In this document: piece after piece, positions 1 to 64,000 of the stretch
Position numbering within the stretch: position 1 is the stretch's first letter
Layout of the letters: every line of letters starts with the position of its first letter
Assembly: GCA_043228905.1 (NCBI GenBank)
Contig: JBHGNT010000005.1
Span: 4,030,001 to 4,094,000 of the forward strand
Length of the DNA: 64,000 nucleotides
Source: Azolla caroliniana
Lineage: Eukaryota > Plantae > Polypodiophyta
Direction: 5' to 3'
The notes under the pieces: generated by a model
The model's input: only the letters and a program-made list of their open reading frames with translations
Told to the model about the DNA's origin: nothing
Databases searched by the model: none
Made by a program: the position numbers and the translations under genes

Positions 1-1341
1 GTCCATGAAGAGAAGTTCAACCAGCCAATCTTCTTTGCAAACAACATTACAGGGAGAGTCCACCCGGTATGATCACTATGATATTAGATTGATTACATCT
101 CTTTGTGGTGATTGAATGAAAAATTCTATCTTTTCTAAGACAATCAATATTTCTATGTGGTGAGTGAAGGAAAAGTTCTATCCATTCTAAGAGGCTTATA
201 TATGTATATATATGTGTGTGTGTGTGTGTGTCGTGATTGAATAGAAAAATTCTGCCCGTTATAGAGGCTTACATATTATTTGTGTATATGTATGTGCATG
301 GTATTTCAGGTTATACCAGAAGGAGCACATAGGGCTATCTACTCTCCGCATTCATTCAAGATAATATTCAAAGAGGGAGGTTGTGGGACATTCGTGCCAT
401 TGTTTTTCAATCTTGTGAAGGTTATTCGACAGTATCAAGCGCAGTATAATCCACCCCCTCCATTTGAACCGAGTGCTCAACAAACCAGCCCCTATGTGTA
501 TAGTGATCCCATACCAGCAGCACCACCAGCTACGGATGAGATTATCCGGCAAGCGTATGTTTTGTGACCTTTCTTATCCTTTTCCTTTTTTCTTTGTATT
601 CTCCTTTGTTTTTGTATAGCTAGCTCTCTTGCTGTTTTATGAGCTCTGAGTTTGAACATGCTTCGGTATCAAGTGATAAACCTTTAAGAAAACACAAATA
701 CGTTTTGAAAATTCTTGTGTAAAGTGTGAAATTTGGAAATGTTTTTGTTGAAGGAATTTAATTTTATATGAATAAACAATTGCACGCTCCAAAATACTTT
801 CGTTTAAAGAATGGAATTTTGAAAATGCATTTGTTTAAAGAATGAAATACTAAGGTAAAGGAAAGTGTTTTATATTACTTTCAACTTCGTCTATGTATAA
901 TTAAATGGAATACACATTTTTACTAGATGTGTTTTAGGTTAAAAATTTTGTTTAGAAGGAATTGCCTGCTCTTTGAAACTCTTAAATACTGTTAACAATA
1001 GGAAATGGAGTGCATGTTTTTACTAGATTTTTTGCCTTTTGTTTTCTAAATGGAAATTAAATTACTTTTTTGTAAAGAAATATTAGAATTTATTGTCTAC
1101 ATGAACTTGCTTGATAATACGTTCTTTTACTACAGAATCTTGTTTCAATCTCTGAATATTATATATGGATTGGGATTCATGAGTGCATCACATTGTAATA
1201 TCTTATTTATTGTGTTGTTCCTACAGATATGTGGACCCAAATGATCCAACCAAAATCTACTTACAACAGCCATATGAGTCTCAACCACAGCTTCGAAGGA
1301 GGACATACACGGCTATTCCTTCTGAAGATGGGCAGATATAG
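1..1341 (+). CDS. 3' part of a UPF0664 stress-induced / WW-domain-binding protein 2 (WBP2)-like gene; exons 1-66, 310-554, 1227-1341; 5' end outside the window
   Basis: GT-AG spliced translation VHEEKFNQPIFFANNITGRVHP|VIPEGAHRAIYSPHSFKIIFKEGGCGTFVPLFFNLV...DEIIRQA|YVDPNDPTKIYLQQP...QI*; the FNQPIF, FKEGGCGTF and YVDPNDPT motifs match my recollection of the plant family. Confidence 0.85.
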
Positions 1342-3099
1342 ACAAGACAAAAAGCAATCTGTATTGAAGGATGGGTAAAGCTACAAAGATTTGGAGCAAT
1401 TAATAATAATAAATCTTCTTGATTATTTTGCAATAGAGCTTTGTGACCTCACCCCATCTTCACTATGGACATCCATGCACAGCATTAGAATCCTTTTTTA
1501 TAAAATCAAAAGTGTTCGAAGCTTTGTTAATATTTCTGTGTTGTACAGTTTATGTAGTTCTAAATGTTCTTAAAGACAACAAAATCATGGTGGCTTCTCC
1601 CCCTACTTGTGTTGTGAATGTTTACATTGTACATTGTATGTCTACAGCAAATTTCCAAGAGATATTTCACATAATTTTGTATGAGCACCTATTGCTGATG
1701 ATCATCATATGCGGTCTTCAGAGGAAACACTGTTTGTATTTTATGGTTTCATTGACTTGTTGTTTTGTATCCTAATTTGTGCCACTAACTAATGTCATCA
1801 TCATTAAGTTATCTTCCTCTCATATGAATGATATCTTCTTTGGAAGCTGATTTGTGTTATTACCATTAGGCTATTATACATATATTATTAGCTTTCATTA
1901 TGTAGAGTTCCACTTGGTCATGGCGATGATGATAAACTATGAAAGTATCTTACAACTTTAGGTGATTAGGTTTGCTACTTTAGGAGCATAAAATAAACAA
2001 TTGGTGAAGGATTGGAACAATTTTTTTTTTGTGTGTATGTCTATAAATATATGTATTGGATAGTGATTGCGAATAAAGGTGCCACCCTTTCCATGAGACA
2101 CCTTGAAGAAAGAAAATGAGGGTATTTATAAGCATTATGGTACGAGAAAAAGCATAGGAGAACTAATTATAGCATATAATAATGTTTATTAAACGAGGTG
2201 TTTTGTTTTTGCATGCAACATGGTCTCATAAAGATTTTCAACAGGATATTTTATTTATAGTGCAACCATATACTTAATTATTATTGATATGAGAATTAAC
2301 TTTATCTTATGTTGCTCATCCTAACAAGGTGCTATCCACTAAGGAATAATTGATATAGTTGATCAAACTAGATGTGTGAAGTAGAACTATCGCTGAATGA
2401 TAATGTAGAATGATGTACATCACCAAAATGTTAAACATGCTTTTTACAATCGTTTCACTCAATAGTAGGTTACCCTACATACCCATGCTAGGGTTGTTAC
2501 TATAGTTCATTGATGGTTGGTACATGGTTCATCGATGAACTATCAAGAATTGCTTGTGCAAATGAGAGAAATAAATTTTATATTTGTTTTCATTTTCATT
2601 CTTGTCTCAAAACCATTCCAAGGCACAACTTACCACAGGATTGATTGTTCCATTTCCATATGCTTATAGCGACACTTGATTGAACATTGTATGATTCTAT
2701 CTACGCTCAAGTCAATGATAAAGTTCTCCTACGGGAGTGTTCAATCAAATTTTGTATATAGAATTAAAGGATCATAACAAAGTTGCTCACCCAGAACTAA
2801 AGATATGAAGAGAAATGCTTTAAGAAGGTCATACATAGGGAGGAGAGGTTTCTCCATGCATGCCTTGCCCTCACGTGCAGAAAATCAGGATGGACGCAAA
2901 CAACAACTAGCAGCTATGTACCGATAGGAAACACCCCACAGTCGAGTGGCCATTGGTAGACCAGGAAAAACACATATACATAAACAAACTCATGTGTATG
3001 TACTTGATTGGACGATTCACACTTATAAAATCAGCCCATGTATAGAATTATGTACATGCTGCTACTTCAAGCATTTGTACATATATGCATGCATGCATG

Positions 3100-3135
<36 letters not shown>

Positions 3136-3216
3136 CATAAACCCATTATCTAAGCGCATGTATGCATGTATAAAGCGTATGTATGTATAAAGCGTATGTA
3201 TGTATGTATAAGCGTG

Positions 3217-3560
3217 GTGTCTAACTACTACCAAATATTAAAGAGGCCAAGTGAGGGAATCGCGGAGAGGGACGGTGCAGGTCGCACCGCTGATGGCGCG
3301 TTCGATCTCCACCGTCCAAGATGGATGTGGAATAGGCGCGAAAAAGCGCGCCACATAAAAAGGGAGCCCGGCTCATACAAAATGGAGCCCGACTCATTAA
3401 AGAAGGGCTCCACTTTGTGAAAGGGAGCCCTTCTCATTCATGTTCAGGGAAGTATAAAAACCCATTCAGGCAAAATGGAGCCCGACTCATTAAAGAATGG
3501 CTCCATTTTGTCAAAAGGGAGCCCTTCTCATTCATGTTCAAGGAAGTATAAAAACCCATT
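3217..3560 (+). repeat. Left TIR plus subterminal GGAGCCC motif array, including short palindromes and a ~106-bp tandem duplication
   Basis: First ~110 bp match the reverse complement of 9690-9800; then GGAGCCCG(G/A)CTC motifs and the palindrome GAAGGGCTCC-N12-GGAGCCCTTC near 3402-3433. Confidence 0.85.
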
Positions 3561-3594
3561 TCCTGTCATTTTCTGTCATTTTTTGTCATTCGTG

Positions 3595-3693
3595 GGTTTG
3601 AGGGTTTAGGGTTTTTGAGCGAGGCGCACCACCTGTCTGCGAGCACTCGTTGCAAACATCTCCGGTGAGGCAGCGAGCACCTGCAGTCCAGAG
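3595..3693 (+). promoter_or_regulatory. Putative promoter / 5'UTR exon of the element's Ulp1 gene
   Basis: Telo-box-like GGGTTTAGGGTTT (~3602-3614), a GC-richer stretch, then donor GAG|GTAGGC at 3693/3694 pairing with acceptor TTTTGTACAG at 4739 directly before ATG 4740. Confidence 0.45.
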
Positions 3694-3784
3694 GTAGGCA
3701 TCATATTCCTTCTATTAGGTTTTGGTTTTTATTAGGTATCATATTCTTTCTATTAGGTTTAGGGTTGCTTCTAATAGGTACCAT

Positions 3785-4535
3785 AAATGTGTGTATGATT
3801 AAATACATGTATGTGTGTATGATTCAATACATTTGTGTGTGTATGTGTATGATTAAATACATGTATGTGTGTGTATGATTGAATACATTTCTGTGTGTGT
3901 ATGATTGAATACATTTGTGTGTGTGATGGGTTTAGGGTTACATGTATGTGTGTATTTAAGATCTTCTTTGGGCTGTGAATGTGTGTGTTTGTTGTATGAT
4001 TGAATACATTTATTTGGGAATGTGCGTGTATACATGTGTATGATTGAATACATGTATGTGTGTATGATTGAATACATTTGTGTGTGTGATGGTTGAATAC
4101 ATGTATGTGTGTATTTAAGATCTTCTTTGGGCTGTGAATGTGTGTGTTTGTTGTATGATTGAATACATTTATTTGGGAATGTGTGTGTATACATGTGTAT
4201 GATTGAATACATTTCTGTGTGTGTATGATTGAATACATTTGTGTGTGTGATAGTTGAATACATGTATGTGTGTATTTAAGATCTTCTTTGGGCTGTGAAT
4301 GTGTGTGTTTGTTGTATGATGAATACATTTATTTGGGAATGTGTGTGTATACATGTGTATGATTGAATACATGTATTTGTGTATTTTAGATCTTCCATGG
4401 GCTGCGAATGTGTGTGCATGTGTATGATTGAATACATGTTTGTGTGTATTTAAGATCTTCTATAGGCTGTGATTTAATACATGTATCTGTGCATTTAAGA
4501 TCTCCCATGGGCTGTGTATGATTGAATACATGTTT
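3785..4535 (+). repeat. Minisatellite in the putative first intron of the element gene
   Basis: About 18 copies of (GT)nATGATTGAATACAT arranged in ~160-bp higher-order units containing TTTAAGATCTTCTTTGGGCTGTGAATG. Confidence 0.95.
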
Positions 4536-4999
4536 GATTTTGATTTTGCCAACATTTGAATGTCATTTAAATGCCAACATTTGAATGCTTGAATTTGCCC
4601 ATGTGATTCATGCATTATTGGGCTCTTTTTTATGCCCACATTTGAATGTCAAATCTAAAATCTTGTATACATTCTTTGCGTTTTTTCTCCCTAAATAATA
4701 GTAATGTAATGAATGCCTTTCTAAAAATGTTTTGTACAGATGGCTAGTCGGTCCAAGATCTTCATAGACTTTGATGCAGATTGGGGTGAAACAATACCCT
4801 ATGAAGGGAGGTATGGCATGAATCATTTCTCTACTTTATATTGTGTATAAATAATAATGTTTGTGTGCTAACTTGAATGTTGGTTTAGGGTTTATGTAAG
4901 AAAGGGTGTTAGGTGCCCCAAATCCAATGATACGGAGGCTGAAAACATCATTACTCAAGACTCGAGCATGGATACGAACCCCATGCATGACGTGGGTCC

Positions 5000-5475
5000 G
5001 CTCGTGACTAACTGCTACCAAATATTAAAGAGGGCAAGTGAGGGAATCGCGGAGAGGGACGGTGCAGGTCACATCGCTGATGGCGCGTTCGATCTCCACC
5101 GTCCAAGATGGATAAAAAGCTGACAACGTCTGTCAGAAGGAGCCCGACTCTGCCACAGGGAGCCCGACTCTGTCAAAAAGGAGCCCCGCTGTCAGACAGC
5201 CTATGCAAGAGGGAGCCCGACTCTGTCAGAAGGAGCCCCGCTGTCAGATCACATCAGTAAGAAGGAGCCCGACTCTGTCAAAAGGAGCCCGACTCTGTAG
5301 CAACAAACATCAAAAACTCCACAAAATTGTAAGTGTACAACAAATATTTTCCATGAAACTGACCATAAAATTTCTCAAAAAAAACGTAAAGGTTCAAATA
5401 ACAAGTCTTACATAAAATATTAAAATGTCAGATGTTGACAACCCTAAATTGAAATATACATATTAAGATTATGGC
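5000..5475 (-). repeat. Internal inverted copy of the element's right end (9310-9804)
   Basis: Reverse complement of 9310-9804 apart from ~3 small differences and one missing ~20-bp GGAGCCCGACTCTG unit; starts at GCTCGTGACTAAC, the inferred right terminus. Confidence 0.95.
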
Positions 5476-5923
5476 CCCCGAGGCAGTATTACATGGATGC
5501 CATGTGCCTTCTGTAAATGGGCCTCCATGTCCGCTTTTTTTCGAAACCATCTCCCCTCTTTTCTACACGAATCTCCCACAATACAGGTGCGACATTTGAT
5601 ACCTGTTGAGTCTCTTCCACACTTGAAGAGGGACATAGGGTCCACTACAACAATGGTGTCACATTTGCATTAGAAAAACCCAAAATATGCTTACATCAAT
5701 AATCAAGCATATTTTGGGTTTTTCTAATGCAAATGTGACACCATTGTTGTAGTGGACCCTATGTCCCTCTTCAAGTGTGGAAGAGACTCAACAGGTATCA
5801 AATGTCGCACCTGTATTGTGGGAGATTCGTGTAGAAAAGAGGGGAGATGGTTTCGAAAAAAAACGGACATGGAGGCCCATTTACAGAAGGCACATGGCAT
5901 CCATGTAATACTGCCTCGGGGGC
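5474..5923. repeat. Fold-back palindrome: 219-bp arms (5474-5692 / 5705-5923) with a 12-nt loop
   Basis: Arms are reverse complements with one mismatch that I could see; loop ACATCAATAATC. Confidence 0.97.
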
Positions 5924-7409
5924 TAAAGATAGACGAAGAAGAGCAATCGACCTCCATGAGGAGTACAGCCACATCATTCTTCAGCGAATACGAAAGACAA
6001 CGATCAATAAATCGTTTTTTGGATCCGGAGCTCAAGTATAATAGATCACGCCAATCACACATGAGAAAGTTGAGGACAAGAGCAATAAAAATCTTCAAAG
6101 CCACTCCGGACTCACTTCGAACATGCAAGGAGGCTGATTTCATTGCTCAATTCGTTAGCCAACAAATGGCCAGGTATGACGAGGGAAAGGAGCATAGGAT
6201 GGCAAAAGTGAGGTTGAAGATTGCGGATGCGTCTAAAGATTATGTAAGTATGGTTTATGATTTTGTGTGCATCTTATGTGAGTTTAAAACTTATGATTAT
6301 GTGTGAATCTTATGTATGAATTGTAGTGTAAGAGTCATGGAATTCCCATACCAAAGGATGAGGCACATGTCGAGATCGATGGTGGTCAAGACCAACTGTC
6401 AGAATCGACAATGCAACAAGCAAGGAGGCCGAAAATCCAAATCCGCAGGAAAGAAGTAGACCCATGTAATTCGGAGTTCATTACATCATCTGACACAGAT
6501 GAGGATGCAGACATTGGGATTGTCTTTGTTGGTCCAGGGACAATCTCGAAAACATGGGATAACTCTGCAAGAAATAAGTTCACCAGGTATGTTGTTATGC
6601 TGGGGGCATGATATCAATAGTTAACATCATGTTTGTTTAGTAGTTACTAATCTAGCCTAATAAACAGGTATCAGGTGGCATGCCGACGACTGGATGTAGC
6701 GGTCTTCTTGTTGGAGATACAACTATGTTCGTTGATCACAGTAGGGGAGATGGCATCCACATGGATGATAACCCTCTTCCATTTATGGATGGAGTACTCG
6801 CTGCCCCCCGAGATCAACAAGCGGTTTCATATTGTGGATCCGCTATGGGTACAACTAGAAGGCCAAGGCGATAAGGTCAAAGACGTACTCACTCGTGTTC
6901 CTGAAAGGGATTATGTCTTCATTCCAATATTGAACGCAGGGCATTGGGTGCTTTGGTTGAAGATGCGACAAACTCCTACAGGTCTCGATGCCAAGGTGAG
7001 GAGCCCAATTATATTTTGTGATCCACTAAATATTCATCTGACTACCAGGGTGCGGACATTGGGTGATTTGGCTATACGACATATCTCGAGTCGGACACAT
7101 GACCATTGCATCATCAACAACGGGCAATTCCATGAATTGCGTATCCCAACCCAACCTAATGGGACCGATTGTGGGTATTACGTGATGCAAACTATTCGCA
7201 TGTTGGTCGAGGAGTTGATTCAAGGATTTGAGTCCGATCAATTTGTAAGTATTTATGAGATTTGAATTTGAGCATTTGTTTTTGTTTTTGTTGATGGCAT
7301 CTTCAATTGTAGGGTAAGGAGCAATGGTTTGGATTCGAAGACGTGGAGCTCCTTCGGAAAATCATGGCAAAATGGGCACGAAGGACTTTGGGCATATGAC
7401 TACGTGGAG

Positions 7410-7808
7410 TCATTTTGCAATGGTTGTATATGACTCAATGTAAATCATTTTGGTTGTATATGAATCTCATTTTGGTTGTAGATGACTCAATGTAAATCAT
7501 TTTGGCTGTAGATGACTCAATGTAAATCATTTTGGTTGTATATGACTCAATGTAAATCATTTTGGTTGTATATGAATCTCATCTTGGTTGAATATGAATC
7601 AATTTTTGAATCTCATTTTGGTTGTATATGAATCTCATCTTGGTTGAATATGAATCAATTTTTGAATCGCATTTTGGTTGTATATGAATCTCATCTTGGT
7701 TGAATATGAATCAATTTTTGAATCGCATTTTGGTTGTATATGAATCTCATTTTGGTTGTGTATGAATCTCATTTTGGTTGTATATGAAAATCATTTTGGT
7801 TGTATATT
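7410..7808 (+). repeat. T-rich tandem array downstream of the Ulp1 stop codon
   Basis: About 15 copies of CATTTTGGTTGTATATGA(ATCT/CTCAATGTAAAT), units 22-34 bp. Confidence 0.95.
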
Positions 7809-7944
7809 GGAATTGTTTTGGGTGTCAAAAGAATAAGACTAATAGCTTATTGACAAGTAGTGAAGGCAATGGTTTTTGAGAAAGGCCAATAAAGAGTAAG
7901 TATATAGAAAGAGTGCTTCGGTCCTTACGTAAAGAATACATAGT

Positions 7945-8178
7945 AAGACATAATGTCAATCCATTTCAAAGACATAATAAGACTCAATGTCAATCCAATT
8001 CAAAGACATAATAAGACATAATAAGACTCAATGTCATTCCATTTCAAAGACATAAATAAGACTCAATGTCAATCCATTTCAAAGACATAAATAAGACTCA
8101 ATGTCAATCCATTTCAAAGACATAAATAAGACTCAATGTCAATCCATTTCAAAGACATAATAAGACTCAATGTCAATC
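7945..8178 (+). repeat. A-rich ~35-bp tandem array
   Basis: 6-7 copies of AAGACTCAATGTCAATCCATTTCAAAGACATAA(AT). Confidence 0.95.
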
Positions 8179-8208
8179 TTATGACTAAGGTTAAAAATCG
8201 GGAGTGCC

Positions 8209-9316
8209 ATGACTAAGGTTGATTGGGCTTTGATCTTGCATCATGCCTATGCACTCCGAGATCTTGGGAAAGTGGCACATGTTCAACCCTACCTGCATGG
8301 TGAACCAGGATCTCCCGCCATACAACCATTTATCTTGATACTTCAAGATCAATGGATGTTGGAAATGTGTGAGCGGTTGACCCTAAACAACTCTTGGGCA
8401 ATCGACTCGACATTTAAAACAAACCAATTTGGGCTACCATTATATGCCGCAGTTGCCCCCAATGCCATGGGAATTGGGATCCCATTATGGTACATGCTTT
8501 GTAGTTCTGATAAGGGGTCAAACCATGAGCAAGTGGCATTAGAAACTTGTTTGAAAGTCATATTCGCAAGGATGCCCACGGTGAGGCCAAATGCGATAGT
8601 GATCGATAAATGTTGGACGTCATATAATGCCATAACTAATGTGGTTGCAACAGACCGTCAATCTTGGATTGTTGTAAATGGGCAACGGTCCCAAACACAT
8701 TTGTGGTTTGACATGTGTGTGGAGGAAACTCTGGCCCAAGTTTGGTAGAATGTTCAACTATGGACATGTTGACACTACCAATATTGTGGAAAGACATTGG
8801 CAGTTTATCAAGTATACTGCCTTGAGGGGAAGAATAAACCGATCAATTACCGACCTTCTACATGTCTTAATCGGGGACAGTGAAACTGGCACTTGCATAG
8901 GAGGAACGGTAATAGAGTGGTACAAGCAACGACAAGAAATATGTGAGAGTGGTCGGTTTGCACCTCGTGCGAATTGTAGGGATCAAAGGTCTCGACTTAA
9001 AGAAGCAGAGAGAATATTGGAAAGGTATGTCGAAAATAGACATCTCGCAAGAACTTATTGGCAGCAACAATAGACATCTCGTGCAACAATAGACATCTCG
9101 CAAGAACTTATTGGCAGCTCCCCAAACACTTCCAAATCCCACTCCGGAAAATTACAAAGAGGTGCTAGTCGGGCTAGGAGGAGATTGCCATTGGTTGACC
9201 ATGAGAAGGTTCGGTGTTTGCGTTGCGATGGCTTGACCTTGACTTCAAGGGACTCAAATGTTACATGTTGTAAAAATTGTGGTTGCATCTTGCAATCATC
9301 CCGACATGAGCCATAA
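8209..9316 (+). pseudogene. MULE (Mutator) DDE transposase remnant in three pieces (about 8209-8697, 8720-9035, 9080-9316)
   Basis: WAIDSTFKTNQFGLPLY (first Asp), PNAIVIDK (second Asp), DTTNIVERHWQFIK (Glu motif); CxxH region and N-terminus absent; last piece ends VRCLRCDG...CCKNCGCILQSSRHEP* (TAA 9314-9316). Confidence 0.85.
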
Positions 9317-9479
9317 TCTTAATATGTATATTTCAATTTAGGGTTGTCAACATCTGACATTTTAATATTTTATGTAAGACTTGTTATTTGAACCTTTACG
9401 TTTTTTTGAGAAATTTTATGGTCAGTTTCATGGAAAATATTTGTTGTACACTTACAATTTTGTGGAGTTTTTGATGTTT

Positions 9480-9804
9480 GTTGCTACAGAGTCGGGCTCC
9501 TTTTGACAGAGTCGGGCTCCTTCTTACTGATGTGATCTGACAGCAGGGCTCCTTCTGACAGAGTCGGGCTCCCTCTTGCATAGGCTGTCTGACAGCGGGG
9601 CTCCTTTTTGACAGAGTCGGGCTCCCTGTGGCAGAGTCGGGCTCCTTTTCGCAGAGTCGGGCTCCTTCTGACAGACGTTGTCAGCTTTTTATCCATCTTG
9701 GGCGGTGGAGATCGAACGCGCCATCAGCGATGTGACCTGCACCGTCCCTCTCCGCGATTCCCTCACTTGCCCTCTTTAATATTTGGTAGCAGTTAGTCAC
9801 GAGC
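9480..9804 (-). repeat. Right TIR and subterminal array
   Basis: 8 copies of GGAGCCC(GACTCTG / CGCTGTC) on the minus strand, mostly ~20 bp apart, followed by the ~110-bp TIR. Confidence 0.9.
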
Positions 9805-9939
9805 ATGTATAAGCGTCTATGTATTTGTATGTATGAATACAGTATATATGTATATGTATACATATATAAGCGGCGAGCGCGTGTGTACTTTTTATTCATT
9901 CATTTCATTCATGAGAAGAAAGCAGGGAGAAGGAGAAGG

Positions 9940-9986
<47 letters not shown>

Positions 9987-10226
9987 GAAAGGTAGCACAA
10001 AGACGAAGGTTTCTGCATGCCTCCAGACGAAGAAGATCGCCATGGCCACAGCTACGATCACCAACACGATCATCGTCTGTTTCCACATGAAGAGGAGATG
10101 AACGATTTAAATCTCATTGATCCTCTCAGAAGGCCCACCAAGGCTCTGAAATTAGGCCTTAGAGCTCGATCTTATCATCGCCATATCCTTTCAGATCCTT
10201 CTAAGGTCTGGCACAGGAGAGTTCGC

Positions 10227-13200
10227 ATGGCTGCTTCCTTTGGAAACATCCTACGCATGGTCCTTCTTCTTCTCCTCCTCATCGCCATCGCTGTGGCTTG
10301 CTTTACGCTGCCCATTGATAAGGTATTTCGCTCTTCTTCTTCTTCCTCTTCTTGTAGGTCTATGAAAACGTTTGATCTGGACTTTTGATGCACGTGTCCA
10401 TGAAACATGTTAGATTGGATGTTTATGGTGAATTAACATCAGTACTAAAGAAAATTCTAAAGGAAGCCTTTTCTCTCTCATTTCTTACTTTTACTCATTT
10501 CTTTTCTTTTTCTTCCTCTTCATCCTCATGGACATTGTTATCATCGGCATATTCTTCTTCTTCTTCAAGCGTTAGAGATTTGTTTCTTGTAAGGTATGAT
10601 CAAGGCCTATTAACCGTTTGACCAAGCCTTTGGAGGTGTCATTCCATGCTAAACAACAAGAAGTGCTAGAGGAAAAAGGAAACGTTTTCTATTCATTGAA
10701 GTTGTTATTGGATTGTATCTTTATGCTGGTCAGCACCAAAGGAATTCTAGAAGGTAACTAGATTGCTTCTGGTTTACCTTCTTCTCTTTTGGAGAACCAG
10801 AGAACCAAAGGAAGCCTTTCATACTCTAGCTCTGAAGGGTACTCTGCGGACTAGAACTTGACACCAAGTTTACCTAATGCCTACCTTTACTAGCATAGGA
10901 GCTTTGTGGATTTCAAGGCCTTCGCTGGAATGCAGTAGTATCTGTAGTAACTGGAGGATTGATTGATTGGATTGCTGTGATAGAATTTTGCATTTAGTCT
11001 GCATTCCGCAATCTGTAAAAGACACATCTGTGTTTTCTTTATGGAGTTAGTGTGATACTTCTTTACCTGATGCTACCAAGTAACAGCTTATGATCTTTGT
11101 GGGGATCAAGGCCTTTGGCAGGATGCGGTAGTATTTGGAAGGATCAATTGATCATTATTTGTGGTATTACATCAGCCTTTTAGTCCCAGCTCATGTGAGA
11201 CTAGTAATAGCAGAGTTATGCTGTCATGCTGATTGGTGAAGTGGGTTATGGCATGCATTGGATGGGTACATCAATGTAATAATAATGAAATGGATAAAGC
11301 AATGTATTTGAGAAGATCCAATTGCCAGGGGTTACTGAAAGATTACCATAGAGTGTAATGCTAATGTACCTCTTCAAACAAGGAGGTTGCTTCCCTCAAG
11401 CACATCTTTCACTTTCTGATCATTGTGCTCCATTATAGGTAGAGATTTTATATTATCTTTATCAAGAGCACTTTAACTAGTTCTCATTCTTAATGTTTTC
11501 AAGAACACTTTAATCTTTAAACTGTTCCAATTCTTGTCTTACGATTATAGTTTCATTTTTCTTCATGCTTTATGTCCATAACTAGGGTAATAATTTGACT
11601 TGCCAAAACTTTTCAATTTTTTCTTCAAGTTCTTTCTGTGAACTGACTTTCCCTCGCCAGATTTGTTCAGCTTTTCATTTTTGAAGAAGGTTTATCTTTG
11701 TATTTCTGACTTTTCTTTCTTTTTCAAGGTGTTGAGACGCTTGAACAATCCAACCCATATGGGACAATACGAAATATGTGTATATATATATGGGGAGTAC
11801 TCTGAAATAACCCCCAAATTTTCTTTACATTCCTAAATGCGCCTGACTTTTTGTTATTCCCCCAAATATTTTGGTCAACCCTGTGTTGAGGATTTATATG
11901 CTCCATTCATCCTCATTTCACCTCTTTTGGTGGTCCACCAGTGGTATTCAGGGAAATGAAGACATTAGGTGCATTTGAGAAAATAAAGAAAAAATTGCAG
12001 GGCTATTTCAGTTTTTTCCTTCAAAATGTAATGAATTTGAAGACAAGTAAAGTATGCAATGAAGGCATGGTAGAGGATGAATGCCACTTGCTCTTCACAT
12101 GCTCGACATATAGTGCAATTCGTTCAAGATATGCTGACGTACTAAGAGGGAGTGATAACTTAAGGGCCATACTTAAGACACCACCTAGAAGGTTGAGCTC
12201 ATATGTGTAATGCTTTATTCACGCATAGAGACTTTGTGCTTCAATGTATGAATACCCCTTCTTAGGAAGGAGGCACATATCAAGAACACAAGTATACTCT
12301 GGTCGCACAAGTCAAAACTGGCCTCTTTATGGACGATTAAAAAATCTAATTCTAATTCTAATTCTAATATATAAAAGCAAACCTATGTAATATATCTTAT
12401 TACTATGCAGATCTTGAATGGATTCTTGATTTGGATTCACGTAAATCTGGGATCATGGGGTCCTGTTGCATTGTAAGATCCCTTCCTTAAAGTTCTTTGA
12501 GAAACAGCGAGTTTTATGAGTGCTAGTTCATCTATCAACTGCATATTTTTATTTACTACAGAAAGAATTAATATATCAACTGTTCCCTTATAGTGAAATC
12601 TTGCATTCGTTCTTTACAAGAATTAAGATAATCAAGTGGTTGTTTATGAAGTATATATGTTTTACTGAATGACTAGCATGCTGTAATCCAATTTTGCAGG
12701 GCCCTTGCTTACATACCTTTGACTATTTTGGCAGTTCCAGCATCAATCCTTACGGTATGCTTTTACCATTCATTGCTGTTAATGATAAAGTGCTGTTCGG
12801 TAAAAAGTTAGAGAGAATAGTAGTACTAACAAATTATCTTTACAACACGATGTATTAGTGCAGGCAATTTCTTCCTCCAAATTTGTTTGCTAAAACATCT
12901 CTTATGATGATAATATACTTAGGATATGGATGCAGGCTTTAGCAAACAACACTTAGATGACGTTTATAATTCACCTTAGAAATGATGCAAGTCAATTCAC
13001 AGAAATTCCTGAAAACCCTCAACATGTATAGCTAGAAGCTAGCCATATTTGTATTTCGACCTGTTGCATAGGTTAATGTTTCTGTCTTCCTTCTTCCTCT
13101 CTCTATGTCTTGGTGAGTTTGTAAGACCAAGGTCATAATTTGCACACTTCTGCACTGGTCTGGAGACATTCGATCATAACATTAGCAGGAGGTCAATTAG

Positions 13201-16200
13201 GGAACATCACAGAACATCTCTGAATATCTGAAGCTCGGAATTATGCTCAAGTACAATGAGCTGATAACATGAAAGGTATGACATGAAAGCATAGACCAAA
13301 TACACTTGTATATAAAGAAAGTATTTTTAAGGTTCAACTAGAAGAACTGATTGTGTAAGAGCATGGAAGTTATGAATCTCAGTAATATTCATAGGAGGAA
13401 ACCCAGAAACTATTGAAATCTACAGGACTTTTCAATGAATTAGATCCCAACTATAAACCGCTACAAGGAGAATAATAAATTCAATGTGTAAGAACCATTG
13501 TCACATAATAATAGTAATAATAATGTGAGAATTTTTTAATAATAATAGTAATAATAAAGAGGAATACATGTGAGTATTGTTTCTAGTTTATATAATTGTC
13601 ATGTGATTTTCTAATGCTTGGAATGTAATCATTAGTGGAGATTATGAAACGAATTTGATTTTGTCAAGATGGAAAACTTATACACAAAGCTAGATTTAAA
13701 GTCACCTTGTGGGATATGTTTTCTGACACTACGAATTCAGCTTTCCCATGCTTCCACTTATCCTTGCATTTAGGTGCACTTATACAATTGTGATTGACAA
13801 ATATATATCTCTTGCCTTTACTTGTGATAATAATTGGTATTTACTCATAATCGGATATCATTCATGTTGGTACTCTTTACTGCGTTATCCTATTAGGCAT
13901 GCATTCTGATGATTCTGTACTTCTGATATTGATTCAGATTGGTGGTGGTTACTTGTTTGGGCTTCCTATTGGATTTTTGGCGGATTCTGTTGGTGCTGCA
14001 TTAGGAGCAACTGCAGCATTTCTGGTTGGAAGAACTGTGAGTTAAGCATATCTAAATGCTAATTAGTTGTTGGATTTCCTTTCTGGACTCAGAAACCTAA
14101 ACTTTCTCAAAACTAATAATCAAGAGATTGTAGATTGCAAGGCCACTTGTTCTGGCAAAGTTGAAAGACTATCCACAGTTTCAAGTTATCTCATTAGCAG
14201 TTAAACGATCTGGGTTTAAGGTAATATTATTATTACAAGCTTGATGTGTGTGTATGTATATATATATGAGAGAGAGAGAGTGAGAGAGGCGTTTTACATT
14301 TGCAGATCGTTTTGCTGCTTCGCCTAGTACCTCTTTTACCTTTCAACATAATGAATTACCTTCTTTCTGTCACACCAATTGGTGTTGGAAAGTACATGCT
14401 TGCATCTTGGATTGGCATGATGGTAAGTATGAAGTGGATCCATTTCTATATATCTTGCTCCAGTCACTAATCAATGTAAGTTACATTACATGAATGCATT
14501 GTTTCTGGAAACGGTCTATGTATTGACATTAAATCATACACAGATTCCATGGGCTAAGAAAAGACACTTGAAATGGATTGAAGTGTCATGAAGACTTTGT
14601 TATGAAGGCTCAATTTATGATACTAGTTGCTATTTGTGTGTGAGGACAGTGTGATACTAGTTTCTATTTGTATATGGAACTTTTGACTTTGATAGTGTTG
14701 TGCCATTTGGCTGTATATCAGTGTAGTCTGGGATTAATTTGAACTGTTGCACTCTTTTGCTGAATAAATTTCTAAATTTCTAAATTTCTTTTTATGTCAA
14801 AAATTGTAATATAATTTTAAGATGTAATCTCCTATTTGGTCTCGTATGACATTTGGCCTCTTAAAAGATATTAATACATTATTTTTTCTTCACAATTAAG
14901 ATATTGATAATATGCTCATTTTGCAGCCAATAACTGGGGCACTTGTCTATCTTGGAACGACAATCAAGGACCTTTCTGATATTACACATGATTGGGGTCA
15001 TTTTACAACTTTTGAATGGGTAATAGTTATTAAAATATTTATATATTTGAAATTGAATCAGCATATGTGCGATAAACTGATTGTTCTTTTTATAGGGGTA
15101 ATCTCTCTCTCTCTCTCTCTCTCTCTCCCCCCGACCAAATCTTATGCTCACACTCTCAGATCCTTAAGGTGAAAAGGAAAGATCTTGCTCAATTAAATAT
15201 CAGATCCGAGGACGTCTGACATTACATCAACAGATAACTACATGGGTACTCATCTTTCTTATGGGCTCACACGTGCCATTTAACAGAGATCTAAACCAGG
15301 ATATACAGAAGCAACCCTCAGAATATAGGATCTGTCTGACATCACGACACATCCATATGGATGCCATCTTTCTCATGAATGCAGACATTTCATTGGCCAG
15401 AGATCTAAACTGGGAGAAAGAGAGCACATGTCAGAATTGTAAGAAAGAGCCTGACAGGAGCATTACAAATCAAATCATGGACTATCATGACCAGAGATGC
15501 CTGCGATTATTTTGAGAGCCCACTAGGAGATTCTTTTCACTGTTATTTTTGAGATGGTTTGGACCTTCAGATCGACTCATTAATTACCATGACCAGAGAT
15601 GCCTGGGGATTCATATCTCTGAAGATTTGTGAGCTGAGATAAGACTCTCACCATGACAGGTGAAGCTACCTAAAGAGACGGCCACAAAGTCTTGGGGTCA
15701 ACACCATGCACACTGCTACCTCCAAAACATCCCTTTCAGGGGAAACCTTGTTGATTGAGTTGACCTGTTCAATCATTCTCGTCAACCTCTAATGCATGGC
15801 CTGCTCACATTGTAAATGGCAATTACATCAACAGATATGGGCTACCACTGTGCATCATTATGGAGGAAATTGATGTCATTCTAGAGAGACCCATGCAAGA
15901 TCCTGTGATTACATTTAACCTGGGGAGAGTTTCTTTTCTCCTTTTTATTTTCCCTTGCTATCAGACATAAGTCACTTGGGTGTTTCATAGATATTAATAT
16001 ATCATTTCAAGGATTGGTATGGACTCTATAACATCGGAGACTGGATTCATGCAGAAACCAATGTACATGGATATAAAAGCCACATGTAGAGACCAGAGTG
16101 CAAAAATGCGATGGTAGGGTTGTGTCAGACAAACTTGAGACTTTCCAAGATTGATAGCGAGCATTCCGCTAGAGCATAGCCAGCATTGCTAGAGCATAGC

Positions 16201-16716
16201 CAGATAAGAGATTATGCAGTATCCAATTAGGAATTGAGGAGCATTTAGATGTAGAGGCTGGGATTTACTAGTGTTAAACTTTTTACTGCTTGATCATTTA
16301 ACAGATTAAGAAAAGACTCAGATTAATTACCATTCAATTTGCTTTATAGATTATTCATTTACAATTTCAAAACTCATTCCATTGATTGTTTTTCCACTTC
16401 CTTTCAACTCAGATGATCCTGGCAATGGGGCTTATAATTTCTGGTTAGTATAATAATTAAATTTCCGCGCTGATCTATGTTTGTTGGGATGTTGTGTTAA
16501 TTATTTCTTGCACTTGCAGTGGTTCTGATAGTCCTGGTTTCTCGAATAGCAAGGAAATCACTCAACAAAGCAATTCTAGAGATTGAAGCAGAGAGAACAA
16601 GTGCATTGCAATCTGAAAATGTCGATGGTGCTAGCATTTATCAGCCTTTAATTATTCAAATCGATGGCTCTGACCACAGCGACAGCAAAAACATCCAGCA
16701 TTCTCTATTAGATTGA
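10227..16716 (+). CDS. TVP38/TMEM64 (DedA/VTT, SNARE-associated Golgi) membrane protein; exons 10227-10322, 12411-12472, 12700-12754, 13938-14036, 14134-14220, 14306-14422, 14927-15019, 16413-16443, 16520-16716
   Basis: All GT-AG and in frame: MAASFGNILRMVLLL...LGSWGPVALALAYIPLTILAVPASILTIGGGYLFGLPIGF...GFKIVLLLRLVPLLPFNIMNYLLSVTP...YLGTTIKDLSDITH. Confidence 0.93.
12045..12368 (+). mobile_element. 5'-truncated non-LTR retrotransposon (RTE/RTEX-like) 3' end in intron 1
   Basis: ORF2 C-terminal zinc-knuckle-type motif CNEGMVEDECHLLFTCSTYSAIR, short 3'UTR, then a (TTCTAA)n tail. Confidence 0.7.
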
Positions 16717-18443
16717 AGTACACTGACTGGGCTAGTATGTAAATATCACTTCTCGATGCCCGTGTACATGTATCACTATATAGATTACATAGTCACGACA
16801 GTCAAGAAGGCTGTGCAAGTAATGAGACCCTTTTATTTCATCAAGAATTGAACATGCTATTAAAGAACATGATTTGCTTGATGAAGCCATTGTAAAACTT
16901 GAACTTGAAAAGGATTTTCCTCTCGAGCCTTTAATCAAGTCATTTCTTGAGCCTTGCCGATCTTCTCTCTGAAGAAAAAGCTTTTATGAAATTGTTAGAA
17001 TTCCTATTGTTTAGTATGGTACATGCAGTCTTTATTTTTGTGACCACTGATAATAATAACAACAATGGTAAGCAACATTCATTCATCCAGAATTTTCTTG
17101 GTGTAATCACAAGGTTTGTGCCCATTCAATAAAGTGCACTAATGAAGAAAAAGATTTGGGGTATGATCTCTTATTGAGGTATTTGAAGATTTAAAATGCA
17201 TTTAGAACAATAGAGGGATTAAGATGAAATCCTCATTAAGATGAACTTAGTGGATAGCCACTGAGTCAGATGGCAACGAATCTTACTATTATTTTCAACC
17301 AGGTTAAAAATGAGGCTTACATTACAAATTAAATTGAATTTGAGGATGTCCAAGTGTCCCCTCTTGAAGGTCTTTCACATTTATTTTCCTAATCTTTTGG
17401 TCCTGAAGAATTTTTTCCCTTCCATTTTCCATCGTGAACTAATTTATGGTTTTGACATTTCCACTAATTCAAAATAAATGCACGGAATTTGACACATGTT
17501 CTTTGAGTAAGCCAAATATTCATCCAATAGTATTGAAATGAAAGGCCTTTAAAGTTGAATAAACAATGGTTTCATCTTTGCAATCCTAAACAAAAAAAAA
17601 AGGATACATGTGTTACTTTGACAAACTAAAATGTTTATTTAACATTGAAATAAAAAGCGGTCAGATAATGTTTTGGTATATTCAGGAAATACAGAAGGCT
17701 AAGATCTTTGCCATCCTGAAACGAAACTAAAACTTTGCTTCAATTTTACAAGATTCAAAATCAGTTTAGGTATTCTATGTCACCTCCAGACCTGCGAAGA
17801 AAAGAAATTTGAAATATGAAACGGAAAGGTTAAAAACTTTCATGGCTTCATCATGTCAATTTCAAGAATTTATGGATTGCAAACAATTTGTCCAAAATAA
17901 TTAGTTTGGTTCGTAGCTGCTGAAATGAAACACAACAACAGAGTAACTCAGAAAGTAAGATACACTACAATCATGGACTAATAACGGATGCAATATTAAC
18001 AAAATGAGACAATGGCTATGTATTGGCCATGTTCAACACTGCAGTCCTCATAGGAATCAATGAATTGCCTCATGAATAGTTCCAGTATTTATATGATATC
18101 CATACACCTCCCTTTAGATGCTACCCCCCCACAGAATTAATTGTAACTATCTTTCTATGTTAGTTCCAACTGGAAAACACTTGCCCATTCATTAAATTGA
18201 AGAAAGAGGCTACCATCACCAATAACCGGAAATCAAGCAATATAAAGTTTGAAAATTTGTCTCTTGTGGGCAAAATAATGTTTCTCCATACAATACATAT
18301 GCACATTAATCATATAGCTAACTCTGATCTAGCAGATAGTTCTGCCGGAAAGAGCTTGAAACACTATGTGACAACAATAAGCATTTCCCCACAGCTATAA
18401 AAATCACACATGGTCAGAGAGGCATTTAAACTTCGAGGAATCG

Positions 18444-18740
18444 CCACTCAAACTTCAAGGGAGGTCCTTCAATGTAAATAAAAATAAACATTTCCCCACT
18501 CAAACTTGAAGGGAGGTGCTTCAATGTGAATAAAAATAAGCATTTCCCCTCTCAAACTTGAAGGGAGGTGCTTCAATCTGAATAAACATTAAGCATTTCT
18601 CCACTCAAACTTCATGGGCGGTGCTTCAATCTGAATAAACATACGCATTTCTCCATTCAAACTTCAAGGGAGGTGCTTTAATCTGTATAAACATAAGCAT
18701 TTCTCCACTCAAACTTCAAGGGAGTTGCTTCAATCTGAAT
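18444..18740 (+). repeat. 52-bp tandem repeat, about 6 copies
   Basis: CCACTCAAACTT(C/G)AAGGGAGGTGCTTCAAT recurs at 18444, 18496, ~18549, 18601, ~18653, 18705. Confidence 0.9.
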
Positions 18741-19099
18741 GGCCATTGGAACCTGCAAGGCTCTGGGATGCAAGGGGGTTGAAAGCCATCGCTTAGATGG
18801 AATCTCTAACTAGCAGGAATCCAACTGCTGCCAAGAATCATAGCATGGGAAAGATCTACTCATTGCAAGATAACTCCCCTAGTTTATAGATTGTTCAGAG
18901 AGGGGTGGGGCTTCAGTCTGAATGCCAATTGGCACCTGATCCAAAGATGTGTTATATCATCCAAGGAATGTTAGCATGGTGTACTCCTTCCTGGAAGTGA
19001 CTAGATTGAATGTGAGTGTAAAGCCCAACCACTCTTTTGGAAGAGTCACTTGTTCTCCTAAAGACTTATGGTCAAAACATTATAACAATGCCCTTCCTT

Positions 19100-19830
19100 A
19101 AAGTAGTTTGCATGCTCACAATGAAATTAACTCTGCAGTTATGAATCAATTTCTCATGAGATTTAAGAAAACCTTTTCTAGACAGTCCAAATCTAGTAAC
19201 AAGCATCGGTCTGCAGATTTACTGTAGAACAGAAGTTTAGAGCATGTTCCACACACATCATAGGAACGTTCAATACAGGAAACAGTAACCTCATTACGCC
19301 ACTAAGTGATGTGTTTACCTTATTTCATCTCCTGCTTGCTATATATGCCTTAGACATTGAATACTCCAGACATCAAACCAGCTATATAGTTAATGAGATA
19401 GATACAAAGTCTGATTAATCGATCAAAAACCTTTGTCTCTTAGTTACACATTTGGCAGGAGAATCAAACTAATCATTTCGAACATATATAGCAACTCTGT
19501 TATAATATGTATTAATGGATATCTATCTCTACATGAAGACTGTTTCCTTGCTTTTTTGATTGTGACTGTTTCCCATAACGGACTGAGCAATTGAAGATGT
19601 TTATTCATGATGCCTTGTCTGTAATCTATAGATTGAGCAAATACACATAGCTTGAGATTTCTCTTCCCTGCATGACATAATTGGAGCATCTGAGAAACCA
19701 CAAACCCATATGAATCATAACTGTTATAATTTTCAATCACATTTGTCTCATTTTTCAATATGCCAAATTCAGTCTTCAAATACATATTCAATCCACATTT
19801 TTATATGCATTGACTTCAGAAGGAACACTC
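19100..19830 (-). pseudogene. Possible highly decayed PPR gene relic
   Basis: Scattered PPR-like peptides in different minus frames (LNMYLK, VFDRL, RNEVTVSCI); no continuous ORF. Confidence 0.25.
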
Positions 19831-21049
19831 TTAGATACAATTTTAAAGAGGTCTAACGTAATTGCATTTTATTCTATATAATGATCTATATATTTTGGCA
19901 TTCTATCGAGAAGGAGAATTATTTATATTCTAGAACGGCATTTCATCTACCTTATACAAATTTAGATCAAAATCAATAAATAAAATCATCCTCATACCAT
20001 TGTGCAACAAAATAAAGTTGTCAAACCTCAAGCATAGATTTTGGCATTGTTGTACAACAATCCATTATATATACTATTTGGCTCACCAAATGTAAAAAAC
20101 CATACATTGCGAGATTCCATCTAAAACCCAAAATGCGAACCATACCAAAGTCAAAATCTAACGATAATGTGCTCGAACAAAGAGGCATAATTGTTATTTA
20201 TTAGTTTGGATCCAATTCACAACTATCTCAAGCTTGTTATTGTGATAATGTCATTGAGAACAACATGTAAGGGCATCACCCCCCACGTTTATGTTGGCAT
20301 GGGCCACCATTGAGCAGTGATATTATAAAGAGCTTATCAACATCAATGTGGAGAACTCATACAACCTACCTTTGTTGTAAAAAACTCTCTTGACTAATTT
20401 CAAAAACCTAGAGTAGCTTGCCACCATTGACTAATGTGAAGTGTTTAATAATAATAGTCAAGAATATAGATAAATGGAAAATGCATTACCTTATTATAGA
20501 CATTTTGTTCTGACGACTTTTGGGTATATCTTAGCATCTATTGATTGATATATTTTGAGATCACTTACCAAATGACTTCATGCCTTATTATACAATTTGA
20601 TTTCGATGTGTTCCCTCTTCAATTCCCCTCCCCCACACACCTAGTAGCTTGTTAACATTTCAAAGTTTGTGATGTTTAATCTTGAATCAAGCAATTCTGA
20701 AATTGAGGACATGGATCATAATATAATATCGCCAATGTTCCATCAAATTCTCGGAACTTTGATGTAAATTTGGTTCACATACTTTACTAGCTTGTCAAGG
20801 AAAAGCACATTTGTATAAAATGCTCATGTAGATAGATAATTGGCCTTCTCGATCGTGAAACTCATACTCTTACGAGTTCACAAGTCAAACTTCACACTTG
20901 GAATCCTCTCCTAATTTCACATGTATCCATTCTTTTGTATCTTAATGTTCATGAGTTTGGTTATATTGTAAATGCAAGGAAATATTGATTGAGGCGCAAC
21001 CTTATCGAAATCTCATGCTCAATAAAATTGTGTCATAGATGTTTATCGC

Positions 21050-21700
21050 CATTATTGAAAACTTAAGTTACAATCATCGCAATGAACAAGGGTTGACAAG
21101 ACTTATAATAAGTTTGTGGAGGGCCATGAGGAATAAGACTATATAATATATGTGTAAATGTTTAATATATAACATAAAAAAACGTAGGGAACCTTGGTAC
21201 TTGTAGATATACTCTAGAGGCTATAGTAAGTGGGAATCTATTTCAATGGATTTTATAGAAAAACTTCTGACCACTTTAACAAAGACAACTTATGTTTATT
21301 CGATTAGAAAAAGACCATTGCATTGAATGAAACTTAAATTTTCGTGAAAGAAGTATTCAAATGATTACTAAATGCATGTAAAAGTACAGTGCCAAAACAT
21401 GATTCTAAAACCATTTCAAATTTCTAGCAAGCTATTGTTGAAGAAATGGATCGAAGCTTAGAATGAACATTGGCTGTCATTGGCCTTCTAATGGTGAAGC
21501 CAAACGAGTTAGTATGAGTCTATGAGACATGTGTAAGCATGTTCAATGATCATTTGACAAATGGGGCAAAAGATCTTCTAGATGTGCAGTTTCCATCTAA
21601 TAAATGTTAACGGCACAACATTATCAAGGTGCATTCGTTTGAAGCCATGCATGGTTAGAATTGTCTTACCACTGAAAACAAGGTAGATGCATTTACACAA
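21050..21700 (+). mobile_element. Degenerate Ty3/Gypsy integrase relic; flanking 20-22.7 kb probably belongs to the same old LTR element
   Basis: KWESISMDFIEKL at 21228, then decayed NGEAKRV (DGQxERV-like) and SFEAMHG (PFEAxYG-like) motifs in the expected order, with many stops. Confidence 0.65.
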
Positions 21701-22559
21701 ATGTGTGTGATGATAAGATTAGTGAGAACGTGAACAAAAAGGTGTGTAGAAAGAGTATTATAACAAGCAACATGTGTGAGTTAAATTTAAGGGGGGTGCC
21801 TCATTTTTTTTTTCTAATAGTGAATCCCTACATAACAAACTTGAGATTAGGACAGGATCAAAATGTTCACAACCTTTTAAGATTAGTGAAGAAGATTGGA
21901 ATCATCTAGCCGTGTGAAAGCACATCTTATTTTGCAGGAGTCGTATGAATCGAAATCAAATGTTACACTTGAAATAGAACGTGAATGCACTTCAACGATA
22001 GGGCCAGGAATCTTACAAATTGAGATTTTATTGATAGGAAATATTATCCAATATAAATCTGTACTTGTGAAATCCATGGATTGCATCAACAATACCCTCC
22101 CTATCAACTCGGAGACATGGTTCTTGAAGGATAGGTGATTGTAGCATACAATTCTGTACTTTATTGCATATAATCATTGCTTTTTAACAAAGAATTGATA
22201 TTGTAGTGCTAGGTGTTGAATTTGAAAAATATCGTGTGAGAAGGGATCATTTTGGTGTAATAGAGTTTAAATGTTTTCTTTCTAAAGCCACATCATATAT
22301 TATGGCACAAGGGTTGTAAATCTTGGTGGGGTTCCTTTTTTTGTATTGACAAATTGGTTGTTAGATATTGGGTTTTGACTCTCGAGAAATGACCTATTCT
22401 TAGGAGACACAAAAGTGTGACATTGGGCTGCATTAGGAGAGATGGGTAAACTTGACTTATTGTGAACTTAAAAGAAAGAGACCAAAATCACAACTCTAAG
22501 AATAACTTGTAATTTGAGAGAGCAAGTGAGTGCGTGAGTGAGTGAGTGAGTGAGTGAAT

Positions 22560-22617
<58 letters not shown>

Positions 22618-24394
22618 GTTATTCTTAGAGTGTGGTGAAAGTGGAGACTCGAGAGGGAAATTGAATTAAAGATTATTGAGATTATCACTAAATCGCATTA
22701 ATTTTGTTACCTTTTGTACAAGAGGATGAGAAATGATCATTTCTGTACTATAAATACACATTCTCTTATAAAAAGGAAAATGGAGGTTTAAAATGCACTC
22801 CAATGTTAGGACTCTATGACCTACGGAATGACTACAAATCTATGCTATCATGCATTATTGCTGCATTATGCACAAATCAAACCAAAAAGTGTTAACAATC
22901 ACTATTTGAAGATGATAATGGAGAATATTAGAAATCTATCTTTATTACCCGGATAAATAAACCATACAAACATTGTTCTATGAGAGGAAGAGGGTATTTT
23001 CCGAAGGTTTGTTGAAACCTTTCATAATCAACGTATCCATATTTTAGGCTCTAAATGATTTTTGTCATTTATATTTCACGATTCTCTAGTTTAGAGATAC
23101 CTTGTTCAATACTTCCAAAAGCATAGACCTAAAATGCTATAGATTTATTGAAAGTTGGCTTCATATATGAAAGTTCGTTACAAATAAAGTCTGGGTGGCA
23201 TGCAAAGAAACAAAATCAAGAGTAGGTAAGAAGTGCAAGCAATTAGAAAAGAACACCACATATTTATAACTTATGTAAATGTGTACACTAAATGAGATAG
23301 AGAGGAGGATATGGGTAGATAGATATATTTTATTACCTTGCTTTATAGTGGTCACTTATTGGCTGTGAGATTTTCATAGAACTGATGCGTGCATGTGTTC
23401 GGAGGTGCCATGTTACTGCCAACACTAAATAATTTTCTCAATCAATTTTGCATTGAAAGCCCACATCATGGGAGAGAAAGAAACGCGTGAAAGGATACAT
23501 CACAACGTAGCATTGAAATGTAGTGAAATTAAGTTTAATGTTGCCAAATGTTCAATATCATTGGAATATGCACATAGATTGTTATGCTTAGACTTTTGGA
23601 CTTGTTGGATTCATAACATGCAGTGCTAATGAGATAACCCTTGCCAATGTCCCAACGCCTTGTCCCGTCTCTATTAGAATGAGAACTATGCCAAATAGTA
23701 GTGATAGTGTTGACTAGAGACAAGGGAATGGGCTTAACTACGTGGAGGTGAGGAGTACAGAACAACATGGGTCTAGGCTTGAGCTTAAATTAGAACCGAA
23801 CTCGGATATCAAACTTCTAAATTGTGCATGATTAGGCATTGCATTGATAAGGGTCTCCCTATGGGTTTTAATTTAGACCCAATGCGGTTATTGCGTGTTG
23901 TATGAAACATGAGCGACGATAGTCCCAATTGAAATTTCAAAGGAAAAAGAGCCCTGGAATGTTGATTGAGTCATGACTAAGCACACATGTTGACCAAGCA
24001 TATAAATTTATGAGCATTCTCTTCCATCTTATTTGAGTGAAAAAGCAAAAAATAAATACAACCTTCTTGCATGACACAAACATTTTTTGAAGCATATGAT
24101 GACAACCGGATAGGTCCACTTTATTCCTATTAAATGCTATTAAAATGGAAGGGTTAGCATGGAAAATAGATAGGTTGTATTTTAATCGATGTGAGGTCAA
24201 ATGGGGACAAATGAAACATTTGCACGTAGTGCGTGAGCATTACGGAAGGATGTGCTAAATGACTCTTGTGGCCATGATCCATCATGCTCAAGAGCTTTAC
24301 TAGAGACAAAGAGCTCACACACCCTCGGGAATATATGTTTCGATAAACACACACATATGTACATACTACACAAAGCATTATATGTGTGCATGTT

Positions 24395-24432
<38 letters not shown>

Positions 24433-24789
24433 CTTGAAGAACACCCATTTTATTCCTTGGAACTTTTCTTTATTCAAATGTAACTACACATCATACAAAA
24501 GGGGTACACCCTTCTAAACCATTTGGCCCCTTTTTGCTGTTACCTAATGATTTTTGAGGTTTACCCAATGAGGACTTACCCAATGAGAAAGAAAGAAGAG
24601 GAGAATATAGGCATCAGTTAGTAAATATATTTTTATGTTACACAATATACACCATGTACATGTATGTATGGTTGACAAGAGTAGCAAGTAGCACAATGAA
24701 TAATAAGCACAAGTGGTAACAATAGGAGGTGAAGTTAGTTGGTTGGTCAGCCAGTTTGGAAGGTAGGTAAGGCACTTGGTTAGCTCTCT

Positions 24790-27700
24790 TTATTTTACAT
24801 GGAAGGGATATTGAGGAGAAGAGAAGATGGAGAAGGAATCGGAGAATAACGGGATATCCTTGGAATAATGTAGTGGGTCGGCCTCGCCAGTATCAAACTT
24901 ACGCCCTTTATTAATTAATTCGACATTGAAGTGATCCCCCCATATGTCATACAAACTCATATTGTAGTCATGATCCCTTATCGATGTCGATGTCGATGTC
25001 AATGTCGAGCTAGCAAAGCTACCTAAATCTTGTGCATCATTACTATGATTCTCATTAACATCCTCCAATGCTCCATTGTAAGGTTTATCGATGGTCAATA
25101 TTGTGTCATGTGAAGTGGACCTTGTTGATATGATGGCAGAATTGGTGATTCTGGGTTTCGTTCCCGGAGCTCGTGCATACGGAGCTATGGCTGATGTAGG
25201 GATCACATTTTTTGATGAAACTGTCACTAATGTTGGGTTTCTTTTAATCCTCGGTATCGCTCTCACCTCCGATGATGACTTTGTTGGCTTCAAAGAGTCA
25301 TCATTCAGAGCACTCGATCTTGGTTTGGTCAACGATTGCTCCACATCACTAGATTTTGTTGTCTTCAGTGATTCATCATCCAGAATACTCGATAGCGGTT
25401 GGATCAATGATTGCTTCAGATCACTAGACTTCGTTGTCTTCAGTGATTCATCATTCAGAGTACCCAATTTTGGTTTAATCAATGATTCCTCCAAATCACT
25501 AGTATGCTTGTTAGATGTCAATGTGCTCTCTGAAGATGCTGTAGATAGATTCATGTCACTATGATCATTGTCACCACCATCATCCAAGGATCGATGTTTA
25601 CTAATATCAGGATCAGCATATTTAAATGGAAAAACCGATTCCTTATTTTTATTAGTCATTTGTACATCATCTAGCGTATTCTTAACTTCGTGCCTTAATG
25701 CTAGTGTAGCAGCAACAGCAGTACCTGGATTAAAAATACTTGCCTTCACCAAAGGACTTATTGGCCTAACAGTACCAATAGTGTTGATACTCTGTCTAAT
25801 CAATGGTGAAGATGGGGTCGACCGAGGAGAATGGCAACTACTATCACTTGAATTATTCTCTATATTACTGTGATCTAGAGGATTAATGCCTATACCAATA
25901 TTCTTCCTCTTTTTTGTCCTTTTCCCAATTTTATAACTATCCTTTTCTTTCTCTAATGATTTCCGAGGTGAAGAAGAATTAGACGATGATGATTGCACAG
26001 GCTCTAGTAGTTTATCCGATGTATTTAGCAGAAGCATGCTGGATTTCCCTTTTCTTGAATGTGAAATCTTCAGTCGTGATGACGAATTACCGCCTTGTGG
26101 ATGATTTGACATCAAAGAAGTCGACTTAGGATAATGAGAATGATCAGGATTAGGATGATTCATCGTGTGAGTCCCTTTCTTAATGTCCGGCATGATCATG
26201 CCATCAACACCCATGTCTTGCTTAGTAGAGCTTTTGGATATTACTGCTCCCATCAATATGGCTCTTGTAGTCCATACCTTAATTGCATTCAAATGTTTTA
26301 TACCAGCTAAATATATGTAAGCTATTGCTGAATGTACAACCTCAAGGGCACCTTTTGTGAAGCTCAAGAAGTTGATACAATCTTGCTTTTTACCTTCACC
26401 TTGTGTGTAATCAAGATCAATGCTCACATAGATTGACGGTCTTTTGTGCACCATTTTCGGCCTTGATCTGTCATTTTGGGAGAATTTGGACAAGCCATTG
26501 ATGTTGGATAATGTCCATTCATTCACACTTGCATTCGTCACTACAGAATCATCCTGTTTGAGCATTTTTCCAAACACAAAGAGCACTAGAAAGAGTGCCA
26601 CTAGACACACTTGCAGGAATATTCTCTTGACAGTTGAAAGCAGTTGTGCCATCTCACAAAACCAAATCATGTCATCAGGAATCCGTGCCTTGAGGGTAAC
26701 TGAAAGGACGTCCCCCTTCGTGGTTACTAGCTGAAGATCACCATGGGCATCAAAGAGTTTATCAAAATCCGGTTGATATGAGACTAGAAGCTTAGCAGAT
26801 TCTCCTGGTGCAAGGCCGAATCCATGGAAAGAATCTATCCGGAATCCATGAGATCCAGTGAGCATCAAGGAAGCTACTTGAACGGACGAATTCCCAAGGT
26901 TTTTTGCAATAAATCCTTTGCTAGTGCGCCGATTATGACATACCCCATACGCGCCTTCCTCGTCGAGAAATGTCTCAATCTTCTCTTTCAATGTCTTCTT
27001 CAAAAAAGAAGGCAAAGACCTTGAATCCACTTCCACTTCAAGTGTGTCTACTAGCTCGTTTCCATCAAAGAACTTCAGCCCTAATTCACTAGAGCTGGCT
27101 ACAATGGCAGTACCTTCTCCTTCAATCCTCATCCATTCAATCCCAGTTAAGTTGTTCACTAGAATAACATTGCTCCGCCACAACACATTATATTCCTCTT
27201 CATATGGGTGAAAAACTATGGGACCTATGGCACCTGTAGAGTTAGGTGGCAACACAATCTTTGTCATATCATGATCATCTCCTTCAATGCTGAAAACTAT
27301 GCCCTTATGCTTAGATTGCACCCATTCCTTCACAACTGGAGACGTTCCAACCTCCTTGGGATCATGGTGTGTTGTACATCCCAGCATTTCATCGTTTACA
27401 ATCGGATGTGTTTTATTACAGGGAATTACGCTGATATTCACATTGGAAACATTTCTCTTTTGAGCTATAGAATTTACAAACAATTGTATGGAGATTGGCA
27501 TACCCCTTGGATTTCGGACTTGGATCCATTGCTTAGATTTTTGCCCGGCCAGAGTATCTGGAAACGTGAACACATTGGAGGCCCCAAGAATGGACAATCG
27601 GCTTGGAATAACCGTATTAACTGTCCAAGATGCCACCGGATGCATTAGTGGATCTGATAATTTCCCCAGGCCATTCTGCATGATCAAGCACATAATCATT

Positions 27701-28793
27701 GTTGTTTTTTAGATATAAATGCCATCTATCAAGGAAAAACCATTGTCAAGGAATTAATTATCTTGATCTTCTCAAGCACTCCAAAATGCAAATGTTTGAA
27801 AAGGGAGGCTTTCGATTTTTTCCATACTAGAGTTTCCCATATTGAGGATTGAACTAACTAAAACCAAACAAAAACAGAACTGGTTAAAAAATATATACTT
27901 ACATGGTTTGACACACGAAGGGCAATAGAAGGACGGAAATGTGGTTCATCATCAAGAGGGCAAAGAGGAACATGCTGAAGTTCATGGACCATATCAACAG
28001 TAGTAGCATCATCATTCTTCTTTTTCTTGAGAATCTCATGGGACTGTGGTTTCACACCAGCACCTTCCATACCAATCGATATCGGCCCGGCACTCGTATG
28101 AATCACAAGTAAACCTTGTACAATATCTGCAACCTTTGGCATGAATATCACATGTACTGCCAACATCCCTCTTGGTTGTAAGAGTGTCTTCTCAAATCCA
28201 ATTACATGGAAATTACTAGGGTTCGTGCTATAAACTTGGAAGACACAGAGACTAGTGTCAGCCATCCATGTGTTCACAATTGTCAATGACCTCCGAGACT
28301 GTGAGGAGACTTCTTGTTTCCCCCATGTTAAGCTCACATTAGCAGTGACCATCAATGTACTGGACCCTCCTAATTCTTCTAAGCCAACCACATGCTCTTG
28401 CATAGTACTATTAGGTCCCATGTCTGGCATCATTGACACATGGTTTGTATCATGGCAAGCATTCAAATGATCTGGTTTCAAACTTGATACTTCGGCCACA
28501 GCCTGGGTTGTCTGCTTCACATCTTCATGGCCATAGGTCTCGAATGGCTTTGATTGCTTCTTGTTGTCATCGTTGTTTAATGATGTCGAAGAACCAAATG
28601 GCACATCAATATTGTCATGAATATATGTATCATGAGTCTTTGCCATCGATAATACTGCAAGAGAATTGACAAAGCAAATAACAAAGAAAAAGTTCGAATG
28701 GATGGCTCTATTCTTCCTCTTCGTGTAATTGCTCCTCCTAATCTGACTTATATATATAAGACCCATCAACAAGCAAATAGTTGCTACATCCAT
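24790..28793 (-). CDS. TMEM131-like (DUF3651) membrane protein, ~1260 aa; exons 28793-27903 and 27675-24790
   Basis: Two long ORFs joined in frame by a 227-nt intron (CAT|GTAAGT...TGCAG|AAT); hydrophobic N-terminus, Ig-like segments (LTWG...LTIVN...FMP...HTSAG; WIQVRNP; NNLTGIEW), one TM helix, Ser-rich tail with ARAPG and YDIWGDHF. Confidence 0.8.
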
Positions 28794-29197
28794 GTATATA
28801 TATTTACAGAAAAACAGTTTAATGAGCAAAAAAGGGGGGAGAGGGGGCACTAATTTCTTGTGAATAAATGGGCTAATTTTTGCTTGATTTAGCCCAGATT
28901 TTAATCTAATGAAGATTTAATTTGACAAGGAACCCTGTCTAGTTTCCCACAAATAAGCCACGACAGAATCAGACTGGTTTTTAATTGAAGAGGAAGAAGA
29001 TAGAGATTAAGACCCAATATTTGTAAGTACCTGAGGGAGAAGAAGATGAAGAAGATGATGAAAAGAAGAGACCCATGAACTAAAGTCACCATACACAAAA
29101 AGTTAAAAAGCAATATCTGATCATATGCATATTATGATTAACAAAGGAATCATTGAGAGAGGGAGAAGCAGAGAGGGAGCGTTGTATGGACGCAAAC

Positions 29198-29242
<45 letters not shown>

Positions 29243-29628
29243 ATCTGTTATATATGTATATGTATGTATGTAAGGAATTACATATTCATCGGGAAAGAAC
29301 GGTGCATGAAGCAGAAGAAGAAATGCTCTGTTTTTTTGTTCCCCCCTCTTTTTAACATAATGAAGGAGAGAGAATGAATGAATGAATGAAGACAACAAAG
29401 GAATCAAAAGAAAAAGGGGGAATGAGAGAGAGATGGTCAGCGCCAGCCATGTCTGCAAAATAAACGGAATAATTTTCTATGTCTGTGCTGAAATTCCTTC
29501 CATGGATCGCTCATTTATGAGCCCCCCCCCCCCCCCCAAAAAAAAAAAAATGGATGCATGGCCACACACAGATTAACACAGAGACAGATAGACAGAGAGA
29601 AGGGGGCATCTTCTTTTCTCTAAGGAAT

Positions 29629-29830
29629 AGAATTGAAAATATTTCTAAGGCCACACACACACAATCTAGATTCATGTATGTAATAATCTTCTTCTTTTTC
29701 TTCTTCTTCTTCTTCTCTCTGTGTGTTTGTATGTAGAATTGAAATATTTCTAAGGCCACACACACAATCTAGATTCATGTATGTAATAATCTTCTTCTTT
29801 TTCTTCTTCTTCTTCTTCTCTGTGTGTGTG
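29629..29830. repeat. ~105-bp direct tandem duplication upstream of the TMEM131-like gene
   Basis: AGAATTGAAA(A)TATTTCTAAGGCCACACACAC...TCTAGATTCATGTATGTAATAATCTTCTTC occurs twice. Confidence 0.9.
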
Positions 29831-29846
29831 TGTATGTTCTTCTTCT

Positions 29847-29877
<31 letters not shown>

Positions 29878-32800
29878 TGTGTAGTGTGTAGCATTTATGG
29901 AATCTTGTGTGCCATGCCATGCCCCTTGATCTCCATGTTATCCTCTTGGGTCGCACTTTAACTTCAAATCTTGCCTGCCCATAAGTATAGGCCGTAACGT
30001 ATACCGTCGTGGTGAATGCGTGTCTATTATTCGGCTCGTATGAACCTGGGTCCCTTCATTTTACTGGATGGTGTTGTAGAGAATGTAGTACGGGTTGTCT
30101 TTTATTCGGCTCGTATGAACCCCTGGGTCCTTGCATTTTTATTAGATGATGTTTGTGGAGAATGTACTAGGGGTTTGACATCATCCTGATCACAACATTC
30201 GTCATCAACCTTGTGTTCCAACTCCACTTGTTTCCTAGATCATCACCATGGTCCCTGCCACTGCCTAAACATCCGTAGAATTGCAACTGCACTCTTTTTA
30301 TCTATGTGTGTGTGTGTGTGTGTGCGCGCGCACTCTTGCATTTTGTGTTTTTTGTGTGGATATCAAATCATTGACATTGCCATCTATTTTGTCAAGTAAA
30401 GTAAAAATGTGGGGGGGTTGAACATAATGAATTCATGGTCAATCTCCACTCGGCATTAGGCTCTACCAAGTATGTGAAGCATGTGAGCTAGAGGATGGGG
30501 TTTACACAATGTTGTTGGATTTCTTAGCATATGTGGACAATGAGAGGGTGCTTGCTCGACACGAGATATGAGGATGTATGGCTGTGATGCTAGAATACAA
30601 GGCCCAAGTTTTAAAAATGCAAAGCATTTGAAAGAGATAAAGTTGGAAAACGAAGTGGACGCGAAAGCATATCCTCCTCCTTCATGAATAATTTAGTATT
30701 GGTTTCTCATGCATTTGACTCACCAACCTACTAAAGCCTCCTTACATTGCATTGCCCAGATGTTATTGGTGCCAATCGTTTTTCTATTATGACTAATGGA
30801 GGTTCAATTCTAGAGTGCAAACCAAATCGATGGTTGCCAAAGTCAAATATCTTCAACGCCATCCTCCCCCCTTAGATTAAGATAGCGAACGTGGTTAGCA
30901 ATATTGCGAATGAACAAGTGTCGACACGCTTCTAAGTTCTAACCATAAAACAAAAACATTCATGTTAAAGAGTAACTTGATGGTTCGTGAATCAAAAGAT
31001 CCCTCAATTAATTATTGGAATAATTTGTTCATAACTCGTATAAACACAATTTATAAATTAAAAACGTATAAAATTAAGTAACCACAAAAGTTTAGAGACT
31101 AGACATATCATCAAAATAGTGAACTCTGTAAAAATCAACTAGATGACAACACAATTAGCAAGTTTCATTAATGAATATCAAGTAGCATGTGATTATAATT
31201 AGTGTATAATCACATGTTTCTGAATTAGTGTCCATGTCATCATTATCATTCACATCTTGCATATTATGGGCAAGATTTACTATCACGTTCATAAGGACAT
31301 TTTTTATTCACTTTGTAGTCTTCTTGCTCTTTTTGCAAGATAAAAAAGACTTCCTTCATCATTTTTGTATCCATCATTTCCAACCTAATCTCCAAAGGAT
31401 AGGAACCTCTTTCTTTGATATTTTTTAAGACGACAATCTTCATGGAAGTAAACCAACTTCTCCATATGCGTAGGAATTAATCTGTTGTTATTTTTGGTAT
31501 ATCTCAAAGAAAATGTGCTCCATTGTGGATGGAGATGCAATACTACCTTGCAAGAGAAAAGTAGAAATGGAAAAAAATCGAGTTAAATTTTAGAAAATAA
31601 AATAATGCATCTCCATGCACAATGGAGCACATTTTCTAACATGGTCATGAATAGAAAAAAGCTCATGAATTTTATAGACAATATTCATGTTTGTTTAATG
31701 AGTTCCAAACACATTTTATGTAGAATGAAATCTCTTCTAACAAACAATTCTCGTAACATATTCTCAAATATGAATATTGGTGGAAACCATGACCTTTCCC
31801 TCCACTGTAGCATCACGTTATGCCGCATTGCCTATTGAAGTGCAACTCATCCACCTTAGTAAAATCTTGCCATGTTTAGGTAAATGTGAAATTGTGTTGG
31901 TTAAACATGTTAAAGGCTGGACAACCATACTTTTATGGGACTCGTTGATCAATACAATAATAGAGCATTATTTTCTAAGTGTCTCACATAGAACCTTTCC
32001 TATAGGCCATAATATCACAATCATGGGCATATACACGTTTCCAAACACCATTATAGAAATAAAAAGGTTTGTGTTGTGAAGGAAATCTCTTAGTATCTAG
32101 AATTAATCAAGTATTATGAGCAATAGGGAATGTTAGTGCTTGTGAATTTTTTAGCAAGTCCCAAATAATAATAGAATGCCATAATTCACTATATTGAAAC
32201 TAGAACTTCCATTTCTTTCATTTGGGCATTTACATTAGTAGTTGAAACTACATTAACGTAGCTACCCAATAATAAATATGAATTTGTTTTTTATACCAAA
32301 TGCTCCATGTTAATAAAGTAAGTTCCAGTTATCATAAAGAAAGAAACTCTTTCCTGAATAGAAGCATTGAAGAAATCAACACTATTTATGAGGGAACACG
32401 TTTCATTTTCGAGTGAATTATCAAGCTTTAATGTTGATGGTGAAAAAGTAACCTCTCGAAAGGTGGATTGCAAACATGTGTGATTTGGAGGAACATGAAA
32501 ATTAAGGTACCCTAACCTATTTGAGAACTTATCCCAATGTGTTGGAACAATATATTTAGGGGAATTTGTCGTCCTCCCTAGCTAATCAAGTTACTTTTCA
32601 TATATTTGTTGGTTTTGTTGCTAGTGAAATAAATAATATAAGAAAACATTGCACTTGTTAATAACAAAACAAACTATACTTAGTTAAGATATAGTATCGA
32701 ATTCGATAGTTACTAGATTATTTCATTACATATTCATACAGTAATGGATCATGATTGACATGCCTTATTCCTCTACAACATTTAAAGCTAACCTAATGTC

Positions 32801-33751
32801 TTGATTATTGGAATAAGGTGAATAAAAGACAAGACCTAAAAGGCAAATAGTTATAATTAGTCCTTAAAGTACATTGTTATAAGATCATATATAGTGAAGA
32901 CATGTTCCATGTGATGAGCATTTAGTAGTACATGACTTCCGTAAGATGCAAATGAGTATGGAAATGAATGTGCTAAGTGCAATAGAATGCAAGAGAAATC
33001 TCAAAGACGGATCAATGGATCACCCAAATTCTTCCATTTATTAGGGTTGGATTTTATGGATTCATGAGACTATATATAGAACAGACTATAAAGCAATGTA
33101 ACTTATGCCAATTAACTCATGAGACTACGCCAAAGCAATTGAAATGAATACCTCTTAATATCAAATTTTAGATTTGTTGATCTACCTAGGAATATTCACA
33201 TCACATGTTCTTATGGGGGGATAATCATTTCTCCATGCCTTATTCCAGTGAGTTGGAAACTTAGTTTCAAATCTTTGGGACCTACCAAACCAAATATACA
33301 AGAGAGTTGGAAGCACCTTCTTAGAATTATACACTAAATTGTGTATGTGTGTGAGAAAGAGGGTGCACATTTAGACCATACCGTATGCTTCTATTATTGG
33401 ATGGCACATGCTTGAGAATTTGGTATATGTTTTAGCTCCAAGGTTCTATATGACCTTTCAACTAAAAGAGTGTACGCAAGGAATGGAGCTTGAAACATGG
33501 GAAAACATTTTGGGTACAACTCAAAAGGGTTTTGAAGAATATCCATTACATCTTAAATAGCACCTACATTACGTTGGATCTTACTCAATATCATTATTGT
33601 TTCTTGTTCCATTATTCTAAGAACTTTTCAACTCCTTGATATTTTACCACTTGACAACGAGTGTTTTACTTCTTTTATCCCTTTATGGTCATCATGATTC
33701 TAGTTCAACATCATAATCTATAAAACTTATGTACGCATGTACATGCACATG

Positions 33752-34190
33752 TAACAATGACAACGGTTCGGTTCGGTTCCAATGTCCAAACTCAACCGTT
33801 CAACATTTTTTAATCCTGAACCGTTGGTTAAAAATCCATACCATTGACTATTAAACTGCTAAAACCGCAATTTCATGGTTCAATTTCAATTTTCAACTTA
33901 GGTCAATATTCAAATTTTAAATATTTCATTATTTCAAAATTTTAAAGATTTTTCCTAAAATGTGAGAATTAGGCTAAAAAATAGAAAGGTTGTTTAAAAA
34001 AATAAAAAATACCATCACGCCATTAAACCATTTAAACCACGGTTCAAATCATTAAAACTGAACCGAATCGTTCACCCCCAAACCAAACCAAACCATTTTG
34101 AAAAACTCAAACATGAACCAAACAAACAAAACCATTAAGCCACAATTTCACGATTCAATTCAATTGAAACCAAACCGTTGCTGATTGTTA
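33752..34190. mobile_element. Degenerate MITE with AACCG/CGGTT subterminal motifs
   Basis: Imperfect TIRs TAACAATGACAACGGTTCGGTT / AACCAAACCGTTGCTGATTGTTA and AT-rich core; no clear TSD. Confidence 0.6.
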
Positions 34191-35522
34191 TGTTACACAC
34201 ATACTCATGTACCCTTGTCTCTATGTACACATGCACTGCCCTTGCCTCAATGTACACGCAACCATACAAAGCTCAATGAGTAACTATACAAGCAATTATT
34301 TTCTATATTAATTCTGCATGTAACGATTACCATTGCTAGTAGTCTAGTTCCACTCAAGAGCTAATCTCATGTTGACAAATTTTGAAGTCTCCTTAATAAT
34401 ATGGCTTGTCATCCCCCTGAACTTAAGTGTCGTACTACATCAATAATGGAGTTTTAGGGAGCAGTCTCCAATCCTACCATATTGTTAAAAAGAGAGGGGC
34501 TTTTTTGGATAAAAAAGGAGGGAGACTTAACATTCCCTTAAAAGAGAATTTTTCAATCAAAATGGAGAGAATTTTCACATTGCCTTAAAAGAGAATTATT
34601 GCTAACATGTTGCAGAGGTTGTTAGAAATATTGAGAATCGATTAGATAGGTATATAGAGTTACAATTACAGAGATGGATATATGAAAACAATACTTCTAT
34701 TACATATGAGAGTAGCTCACAATGGTAGTTTACCCATTCGCTCACACCTTAGAGCTTAGATAGGATATGGACTAACTCACTACAAAATTAGTGGGGACTA
34801 ATGATCAATCCAACCACTGTGTAAGAAAGTAGATTATATTCTATCTTTGGTCTGAGTATAACATTAAATGTGCAAGTCAGTTGATAGTAATGGAGATATT
34901 CCTTTTTCGTCAATTGACTTGTCATTTAATATGACCCAATTCCCTAGATATAGGCCAATGCTAGATAGTACTTATCTTGAAGTCAATGGCACATACTTGA
35001 AGACCAAGTACATCATAACTTGCCTGTAAAATATTCTAGTTGACTTGATTAGCCAATCCTATTACCTATTTCGCTCTTTCCTAAATACATTGTGTCCTAC
35101 ACATCTACGGTTTCCTAGATTAACACCTTATCAACCCATATGGTCGAGTTGCACACTAGCCACTCCTCATTTGGGGTGCTATCACAAAATGTGCACTCTA
35201 AGAGCACATATGGGGATAGATTTACAACTTCAGGCTGATCATTGATTATATCTAACAGAGGTTAGAGGTTAGCCGCATCAAGAGATAGATTTAGTACTGA
35301 ATTAAATAATTAACCATAAATTGGAATTGTTGAGTATATTGCTCCATTCACATATGTACAGATTTCCCATAAACAAAAGAATTTGGCACCAATGGATTAA
35401 ATAAGCCACTTTGGTAGCAAATGGTAACAAATAAACATATCTGATACATTTGATTTCGTAAAAGTATGGTGCTGTAATCTCCATATAAATAAGGAAGAAG
35501 AATGGGTAAAAATGCAATCATG

Positions 35523-38500
35523 TCATGGATACCTTTTAGCAAAATACAAAATTTGGGGCGTTTTTATTTCTTCTTGACATTGTACTAATCTGAGCTCCAG
35601 TTGCTTACCACTTGGTTGTTGATCTGCTGCGGCATAATCTGCTACTGTTCGCCTTAAGACACTCTGCAAATCAAAGTGTTAGCAGTTTTACTGTATAAAG
35701 TACTGTTTTAAATATCTAACCATAACAATTTCTTATAAACATATATATGTATATAACAGTCCCATGAGAACACCAGAAATTGGGATTTAGATATGAAGAA
35801 ACCAAATTTATAAACTATCGCTAGTAGCTTGAGGGATAAATCCACCTACACCATAGGCAAAAGCAAGAAATAAATATTAAGATCTCTCAGAGTCCAAAAT
35901 GTGTTATGAGACCCAACAATGATTTCTCATCCAGATGATCAACATACTATTTATATCTCAAATTGATGTGCTTGGAAACACAGTTGCAAATGTTGCACTT
36001 TCTTCAAGGCTTTAAAGTTGGACATGAAGCAATGAATAATGACAGAAAACATTACGTTGGCATAGTAGGTCAAGATTTTCGAGGAAACTCATAAGAATGT
36101 CCAAGTTATAATTGCTAACATAGTGAAAGAATATTCGAAAAAAATGACAGTAAAACTCTTCTATACAACTAATGGCCCAAGTCGAGACCGTTATAATTGC
36201 TAACAAAGTGAAAGAATATTTGAATAAAAAGAAAGTAAAATTCTTCTACCCAATTAATCGCCCAAGCCCAGACCTGTCTGCAGGCTAGACACTTGACTTA
36301 TTCCTCACAATTTTGGATACGCGGACACATGAAGATAAAGCAAGTCACAAGAACTGGGGCAGATGAGGAACTCCAAAGAGAGGATATACCATTAGAGTGG
36401 TAAGGAAACAATTAAAAAAGATGTTAGGCCTTTCCATATTCATTCCAGCATAATCCTGTTCAGACCACAGGTATCCCCACTGTATATCTAACAAGCCCAT
36501 ATCTAGTCTTCATCCAATCTTATTTAAAAGATAGCTATGTGGACATAGCATTAGACAATTTTATAACTTACCTGAAGACTTGAGACAGCAAGCTCCACTG
36601 CCTTCTGAAAATCATTTTCTATTTTCTGAATCAAAATAATGGCAATTCACATAATTATGCAACATAAGGAAAACATCTGCCATGAAAAATAGGTCAAGAA
36701 AATTACATACATGACTCCAACCCAATATAAGCGCCGTCATTAAGTCTCCTGTTCCCTATAAATCATAAGTCAAGATTAATTACTGGGATGAAGTAACAGT
36801 CAAAAGTACACAATACACAAAAAAACAAAAGAACATTGAAAACAAAAAATCAGTGCTTCTCAACCCTGCATATCCCCATGGCTGATGGCAATTGCAGCTG
36901 AATTAAAATTTTGAAAAGAGATGAAACATTGTAAAGCCCCATAACAGTACAGGAAAGATATAAATGTGAATTGAAATATAGTTCCAGGGTGAATTGCAAT
37001 TTATTCTATTACATCATGACTTTGGCAGGACGTACCGTAAATAAACCTGGTATCTTATTGATGCTTATCTGAAACTGTTCAGGGGGTTCTCCCTGCATCA
37101 ATGGCCTTTTTTTAAACCTTTGGATTTAAATCAATAAACTCAAAAAATAGTTATTATAATTCAATTCAGTCTTAAGGTGAACCAAGTGGACATCAGTTTG
37201 TGGAATCAAGCAAAACAAAGAGAGTAGAATATGAATCGGTCAACATGTACAAGCATCCTTAATAAGTTTCCTAGCAACCTAATCTCAAGAAACTGCATTA
37301 TGATCACCCAACGTTTTACTCTAGATATGTCTCAAAAGATACAGGAGTATATAGATATGCCCTCTGATTTAAATGTTCCTTTCTGAACAATTGCATTATG
37401 ATCAACCTACTTCTGAGGCATAAAATTCAGATTGTTAACCTACTCTGCATATGTATCGAAAGATACAGGAGGAAAGGTATGGTCTCTGATTTAAACATTC
37501 CCATCTGGATATAAGCATAATAACCTAGATGTCCTCAGTTTGAATCATAGTTTTTAAGAATCACGTATTCCATGCTTTAGAACTGCCATTTTAAAATGTT
37601 TCACGTATTCTAATTATTCCATGTATGCAAAACGTATTTAATGTTTCGAAAAGTTCAAAAATAATTTAAATTTAAAAAGGTAAAAACTTAAGAAGTATTT
37701 AACAAATTCTACACGTGTTTTAACATATTATATGTGTACAATAAGTATTCTAAGTGTCTAATAAAAAAGGATAGAATATGTATTCTACAAATATTGTATG
37801 CTGAGTATTCTACAACTACGGTTGTAATCCTGTTTTTGCGTTTTTCACCTCACACTGGTGTTCTCCAACATTAATATGATATATAAATACGTAAATGTGC
37901 ATGTATTAGGATTCTCTACTAATGATAAGCAATTGATTTTTAATGTACTGCAAAGCAAGCATTCATAGTTTTATTTTTGTTAACATCAAAAAAATTTAGA
38001 CATGTTATTTGAATGTGTCCTATGGATGCCTTACAAATTGTGCAATCTCTGATTCCTTGTACATGATAGCGAGGAATAAAAGGAAATTTTAGTTCAAACA
38101 CAGTGACAAAATTAATATCACAGAAATAGGAAAAATTGTAATTGATGAGATATTTATTGTGTAAATGACACTTTATATTTCATAGATAAGAAAGCAAAAA
38201 GTTACTTGAGTTTTCATATGGCTTCCAATAAGCAGCAAATTTCCGTTAACATCTACACTGGTAATAACCACCTGCAAAACAAATTTTCCAAATTGTGAAT
38301 AGGACCGTGTCAGTGAAACACTATAGTAACCCTTTTGCTGCACTGACCAAAAATTGCTTTCTATACTAGGACTATGGTAATCATATATCTCATTCTACCT
38401 CAAATTCACAAAAAATCACCATAAGAAAAAAGACCTCCCATTCTTCTTAAAGTATTTTCATCGCAAAACACTACTATCTAGGTGTCCATAAAGTCAATGG

Positions 38501-41500
38501 CAACCATCATCCTACATGATCTGATATTCTACTCACAGAAACCTTATCGATCTCTTCCTCCAGCATGTCCCATTGGCTATTAAACATGTGTGTTAACCCC
38601 CATCTTTCTGTAAGGGCCTTGCCTATCAATGATGTATGAAGTCATAAGATCTCTCCTTGGAACATGAATTCTGGAAAAGGTGTAGCACTATATTCTACAT
38701 CTTGGAGATTTAAAGAATTACTGACGTTTGTGTCTCTGATTAAATTTATAGACTTAACACATTGACTGTATTCCCACTATGAAAATACAATACCCAAACA
38801 CCTCCAAGACACAAGCATATTGCCATATCCATGGGTAAGGTATCAAATGACATCAATCTTTACTGCATGATCAATAACAAATGCCAGATTAAAAAATAAT
38901 TGCAGTTTCCAGATCTCATGGGAGAATCAATGACATGGTATGTTTCATAAAATCATCCAAATTATTATATAACAGAATAAAGCATCGAACTGAACGACTA
39001 AATACAACTGTGCATTCATTTGACATCTATCATTCTAATAATCAGTATCTTTAAAGCAAAAACAAATATTATATCAAGTTTCTTTTTATATCATTGTTCA
39101 TTATACCTTTAACTTACTTTTGAGGGACCTCCATCATGAAGTAGATTGCAAGCTCGCAAAGCATCTTCTTCAGACTTTATACTGAAATAAAGAAAGATAT
39201 AATAACATGATATCCTGTGAGACCTTACAAAGATTACAACACATATTAACTCCTCAAAGCAAATGGTTATAATCCCCCCTACAGAAAGGTCAAATTCGTT
39301 TTCCTCTTGAAGAAACAATTATAACTTCCTTTAAACACATCTGGCTCATCAGATCAGAACGTCATGTTATACAGAAGGCATGTGTCTCCATATACTAGAA
39401 TTGAATAATGGAACCTGCAATATTATCTTACCAGCTCCTGGAACCTGCTTGACGTCAGATTGTGTTCACTATAGTGTATTTTGTCTATGACATAGTCGTA
39501 TCCATAGATTGACATATTCGCATTCGTCAGGTTTCCCATTCGAATGCAAACGAATACGAATACGAATGGGTGGTCAAGTATTCGTTTAACTCAAAAAAAA
39601 ACTCTGTTTTTTTTAATTTCCTAAGATAAAAAAAAAGGAACTTGACAATAAATAGGGATAATAAAAGAGGGACTTGGGGATTTGACACTACTAAATTTTT
39701 ATAATAAATGTATAACTTATAAGTTATAAGTATTCGTTTTATTTTTAATAAATAAATAAAATAAAATTAAGGCTCATTAATTTCTCACTTTTTATTCCCT
39801 CAAAATTTATGCATATTTTTATTTTGACATTAAAAATAGTACTTCAAACCAATCATATCTTCAAAGTTCATACTAATCATATTTGTATAATAAATATAAA
39901 AATATTCGTTTTTTTTTAATTAATTTATTTATTTATTAATTAAAATAAGTTTCATAAACTCTCTTGACACTATAATTTATTCATGAATAATTGTTCTTTT
40001 TTTGGTGAAATAAATTTATTTAAATAAATAAATAAATATTTTATATTTATTTTGCAAAACAAATGGTTTTCTAATATTCTTGGGGCCATTTTGTATTCTC
40101 GAATATTGAGAATATTGCGCATGGAGAATATCACGCATGTGTCAATCTATGGTTGTATCCATATATCCAACAATTGCATCATAATGTTCCATTAGCTGTA
40201 TACATATAGCAACATCCAACCCAGGTTGCAAGGCCTAGGTAGTTCCCATAATCACTTTATACAAGTGGCAGATCTAAAAAATGTCTCCATAAGGCTCATG
40301 CACACTTAGGTGAAGATCTTCAAGATGCCCATCCAGTTATTGTTGGTCACAATTACTGAATACCTTTAATCCTTACATGTAATACCCCTTATCTTCTACA
40401 ATGACAGTTAAAATGACCCTGAACTAATTAAACCATTGACTTTAAATTCAAAAAGTTGCTCTATTTCAATGGAGAAAGCATGCACTTCAACATGTTATCC
40501 ATAATAAGTTGTTAAAACCACTGATATTTAAGAAAAAATGTTTTGCATGACCTGCGTCCTGTAAGCTTCTCAGCTTCAAACTGATTTGGAGTAATCATTG
40601 AAGCTAGACAAAGAACCTGTATGACAAACCAATGAAAAACATCATTTCTATAAAGCAAACCATAATCCTGGCTACTGTACCCGTGAACTGAATTACATGA
40701 TCTTACAACAAAAGACTAGAAAAGTGAAATTATAAAAAGATTTCTAAGGAGCCATTCCAGTACAGTGAAGAACAGACGTGTCCTTTGTATGCATGAAGAA
40801 CTTTAGGCTCTTTGTTTTAGTATCCCTATGGTTTGTAAAGTTTGAACTGAAGGTGTAAATAATCTCTACACTCTGGTCTACTGCCAACAGTCGTCTTCAA
40901 AGTATTCTGCTCTTTTGATCTATTGTGGTCATGCATTTGGACACCCAGAAAACAATATAATGATACTGATATAGTCTCCTCAAGCAGATGCATAAGGAGT
41001 CTCCATCCTATGAAATCAATGTATGATAAGATGACCATATCTGATGATATGGGATGTTGATTGGTTTTCATATTCATCTCTTATCCGAAGCTCAGGGTGG
41101 TTGCTATAAGTAAGCACTCTTAATCCATTATTTCTCTTAATCTGTTTACTAATCAATTATCATTATTACTCACTAGTAATAATTAACCATGTGCATATGA
41201 CCTGATGCTATCCTCTGAAAGTGGGAGATAAAGATAAAATGAGTGTCTACACCAGTAAATCACTGTTGATATGTGAGTGACTATGTGTGGGATCATTGTC
41301 TCTAACATAGTTCAGAGCAATATGTTCAATCTCCTTTACATGTTTTCTTAACAATATATGAATTGGATTATTATGTTTTCTTTACTTACATGTTCAATCT
41401 CCTTTACTTATATGCATGTATGTAAAAAGGTTAGTATCAATGGTCTACATACATACGTACAACAAGCATATGCATAGACTTAATTCTTTATAATTATTCT

Positions 41501-44500
41501 CATGTGCTTGGTTGAATCAGCATCAACCCTGATATTTCTACACCAGAAAGCAATATATCCTTTTAACAATTTAGGTAATGGCAATCATGTGGTTCATAGT
41601 ACTTGAAAGATAACATATAATTGAAACTTGGAAATATGGCTCGTTCCTTCATTCAAATAATCAATTATTCATACATGCCTTTTCAATATATAACGGAACA
41701 AGGCTTTCTGGAACATAGAAAATATCATCATCCCCTAGAACTGGATCACAGACTGCATAACAAAAAAAACTCCATTATTTAATGTTTGTCTGATTGCTGC
41801 AAAAAAAGTATTGCTCCAGTACAAAATGCATGAGATATGCAGCCTCTAAAGACAAAATAACAAGAGAATAAGAGAAATATGTTAAACAGCAATCTTGCTC
41901 ACATATTTCTGTTTGCAAATTGGGTGTGCAAATGGAATTATAAAGGCATGTGTGCAGCCATAACAGGTTAGTCAAATTATATGGCAAACCTTCAGAATTA
42001 CGAGATACAACCATCAATTGTCACAAGTTATGACATGAAAATGTGATATAATGGAGATCTAATCCTCACTTCACTAGTCCAAGTCAACCAAGTTTATCCA
42101 CTATATGACTTAGCATTTACAAAGTTCCCACTATAGATTCTTAATCATTTGTACCTTCAGCTAAATCTTTTTCAAGTTTGTAAGGTTAGGAAACATGGAT
42201 AATCGAATCAAAACAACGAAACAAAGACATCGTTGTGAGTTCAAACAACTATACTGAAATATAATACCTTAAACAGAGTGATAAGAACAAATCCACTTTG
42301 AACTTCATTCTGGAAAGAAGAATAGGCAACTTTAGGGGTGATGGAAGAATGGGACAAAGTAAATTCTAGAAACCTGCTAGGAAAGAGAAGCACATGAAAC
42401 TGTACTAAGGAACTTCCAGATGGTCTTGAAACTCTAAATGAACCACCAATTTTACTTAATTTCACCACTGGAGAAGTTTTATATTAATTGAAGAAGCATT
42501 CACTTACGATTCTCATTCATTATGAATTAATTTCACAAGCCCAATCTAGCATTTTCAACAAAGAATTTGACAACTTGCCCCGAAGCATGGTGCCCTCTTA
42601 TTTATATCTAACGAAGATAACACAAAAGCCTAGAAAATCAGCCCGCAGCTTAAGCCTACTTCAGGACTGAAACTTATATCTATAGAGCTTCCACAATAGC
42701 AGCTTAAGCCTATATCAGGATTGAAAATACTAAGAAAAAGAGTAAATTTCCTGCGAATCCCCGCAGATTCAAAAATAGGGCATAAACCCGAGAAAATCAA
42801 CTAGAAATTTAAGCCTATTTGAGCAACAAAACCAATAATGGAGATTCCAACATATTGCTGCGTTTTGTTTTTCTCTAGCCTGATTCTTTGCTCTCCAAAA
42901 TTAAATTTTGACTTTTTATCAAATGATAGGTTTGTCTGAATAACAAAAGTCTATTCCAAAACTAAATTTGAACTTTTCATCAAAACTAAGGTTTGTTTAA
43001 CTAAGGCAAGCCATTTTCATGTTGCTAAGTACTAACTTTTGACAGAAAATATATTGGTTCTCTCACAAATCCAGACTTATAGCTACGAAGTGATTTATAT
43101 AGAACCTCACTTAAAGTGACCACTGGTTCTCAACTATCTCACAATAGCCATACAATGTCATCTTGCCCAATTTATGTAAGTAAAAATAAAATAAAATAAA
43201 ATAACAGATATAAAGCAATTACTCAATAATGTAATAAAAGCCAACAAAATAACAAGTCCACGTGGCTTACCCTCTTGAAACAATGAAAGAACCTCAATTG
43301 ACTGCCTACAATACATTCTCACTGTTAACATCAAGTGATAATGTGTAACTCATACTATTTGTGTTATCGCACAATTAGTTTTCTCTAGTTTGAGCTGAAA
43401 TCACATACATGTGAACATTAGAGGACAATACTGTGGATGCCCTACATACATTTGTGCTTTCACATGTATATATCTTAAAAAGTTTACATTGTGCTCTTAA
43501 ATGAAGTTAAACATCAACCACTCTAGCATTGATTCTGTACAGAAAACCCTCAACAAATGACCCCTCTCTTGAGCACCAAGCTATGCTCTAGTAGCTAGCT
43601 TGATTAAGCTTAATTAATTCATGATGGGTTCTAATTGAAACACCTCCAGTCTTCTAATTGAATAGTTCTTCAACTTCACCAGGTAACATCTAGTGCTTCT
43701 CCTCTTCAGTTTTCTTTCTTTATGTGCCACATATGTTCGGGAATTTCTTTGACTTCAAGCATCGTGATATGAAGAAATGGTTTGGAAAATGGGATGCATC
43801 AATAGATTCCTCAGGGAATGTAGTTTGTTGCGATGCCAACATATCATGTTCTGAAAAGATATGGAGATTAATGTTTCACAAATTTATTACATATATTGCA
43901 CCAAACTACAAAACAATCTTCATCTCTGGATAACAAAATCGAACTTGCAGATACGTGTTAGACCCCATCCCTTTGTCTGCCATTGCACCATCACTTCCAT
44001 ACAACTTAGCTTACCTTCTTCTCAACATACCTTACCTTCCATACAAGTAAAGAGACTCATCAACTGTGCATATTTTGCTTTAAACATGTTCGGGAGTCAA
44101 AGTATCACAGTTTCATAATGGGCTGCATTTGACCACATTCGAATTTGCTTTCCACCCTTTGTTAATCCAGTCTACTCCCTACACATATTTGTCTAGCCAT
44201 CTCAATGTGCCCTCTTGATTCTAATATTTATAAGTAAAATTCTTGGACATCGAGCGTCAGTACTCTATGCCACAGTTACTACGCAAACGCGATTCACTTT
44301 TGGTCCCACAGATCATATTTGACCTTAAAGGATGAAAATTAAATCTATTTAGTCTCTCTCGTATTTTACATACACACCCCTATACTTGGTTTTTCCGGAC
44401 TCACTACCTCCTTTCACTGTTTTGTATAGTTAGAACCATTTACTATTTCTGTAGAGGATATTCTTCAATTGCATTAATGCATGCATCAGGAGGCCTTTAA

Positions 44501-47500
44501 AACATGTTTACACATATTTAAATCATATACATAATGCTAAAATGACGATAACTTCACTTCTTTTTTTCTCAAGGATAATCATCTTAAGATAATGCTAACG
44601 GCACTTTGCACAATTCATAATTTACCCAAGCATAATACTATCACTCAAAAGGGGTCAACATATTCCAATTAACAAATGTCAAAATATTCTTGTTTTTTGT
44701 ACTGAATATTCCTCTTAACACACATCAAATTTTGTATATTATTGGCAGTATATATACACGTGTCATACACATAAAACAAAGAAAAGGATTGAAAAATACC
44801 ATATATCAAATCAGGGTTCACAGATCGCAGTTTCTGCACCACCCGAAGAATACATTCTAAAAATGATGCTGAGCCAATGTATCCTGTTATAGTAGCACAC
44901 AAAATAATAATAAGGTTAACAATCTAATCTATGGACAAGCGCAAATTACCTCTTGTCAATCAATTCCTGAGATGTCAAACCTGTCAAAAGATGAGTATAG
45001 AATAAAAGGTTATTTGCCTCCAATCCTTCTATCAAGTTCCAAAGTTCATCTCCATTTAGTATCTGACCACGCCACACTGGATAACCTGTACAACTGCCAT
45101 GCTAAAATCATATCCTTTATTACATTTCATATTTACCATAAATTGACCTTTGACGAGAATAATCATCAAAAAGATCTAGAATTTCAAAAAGCAGCTTTAG
45201 TTCATACAGTGACAGAGTTTGAGTTTCCAAAGGCTACAATACTTTCCAATTATATTGACCGCAGGGATGGCCCTTGCATCTAATCAAATACCCCAGGGCC
45301 CAAATACAACCGGCAGTATGCTTTCCTAATCCTAGGATCTAGAATGCCTCCAATGCTCATGACATGTATCGGTTATTGTTCTATGGATCATAGCAAACAC
45401 CTACTTTTCAGTCTTTGCATACCTTCACATAAATTATCCCTTCCGCATTGAGAGCTTAAAAGTCCTTCAACAAAGTTTAAGTAATTTGCAGAACAGTTCT
45501 ATCTAGTCGTTATGCTATTCTGGCTGACCACAAACTTTTCCTAGTAATGTTTTAATCACAGATAGACAATACTTGAATATGGATCATATTAGTCACACGT
45601 ACCACCCATTATCATAGTCACATGGAATGCACTTGAGGGATGGGAAATGGGGACACAAACAAAATGTGCAGTCCTTGGTATGCACATAACACAAACCTTA
45701 GTTATAATTAATAAACCACTTAAATGAGACAAAGTGGTAGCCTTTAGATAAAATAGCATTGCATACCTGTGTGATTGGAAAACTGAACAGAATTTATAGG
45801 ATCCACATCAAAACCAAGAAGCTGCAACGGAAATACCGCAGCTTTATTTCCCACATAGCCCTGCACATCAATGCATTCTCTCTCTCTCTCTCTCTCTCTT
45901 CCTTTTTATGGTCTTATAGGCCATTTTGGCCTCTTCAAAGACGTTAATCTCTGTCTCTATCTCTATCCATCTCTCTCCCTCTCAGGTGAAATCACACAAT
46001 TATTAATAAATGTGTGAAAAACACTACAATGGTACCAGAACTTAGTGGTATCACTGCTACATGGGTAGTGGGACATGCTGCATTGCTAACAGGCAAGTCA
46101 AACACTCCACCAAGGAAAGAATTTTGACTTGCTCCAATAAACAAAACTGCCACATCAGTACTAACAGAAAAAACCTTGAGAAGGAACTAGTGCTCTTAAG
46201 AGGAACACAACTGAAGCTTTTCATAGCTTTTCTGTTCCTCCATCTCGTCAACAGGAGAAGGTCTTGCCATGACTCCTTCCCTCGTCTGTTTTTATCTTAT
46301 TTACTTTAATATTTACTGAGTAATACTTATTTTATTTTGATTTGTTGTTCTCAAAGACGAGAGAACCCTTAAGATGTAATCTCTTGTTTGGTCTTATCGG
46401 CCATTTTGGTCCCTTAAAAGACGTTAATATCTCTCTCTGGCTGTTGGCATTTACACAACAACATCAAAGTTGTAAAATTGAGGGAACTCAAGTTCAATCC
46501 TCACCATCGACTAGGCCCCGTCTCATTGCAGAAAAATCAATTATTATTTCCAGCCATTGCTATGAGTTCAAGCGAAAGGGTACTCTAATCATGAGAGGTC
46601 ATAACATGTGCACCCACATAGGAAGTTAGCACGCTTAAAATCTGTAAAAAATTCAAAATATGACGCGCTTAAAATCGGTAATAGGTTCAAAATATGACTC
46701 TTCTTGGAAGAACTTCTGGAAACAGTCAGCTTTAGAACTCTGATATTAACATGTGAATGTATTTCTAGTGAGAAATAAAATTACGTGCAAGAAAAGAAGA
46801 AAAAGAAGAAATACATATCATAAGGCCTGGCAAAATTTACAACTATTTACAGTAACTCATCAAGCTGAGTAAAGAAGAAAACCTTGTAGTTTAGTCCGTC
46901 AGGTTGTCCAAAGGAGAACAGAAGTTAGTACATTCTAACTATAAATTCCAGTGTAATCTAGTGAAATAGTGCAATAAGTGAGATTTGAACCTTGCTGCAT
47001 TGTCGTTTACTAAAAATATGATCTGTCACAAAACATATTCCATAGGGATATGGAGGCGTTAGAAATTGTATGAAGATTCATATAAGCTAAATGGAGAATA
47101 CTTTGTCTTCCTAATATTGCCTTTGTATATTATCTTCATCCATGACTGCATTGCAGTTCAAATGTACATTTGATCATTTTGTTAATATTTGTACACTGCA
47201 TTTAACTTGTGAAGAAGTCAATATCTTTTTGAAATTGTATGTATCTGTATGAGAGAGAAAGTTTATGTTAAACATCTGCTTTCACATGTTTCAACCTGCT
47301 AGCATGGAAACCTCATAGCAAAAGCATGCAGCTTTTTCAGCAAATTTTGTGGAGCCTTTATATTAGACAATCATCCTTGCATCGAAACTATTCATAACAG
47401 CAGTAAATTTAAGTTTAAAACATTTTAACACTTAACACAGATCTACCGTTAACATGATCCATGAATGCATTGTGGTTCAGAATCCCTATCCATCAGATTT

Positions 47501-49107
47501 TGTTTGAGGCTTGGATCTTCCATTTTTAAACTCCGAGTTTATTTTGCATGCATGTGCGCGATCAACAGGGAACATGTTCAACTGAACCTTTCTTATCTTA
47601 TGTGCAAGCATGGAAAAGTTGTAGCAAAAATTCCTCTTAGCAATCTTCCATGAAAGTCGAAACAAAAGGTTCAAAGAACTGCAGTTGATCTAAGTTACAT
47701 ATATGGAAAAATTTATAGAATTAGGTTTAACAATCTTCCTTTAAACATGACATTTCCGGAACAACTGTAATAAAATTTGAGTAGATTAACTATATTTGCT
47801 AGCTCTCCAAAAACTGATACTCATTCAGGACAGCGTTGAATATTCAAAAGTTTGTTCTTTTCTTTCCACGCTTCAGAGACCTCTTCATTCTGGATCGACC
47901 TCTGCTAGAGATCTTTTGAAGACAAAAATTACAAAATATCTGACTTAAGAATCTTAGCTGTGCCAATATCAATATTCTTTGGTCTCCTTTTTATCTTATT
48001 TTGATTTGTTGTTCTCAAAGACAAGACAACAGTTAAGATGTAATCTCTTGTTTAGTTTTATAGGCCATTTTGGCCTCTTAAAAGACATTAACATTTCTTT
48101 CCTGATTCTCAAAGTCATGGAAGTAGACAATTTTAGTTTACATAACCTTCCTTGCAACAAAATGTCTCAAGAACTACAGTAGAAGTTGAGTGAAATCCAT
48201 TGAAAGATTCTAGCAAAGTTTAATTTCAACAATCAACTTTGCAGCAAAATGGTTTGAGGAGGGTAGTGTAATTAAATAAATTTCTCTGATTGGCTTAGAG
48301 AGGCACTTAATAGATCATGCTATTTCTGCTAAAACTAGTAAAAAAGTCCAGAATAAGTTGTGCATATAAAGGATTCTTCTTCTTTCCCTAATTATCTGAA
48401 CTATATAATGATATCATATGTTAAATCAAATCTGAAACAAATCCAACAACACAAGAAAGAAATTGCAAAAGTTAATCGTTAGCTAATTGTGCTAAAACTG
48501 GTAAACAGGTCCCCAAAAACCATGCATTTAGCTAAAGGCATTTTCTTCCAATCCTAATTCTCTGAGCCAAACAAAAAAGAAAACCTAGCTAGTTCTGATA
48601 AAACTGATAAACAAATCCTCAAACACCTTACATAGAGAAAAAAACATACTTTCCTGTCTTTTATTCTGTAAGTCTAAAAAGAAGCTAACTTAATTAACTC
48701 TGTTAAAACTAGTAGCAGATCTACGGACACATTGCATATAGAGCAAACTTTTTCTCATGGAAGCTAATCTAGACAGTAAAATTGTGTGTGCTAGTTGTGT
48801 TAACATTGCTATAAAATCTACAAACAGCTGGCACATAGAAATACAAAGATTCTTCTTCTTTCCATTCCTAGTTCTCTACGTCGACATGGAAGCTAACCTA
48901 ATTTTTAGTGTGAGATTGTCCGCTAAAACTATCGAAACTGGTACTAAATCCAGCAGACGCATTCCTAATAAAAGCTATGAAAAAATTTCATTTTATTTCT
49001 TCCTGATTCTCTGAGCAGACATGAAAGCTAACCTGGACAGTATGAGATTGTATACTCAGAACACGACCTTGACCGAGCTTTGGAATAGTTGAGAGAGGAG
49101 GTGCCAT
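35523..49107 (-). CDS. SOS4: Pyridoxal kinase (PdxK/SOS4); exons 49107-49033, 45860-45767, 45085-44981, 44883-44800, 41752-41679, 40616-40552, 39181-39118, 38271-38206, 37092-37036, 36755-36711, 36625-36572, 35663-35523
   Basis: Spliced translation [44 protein letters not shown]...LLTGYIGS...VCDPVLGD...[12 protein letters not shown]...[15 protein letters not shown]...LELRLVQ. Confidence 0.96.
39503..40151. mobile_element. hAT-type MITE in a pyridoxal kinase intron
   Basis: 12-bp TIR CATAGATTGACA / TGTCAATCTATG; 8-bp TSD GTCGTATC (39495-39502) vs GTTGTATC (40152-40159); TATTCG/CGAATA subterminal motifs. Confidence 0.85.
46325..46437 (+). repeat. Short dispersed repeat; related copies at ~47990-48100, 14818-14875 and 45909-45950
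   Basis: Shared TAAGATGTAATCTC.TGTTTGGTCTTAT.GGCCATTTTGGCCTCTTAAAAGACGTTAAT consensus. Confidence 0.8.
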
Positions 49108-49217
49108 AGTGGGCTTGATCACAAGATTGTTGATTCTTGAAAAGTTGCAGCAGGAGCTTACTGGCTACAAATGCACACAGAAAGAAAATGAAGATGATGA
49201 TTACAATGAAGAAGTAA

Positions 49218-49249
<32 letters not shown>

Positions 49250-49439
49250 AAATGATGAAACGACAATGAGGAAAGATTAAAGTAGACTTGAGACGATATG
49301 GTGAAAAATATAAAGACTGTGCAGAAGAAGATGGAGAGACAGAGAAACAAATCTATGTAATTTAGATGAAGGAGATAGAGAAGAGATCGAAAACGAGGGC
49401 GATGGCGAGAGGGGAAGAGACGATCAAGAAGAAGAAGAA

Positions 49440-49472
<33 letters not shown>

Positions 49473-50139
49473 TCAGAAATGGATGTTAATACATAATTTC
49501 AGGAGGACGAAAATGAGAATGAGAGGGATGAAGAACAGATGATGATCTTCATTTACCGCTCTGCGGGTGAGTGTAGAGTAGACACAGAAGAAGTCGCATT
49601 CGCAGAGACAGACAGAAGCAGAAGAAGAAGAAGACGCACAGACGGACAACAGTCTTTTGTGAACAAGACAAGAAGGAGCCATGCGAGCGAAGTGAATTTT
49701 CCTTTATGTATTTTGTTTTTTTCTTTTTGGTTTGGGGGGGGGGGGGGGGGGGGGTGGCCATTGGCCATAATATTTATTCATTCCTTCGGCTTCCTTTGGC
49801 CGGCCTCGTTCACCGGGCGGGCGGGGTAAACATAAAAAACAAGAAGGCCACACAGGCATGAACCATAAGTAAAGCAGCTGGCATAGAAACCCTAACTAAA
49901 CCCTATGAAAGAACAAAAACCACCCTTGTTGGCTTGCCAGAGCGAGTCGTACCCACGGCCCTCCCTACAGGATCGGTTGGCTTCTTTCGTCCATCCGTCC
50001 ATTTGTCATCCTCTAGGACCAACCAAATTTGGTCGACAATGATGGGCGGCCATCAGATGTCCTGCCAATCGATCGACCAAACAAGTGAGATAGAAAGAAG
50101 AAGGATATATTAACGTCTTCTACTACCAAATTCGGCCCC

Positions 50140-50922
50140 TGTTGAGACAAATGAATATATACAATAACAGGATATGTACCGAATTGTCGTAAATAAAAAT
50201 AAACGTGACTTAAAAGGCCCGTTGATAGTAGTTGAACGGGAAAAGGGAACATAAATAAAAATGAGTTATAAGATGGTACAAAAAGTGTGATGGGATGTAG
50301 TAATGTTCTATAAAGGAATGGTTATGTGATGAGACTAGTTACATTTCCATCCAAGTCTCTCAAAAAGGAGAAGGGGGTTGAAAGGTTTAGATGTGGGTGT
50401 GGCCCGTGGTCACGATGTAAATGGTATCCCAACCACAATTTCTAGATAGAGTAACTTGCATTCCCGTATCTTCTTAATTTTTATTGCACAGCAACAAGTG
50501 ACTTTGAAGCTCGGTATTGAGGGCATTTGATTGCTCTCTGATTTTCTACTTCAAAGATCGAGAAGTCGAGTGCACATGTGTGTTCACGTTCATCGTCCCC
50601 TCCTATCCTTGAATGGTTATTAGAATGGTTATGGTTACCATTTTGTAGCTTCCTCTCTCTGTGTTGTTTCCTCCTTAATAAGATATACCTACCTAGTGTC
50701 TATATTTCCGAGGTATCCAATAATTGGGAGAGGGTCCAAGTATGTCTTGATATTTTTTTCTTATCTCAACGTAAGTTGGACATTTGCATGTAAAATGGTA
50801 CTCATCATCTATCTCCACGTGACACAATCAACATATCCTTTCCTTTCCTCTTTGGAAACTTCGATGGCACAACCAATGTCAATGTCAAGGTAGTGGATGA
50901 TACTCTAAGTTGTCCAATAACA
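50140..50922 (-). mobile_element. Candidate old solo LTR upstream of pyridoxal kinase
   Basis: Ends TGTTG...TAACA; flanks GCCCC / ACCCT (3 of 5 match, both differences transitions); orientation tentative. Confidence 0.4.
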
Positions 50923-51559
50923 ACCCTTAGTAGTGCATGTGATAAGAACATATCTAAATATTTTGATTGTATAATAAACCCCAAATCATAGAAATACATG
51001 AAATGTTTTTAATAATAAAACATTTTAGATGGGAGTGATTATGATGGGTTGATCCATCTATGGCAAGTACAAATTTGTCACATTTCTTGACATGTCACTT
51101 TATTACGAGTTTTATATGTATCTTGGTCAGACCTAAGAGGAAATAGGTTATTAACGTTTAAGTCGTTTTCTAAAAAGTTGAATTCACTGCACTATTATAC
51201 CAAGACCTAATATTCCCAGACTCATAAAGTGATCGAGATGCCTAAAAAGTTTGTTGAGATCATCTATGTATCGTGTGATCAACCATGCATCCTGTTAATA
51301 AAAACTACTAGTTTAAGAAGCTCTTCTACTACCATAAGTATTAAGGGGAAAAGTGAACTAGACTACTCTAATGATTTCATGTGGCATTGTTAGTTTGCTT
51401 TTGATTTGTTGTGATATCGGCGTGACCATTGGTCTCTCTAATTGTGCCTACGTGAAAGGTGGTAGTCTTGGAGATTGAACCACCCGTTGAAGGGGGCACT
51501 AATGAGTTGAAAAACCACCCCAATGTTTCTGGCTCTTGGAAGTATTCCTAGTGTCATTG

Positions 51560-52450
51560 TCTCTCTAAGAGTGAGAGGGACGCATATCATGTTGCCAATC
51601 TATCTCTTTGCTACCGGTGTGATTGAAAATTTACATGAGTGAGCACTAAAAGTGACTTCAAGATATCATATGGTCTGACTACCTCAACTTGTCTATTAGG
51701 GAGCATTAGGTTACATTTAGTCCCAACCTAAGCAATGGTGTGGAGGATAAGGACTTCATTTTTCCCTATATTCATTACCAATCCTCTTTGTGTGCAAAAG
51801 TAATCTAAGGTATTCAGGTTCACTTGTAAGGTGTGGTCAAACTTAGAGAGTAAAACTACATTGTATGAATCAAGCGAGATATTGACTTTTGTACCCCCGA
51901 GGTCTACTCCGATGCCTCCTTTACAAGCAATAAAATTAGCAATGTCATCAATGTATCCCAAAAAGAGTCGGTGAAAGGGGACAACCTTGTCGTTACAACA
52001 ATGGTGCTAGTAAAGAAATTAAATAGGTCGTCTGAACATCGTATGTGCTCGGAGACATGCTCATATAAGGCATAGACGGGCCAAATCATGTCATTTGGTA
52101 TTTCTAAGCTTTTAAGTCTATCAAACAACCGATCTCTAGGGACTATGTCAAAGGCATTGTGAAAGTCCACAAACAACAATATAATTTTTATTTGTGAGAG
52201 TTGGTTTGGTCAATTCAACATCTAAGTGTGAAGATATGAAGAACACTAGAAAAGGGTCATCTAAAGTCAACTCGTTTGGGTTCTCAAAGACTTAATGTCT
52301 CGATATGATGATCGAGCTTTGCTTCCTCACTGCCCCATATATTTTAGTGAGCATATGGCCAATCATAATAATCCTATATGTATTCGGGTCCATGGGGTCC
52401 CCTCCTTTATATATAGGGGCCACTATGTTCATGATCCATTGTGGTGGATC
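51560..52450 (-). mobile_element. Degenerate LINE reverse transcriptase fragment (RTE/RTEX-like)
   Basis: FVDFHNAFDIVPRDRL, decayed GCPLSPTLF, YIDD..., LDYFCTQRGLVMNIGKNEVL across frameshifted ORFs 51728-52179. Confidence 0.85.
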
Positions 52451-53274
52451 ATGTGGGCACACTCAAAGAGTAGAGTGAGAAAAGAAGCTAGACACTCTTG
52501 AGCATATATGATGTGCTCGGCTTGCAATCTTGTTCGATGCATGAACTTTCTGCAATCTGTAACTACCATTATATTGATGTTGATATTCTCCAATTGATTC
52601 CCTTTTTAAATCGCTTTTTCGTTGGTTCCCACATTTGCAAAGGGGTTGTTTGCAAGGTGTTTTGCCTCCTTGTAGGTGAACTCTTTAGTGTTCAAGCACG
52701 TAAAGTATTTGTTATTGTTTTTTAAGGAAATTGGTAAATTCACAGTTTTTCCCCTACTTTCACAGTTTTTTGGGGGGGATGGAATTTGGCTATCATTTGT
52801 AGTGCAAATATGTAATCATATTTCTGAACTAAAAAAAAAAAATTGTGAAAATACGGGCAATTTCCTTTTTTAAACACGAGCAAAGTTTATGGATTAAACT
52901 TATTGAGTACACTCTGTTGGTTCCAAAGTCCTATTCTTCAAAACAATCGTCATTTTCTTAGTGGCATTCCTTATATTGATTATAAATTTGATTTCCACTA
53001 TATTCAAGAAGGTTGTAGCCCTTAAGGAATGAAGTTTATTTGTTGTCAATATACATCTTTCACTACATATAAAAGTGTGAGACCATATCAAAATGTGATA
53101 AAGCATGGAGAAACATAAAAAAGCCAATATTGTTCATGGGAAGATACATGCACAAACTTATGGGTGGCATTGAAATTTGAAGCCCAGCTCAATCTTGATA
53201 ATAATTATCGATGAGATTGTGGATATGTCCAAACAATTGATATTGTCTTTCCTTTGGACCCACAAATACTAATT

Positions 53275-53650
53275 TTCTAGACTGATAGAAGCTCAATCTA
53301 GAGTAATACATGATATATACTTAGACACCATGTTCATAATTGCAAATGTCATCAAATGGCTATGAGATGTCACTCAATGGTCCAAGTCTTTCTCATCAAT
53401 ATGGTTATATATATTGTACCGAGATGCTAGGCTCAAAACAAATTACTTTCAACAAATAAAACCTTCTCTAGATTGATTGAAGCTCGGTCTAGAGTCATAC
53501 ATGATATATACTTAAGGCACAATGTTCATAATTGCATATGTCATGAAATGGCTATGAGATGTCACTCAATGGTCCAAGTCTCTTTCTTGTCTATATGGTT
53601 GCATATTTGCACCAAGATGCTTGGATCAAAACAAATCACTCTCGACAAAC
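53275..53650. repeat. Diverged ~190-bp tandem duplication
   Basis: CTAGA(C/T)TGAT.GAAGCTC..TCTAGAGT.ATACATGATATATACTTA...GGCTATGAGATGTCACTCAATGGTCCAAGTCT occurs twice. Confidence 0.9.
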
Positions 53651-56585
53651 AAAGCCAAGATACATCAATAGTTTAAATGCCAATGCAAAATGGAAATTTG
53701 CATGACCAATAACTATTTATACCATAAATTCTAAGTGTTCAAAGTTGTCTGCTGCAAAAATGATTGTTTGATTACACTTCTAACAAACACATTCAATAGA
53801 CAAATTCAACTCCATTTTTCACATGGTTGCTTCACATCCTTCCATTTACTAACCATGTACCGTTCACAACTTTACCTCATGGAGTGTAGTTTTCTTCTCT
53901 TTTACTTAACCTAAGGTTGCTTAATTTGCATGAAATGGAATACATAGTATAGTTTGTCTCATGTAAAAGAACTCATCTATATTAGGTAGATAAATGTGCA
54001 AGATAGTGATCAATGCAATTATCACGCCAACTAATTAATGGACAATTGTGGGCCTCAACAGGAAAATCTTTTTTAAAATCGTTATTTATGCAAAGATACA
54101 AGAAGGTAAAGTTGATGAAGAAAACGAAAGATAATAAGTACATGCTCTACTTCCTATCGGTGTATACAAAATTACACATATAGTGGAAATTTGTATTCGA
54201 CATAAAGTATAGTCTGCATCCAACGAATATAAACGAGAGTGCGTAGAGACTTTAATAGGAATAAATGAATGCATAATTTAAAAGCAATCCTTATAAAAGA
54301 ATACAAATGGGAAAGTGCAACTTGTATTCTAATTTCTGACTATTGCCAAGGCATAGGTGAAATCTCGTGCTTGTGGTTTTTATTAAATGAAATCTCCATG
54401 TGAATAAGGGTGGTGATTATGTTTGTGCCAAAAGGGAGCTACTAAACATGTCAATCAGATTTTTATATGCATATCACATGAGCCAAGGCAAGAGAGTTTG
54501 TTCCCACTTATAGAACAAAGGATTCAACCATCCCTCAATATTTGGAGGATAGGTGTTAGCAAGAACAATATTTAGTATTCTTTTTCAATACCATGCTATG
54601 CATATTTAGCTCAATAAAGTAATGGTTTAAGGGTGTTTGACCATTCTTAACACTATTGAGCAAATGACTAGAGACAAACATAACATACCATTGGTGTCTT
54701 GTCGCCCTACAACCTTTTTCTTCCTAATCTTTATAAAAGGGTGATAGAGTTGTGAAGAGTTCAAAGTGAAATATGTAGGGGGTGGAAGCTAGCTAGCATG
54801 CTGGGTATTGACCATAATTCATTGGAACATTCTTGTGAAAGGCATAAGGGTCAAAAACAAATCTAGTGTGAGGTATCACATTGTTAGACGAAACTAATCC
54901 AAAAGAAGAGAGCTTTGCTTCAACAATACAGTTTCGACAATGTTTCAAGTTATTATTAAAAGCGATAGCTAGACCCCTTATGTAACCCAACATCTTAGGC
55001 TCCCAAACCACCACACACCACACACCATAGGTCCTTTTGTTTTTTACCAAGCCTTAGGATGACGAGTTTCCTTCTCATTCTACCCTTAAACCATTATTAC
55101 AATTGGCTTTACATTATGGTCATTATGGTTATGCCAGGAACACAATGAAATGCAATGATAAGTTTATTTTCACTTAAAACACCGAGATAGACAAAAATAG
55201 CAAAATTTTATCTCCTCTTTAATACCCATAACATGGTTGTACCCAAATTCAGACGTAATGATCATGCAAGAAAATTGAATGTTTCATTCATATAATAATT
55301 TACTTAATCTTTGGGTCATGGCCTATTGGGCGTGTATTGTGTTTGGGCCATCGTAGAATGGCCGGGTGAATCCCACCAATAGGAAGGAGGATCATAGTCT
55401 TCATCAGTCTCCGTTGTGCACTTAGTGTTCAAGTTTACAAGCTAAACATCGACGCCAATTTTTACTTTGTAGAAAGCTAGGGCAATTTCAAAATAGTTCT
55501 TCACAATAAACAAAATTCAAATTGATCGCTTTTGTTTCTCATTCAAGACAAGAAAGTTGTATGTTGTGGAATAAACATTTAGGACATTATGCAATTAATT
55601 TTATAGAAACAAACGTCACCTTGATGAAGTGTGGTATATGTAACTCTTGTTTGAGGACTATGAAGCCTTCAAAAGGCATTAGTAGAATGAGCAAACAAGT
55701 TTTCATGAGTATAGAGAATCTTGAACATCAAGTCTAGCTTTTTCAAGAGGTAAGAAAACCAAAGCCATTTTGGAAATGAGTAATAGGTCTTACGTCATAA
55801 ACACAACAACATTACAACTAGCTTACCGTTTTGGTGGATCCTTGGTAGATCACTTATTGAAAATGTACTGGGATTAGGCAAATAATATTGTGCTAATTTT
55901 CTAAACAATATGAAAGTACCCTAAAGGTTGTATAAAAATGGCAACATATACCCTCGATCAACCTAGAGTAAAAAATGTATCCACATTTTGATAAATTGAC
56001 TGTACTGAGTGTGATTTGATATACTTTTCACTGAGACATAGGAGTCTTGCTAATACTTCATATCCTTTGTGAATGATAAATTGGAGTATACTTACATGTT
56101 AAGCTTATCTTTTGTGTCACAACTCCCAAGTTACAAATAGGAGGGTTTGCATATTTCACCCCAAAAAACGTAGTCAAAGTTGTTGAAAAGATTATAAATC
56201 AAAATATGACAAGAAAACCAAATAATAGTAGATTGTTTATTTATCACTTGCCATTTGATTTTAGTTAAGTTAAGAGCATCCATTTGCAAAAAAATAGCTA
56301 TATTTAAAGTGTATAATTTAACATACAACATGTACAAAATTTCATGGTATGTAATGTCACATGTACAAATTTCATGCGTTATTATGTGCCGTACATATGT
56401 CGTGCACAAGCTGTAACATAATTGAGGGCACTTCTAGAGTGTAAAAATTCATGTGAAAGATATGTAACAATATATGTACAAAAACTCATGTGAGCTTTTA
56501 TATGTAACAATGATCAATGAAGGAGTACTATAAAGAAAACCATTACTATAGAGCTTGATATGTCACTCATAAAAAGTGTTAACAT

Positions 56586-57008
56586 ATTTATGATAGAAAG
56601 CATACTTAAATGGTGATGACGATGAGCAAGACTTTTGAAGAGGATTCAAGAGATAATGAATAGAATTTGAGGGATGGTCTCAGAAGGATGGCAACAAAAG
56701 AAACGGATTAGAATCTTAAAAAGCTTAGGTTTCTATATAAATACCTAGAAGAATGTGCATGTAGTGAGATGCACCTTGGAGATCACACGGTTTGCAAATT
56801 TATGATAGAAAGCATACTTAAATGGTGATGACGATGAGCAGGACTTTTGAAGAGGATTCAAGAGATAATGAATAGAATTTGAGGGATGGTCTTAGAAGGA
56901 TGGCAACAAAAGAAATGGATTAGAATCATAAAAAGCTTAGGTTTCTATATAAATACCTAGAAGAATGTGCATGTAGTGAGATGCACCTTGGAGATCACAC
57001 GGTTTGCA
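56586..57008. repeat. Near-identical 212-bp tandem duplication in LTR-like sequence
   Basis: 56586-56797 is repeated at 56798-57008 with ~4 substitutions; each unit contains a TATA-like CTATATAAATACC. Confidence 0.92.
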
Positions 57009-58817
57009 TATTGCCAACTTTTTCCCCGTGTTCATTAAAACGTGTTCCAATGTCTTTCTAGATTGAAAGAAACGAAAAGAGCCCTTGAAGAAAGGGGTGA
57101 AATAAAAGAAACCACCTTATATGATTTTTTTCTAGTTCCTCTTAATACTTATATGATATATCTCACGTCTTACGTCTAGAGTTCTCTCTTTCTCTCTCTA
57201 AGTTAATCTTTGCAAATTTAATGACTTCCATTTTCTAGTTTCTCCCTTGGTGTCTAAACACTATGTCATCAATTGTTTGCAACAACGCGTCACATTCTAC
57301 TTTGCATGAAATGTCTTATTTGCTAACCCATCTTTTAAGGAACAATACGTCTTTACTTACTAATCATCGACACAACTCTTTAAATCCAGCCAAGTCATAA
57401 GATAAATCTCATCAATACTTCCAATATAATTAAAACAATTATTTGACTTCTCAATCTCTTAGTGGGTGGCATTGTTTTTGTTTCAATATTTATATCTTCT
57501 ATTTACTTGGTCAAGCTTATATCAATTCTTCTTTCATTGGTTCCTAGAAATCAATTCATTGCCATGTTTGTAGATAAGATGATGCCATGCATCACACATT
57601 ATGCTTTCAACTATGTGTAGATTTTTTTGTTGGTCATGTTCTAGTACAAATTTGTAGTACTTGTTTTATATCTTTTGCATTATGTTTTCAAGAGCTTTGA
57701 TGAGCGCTACATGCTACATGCAACTCTCCTCAAGTGGCACATTAAAGGCATGAAAGGGAGAAGTTATTTCAGTTAATAGTCTCATATAAATGTATAATTC
57801 TATAACTGGGTTATAAGGTAGATTCATTGCTTAGGATATAAGTATGAAACAATGCACATCATTTCGCTTTGCACATAATGCCTTCTTTTGCCAGCCATGT
57901 TTCAAGGTTTGGCATCTATTTGATGCTATATAATATTTGAATAATTGTCATTCTATCTTGAATAGGATAACTTCATCCTCCATCAACTTGAAAGATGAAA
58001 ACGTTATTATATTTACTAAGTGGGGTGATTCCTTCCCTAATTATAAATATATGGGATTTTAATGTTATTTCTCATGAAATCATTGCAACCATAATTGAAG
58101 CCACAACAAAACCAAAGATAAAGGAAGCTGATATTCTTCTATTCCTATGCCAAAAGTTGGGTTGTCATAACTACTTGAATTTAGGTGTAATGGAAACACA
58201 CGGTAAAGAATATTAATATCCAAACCTTTACTTGTATTTGAAGTTTGAACATTCTTCATCCCTCCAATGCAAAAGCTCCATTAAAGAACATGAAATATCA
58301 ATTTATGGCTAACACATGCATATACTTTACTAAATATTTTGCAAGCTTGATAACTTATCAAAAACTTGTGTAAATTAAAATTAAATCAAACCAAGCTCTC
58401 CGCGTGGAGAGGTGATGCTTATGTATATCATCATCATCATCATCTAGAAAGTCAAACACACCCATCATACCGAAACATCAAAATATTATATTTATATGTA
58501 AATTGTAATTATCCAAAACAGAGCATGCTAAGTTAGGTGTGGAAAGAGAGAATTCCGAAACTTAATACACAAGATATATATACATTAACATCTGCCAGGG
58601 ATCTGGTGTCTGAAAGCCTGACTATCGGTGGCATTTACTGGATACATATTAGTATTCTTAACTACAGAAGCGAAAATGGAGAAATCCCAACTATACATGT
58701 ATACAAACAAAGAAAGAAAAAACGAGAAAGAGGCCTTACGTAAAGCCCAATCCAAAACATTGACATCTTGCTTTAGACTTTTTGTTCGGTGCTCTTTCTT
58801 CTTTGTTTTCTTCATTC

Positions 58818-61800
58818 TCAACAATAGAACATAACTCTCTTGACATTGTCTTTCACTGCTGGGAGGGGCCGTACTGAGGTCCCAGAAGTGCGAGTGGTAC
58901 GGGAACCCGAGCTTCCGGTTGCCATGCTTCTCACAGCCGGGCCTGCACCACTAGTTATAGAACCACTCTCTGACTCCGGTTCCATGTAGAATCGAGCTCG
59001 GAAAGCCGCCAAATGTGCGTAGTAAGCAGGAGGAACTACCACATGTGAAAAACAATGACATCAAATCAATATGAGTATATACATTTCCTTACATGAATTT
59101 GTAAGGAAAAATGAGGATATATATTTTTTCCTTAGATGAATTTGTAAAGTAAATTAGTATATATGCTTTCCCTCACACGAAGTTACGAGGAAAAATGAGT
59201 ACATATTGGATTTGTAAAGGAAATGAGTATATCTGCTTCCCTCACATGAACTTGAAAGAGAAAATAAGTATACATACTTTTCCAAACATGAATTCGTCAC
59301 GAATTTGTCAGCAAAAACAAGTATAGAACATAGGGTTTCCTTGCATGAATTAGTGAGAGAAAACGAGTCTATGCTTTTCAGAACATTTGTATGAGGGAAA
59401 TTGAAGTATTTTGGGAAACGACATGCCTAGCATTTTCCAGATATTGACCCGAATACCCCTATAAGTTTATAGAAAAAACATTACGAACCTGAATATTGGA
59501 GATATTTGGGGTAATTTCTTGAAAACTTAGGTGTATACTCTATCTAAGCTTGGAGTTTATGAAAGTAATTAAGTTTTCTAAAATTTACGGGTATTTTCAT
59601 AAAAACCCAAGAAACAAAGGGGTATAACAACGTGTAATGTACAATATATTCCAGAACTTACCAATAGAGACAGAGCGCGTGCATCGAGCATACCTGCCAA
59701 TATATTTGACAAGATGAGGATTAACTAGAAATTATGTGGTATCAACAACAATTATTCTGCCTTTGTTTTTTGAGCACATGGCATTTAATGACATTCAAAT
59801 AAACTTAATTTGTGCCCATTTCTTATCCAAGTTACAGCACAATACATTGACACTTATTTTTTCAATGATAGTATTGATCGCATTAATCAAAGACGCATTA
59901 GATAAGTGTGCTTACGTGTAACAAAGGTTGTTTGTAAGTAGTTGTAAGCCATCTGCTGTGAATTTGTTCTCATCCCACAGCACATGATAATGGGCAGGTC
60001 GACTTGTTCCCTGCAATCATGAGAAGCGAGAGTTGAATTCGTTAACTTTACTTTCATAAAAATCTCATCAAAACCATAGCAAACTTCTTCACAAGAAATT
60101 ATCTACGTGACAATAGTGACTTCTATCAGCCATGCAACATAGATGGGCTGTATCTACTATATCCTTTGGATATAGCTTCACCAAAAGCATTCATTGCTGA
60201 CATACACGTGACCATATTGACAAATGACGCCTTATATCAGCCATGTTACATAGTGGTTTTACATTCCCTCTTCTGAAATAGTTTTAACAAAAACCATAGC
60301 AAACCATTCACAAGAAGCTCACCAAAATGACAGCTTTGGCCACAAGAAGTTACATACTTGACCATAGTGCTTGAAAATTTCATGCTTACCTGAATACCCG
60401 CATGGCTACAGAGGTAAAAGTCAAACTCAGTAGGATGACATATCCGGGAATCAACAACAGTGCCTGCTTGATGACCGGCACAACCATTCAGGAAATGTCA
60501 CATAAACAAAAAACAATCAATAATCATACAACATTTATCAGCAACAATTCACCTGGGAGGATGTTTCCACTATGGTCGATGCTCCGTCTATCATTATGAT
60601 TGTTCGCAAACAACCGTGTATGATGCCGTTTCTGAACTACTACAAATGTAACTGGAGGCTGATAATTTGGTTCAAGCGATGCACAAGCCTGTCCAAGGTT
60701 GCCAAATATCAATTTAGCTATAAGTGGTCATGAATAATGTGTGTAATCTACATAAGCGGCAACCAATAAATACAAGGCTGGCTGAAATCAGTTTCAGGTG
60801 TTTCATATACCCTACGAATAGCATCAAGTTCATATAGAAGCACTTGATAGAATTGGCCTTCGCTTACTCCATCCCTGCATAAAACGTTTATAGCTAATAA
60901 TTCCACATGATATGAGAAAAATAATAGTGTTTGAAAAAGGGTAAGACTTTCACCTATAAAAGATAATCCGGCGAGGCTTTTGGCCTGTTGCTCGCCTGAA
61001 GGAGATTAAAAGCTCCCTGCATATATATAGATTGTGAGATTACTGCACAAATCAAAATTCTCTTACATTAGAAACTAATGCATAAACACTAGTTGGGACA
61101 AGAACTTGCTTTATCATTCCTCCAGTTTGTGGGCCATGAACAGGATCGACCCAACACTTGAATAAGTCTTGAATCAACTCTTGCCTATGTTCTTGTGCAC
61201 ACACCAATCCAGCATATTTTGTAACCTCCGGCCAATCTTGTGATGCCACAACCTAACATTTAAAAAATATTACAAAAACCAGTTTAGAAGCAGCAGCAAC
61301 GTCAAATGAACCATCCAAGTATGAAGGACTCACGGCAGCAATAGAAGGACTAGAATCTTCTCCAGGATGGGGATGTGTCACATCAGCTCCAAATATAATG
61401 GTTGGTAAGTCGCTGACAAGAGGAATGCGGCGGGACAGTGCATCAACGAGCACAGTATTTCTTCCACCAACCTTCACATTTATCTTCAAAGCTACATTAG
61501 CAAGATATTGCTTGCTCATCTTGTATACATGCTTGGTTAAGCAACATTGCGACACTAAGCCAAGATCTGTTTCACATATACGTTTCAAATCACCTGTACA
61601 ACCATTGGCATGGAAATTTGTTAATGATAAATGTTCTTAAGCCTTATAGCATTGTAGACACAAAACAAAACAATCCAGTTTAGAAGTGAACAATTTGTTA
61701 AAATGCAGACTAATGGATTGCATAGCTGCATACGTTGACCAGTTATGAGAGGCGTATTTATGTGTGTGTGTGTGTGTGTGTAGGCTCTAGAAGTTTGGAC

Positions 61801-62463
61801 AAAGTATATACTCACCATACAAAGTGCCATTGTTATCAGGCAGAATTACTATAAGCAACTCAAGATCACGCCCATTGTGCTGTGCCTGAAAATCCTTGAA
61901 TACCATCTTCAGAGCTCTTTCGACCTGATCAGGGCGAGCTGAATGTATGCCTATGGCAGGCTCTTGCTTGAAGATCTGTCAGCTCAACAAAGAAAACCCG
62001 TTTAGTTTAAAAAACAAATCAATAACTGTTAACACCATCACAAACTGTTATGATAACGGAACTGCATTTGGTCAAACTAACCATGCCAGATATTTGGCAC
62101 ATTAGTGCCAGCTCTTGACAGAACCGAGCAGCTGCAGTCTCTTGAACACCTCGAGAGAAATTAATGCATGCCCAATAATTCACTACACCTCCATTAACCA
62201 TTTTCTACCAAAAACATATCAAATGAGTGAGAAAGTTATACTCCTCATGTACCCAAAACACTACTTTAAGTTGATAAGTAAATGGAGATAAACCCCTCTT
62301 TACTTTGTCTCTCATGTTCCATTGACCAATCTCTGGTTGGCAAACCTTCAGCTTCCCTGTATCATGGTACTTAAGCTGCACAAATGGGTTTAGTGCTGTG
62401 TCAAAAGGGCAGTTCTAAAGTATCTCTACGGCAAGAAAGCATATATATGTAAACAATATATAT

Positions 62464-62497
<34 letters not shown>

Positions 62498-63767
62498 TTG
62501 TGTAAGGATTATATGTGTGTGTGCGCCTCTATGGGTATATATACATAAATGTATTACATACTAATACATGTATACAACTCAAAACGGCATCAATGACCTG
62601 CGGGGCTGGTAATATTCGAGCTTCGACAGCAGCCAATTTATCACTGATCTTTATACCAAATTCTTTCGCATAAGGATCATTGACATAGGAATTGTGTCGC
62701 ACAGTCTACAAATATTAATACAAATACCACCATTTCATGGATTATAAGCCCGACTTGCTTTCGTATTTTACAATGCATTAAAGATGTTAACTTTCAATAA
62801 CTCTCATGACACTTCGTTCAAAACACATCACTGGCATTTACTTCAAAGCGTATATGCAAAAGGCATTGACTACATGGAAAATATGGCTTTGACATTTAGC
62901 ATTGATTCAGCTGATGTGGCATAAATACCTCCATAATATCTCTCTCCCTATCAATGGGACGCTGGCATGTCACTTTCAAAAGGGCTGTAATCTGCTTCTC
63001 ATTTAGTCGTTTTGAGTACCTCTGGCCTTCAACAATTTTGCATACCTAATGGAGTAGAAGAAATCATTTGCATATAAATGGAACACAAACAACAGATATA
63101 GTGGCATATGTGCAAACCCACCTCCATAGGTAGATAATTTGGACGTTGCTGATTGCCAACTTGCAAACACGGAAGAACAGTGTTCTTGATAGTGTATGCG
63201 TATGTCTCTTGGAAATACTCTACCACAGACTTCATTGTCCCCTTGTCATCAACAGGAAAGCTACATAATATGACACATTAGGATCAGCGACATAAAAATC
63301 AATAACTAAATAATTAAGAATGTCATTCTGTTCTAAGCATTTATTAGTGTGACAGTGTCAATGAGAAAACATAAATTAGTATGACGGTGTCAATGAGAAA
63401 ATATATTCAAGGATTGAATGATAAACGGATGATCTAACATACGTTAGTTCCTGGGTAGGTTGTGATGTTAAACCAGATATTCGATATTTGCGGCGCATGT
63501 TACCACGATGAGTTACTTCCACCTTTACTCCTCTAAGAGCTTTCTTGATCTGGTTATGAATCAAACACAAGAAAAGTGTTACCATTCCATGGGATAATAA
63601 TACGATATTAGAGATAAAGAAGTAGGCACAGATGATTTAAGATTACTCTGCAAAACATACTTTTATTCGGTCAGCATCAGAAAGATGCCGTGAAACATCC
63701 TTGCCAAGTAGCTGGGATACAAAGTCAGGAACCGGAAGAGGCTCAATGAAGGCTGTTGACGACATAT
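58818..63767 (-). CDS. AGO1: Argonaute, AGO1/5/10 clade (closest to AGO1); PAZ-MID-PIWI part, 5' end beyond the window. Exons 63767-63661, 63549-63443, 63260-63122, 63045-62929, 62705-62598, 62375-62304, 62204-62082, 61975-61816, 61593-61334, 61252-61110, 61016-60954, 60874-60811, 60688-60553, 60463-60390, 60010-59916, 59693-59662, 59035-58818
   Basis: [105 protein letters not shown]. Confidence 0.96.
59071..59400. repeat. Degenerate ~41-bp tandem repeat in the last AGO intron
   Basis: About 8 variants of ATGAGTATATAC.TTTCC.TACATGAATTTGTAAGGAAAA. Confidence 0.75.
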
Positions 63768-64000
63768 CTATAAACACAAACAAAGTTTAACCAATGGAAA
63801 CTGAAGCTTAATGCAACAATATCCTCTGAAATCAGCATTAAAGCAAAACAAAAAATATTGTAGACCAAGAAAACAGACCCTACTAATATACAGACTGAAA
63901 ATAGCCACATATATCCACAAAGCAAATAACTCTATGGTTCATTAATACAAACTGAAGCTTATTGCAACGCACCCTGAGATCCCTAACATAAACCAAACAA

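Follow-up and report, generated by a model that had tools for sequence, protein, structure and literature searches.

A young, rearranged Mutator-like element of Azolla caroliniana carries an inverted duplication, a candidate silencer of its own family

Within the window, a 64,000-nucleotide stretch of Azolla caroliniana DNA, a Mutator-like element of 6,592 bp occupies positions 3213-9804 and contains a zinc-finger/Ulp1 gene and the remnant of a transposase. Three sibling copies recovered from public metagenome contigs (L001, L002 and L003) and a relative with an intact 959-aa transposase ORF (L004, whose 90% cluster holds 35 sequences) provide the points of comparison. The features of the element and its immediate borders are as follows:

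3204-3212 (unstranded): left copy of the 9-bp target-site duplication (TSD), ATGTATAAG, repeated at 9805-9813
3213-9804 (plus): whole Ulp1-carrying, non-autonomous Mutator-like element, delimited by terminal inverted repeats (TIRs) and the 9-bp TSD, with Peptidase_C48 and MULE domains both on the plus strand
3213-3326 (plus): left TIR, 95% complementary to 9691-9800 and identical in L001 and L003
3327-3693 (plus): left subterminal region with GGAGCCCGACTC-type motifs, a 94-bp duplication with two TATAAAA boxes and a putative leader exon
3694-4739 (plus): putative leader intron of tandem arrays (159-bp period with sub-periods; Tandem Repeats Finder), its terminal AG directly before the ATG
4740-4810 (plus): Ulp1 exon 1 with the start codon, 71 nt, GT donor at 4811; identical in L003 and conserved in L002
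4889-4999 (plus): Ulp1 exon 2, truncated, without its last 26 nt and GTGAGT donor (comparison with L001, L002 and L003)
5000-5475 (minus): inverted right-end copy, comprising the last 7 coding nt of the transposase, its 3'UTR, the subterminal motif array and a complete TIR tip
5474-5703 (minus): inverted intron 2 (58 nt) and zinc-finger exon (172 nt), forming the left hairpin arm and 11 loop bases
5693-5704 (unstranded): hairpin loop, 12 nt, including one extra C
5705-5923 (plus): direct hairpin arm, made up of the last part of intron 2 (5705-5752) followed by 171 nt from the start of exon 3, which encodes the C2H2-like zinc finger
5753-7399 (plus): Ulp1 exons 3-6 (5753-6243, 6327-6586, 6668-7244 and 7313-7399), open and in phase, stop codon at 7397-7399
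7421-8178 (unstranded): intergenic tandem arrays (30/22/56-bp units at 7421-7807, 35-bp units at 7938-8178), also present in L003 and L004
8188-9316 (plus): transposase remnant in three blocks (8188-8701, 8702-9038 and 9081-9316), with a 42-nt filler at 9039-9080 (blastn against L004)
9310-9804 (plus): right end, with the transposase stop codon, 3'UTR, a subterminal array of six full motif copies and the right TIR
9805-9813 (unstranded): right copy of the TSD, 9 bp, identical to 3204-3212

The 9-mer ATGTATAAG directly abuts both tips of the element, and the same terminal bases begin sibling copies L001 and L003 after unrelated flanks. Over 110 nt the left TIR (3217-3326) is 95% complementary to the right TIR (9691-9800), and a 45-nt TIR probe has exactly three matches across the 64 kb, against an expectation of 0. 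TIRs with a flanking 9-bp TSD and a MULE-domain (MURA-type) transposase mark the element as a MULE, and the Peptidase_C48 gene between the TIRs places it among the Ulp1-carrying (Kaonashi-type) MULEs. In angiosperms such elements include the Kaonashi/KI-MULEs of Arabidopsis and CUMULE of melon, in which a Peptidase_C48 (Ulp1-like) gene lies beside the transposase; the fern family likewise combines both genes in a Mutator-like element, but differs in its host, in the N-terminal C2H2-like zinc finger of its Ulp1 protein and in the layout of its two genes, which share a strand and each have motif arrays in front of them. Among annotated transposases, those of Adiantum come closest, at 37-41% identity. 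In the left subterminal region (3327-3693), which is nearly the same in L001 and L003, the 94-bp unit stands in two tandem copies, and promoter and leader exon alike are putative; the splice sites of the leader intron (3694-4739) are likewise predictions.

Both genes are broken, as a preliminary description of this DNA had stated. The Ulp1 gene is interrupted 26 nt upstream of its exon-2 splice donor, and the frame from exon 2 continues for 40 codons into the inverted TIR before a stop at 5121-5123. Beyond the interruption, exon-by-exon translation with inspection of GT-AG borders found exons 3-6 uninterrupted, with a Peptidase_C48 (PF02902) match in exon 5 (Pfam, E = 1.2e-8). Ahead of it, the left end and Ulp1 exons 1-2 are identical or nearly so to L003, and positions 4690-4999 are 100% identical to a sibling copy; judged by sequence, the left end, its TATA-containing subterminal region, exon 1 and exon 2 up to 4999 are intact, and the earlier claim that left end, putative promoter and first coding exons had been kept holds. 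The transposase has fared worse. A MULE domain (PF10551) is still recognisable at 8209-8748 (Pfam, E = 2e-9) and the remnant is colinear with the 959-aa MULE ORF of L004 at about 98%, but against that relative three deletions, of about 1.6 kb, 212 bp and about 0.47 kb (blastn), have removed the promoter, some 370 codons at the N-terminal end and two more blocks, and leave the gene non-functional. One deletion junction carries a 6-nt filler, one a 2-nt microhomology and one a filler copied from nearby sequence, and all three are read as products of error-prone repair. Internal-deletion derivatives of MuDR and Ac arise by interrupted gap repair, with filler DNA, and the fern locus resembles them in this microhomology and local filler (8701/8702 and 9039-9080). 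Ordinary derivatives of that kind lose sequence, whereas the fern element has also gained an inverted complete terminus and a fold-back.

That gain is a 705-bp block (5000-5704) inside Ulp1 exon 2, in which two inverted pieces of the element itself are fused, and which can be read as an unusually large inverted filler. The first piece, 5000-5475, is the reverse complement of 9310-9804 and forms with it a 476-bp long-range inverted repeat; it begins exactly at the TIR tip base fixed by the 9-bp TSD, and departs from the real right end by two substitutions (5102 and 5239), a missing 20-nt repeat unit and one extra homopolymer A. The second, 5474-5703, is when reversed 100% identical to L001 2162-2391 and L003 3918-4147. 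The two are joined with a 2-nt GC overlap (microhomology), and the fold-back junction carries a 1-nt insertion. Arms 5474-5692 and 5705-5923 pair across 219 nt around the 12-nt loop (computed fold -440 kcal/mol, z = -52), and the direct arm is colinear with all three siblings; because the inverted arm outruns it by 11 nt, all but one of the 12 loop bases derive from ancestral intron in inverted orientation. The single mismatch sets C at 5534 against A at 5863, where A is derived, the inverted arm and the three siblings having G. These features, from the TIRs to the inverted right end and the 219-nt arms, agree in kind and position with those first described. As L001, L002 and L003 are without the block, only 63 nt separating their equivalents of 4999 and 5705, the block is derived, an insertion, and comparison with the same siblings shows that 52 nt of ancestral sequence were lost at its site. 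The rearrangement is also young, given that only 3 substitutions have accumulated in about 706 bp of duplicated sequence and that Ulp1 exons 3-6 are still open.

Sequence spanning the block junctions was found in no other public assembly searched, and the structure therefore rests on one assembly. This is what would be seen if the inverted block were an assembly artefact, introduced into the consensus by a chimeric or folded-back long read; long-read artefacts include perfect palindromes with short loops, a type that the hairpin resembles. Such an origin is nonetheless highly improbable. The block combines two non-adjacent segments instead of simply folding back the sequence around it, it departs from its sources by 3 substitutions, a 20-nt unit and 1 nt, and one of its junctions lies exactly on the transposase cleavage site. 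Moreover, copying from the direct arm in its present state cannot have produced the inverted arm, because 5534 keeps the family-consensus base and 5863 the derived one.

We infer instead an aberrant transposition or break-repair event, in which 63 nt at the Ulp1 exon-2/intron-2 border would have been exchanged for a block drawn from two sources: the whole right end, attached precisely where the transposase cleaves, and the stretch of intron 2 and zinc-finger exon just downstream of the break. At 4999/5000 the junction coincides to the base with the TIR tip, the outcome expected of strand transfer, and there is no second terminus. A matching TSD copy for an insertion at 4999/5000 would lie within the lost 63 nt. 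Comparable structures are known from maize, where the Ac/Ds composite insertions p1-ww-id1 and p1-ww-id4 arose by alternative transposition and re-replication (bioRxiv 10.1101/2020.01.07.897926). The fern locus shares with them inverted fractured fragments and an end-joined internal fusion point, here at 5474/5475, and its joint at the TIR tip may correspond to their transposase-made joint at the element terminus. The maize insertions are hAT elements with two termini, an 8-bp TSD at a new site, megabase-scale duplications and arms of about 2 kb, whereas the fern locus is Mutator-like and has one extra terminus only, inside the element and with no second TSD, and arms of 219 and 476 bp.

An extra terminus raises the further possibility that 5000-9804, bounded by two inverted right-end tips with identical TIRs of about 476 bp, is a transposition substrate in its own right, the additional end exposing the locus to alternative transposition and breakage. 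Both tips are complete, with 5-6 full subterminal motif copies each, and Ac/Ds shows alternative transposition from closely spaced ends. We regard a mobilisable composite as very unlikely all the same: no paired TSD flanks 5000/9804 (the 9 bases before 5000 differ from 9805-9813), and public assemblies yielded no second copy of the junction. It is compatible with an origin as a repair by-product and does not exclude it.

What the rearranged locus could do depends on its transcription. A sense transcript would, along the path traced in the preliminary description, first run across 476 nt that are antisense to the 3'UTR of the transposase and to the right TIR, and then enter the hairpin. It would start from the element's own, apparently intact putative promoter and first exons, and read-through would be favoured because the exon-2 splice donor is lost. 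Plants usually dice transcribed perfect inverted repeats; the stem, if transcribed, would be expected to be cut by Dicer-like enzymes into siRNAs directed against the family's Ulp1 exon, while the antisense stretch might base-pair either with transposase mRNAs or with the right end of the element itself. Targeting in trans is possible in sequence terms, since 79-89% of hairpin 21-mers match L001, L002 and L003 perfectly. The locus thus appears to possess every sequence prerequisite for a source of hairpin or antisense RNA, with transcription, small RNAs and any silencing as predicted consequences. Transcripts could also stop upstream of the hairpin, in view of ATTAAA hexamers at 5024 and 5419 and the AT-rich antisense UTR, and the promoter could silence itself, because about 110 nt of TIR are common to it and the inverted copy.

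Rearranged transposon structures in maize yield double-stranded RNA and siRNAs that silence their own families (PMC3440606, bioRxiv 10.1101/2020.01.07.897926). Mu killer duplicates the mudrA-adjacent TIR, a promoter, together with some 1.3 kb from the 5' part of the transposase gene; in the proposed model its transcripts form fold-back or antisense RNA that silences its family, and antisense transcripts are associated with effective silencing (PMC3440606). Mu killer and the fern locus are alike in being non-autonomous Mutator derivatives that have lost internal sequence, acquired a further TIR copy and duplicated part of themselves in inverted orientation, in the fern as a 219-bp hairpin and a 476-bp repeat that are derived relative to three siblings. 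The likeness first proposed is borne out to this extent but does not reach the promoter TIR and 5' transposase: the tight fern hairpin covers accessory Ulp1 intron 2 and zinc-finger exon 3, and the TIR that has been duplicated lies on the 3' side of the transposase stop codon. Mu killer is transcribed from flanking-gene or unknown internal promoters, whereas the only evident driver of the fern locus is its own putative left-end promoter; and silencing by Mu killer is genetically proven, whereas the fern locus is a sequence-based candidate. The p1-ww-id composites keep the transposon promoter and make double-stranded RNA, probably driven by it, with the hairpin blocking splicing; their siRNAs are of 24 nt from TIR and subterminal regions and of 21-22 nt from transcribed regions (bioRxiv 10.1101/2020.01.07.897926).

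The fern locus may accordingly be an active counterpart of Mu killer, in which the Ulp1 promoter reads through the antisense right end and hairpin, and the double-stranded RNA is diced to 21-24-nt siRNAs that silence intact copies in trans both through RNA-directed TIR methylation and through post-transcriptional knock-down of the mRNAs of Ulp1, transposase or both. The sequence prerequisites, the read-through forced by the missing donor, the maize precedent of a transposon's own promoter with splicing blocked and the association of antisense transcripts with effective silencing all speak for it, as does the presence of DCL, AGO and Pol IV/V genes in ferns, although a prominent 24-nt siRNA class is absent in many ferns outside Polypodiales (PMC5569507). 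Set against it are the structure's occurrence at a single locus and the persistence of an intact transposase ORF and near-identical siblings, with no sign of long family shutdown, and we hold an active locus to be unlikely. The hairpin target is an accessory gene, unlike the transposase promoter or 5' region in Mu killer, and the duplicated TIR lies at the transposase 3' end and not at its promoter; both count against a silencing role.

An inert scar, heterochromatic and without Pol II transcription, its small RNAs generic and repeat-associated and its family unaffected, is a more serious contender, though short of even odds. Both genes are dead, the element carries four repair scars, and the search of other public assemblies gave no extra copies of the junctions; yet the rearrangement is very young, its promoter region is identical to that of siblings, and a transcribed perfect inverted repeat would ordinarily be diced. 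The reading that we prefer, with a probability of roughly 0.6 as a whole, is that a fern Mutator-like family, active until recently, has here left a young copy that is dead and rearranged, and that error-prone transposon repair produced the locus as a by-product, latent but with the potential to silence, a candidate silencer. The original interpretation as a silencer is partly supported, in that its geometry holds.

The first recognition of an active DNA transposon by its host is understood from only a few cases in maize, in which a rearranged copy gives rise to double-stranded RNA. In the maize loci the central parts resisted sequencing (PMC3440606, bioRxiv 10.1101/2020.01.07.897926); the fern locus is a fully sequenced, base-resolved case of such a rearrangement, every junction readable thanks to its youth, in a family that retains an intact transposase. 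It is, on present sequence, a well-formed candidate of a known kind, that of Mu killer and the Ac/Ds composite insertions. That it works as a natural 'killer' of its Ulp1-carrying Mutator family in a fern, driven by its own accessory-gene promoter and silencing in trans by hairpin and antisense RNAs, is quite unlikely, but if true no initiator of transposon silencing of this sort would have been known before outside maize, and it would come from a lineage in which small-RNA pathways are unlike those of angiosperms. If active, the locus would show that the 'self-inflicted killer' route of transposon silencing also operates in ferns and can act on an accessory-gene target; if silent, it would document how often aberrant repair builds such structures without consequence.

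The terminal inverted repeats (TIRs) of the element at 3213-9804 (3217-3326 on the left, 9691-9800 on the right) are complementary at 95% of positions, and an identical 9-mer, ATGTATAAG, abuts both tips (3204-3212 and 9805-9813), 9 bp being the canonical target-site duplication (TSD) length for Mutator. The same terminal bases open two sibling copies of the family, behind unrelated flanks. A 45-nt TIR probe has exactly three sites within the 64-kb window (3231, 5018 and, reversed, 9742), where chance would provide none. TIRs, TSD and transposase domain make this a Mutator-like element (MULE), and one of the Ulp1-carrying type; an Rfam search of the whole window returned zero family matches. 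Its coding features, with the Ulp1 gene assessed exon by exon and the domains taken from Pfam, are as follows:

4740-4810, + strand, Ulp1 exon 1
4889-4999, + strand, Ulp1 exon 2, truncated
5753-6243, 6327-6586, 6668-7244 and 7313-7399, + strand, Ulp1 exons 3-6, with GT-AG borders
6675-7250, + strand, Peptidase_C48 domain
8209-8748, + strand, MULE transposase domain

Microsatellite of the GTAT/ATAC type surrounds the element (3152-3215 and 9814-9850) and occupies the left flanks of two siblings, L001 and L003, a setting shared by at least three copies that may reflect either target preference or coincidence. Downstream, on the + strand, 9939-10388 holds a GA microsatellite followed by an ORF (10017-10388; likely exon end near 10322), with a possible next exon at ~12412-12475 (+); a Pfam search of the ORF region gave no match. 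The start of this putative host gene seems to lie 130-420 bp past the right end of the element, on the same strand, which may place the element within the promoter of the gene. Further away, two long ORFs of 969 and 330 aa (24790-28850, - strand) match TMEM131-like N-terminal and Ig-like domains and mark a host gene at a distance of about 15 kb, and a 52-bp tandem array of about eight units (18389-18799) bears no relation to the element.

The central feature of the locus is a block of inverted sequence within Ulp1 exon 2, and all of the inverted repeats claimed in the preliminary description were found in the window. The reverse complement of 9310-9804 recurs at 5000-5475, and two arms (5474-5692 and 5705-5923) pair around a 12-nt loop in a stem that, folded as RNA, reaches -440 kcal/mol (z = -52 against shuffles). 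The block comprises two inverted pieces, joined at 5474/5475 with a 2-nt GC overlap:

Piece 1, 476 nt, the inverted complete right end of the element
Piece 2, 230 nt, inverted intron 2 and zinc-finger exon

Queried by word search, the zinc-finger exon and an ORF spanning the TIR matched only proteins from ENA metagenome assemblies, the contigs of which provided four related loci (L001 to L004). In each of L001, L002 and L003 only 63 nt separate the counterparts of 4999 and 5705, made up of the 3'-terminal 26 nt of exon 2, a GTGAGT donor and 31 nt from intron 2; the 705-bp block at 5000-5704 is therefore an insertion. The window lacks 52 of these 63 nt, the other 11 being present only inverted, within the loop, and carries a single additional C at 5704.

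Inverted structures of this kind can arise as fold-back read artefacts, an explanation against which differences between the copies, the composite make-up of the block and a junction placed exactly at the transposase cleavage site all argue. The internal and real right ends differ by two substitutions (5102/9702 and 5239/9545), by one base in a homopolymer and by a 20-nt repeat unit (9648-9667) missing from the internal copy, and the stem arms mismatch once (5534/5863), with G in the inverted arm and in three siblings and a derived A in the direct arm. Three substitutions in about 706 bp amount to 0.4% divergence, which fits one recent event. The transposon family is likewise young, to judge by sequence similarity: identity between the window and L003 is 100% across 4690-4999 and 99.55% across 5705-6824, the 90% cluster of the L004 transposase contains 35 sequences, and the nearest annotated transposases are Adiantum proteins of 37-41% identity. 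L003 was considered as the pre-rearrangement state of this very locus and rejected, as the matching flank extends to only about 57 nt of microsatellite-like sequence and L003 lacks 6825-7353. Exact look-up of six junction and hairpin ORFs in a collection of 15 billion proteins found none present; all 13 matches to an ORF spanning 4999/5000 in a word search were confined to its TIR half and thus include no independent copy of the junction, an absence that is weak evidence, as the collection covers this fern through metagenome scraps only.

The preliminary description was correct that both genes are broken. Exons 3-6 of the Ulp1 gene are open and keep phase up to a TGA at 7397-7399, so that, on an exon-by-exon reading, the rearrangement is its sole lesion: the exon-2 frame enters the inverted TIR and continues for 40 codons to a stop at 5121-5123. 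The transposase is far more damaged, with three deletions relative to L004, where a single-exon MULE ORF (L004:1559-4438, - strand) encodes an intact transposase of 959 aa behind an array of the family motif GGAGCCCGACT extending upstream to ~4945:

Loss 1, about 1.6 kb, promoter array and about 370 codons
Loss 2, 212 bp, causing a frameshift
Loss 3, about 0.47 kb

The GGAGCCCGACT motif is common to both element ends and to the L004 array before the transposase, the array deleted from the window copy. The deletion junctions show a 6-nt filler, a 2-nt microhomology and a 42-nt filler copied from sequence just downstream. Elsewhere in the family, L001 and L003 lack 529 bp (at L001:3289 and L003:5045, equivalent to window 6825-7353) comprising most of the Ulp1 catalytic exon; the accessory gene therefore decays independently in different copies. 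Tandem arrays occupy a putative leader intron (3870-4372, 159-bp units) and the intergenic space (7421-7807, units of 22, 30 and 56 bp; 7938-8178, units of 35 bp), and the left part of the element is only 86% identical to L001 and L003 because array copy number varies among siblings.

Any account of how the block arose must accommodate a blunt joint precisely at the right TIR tip, microhomology of 2 nt between two non-adjacent inverted fragments, fold-back breakpoints 11 nt apart on ancestral coordinates, and 52 nt missing from the target. A deletion derivative simply nested here would not suffice by itself, since a second terminus and the TSD are absent; clean fold-back priming at the loop was rejected as the sole mechanism, given a 3' end that would be left unpaired and a junction that, with one C added, looks end-joined. 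Two routes would fit. Firstly, exon 2 may have received, in inverted orientation, the right end of another copy, sibling or sister, supplied by a deletion derivative or by one-ended or alternative transposition, with subsequent end-joining or a collapse of the palindrome so formed. Secondly, repair of a break may have proceeded through serial template switches and captured a transposase-cut end. Three other repair scars in the element indicate prior error-prone repair. Both routes would belong to the class of Ac/Ds composite insertions, maize hAT rearrangements in which fractured elements lie inverted, the outer joint is made by transposase and the internal fusion is end-joined (bioRxiv 10.1101/2020.01.07.897926). 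These composites are a closer structural match than Mu killer, the silencing MuDR derivative of maize, although the block here lacks their second terminus and TSD.

From the sequence, a sense transcript from the left end has no normal exon-2 donor at which to splice, and is predicted to read through 476 nt that are antisense to the 3'UTR of the transposase, the subterminal array and the TIR, and then through the 219-bp stem. Between 79 and 89% of stem 21-mers match L001, L002 and L003 perfectly, and of the 90 21-mers that the inverted TIR yields over its terminal 110 nt, 35 match left ends, the element's own included. Inverted transposon fragments in maize are transcribed (for one allele, the probable driver is the promoter of the transposon itself), and their transcripts keep introns and make dsRNA; siRNAs of 24 nt come from TIR and subterminal sequence and of 21-22 nt from transcribed regions, and heritable silencing follows (bioRxiv 10.1101/2020.01.07.897926). 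Effective silencing by Mu killer is associated with antisense transcripts (PMC3440606). The fern gene repertoire includes DCL, AGO and Pol IV/V, and a strong 24-nt class occurs mainly in Polypodiales (PMC5569507).

The proposal that this is a natural 'killer' allele of its family is borne out structurally in that, like Mu killer, the element is a transposon derivative with an inverted duplication, but in Mu killer the duplication takes in the promoter TIR as well as the 5' portion of the transposase gene, both of which the one here misses. The killer interpretation is a reasonable hypothesis, the likeness in action being only in prospect, and it is unlikely, at roughly one chance in eight, that the locus truly acts as a family silencer. 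Loci of this kind are already known, and to them this one would add a member from a new lineage; its target, comprising an accessory gene and the 3' end, would differ from those of known members.
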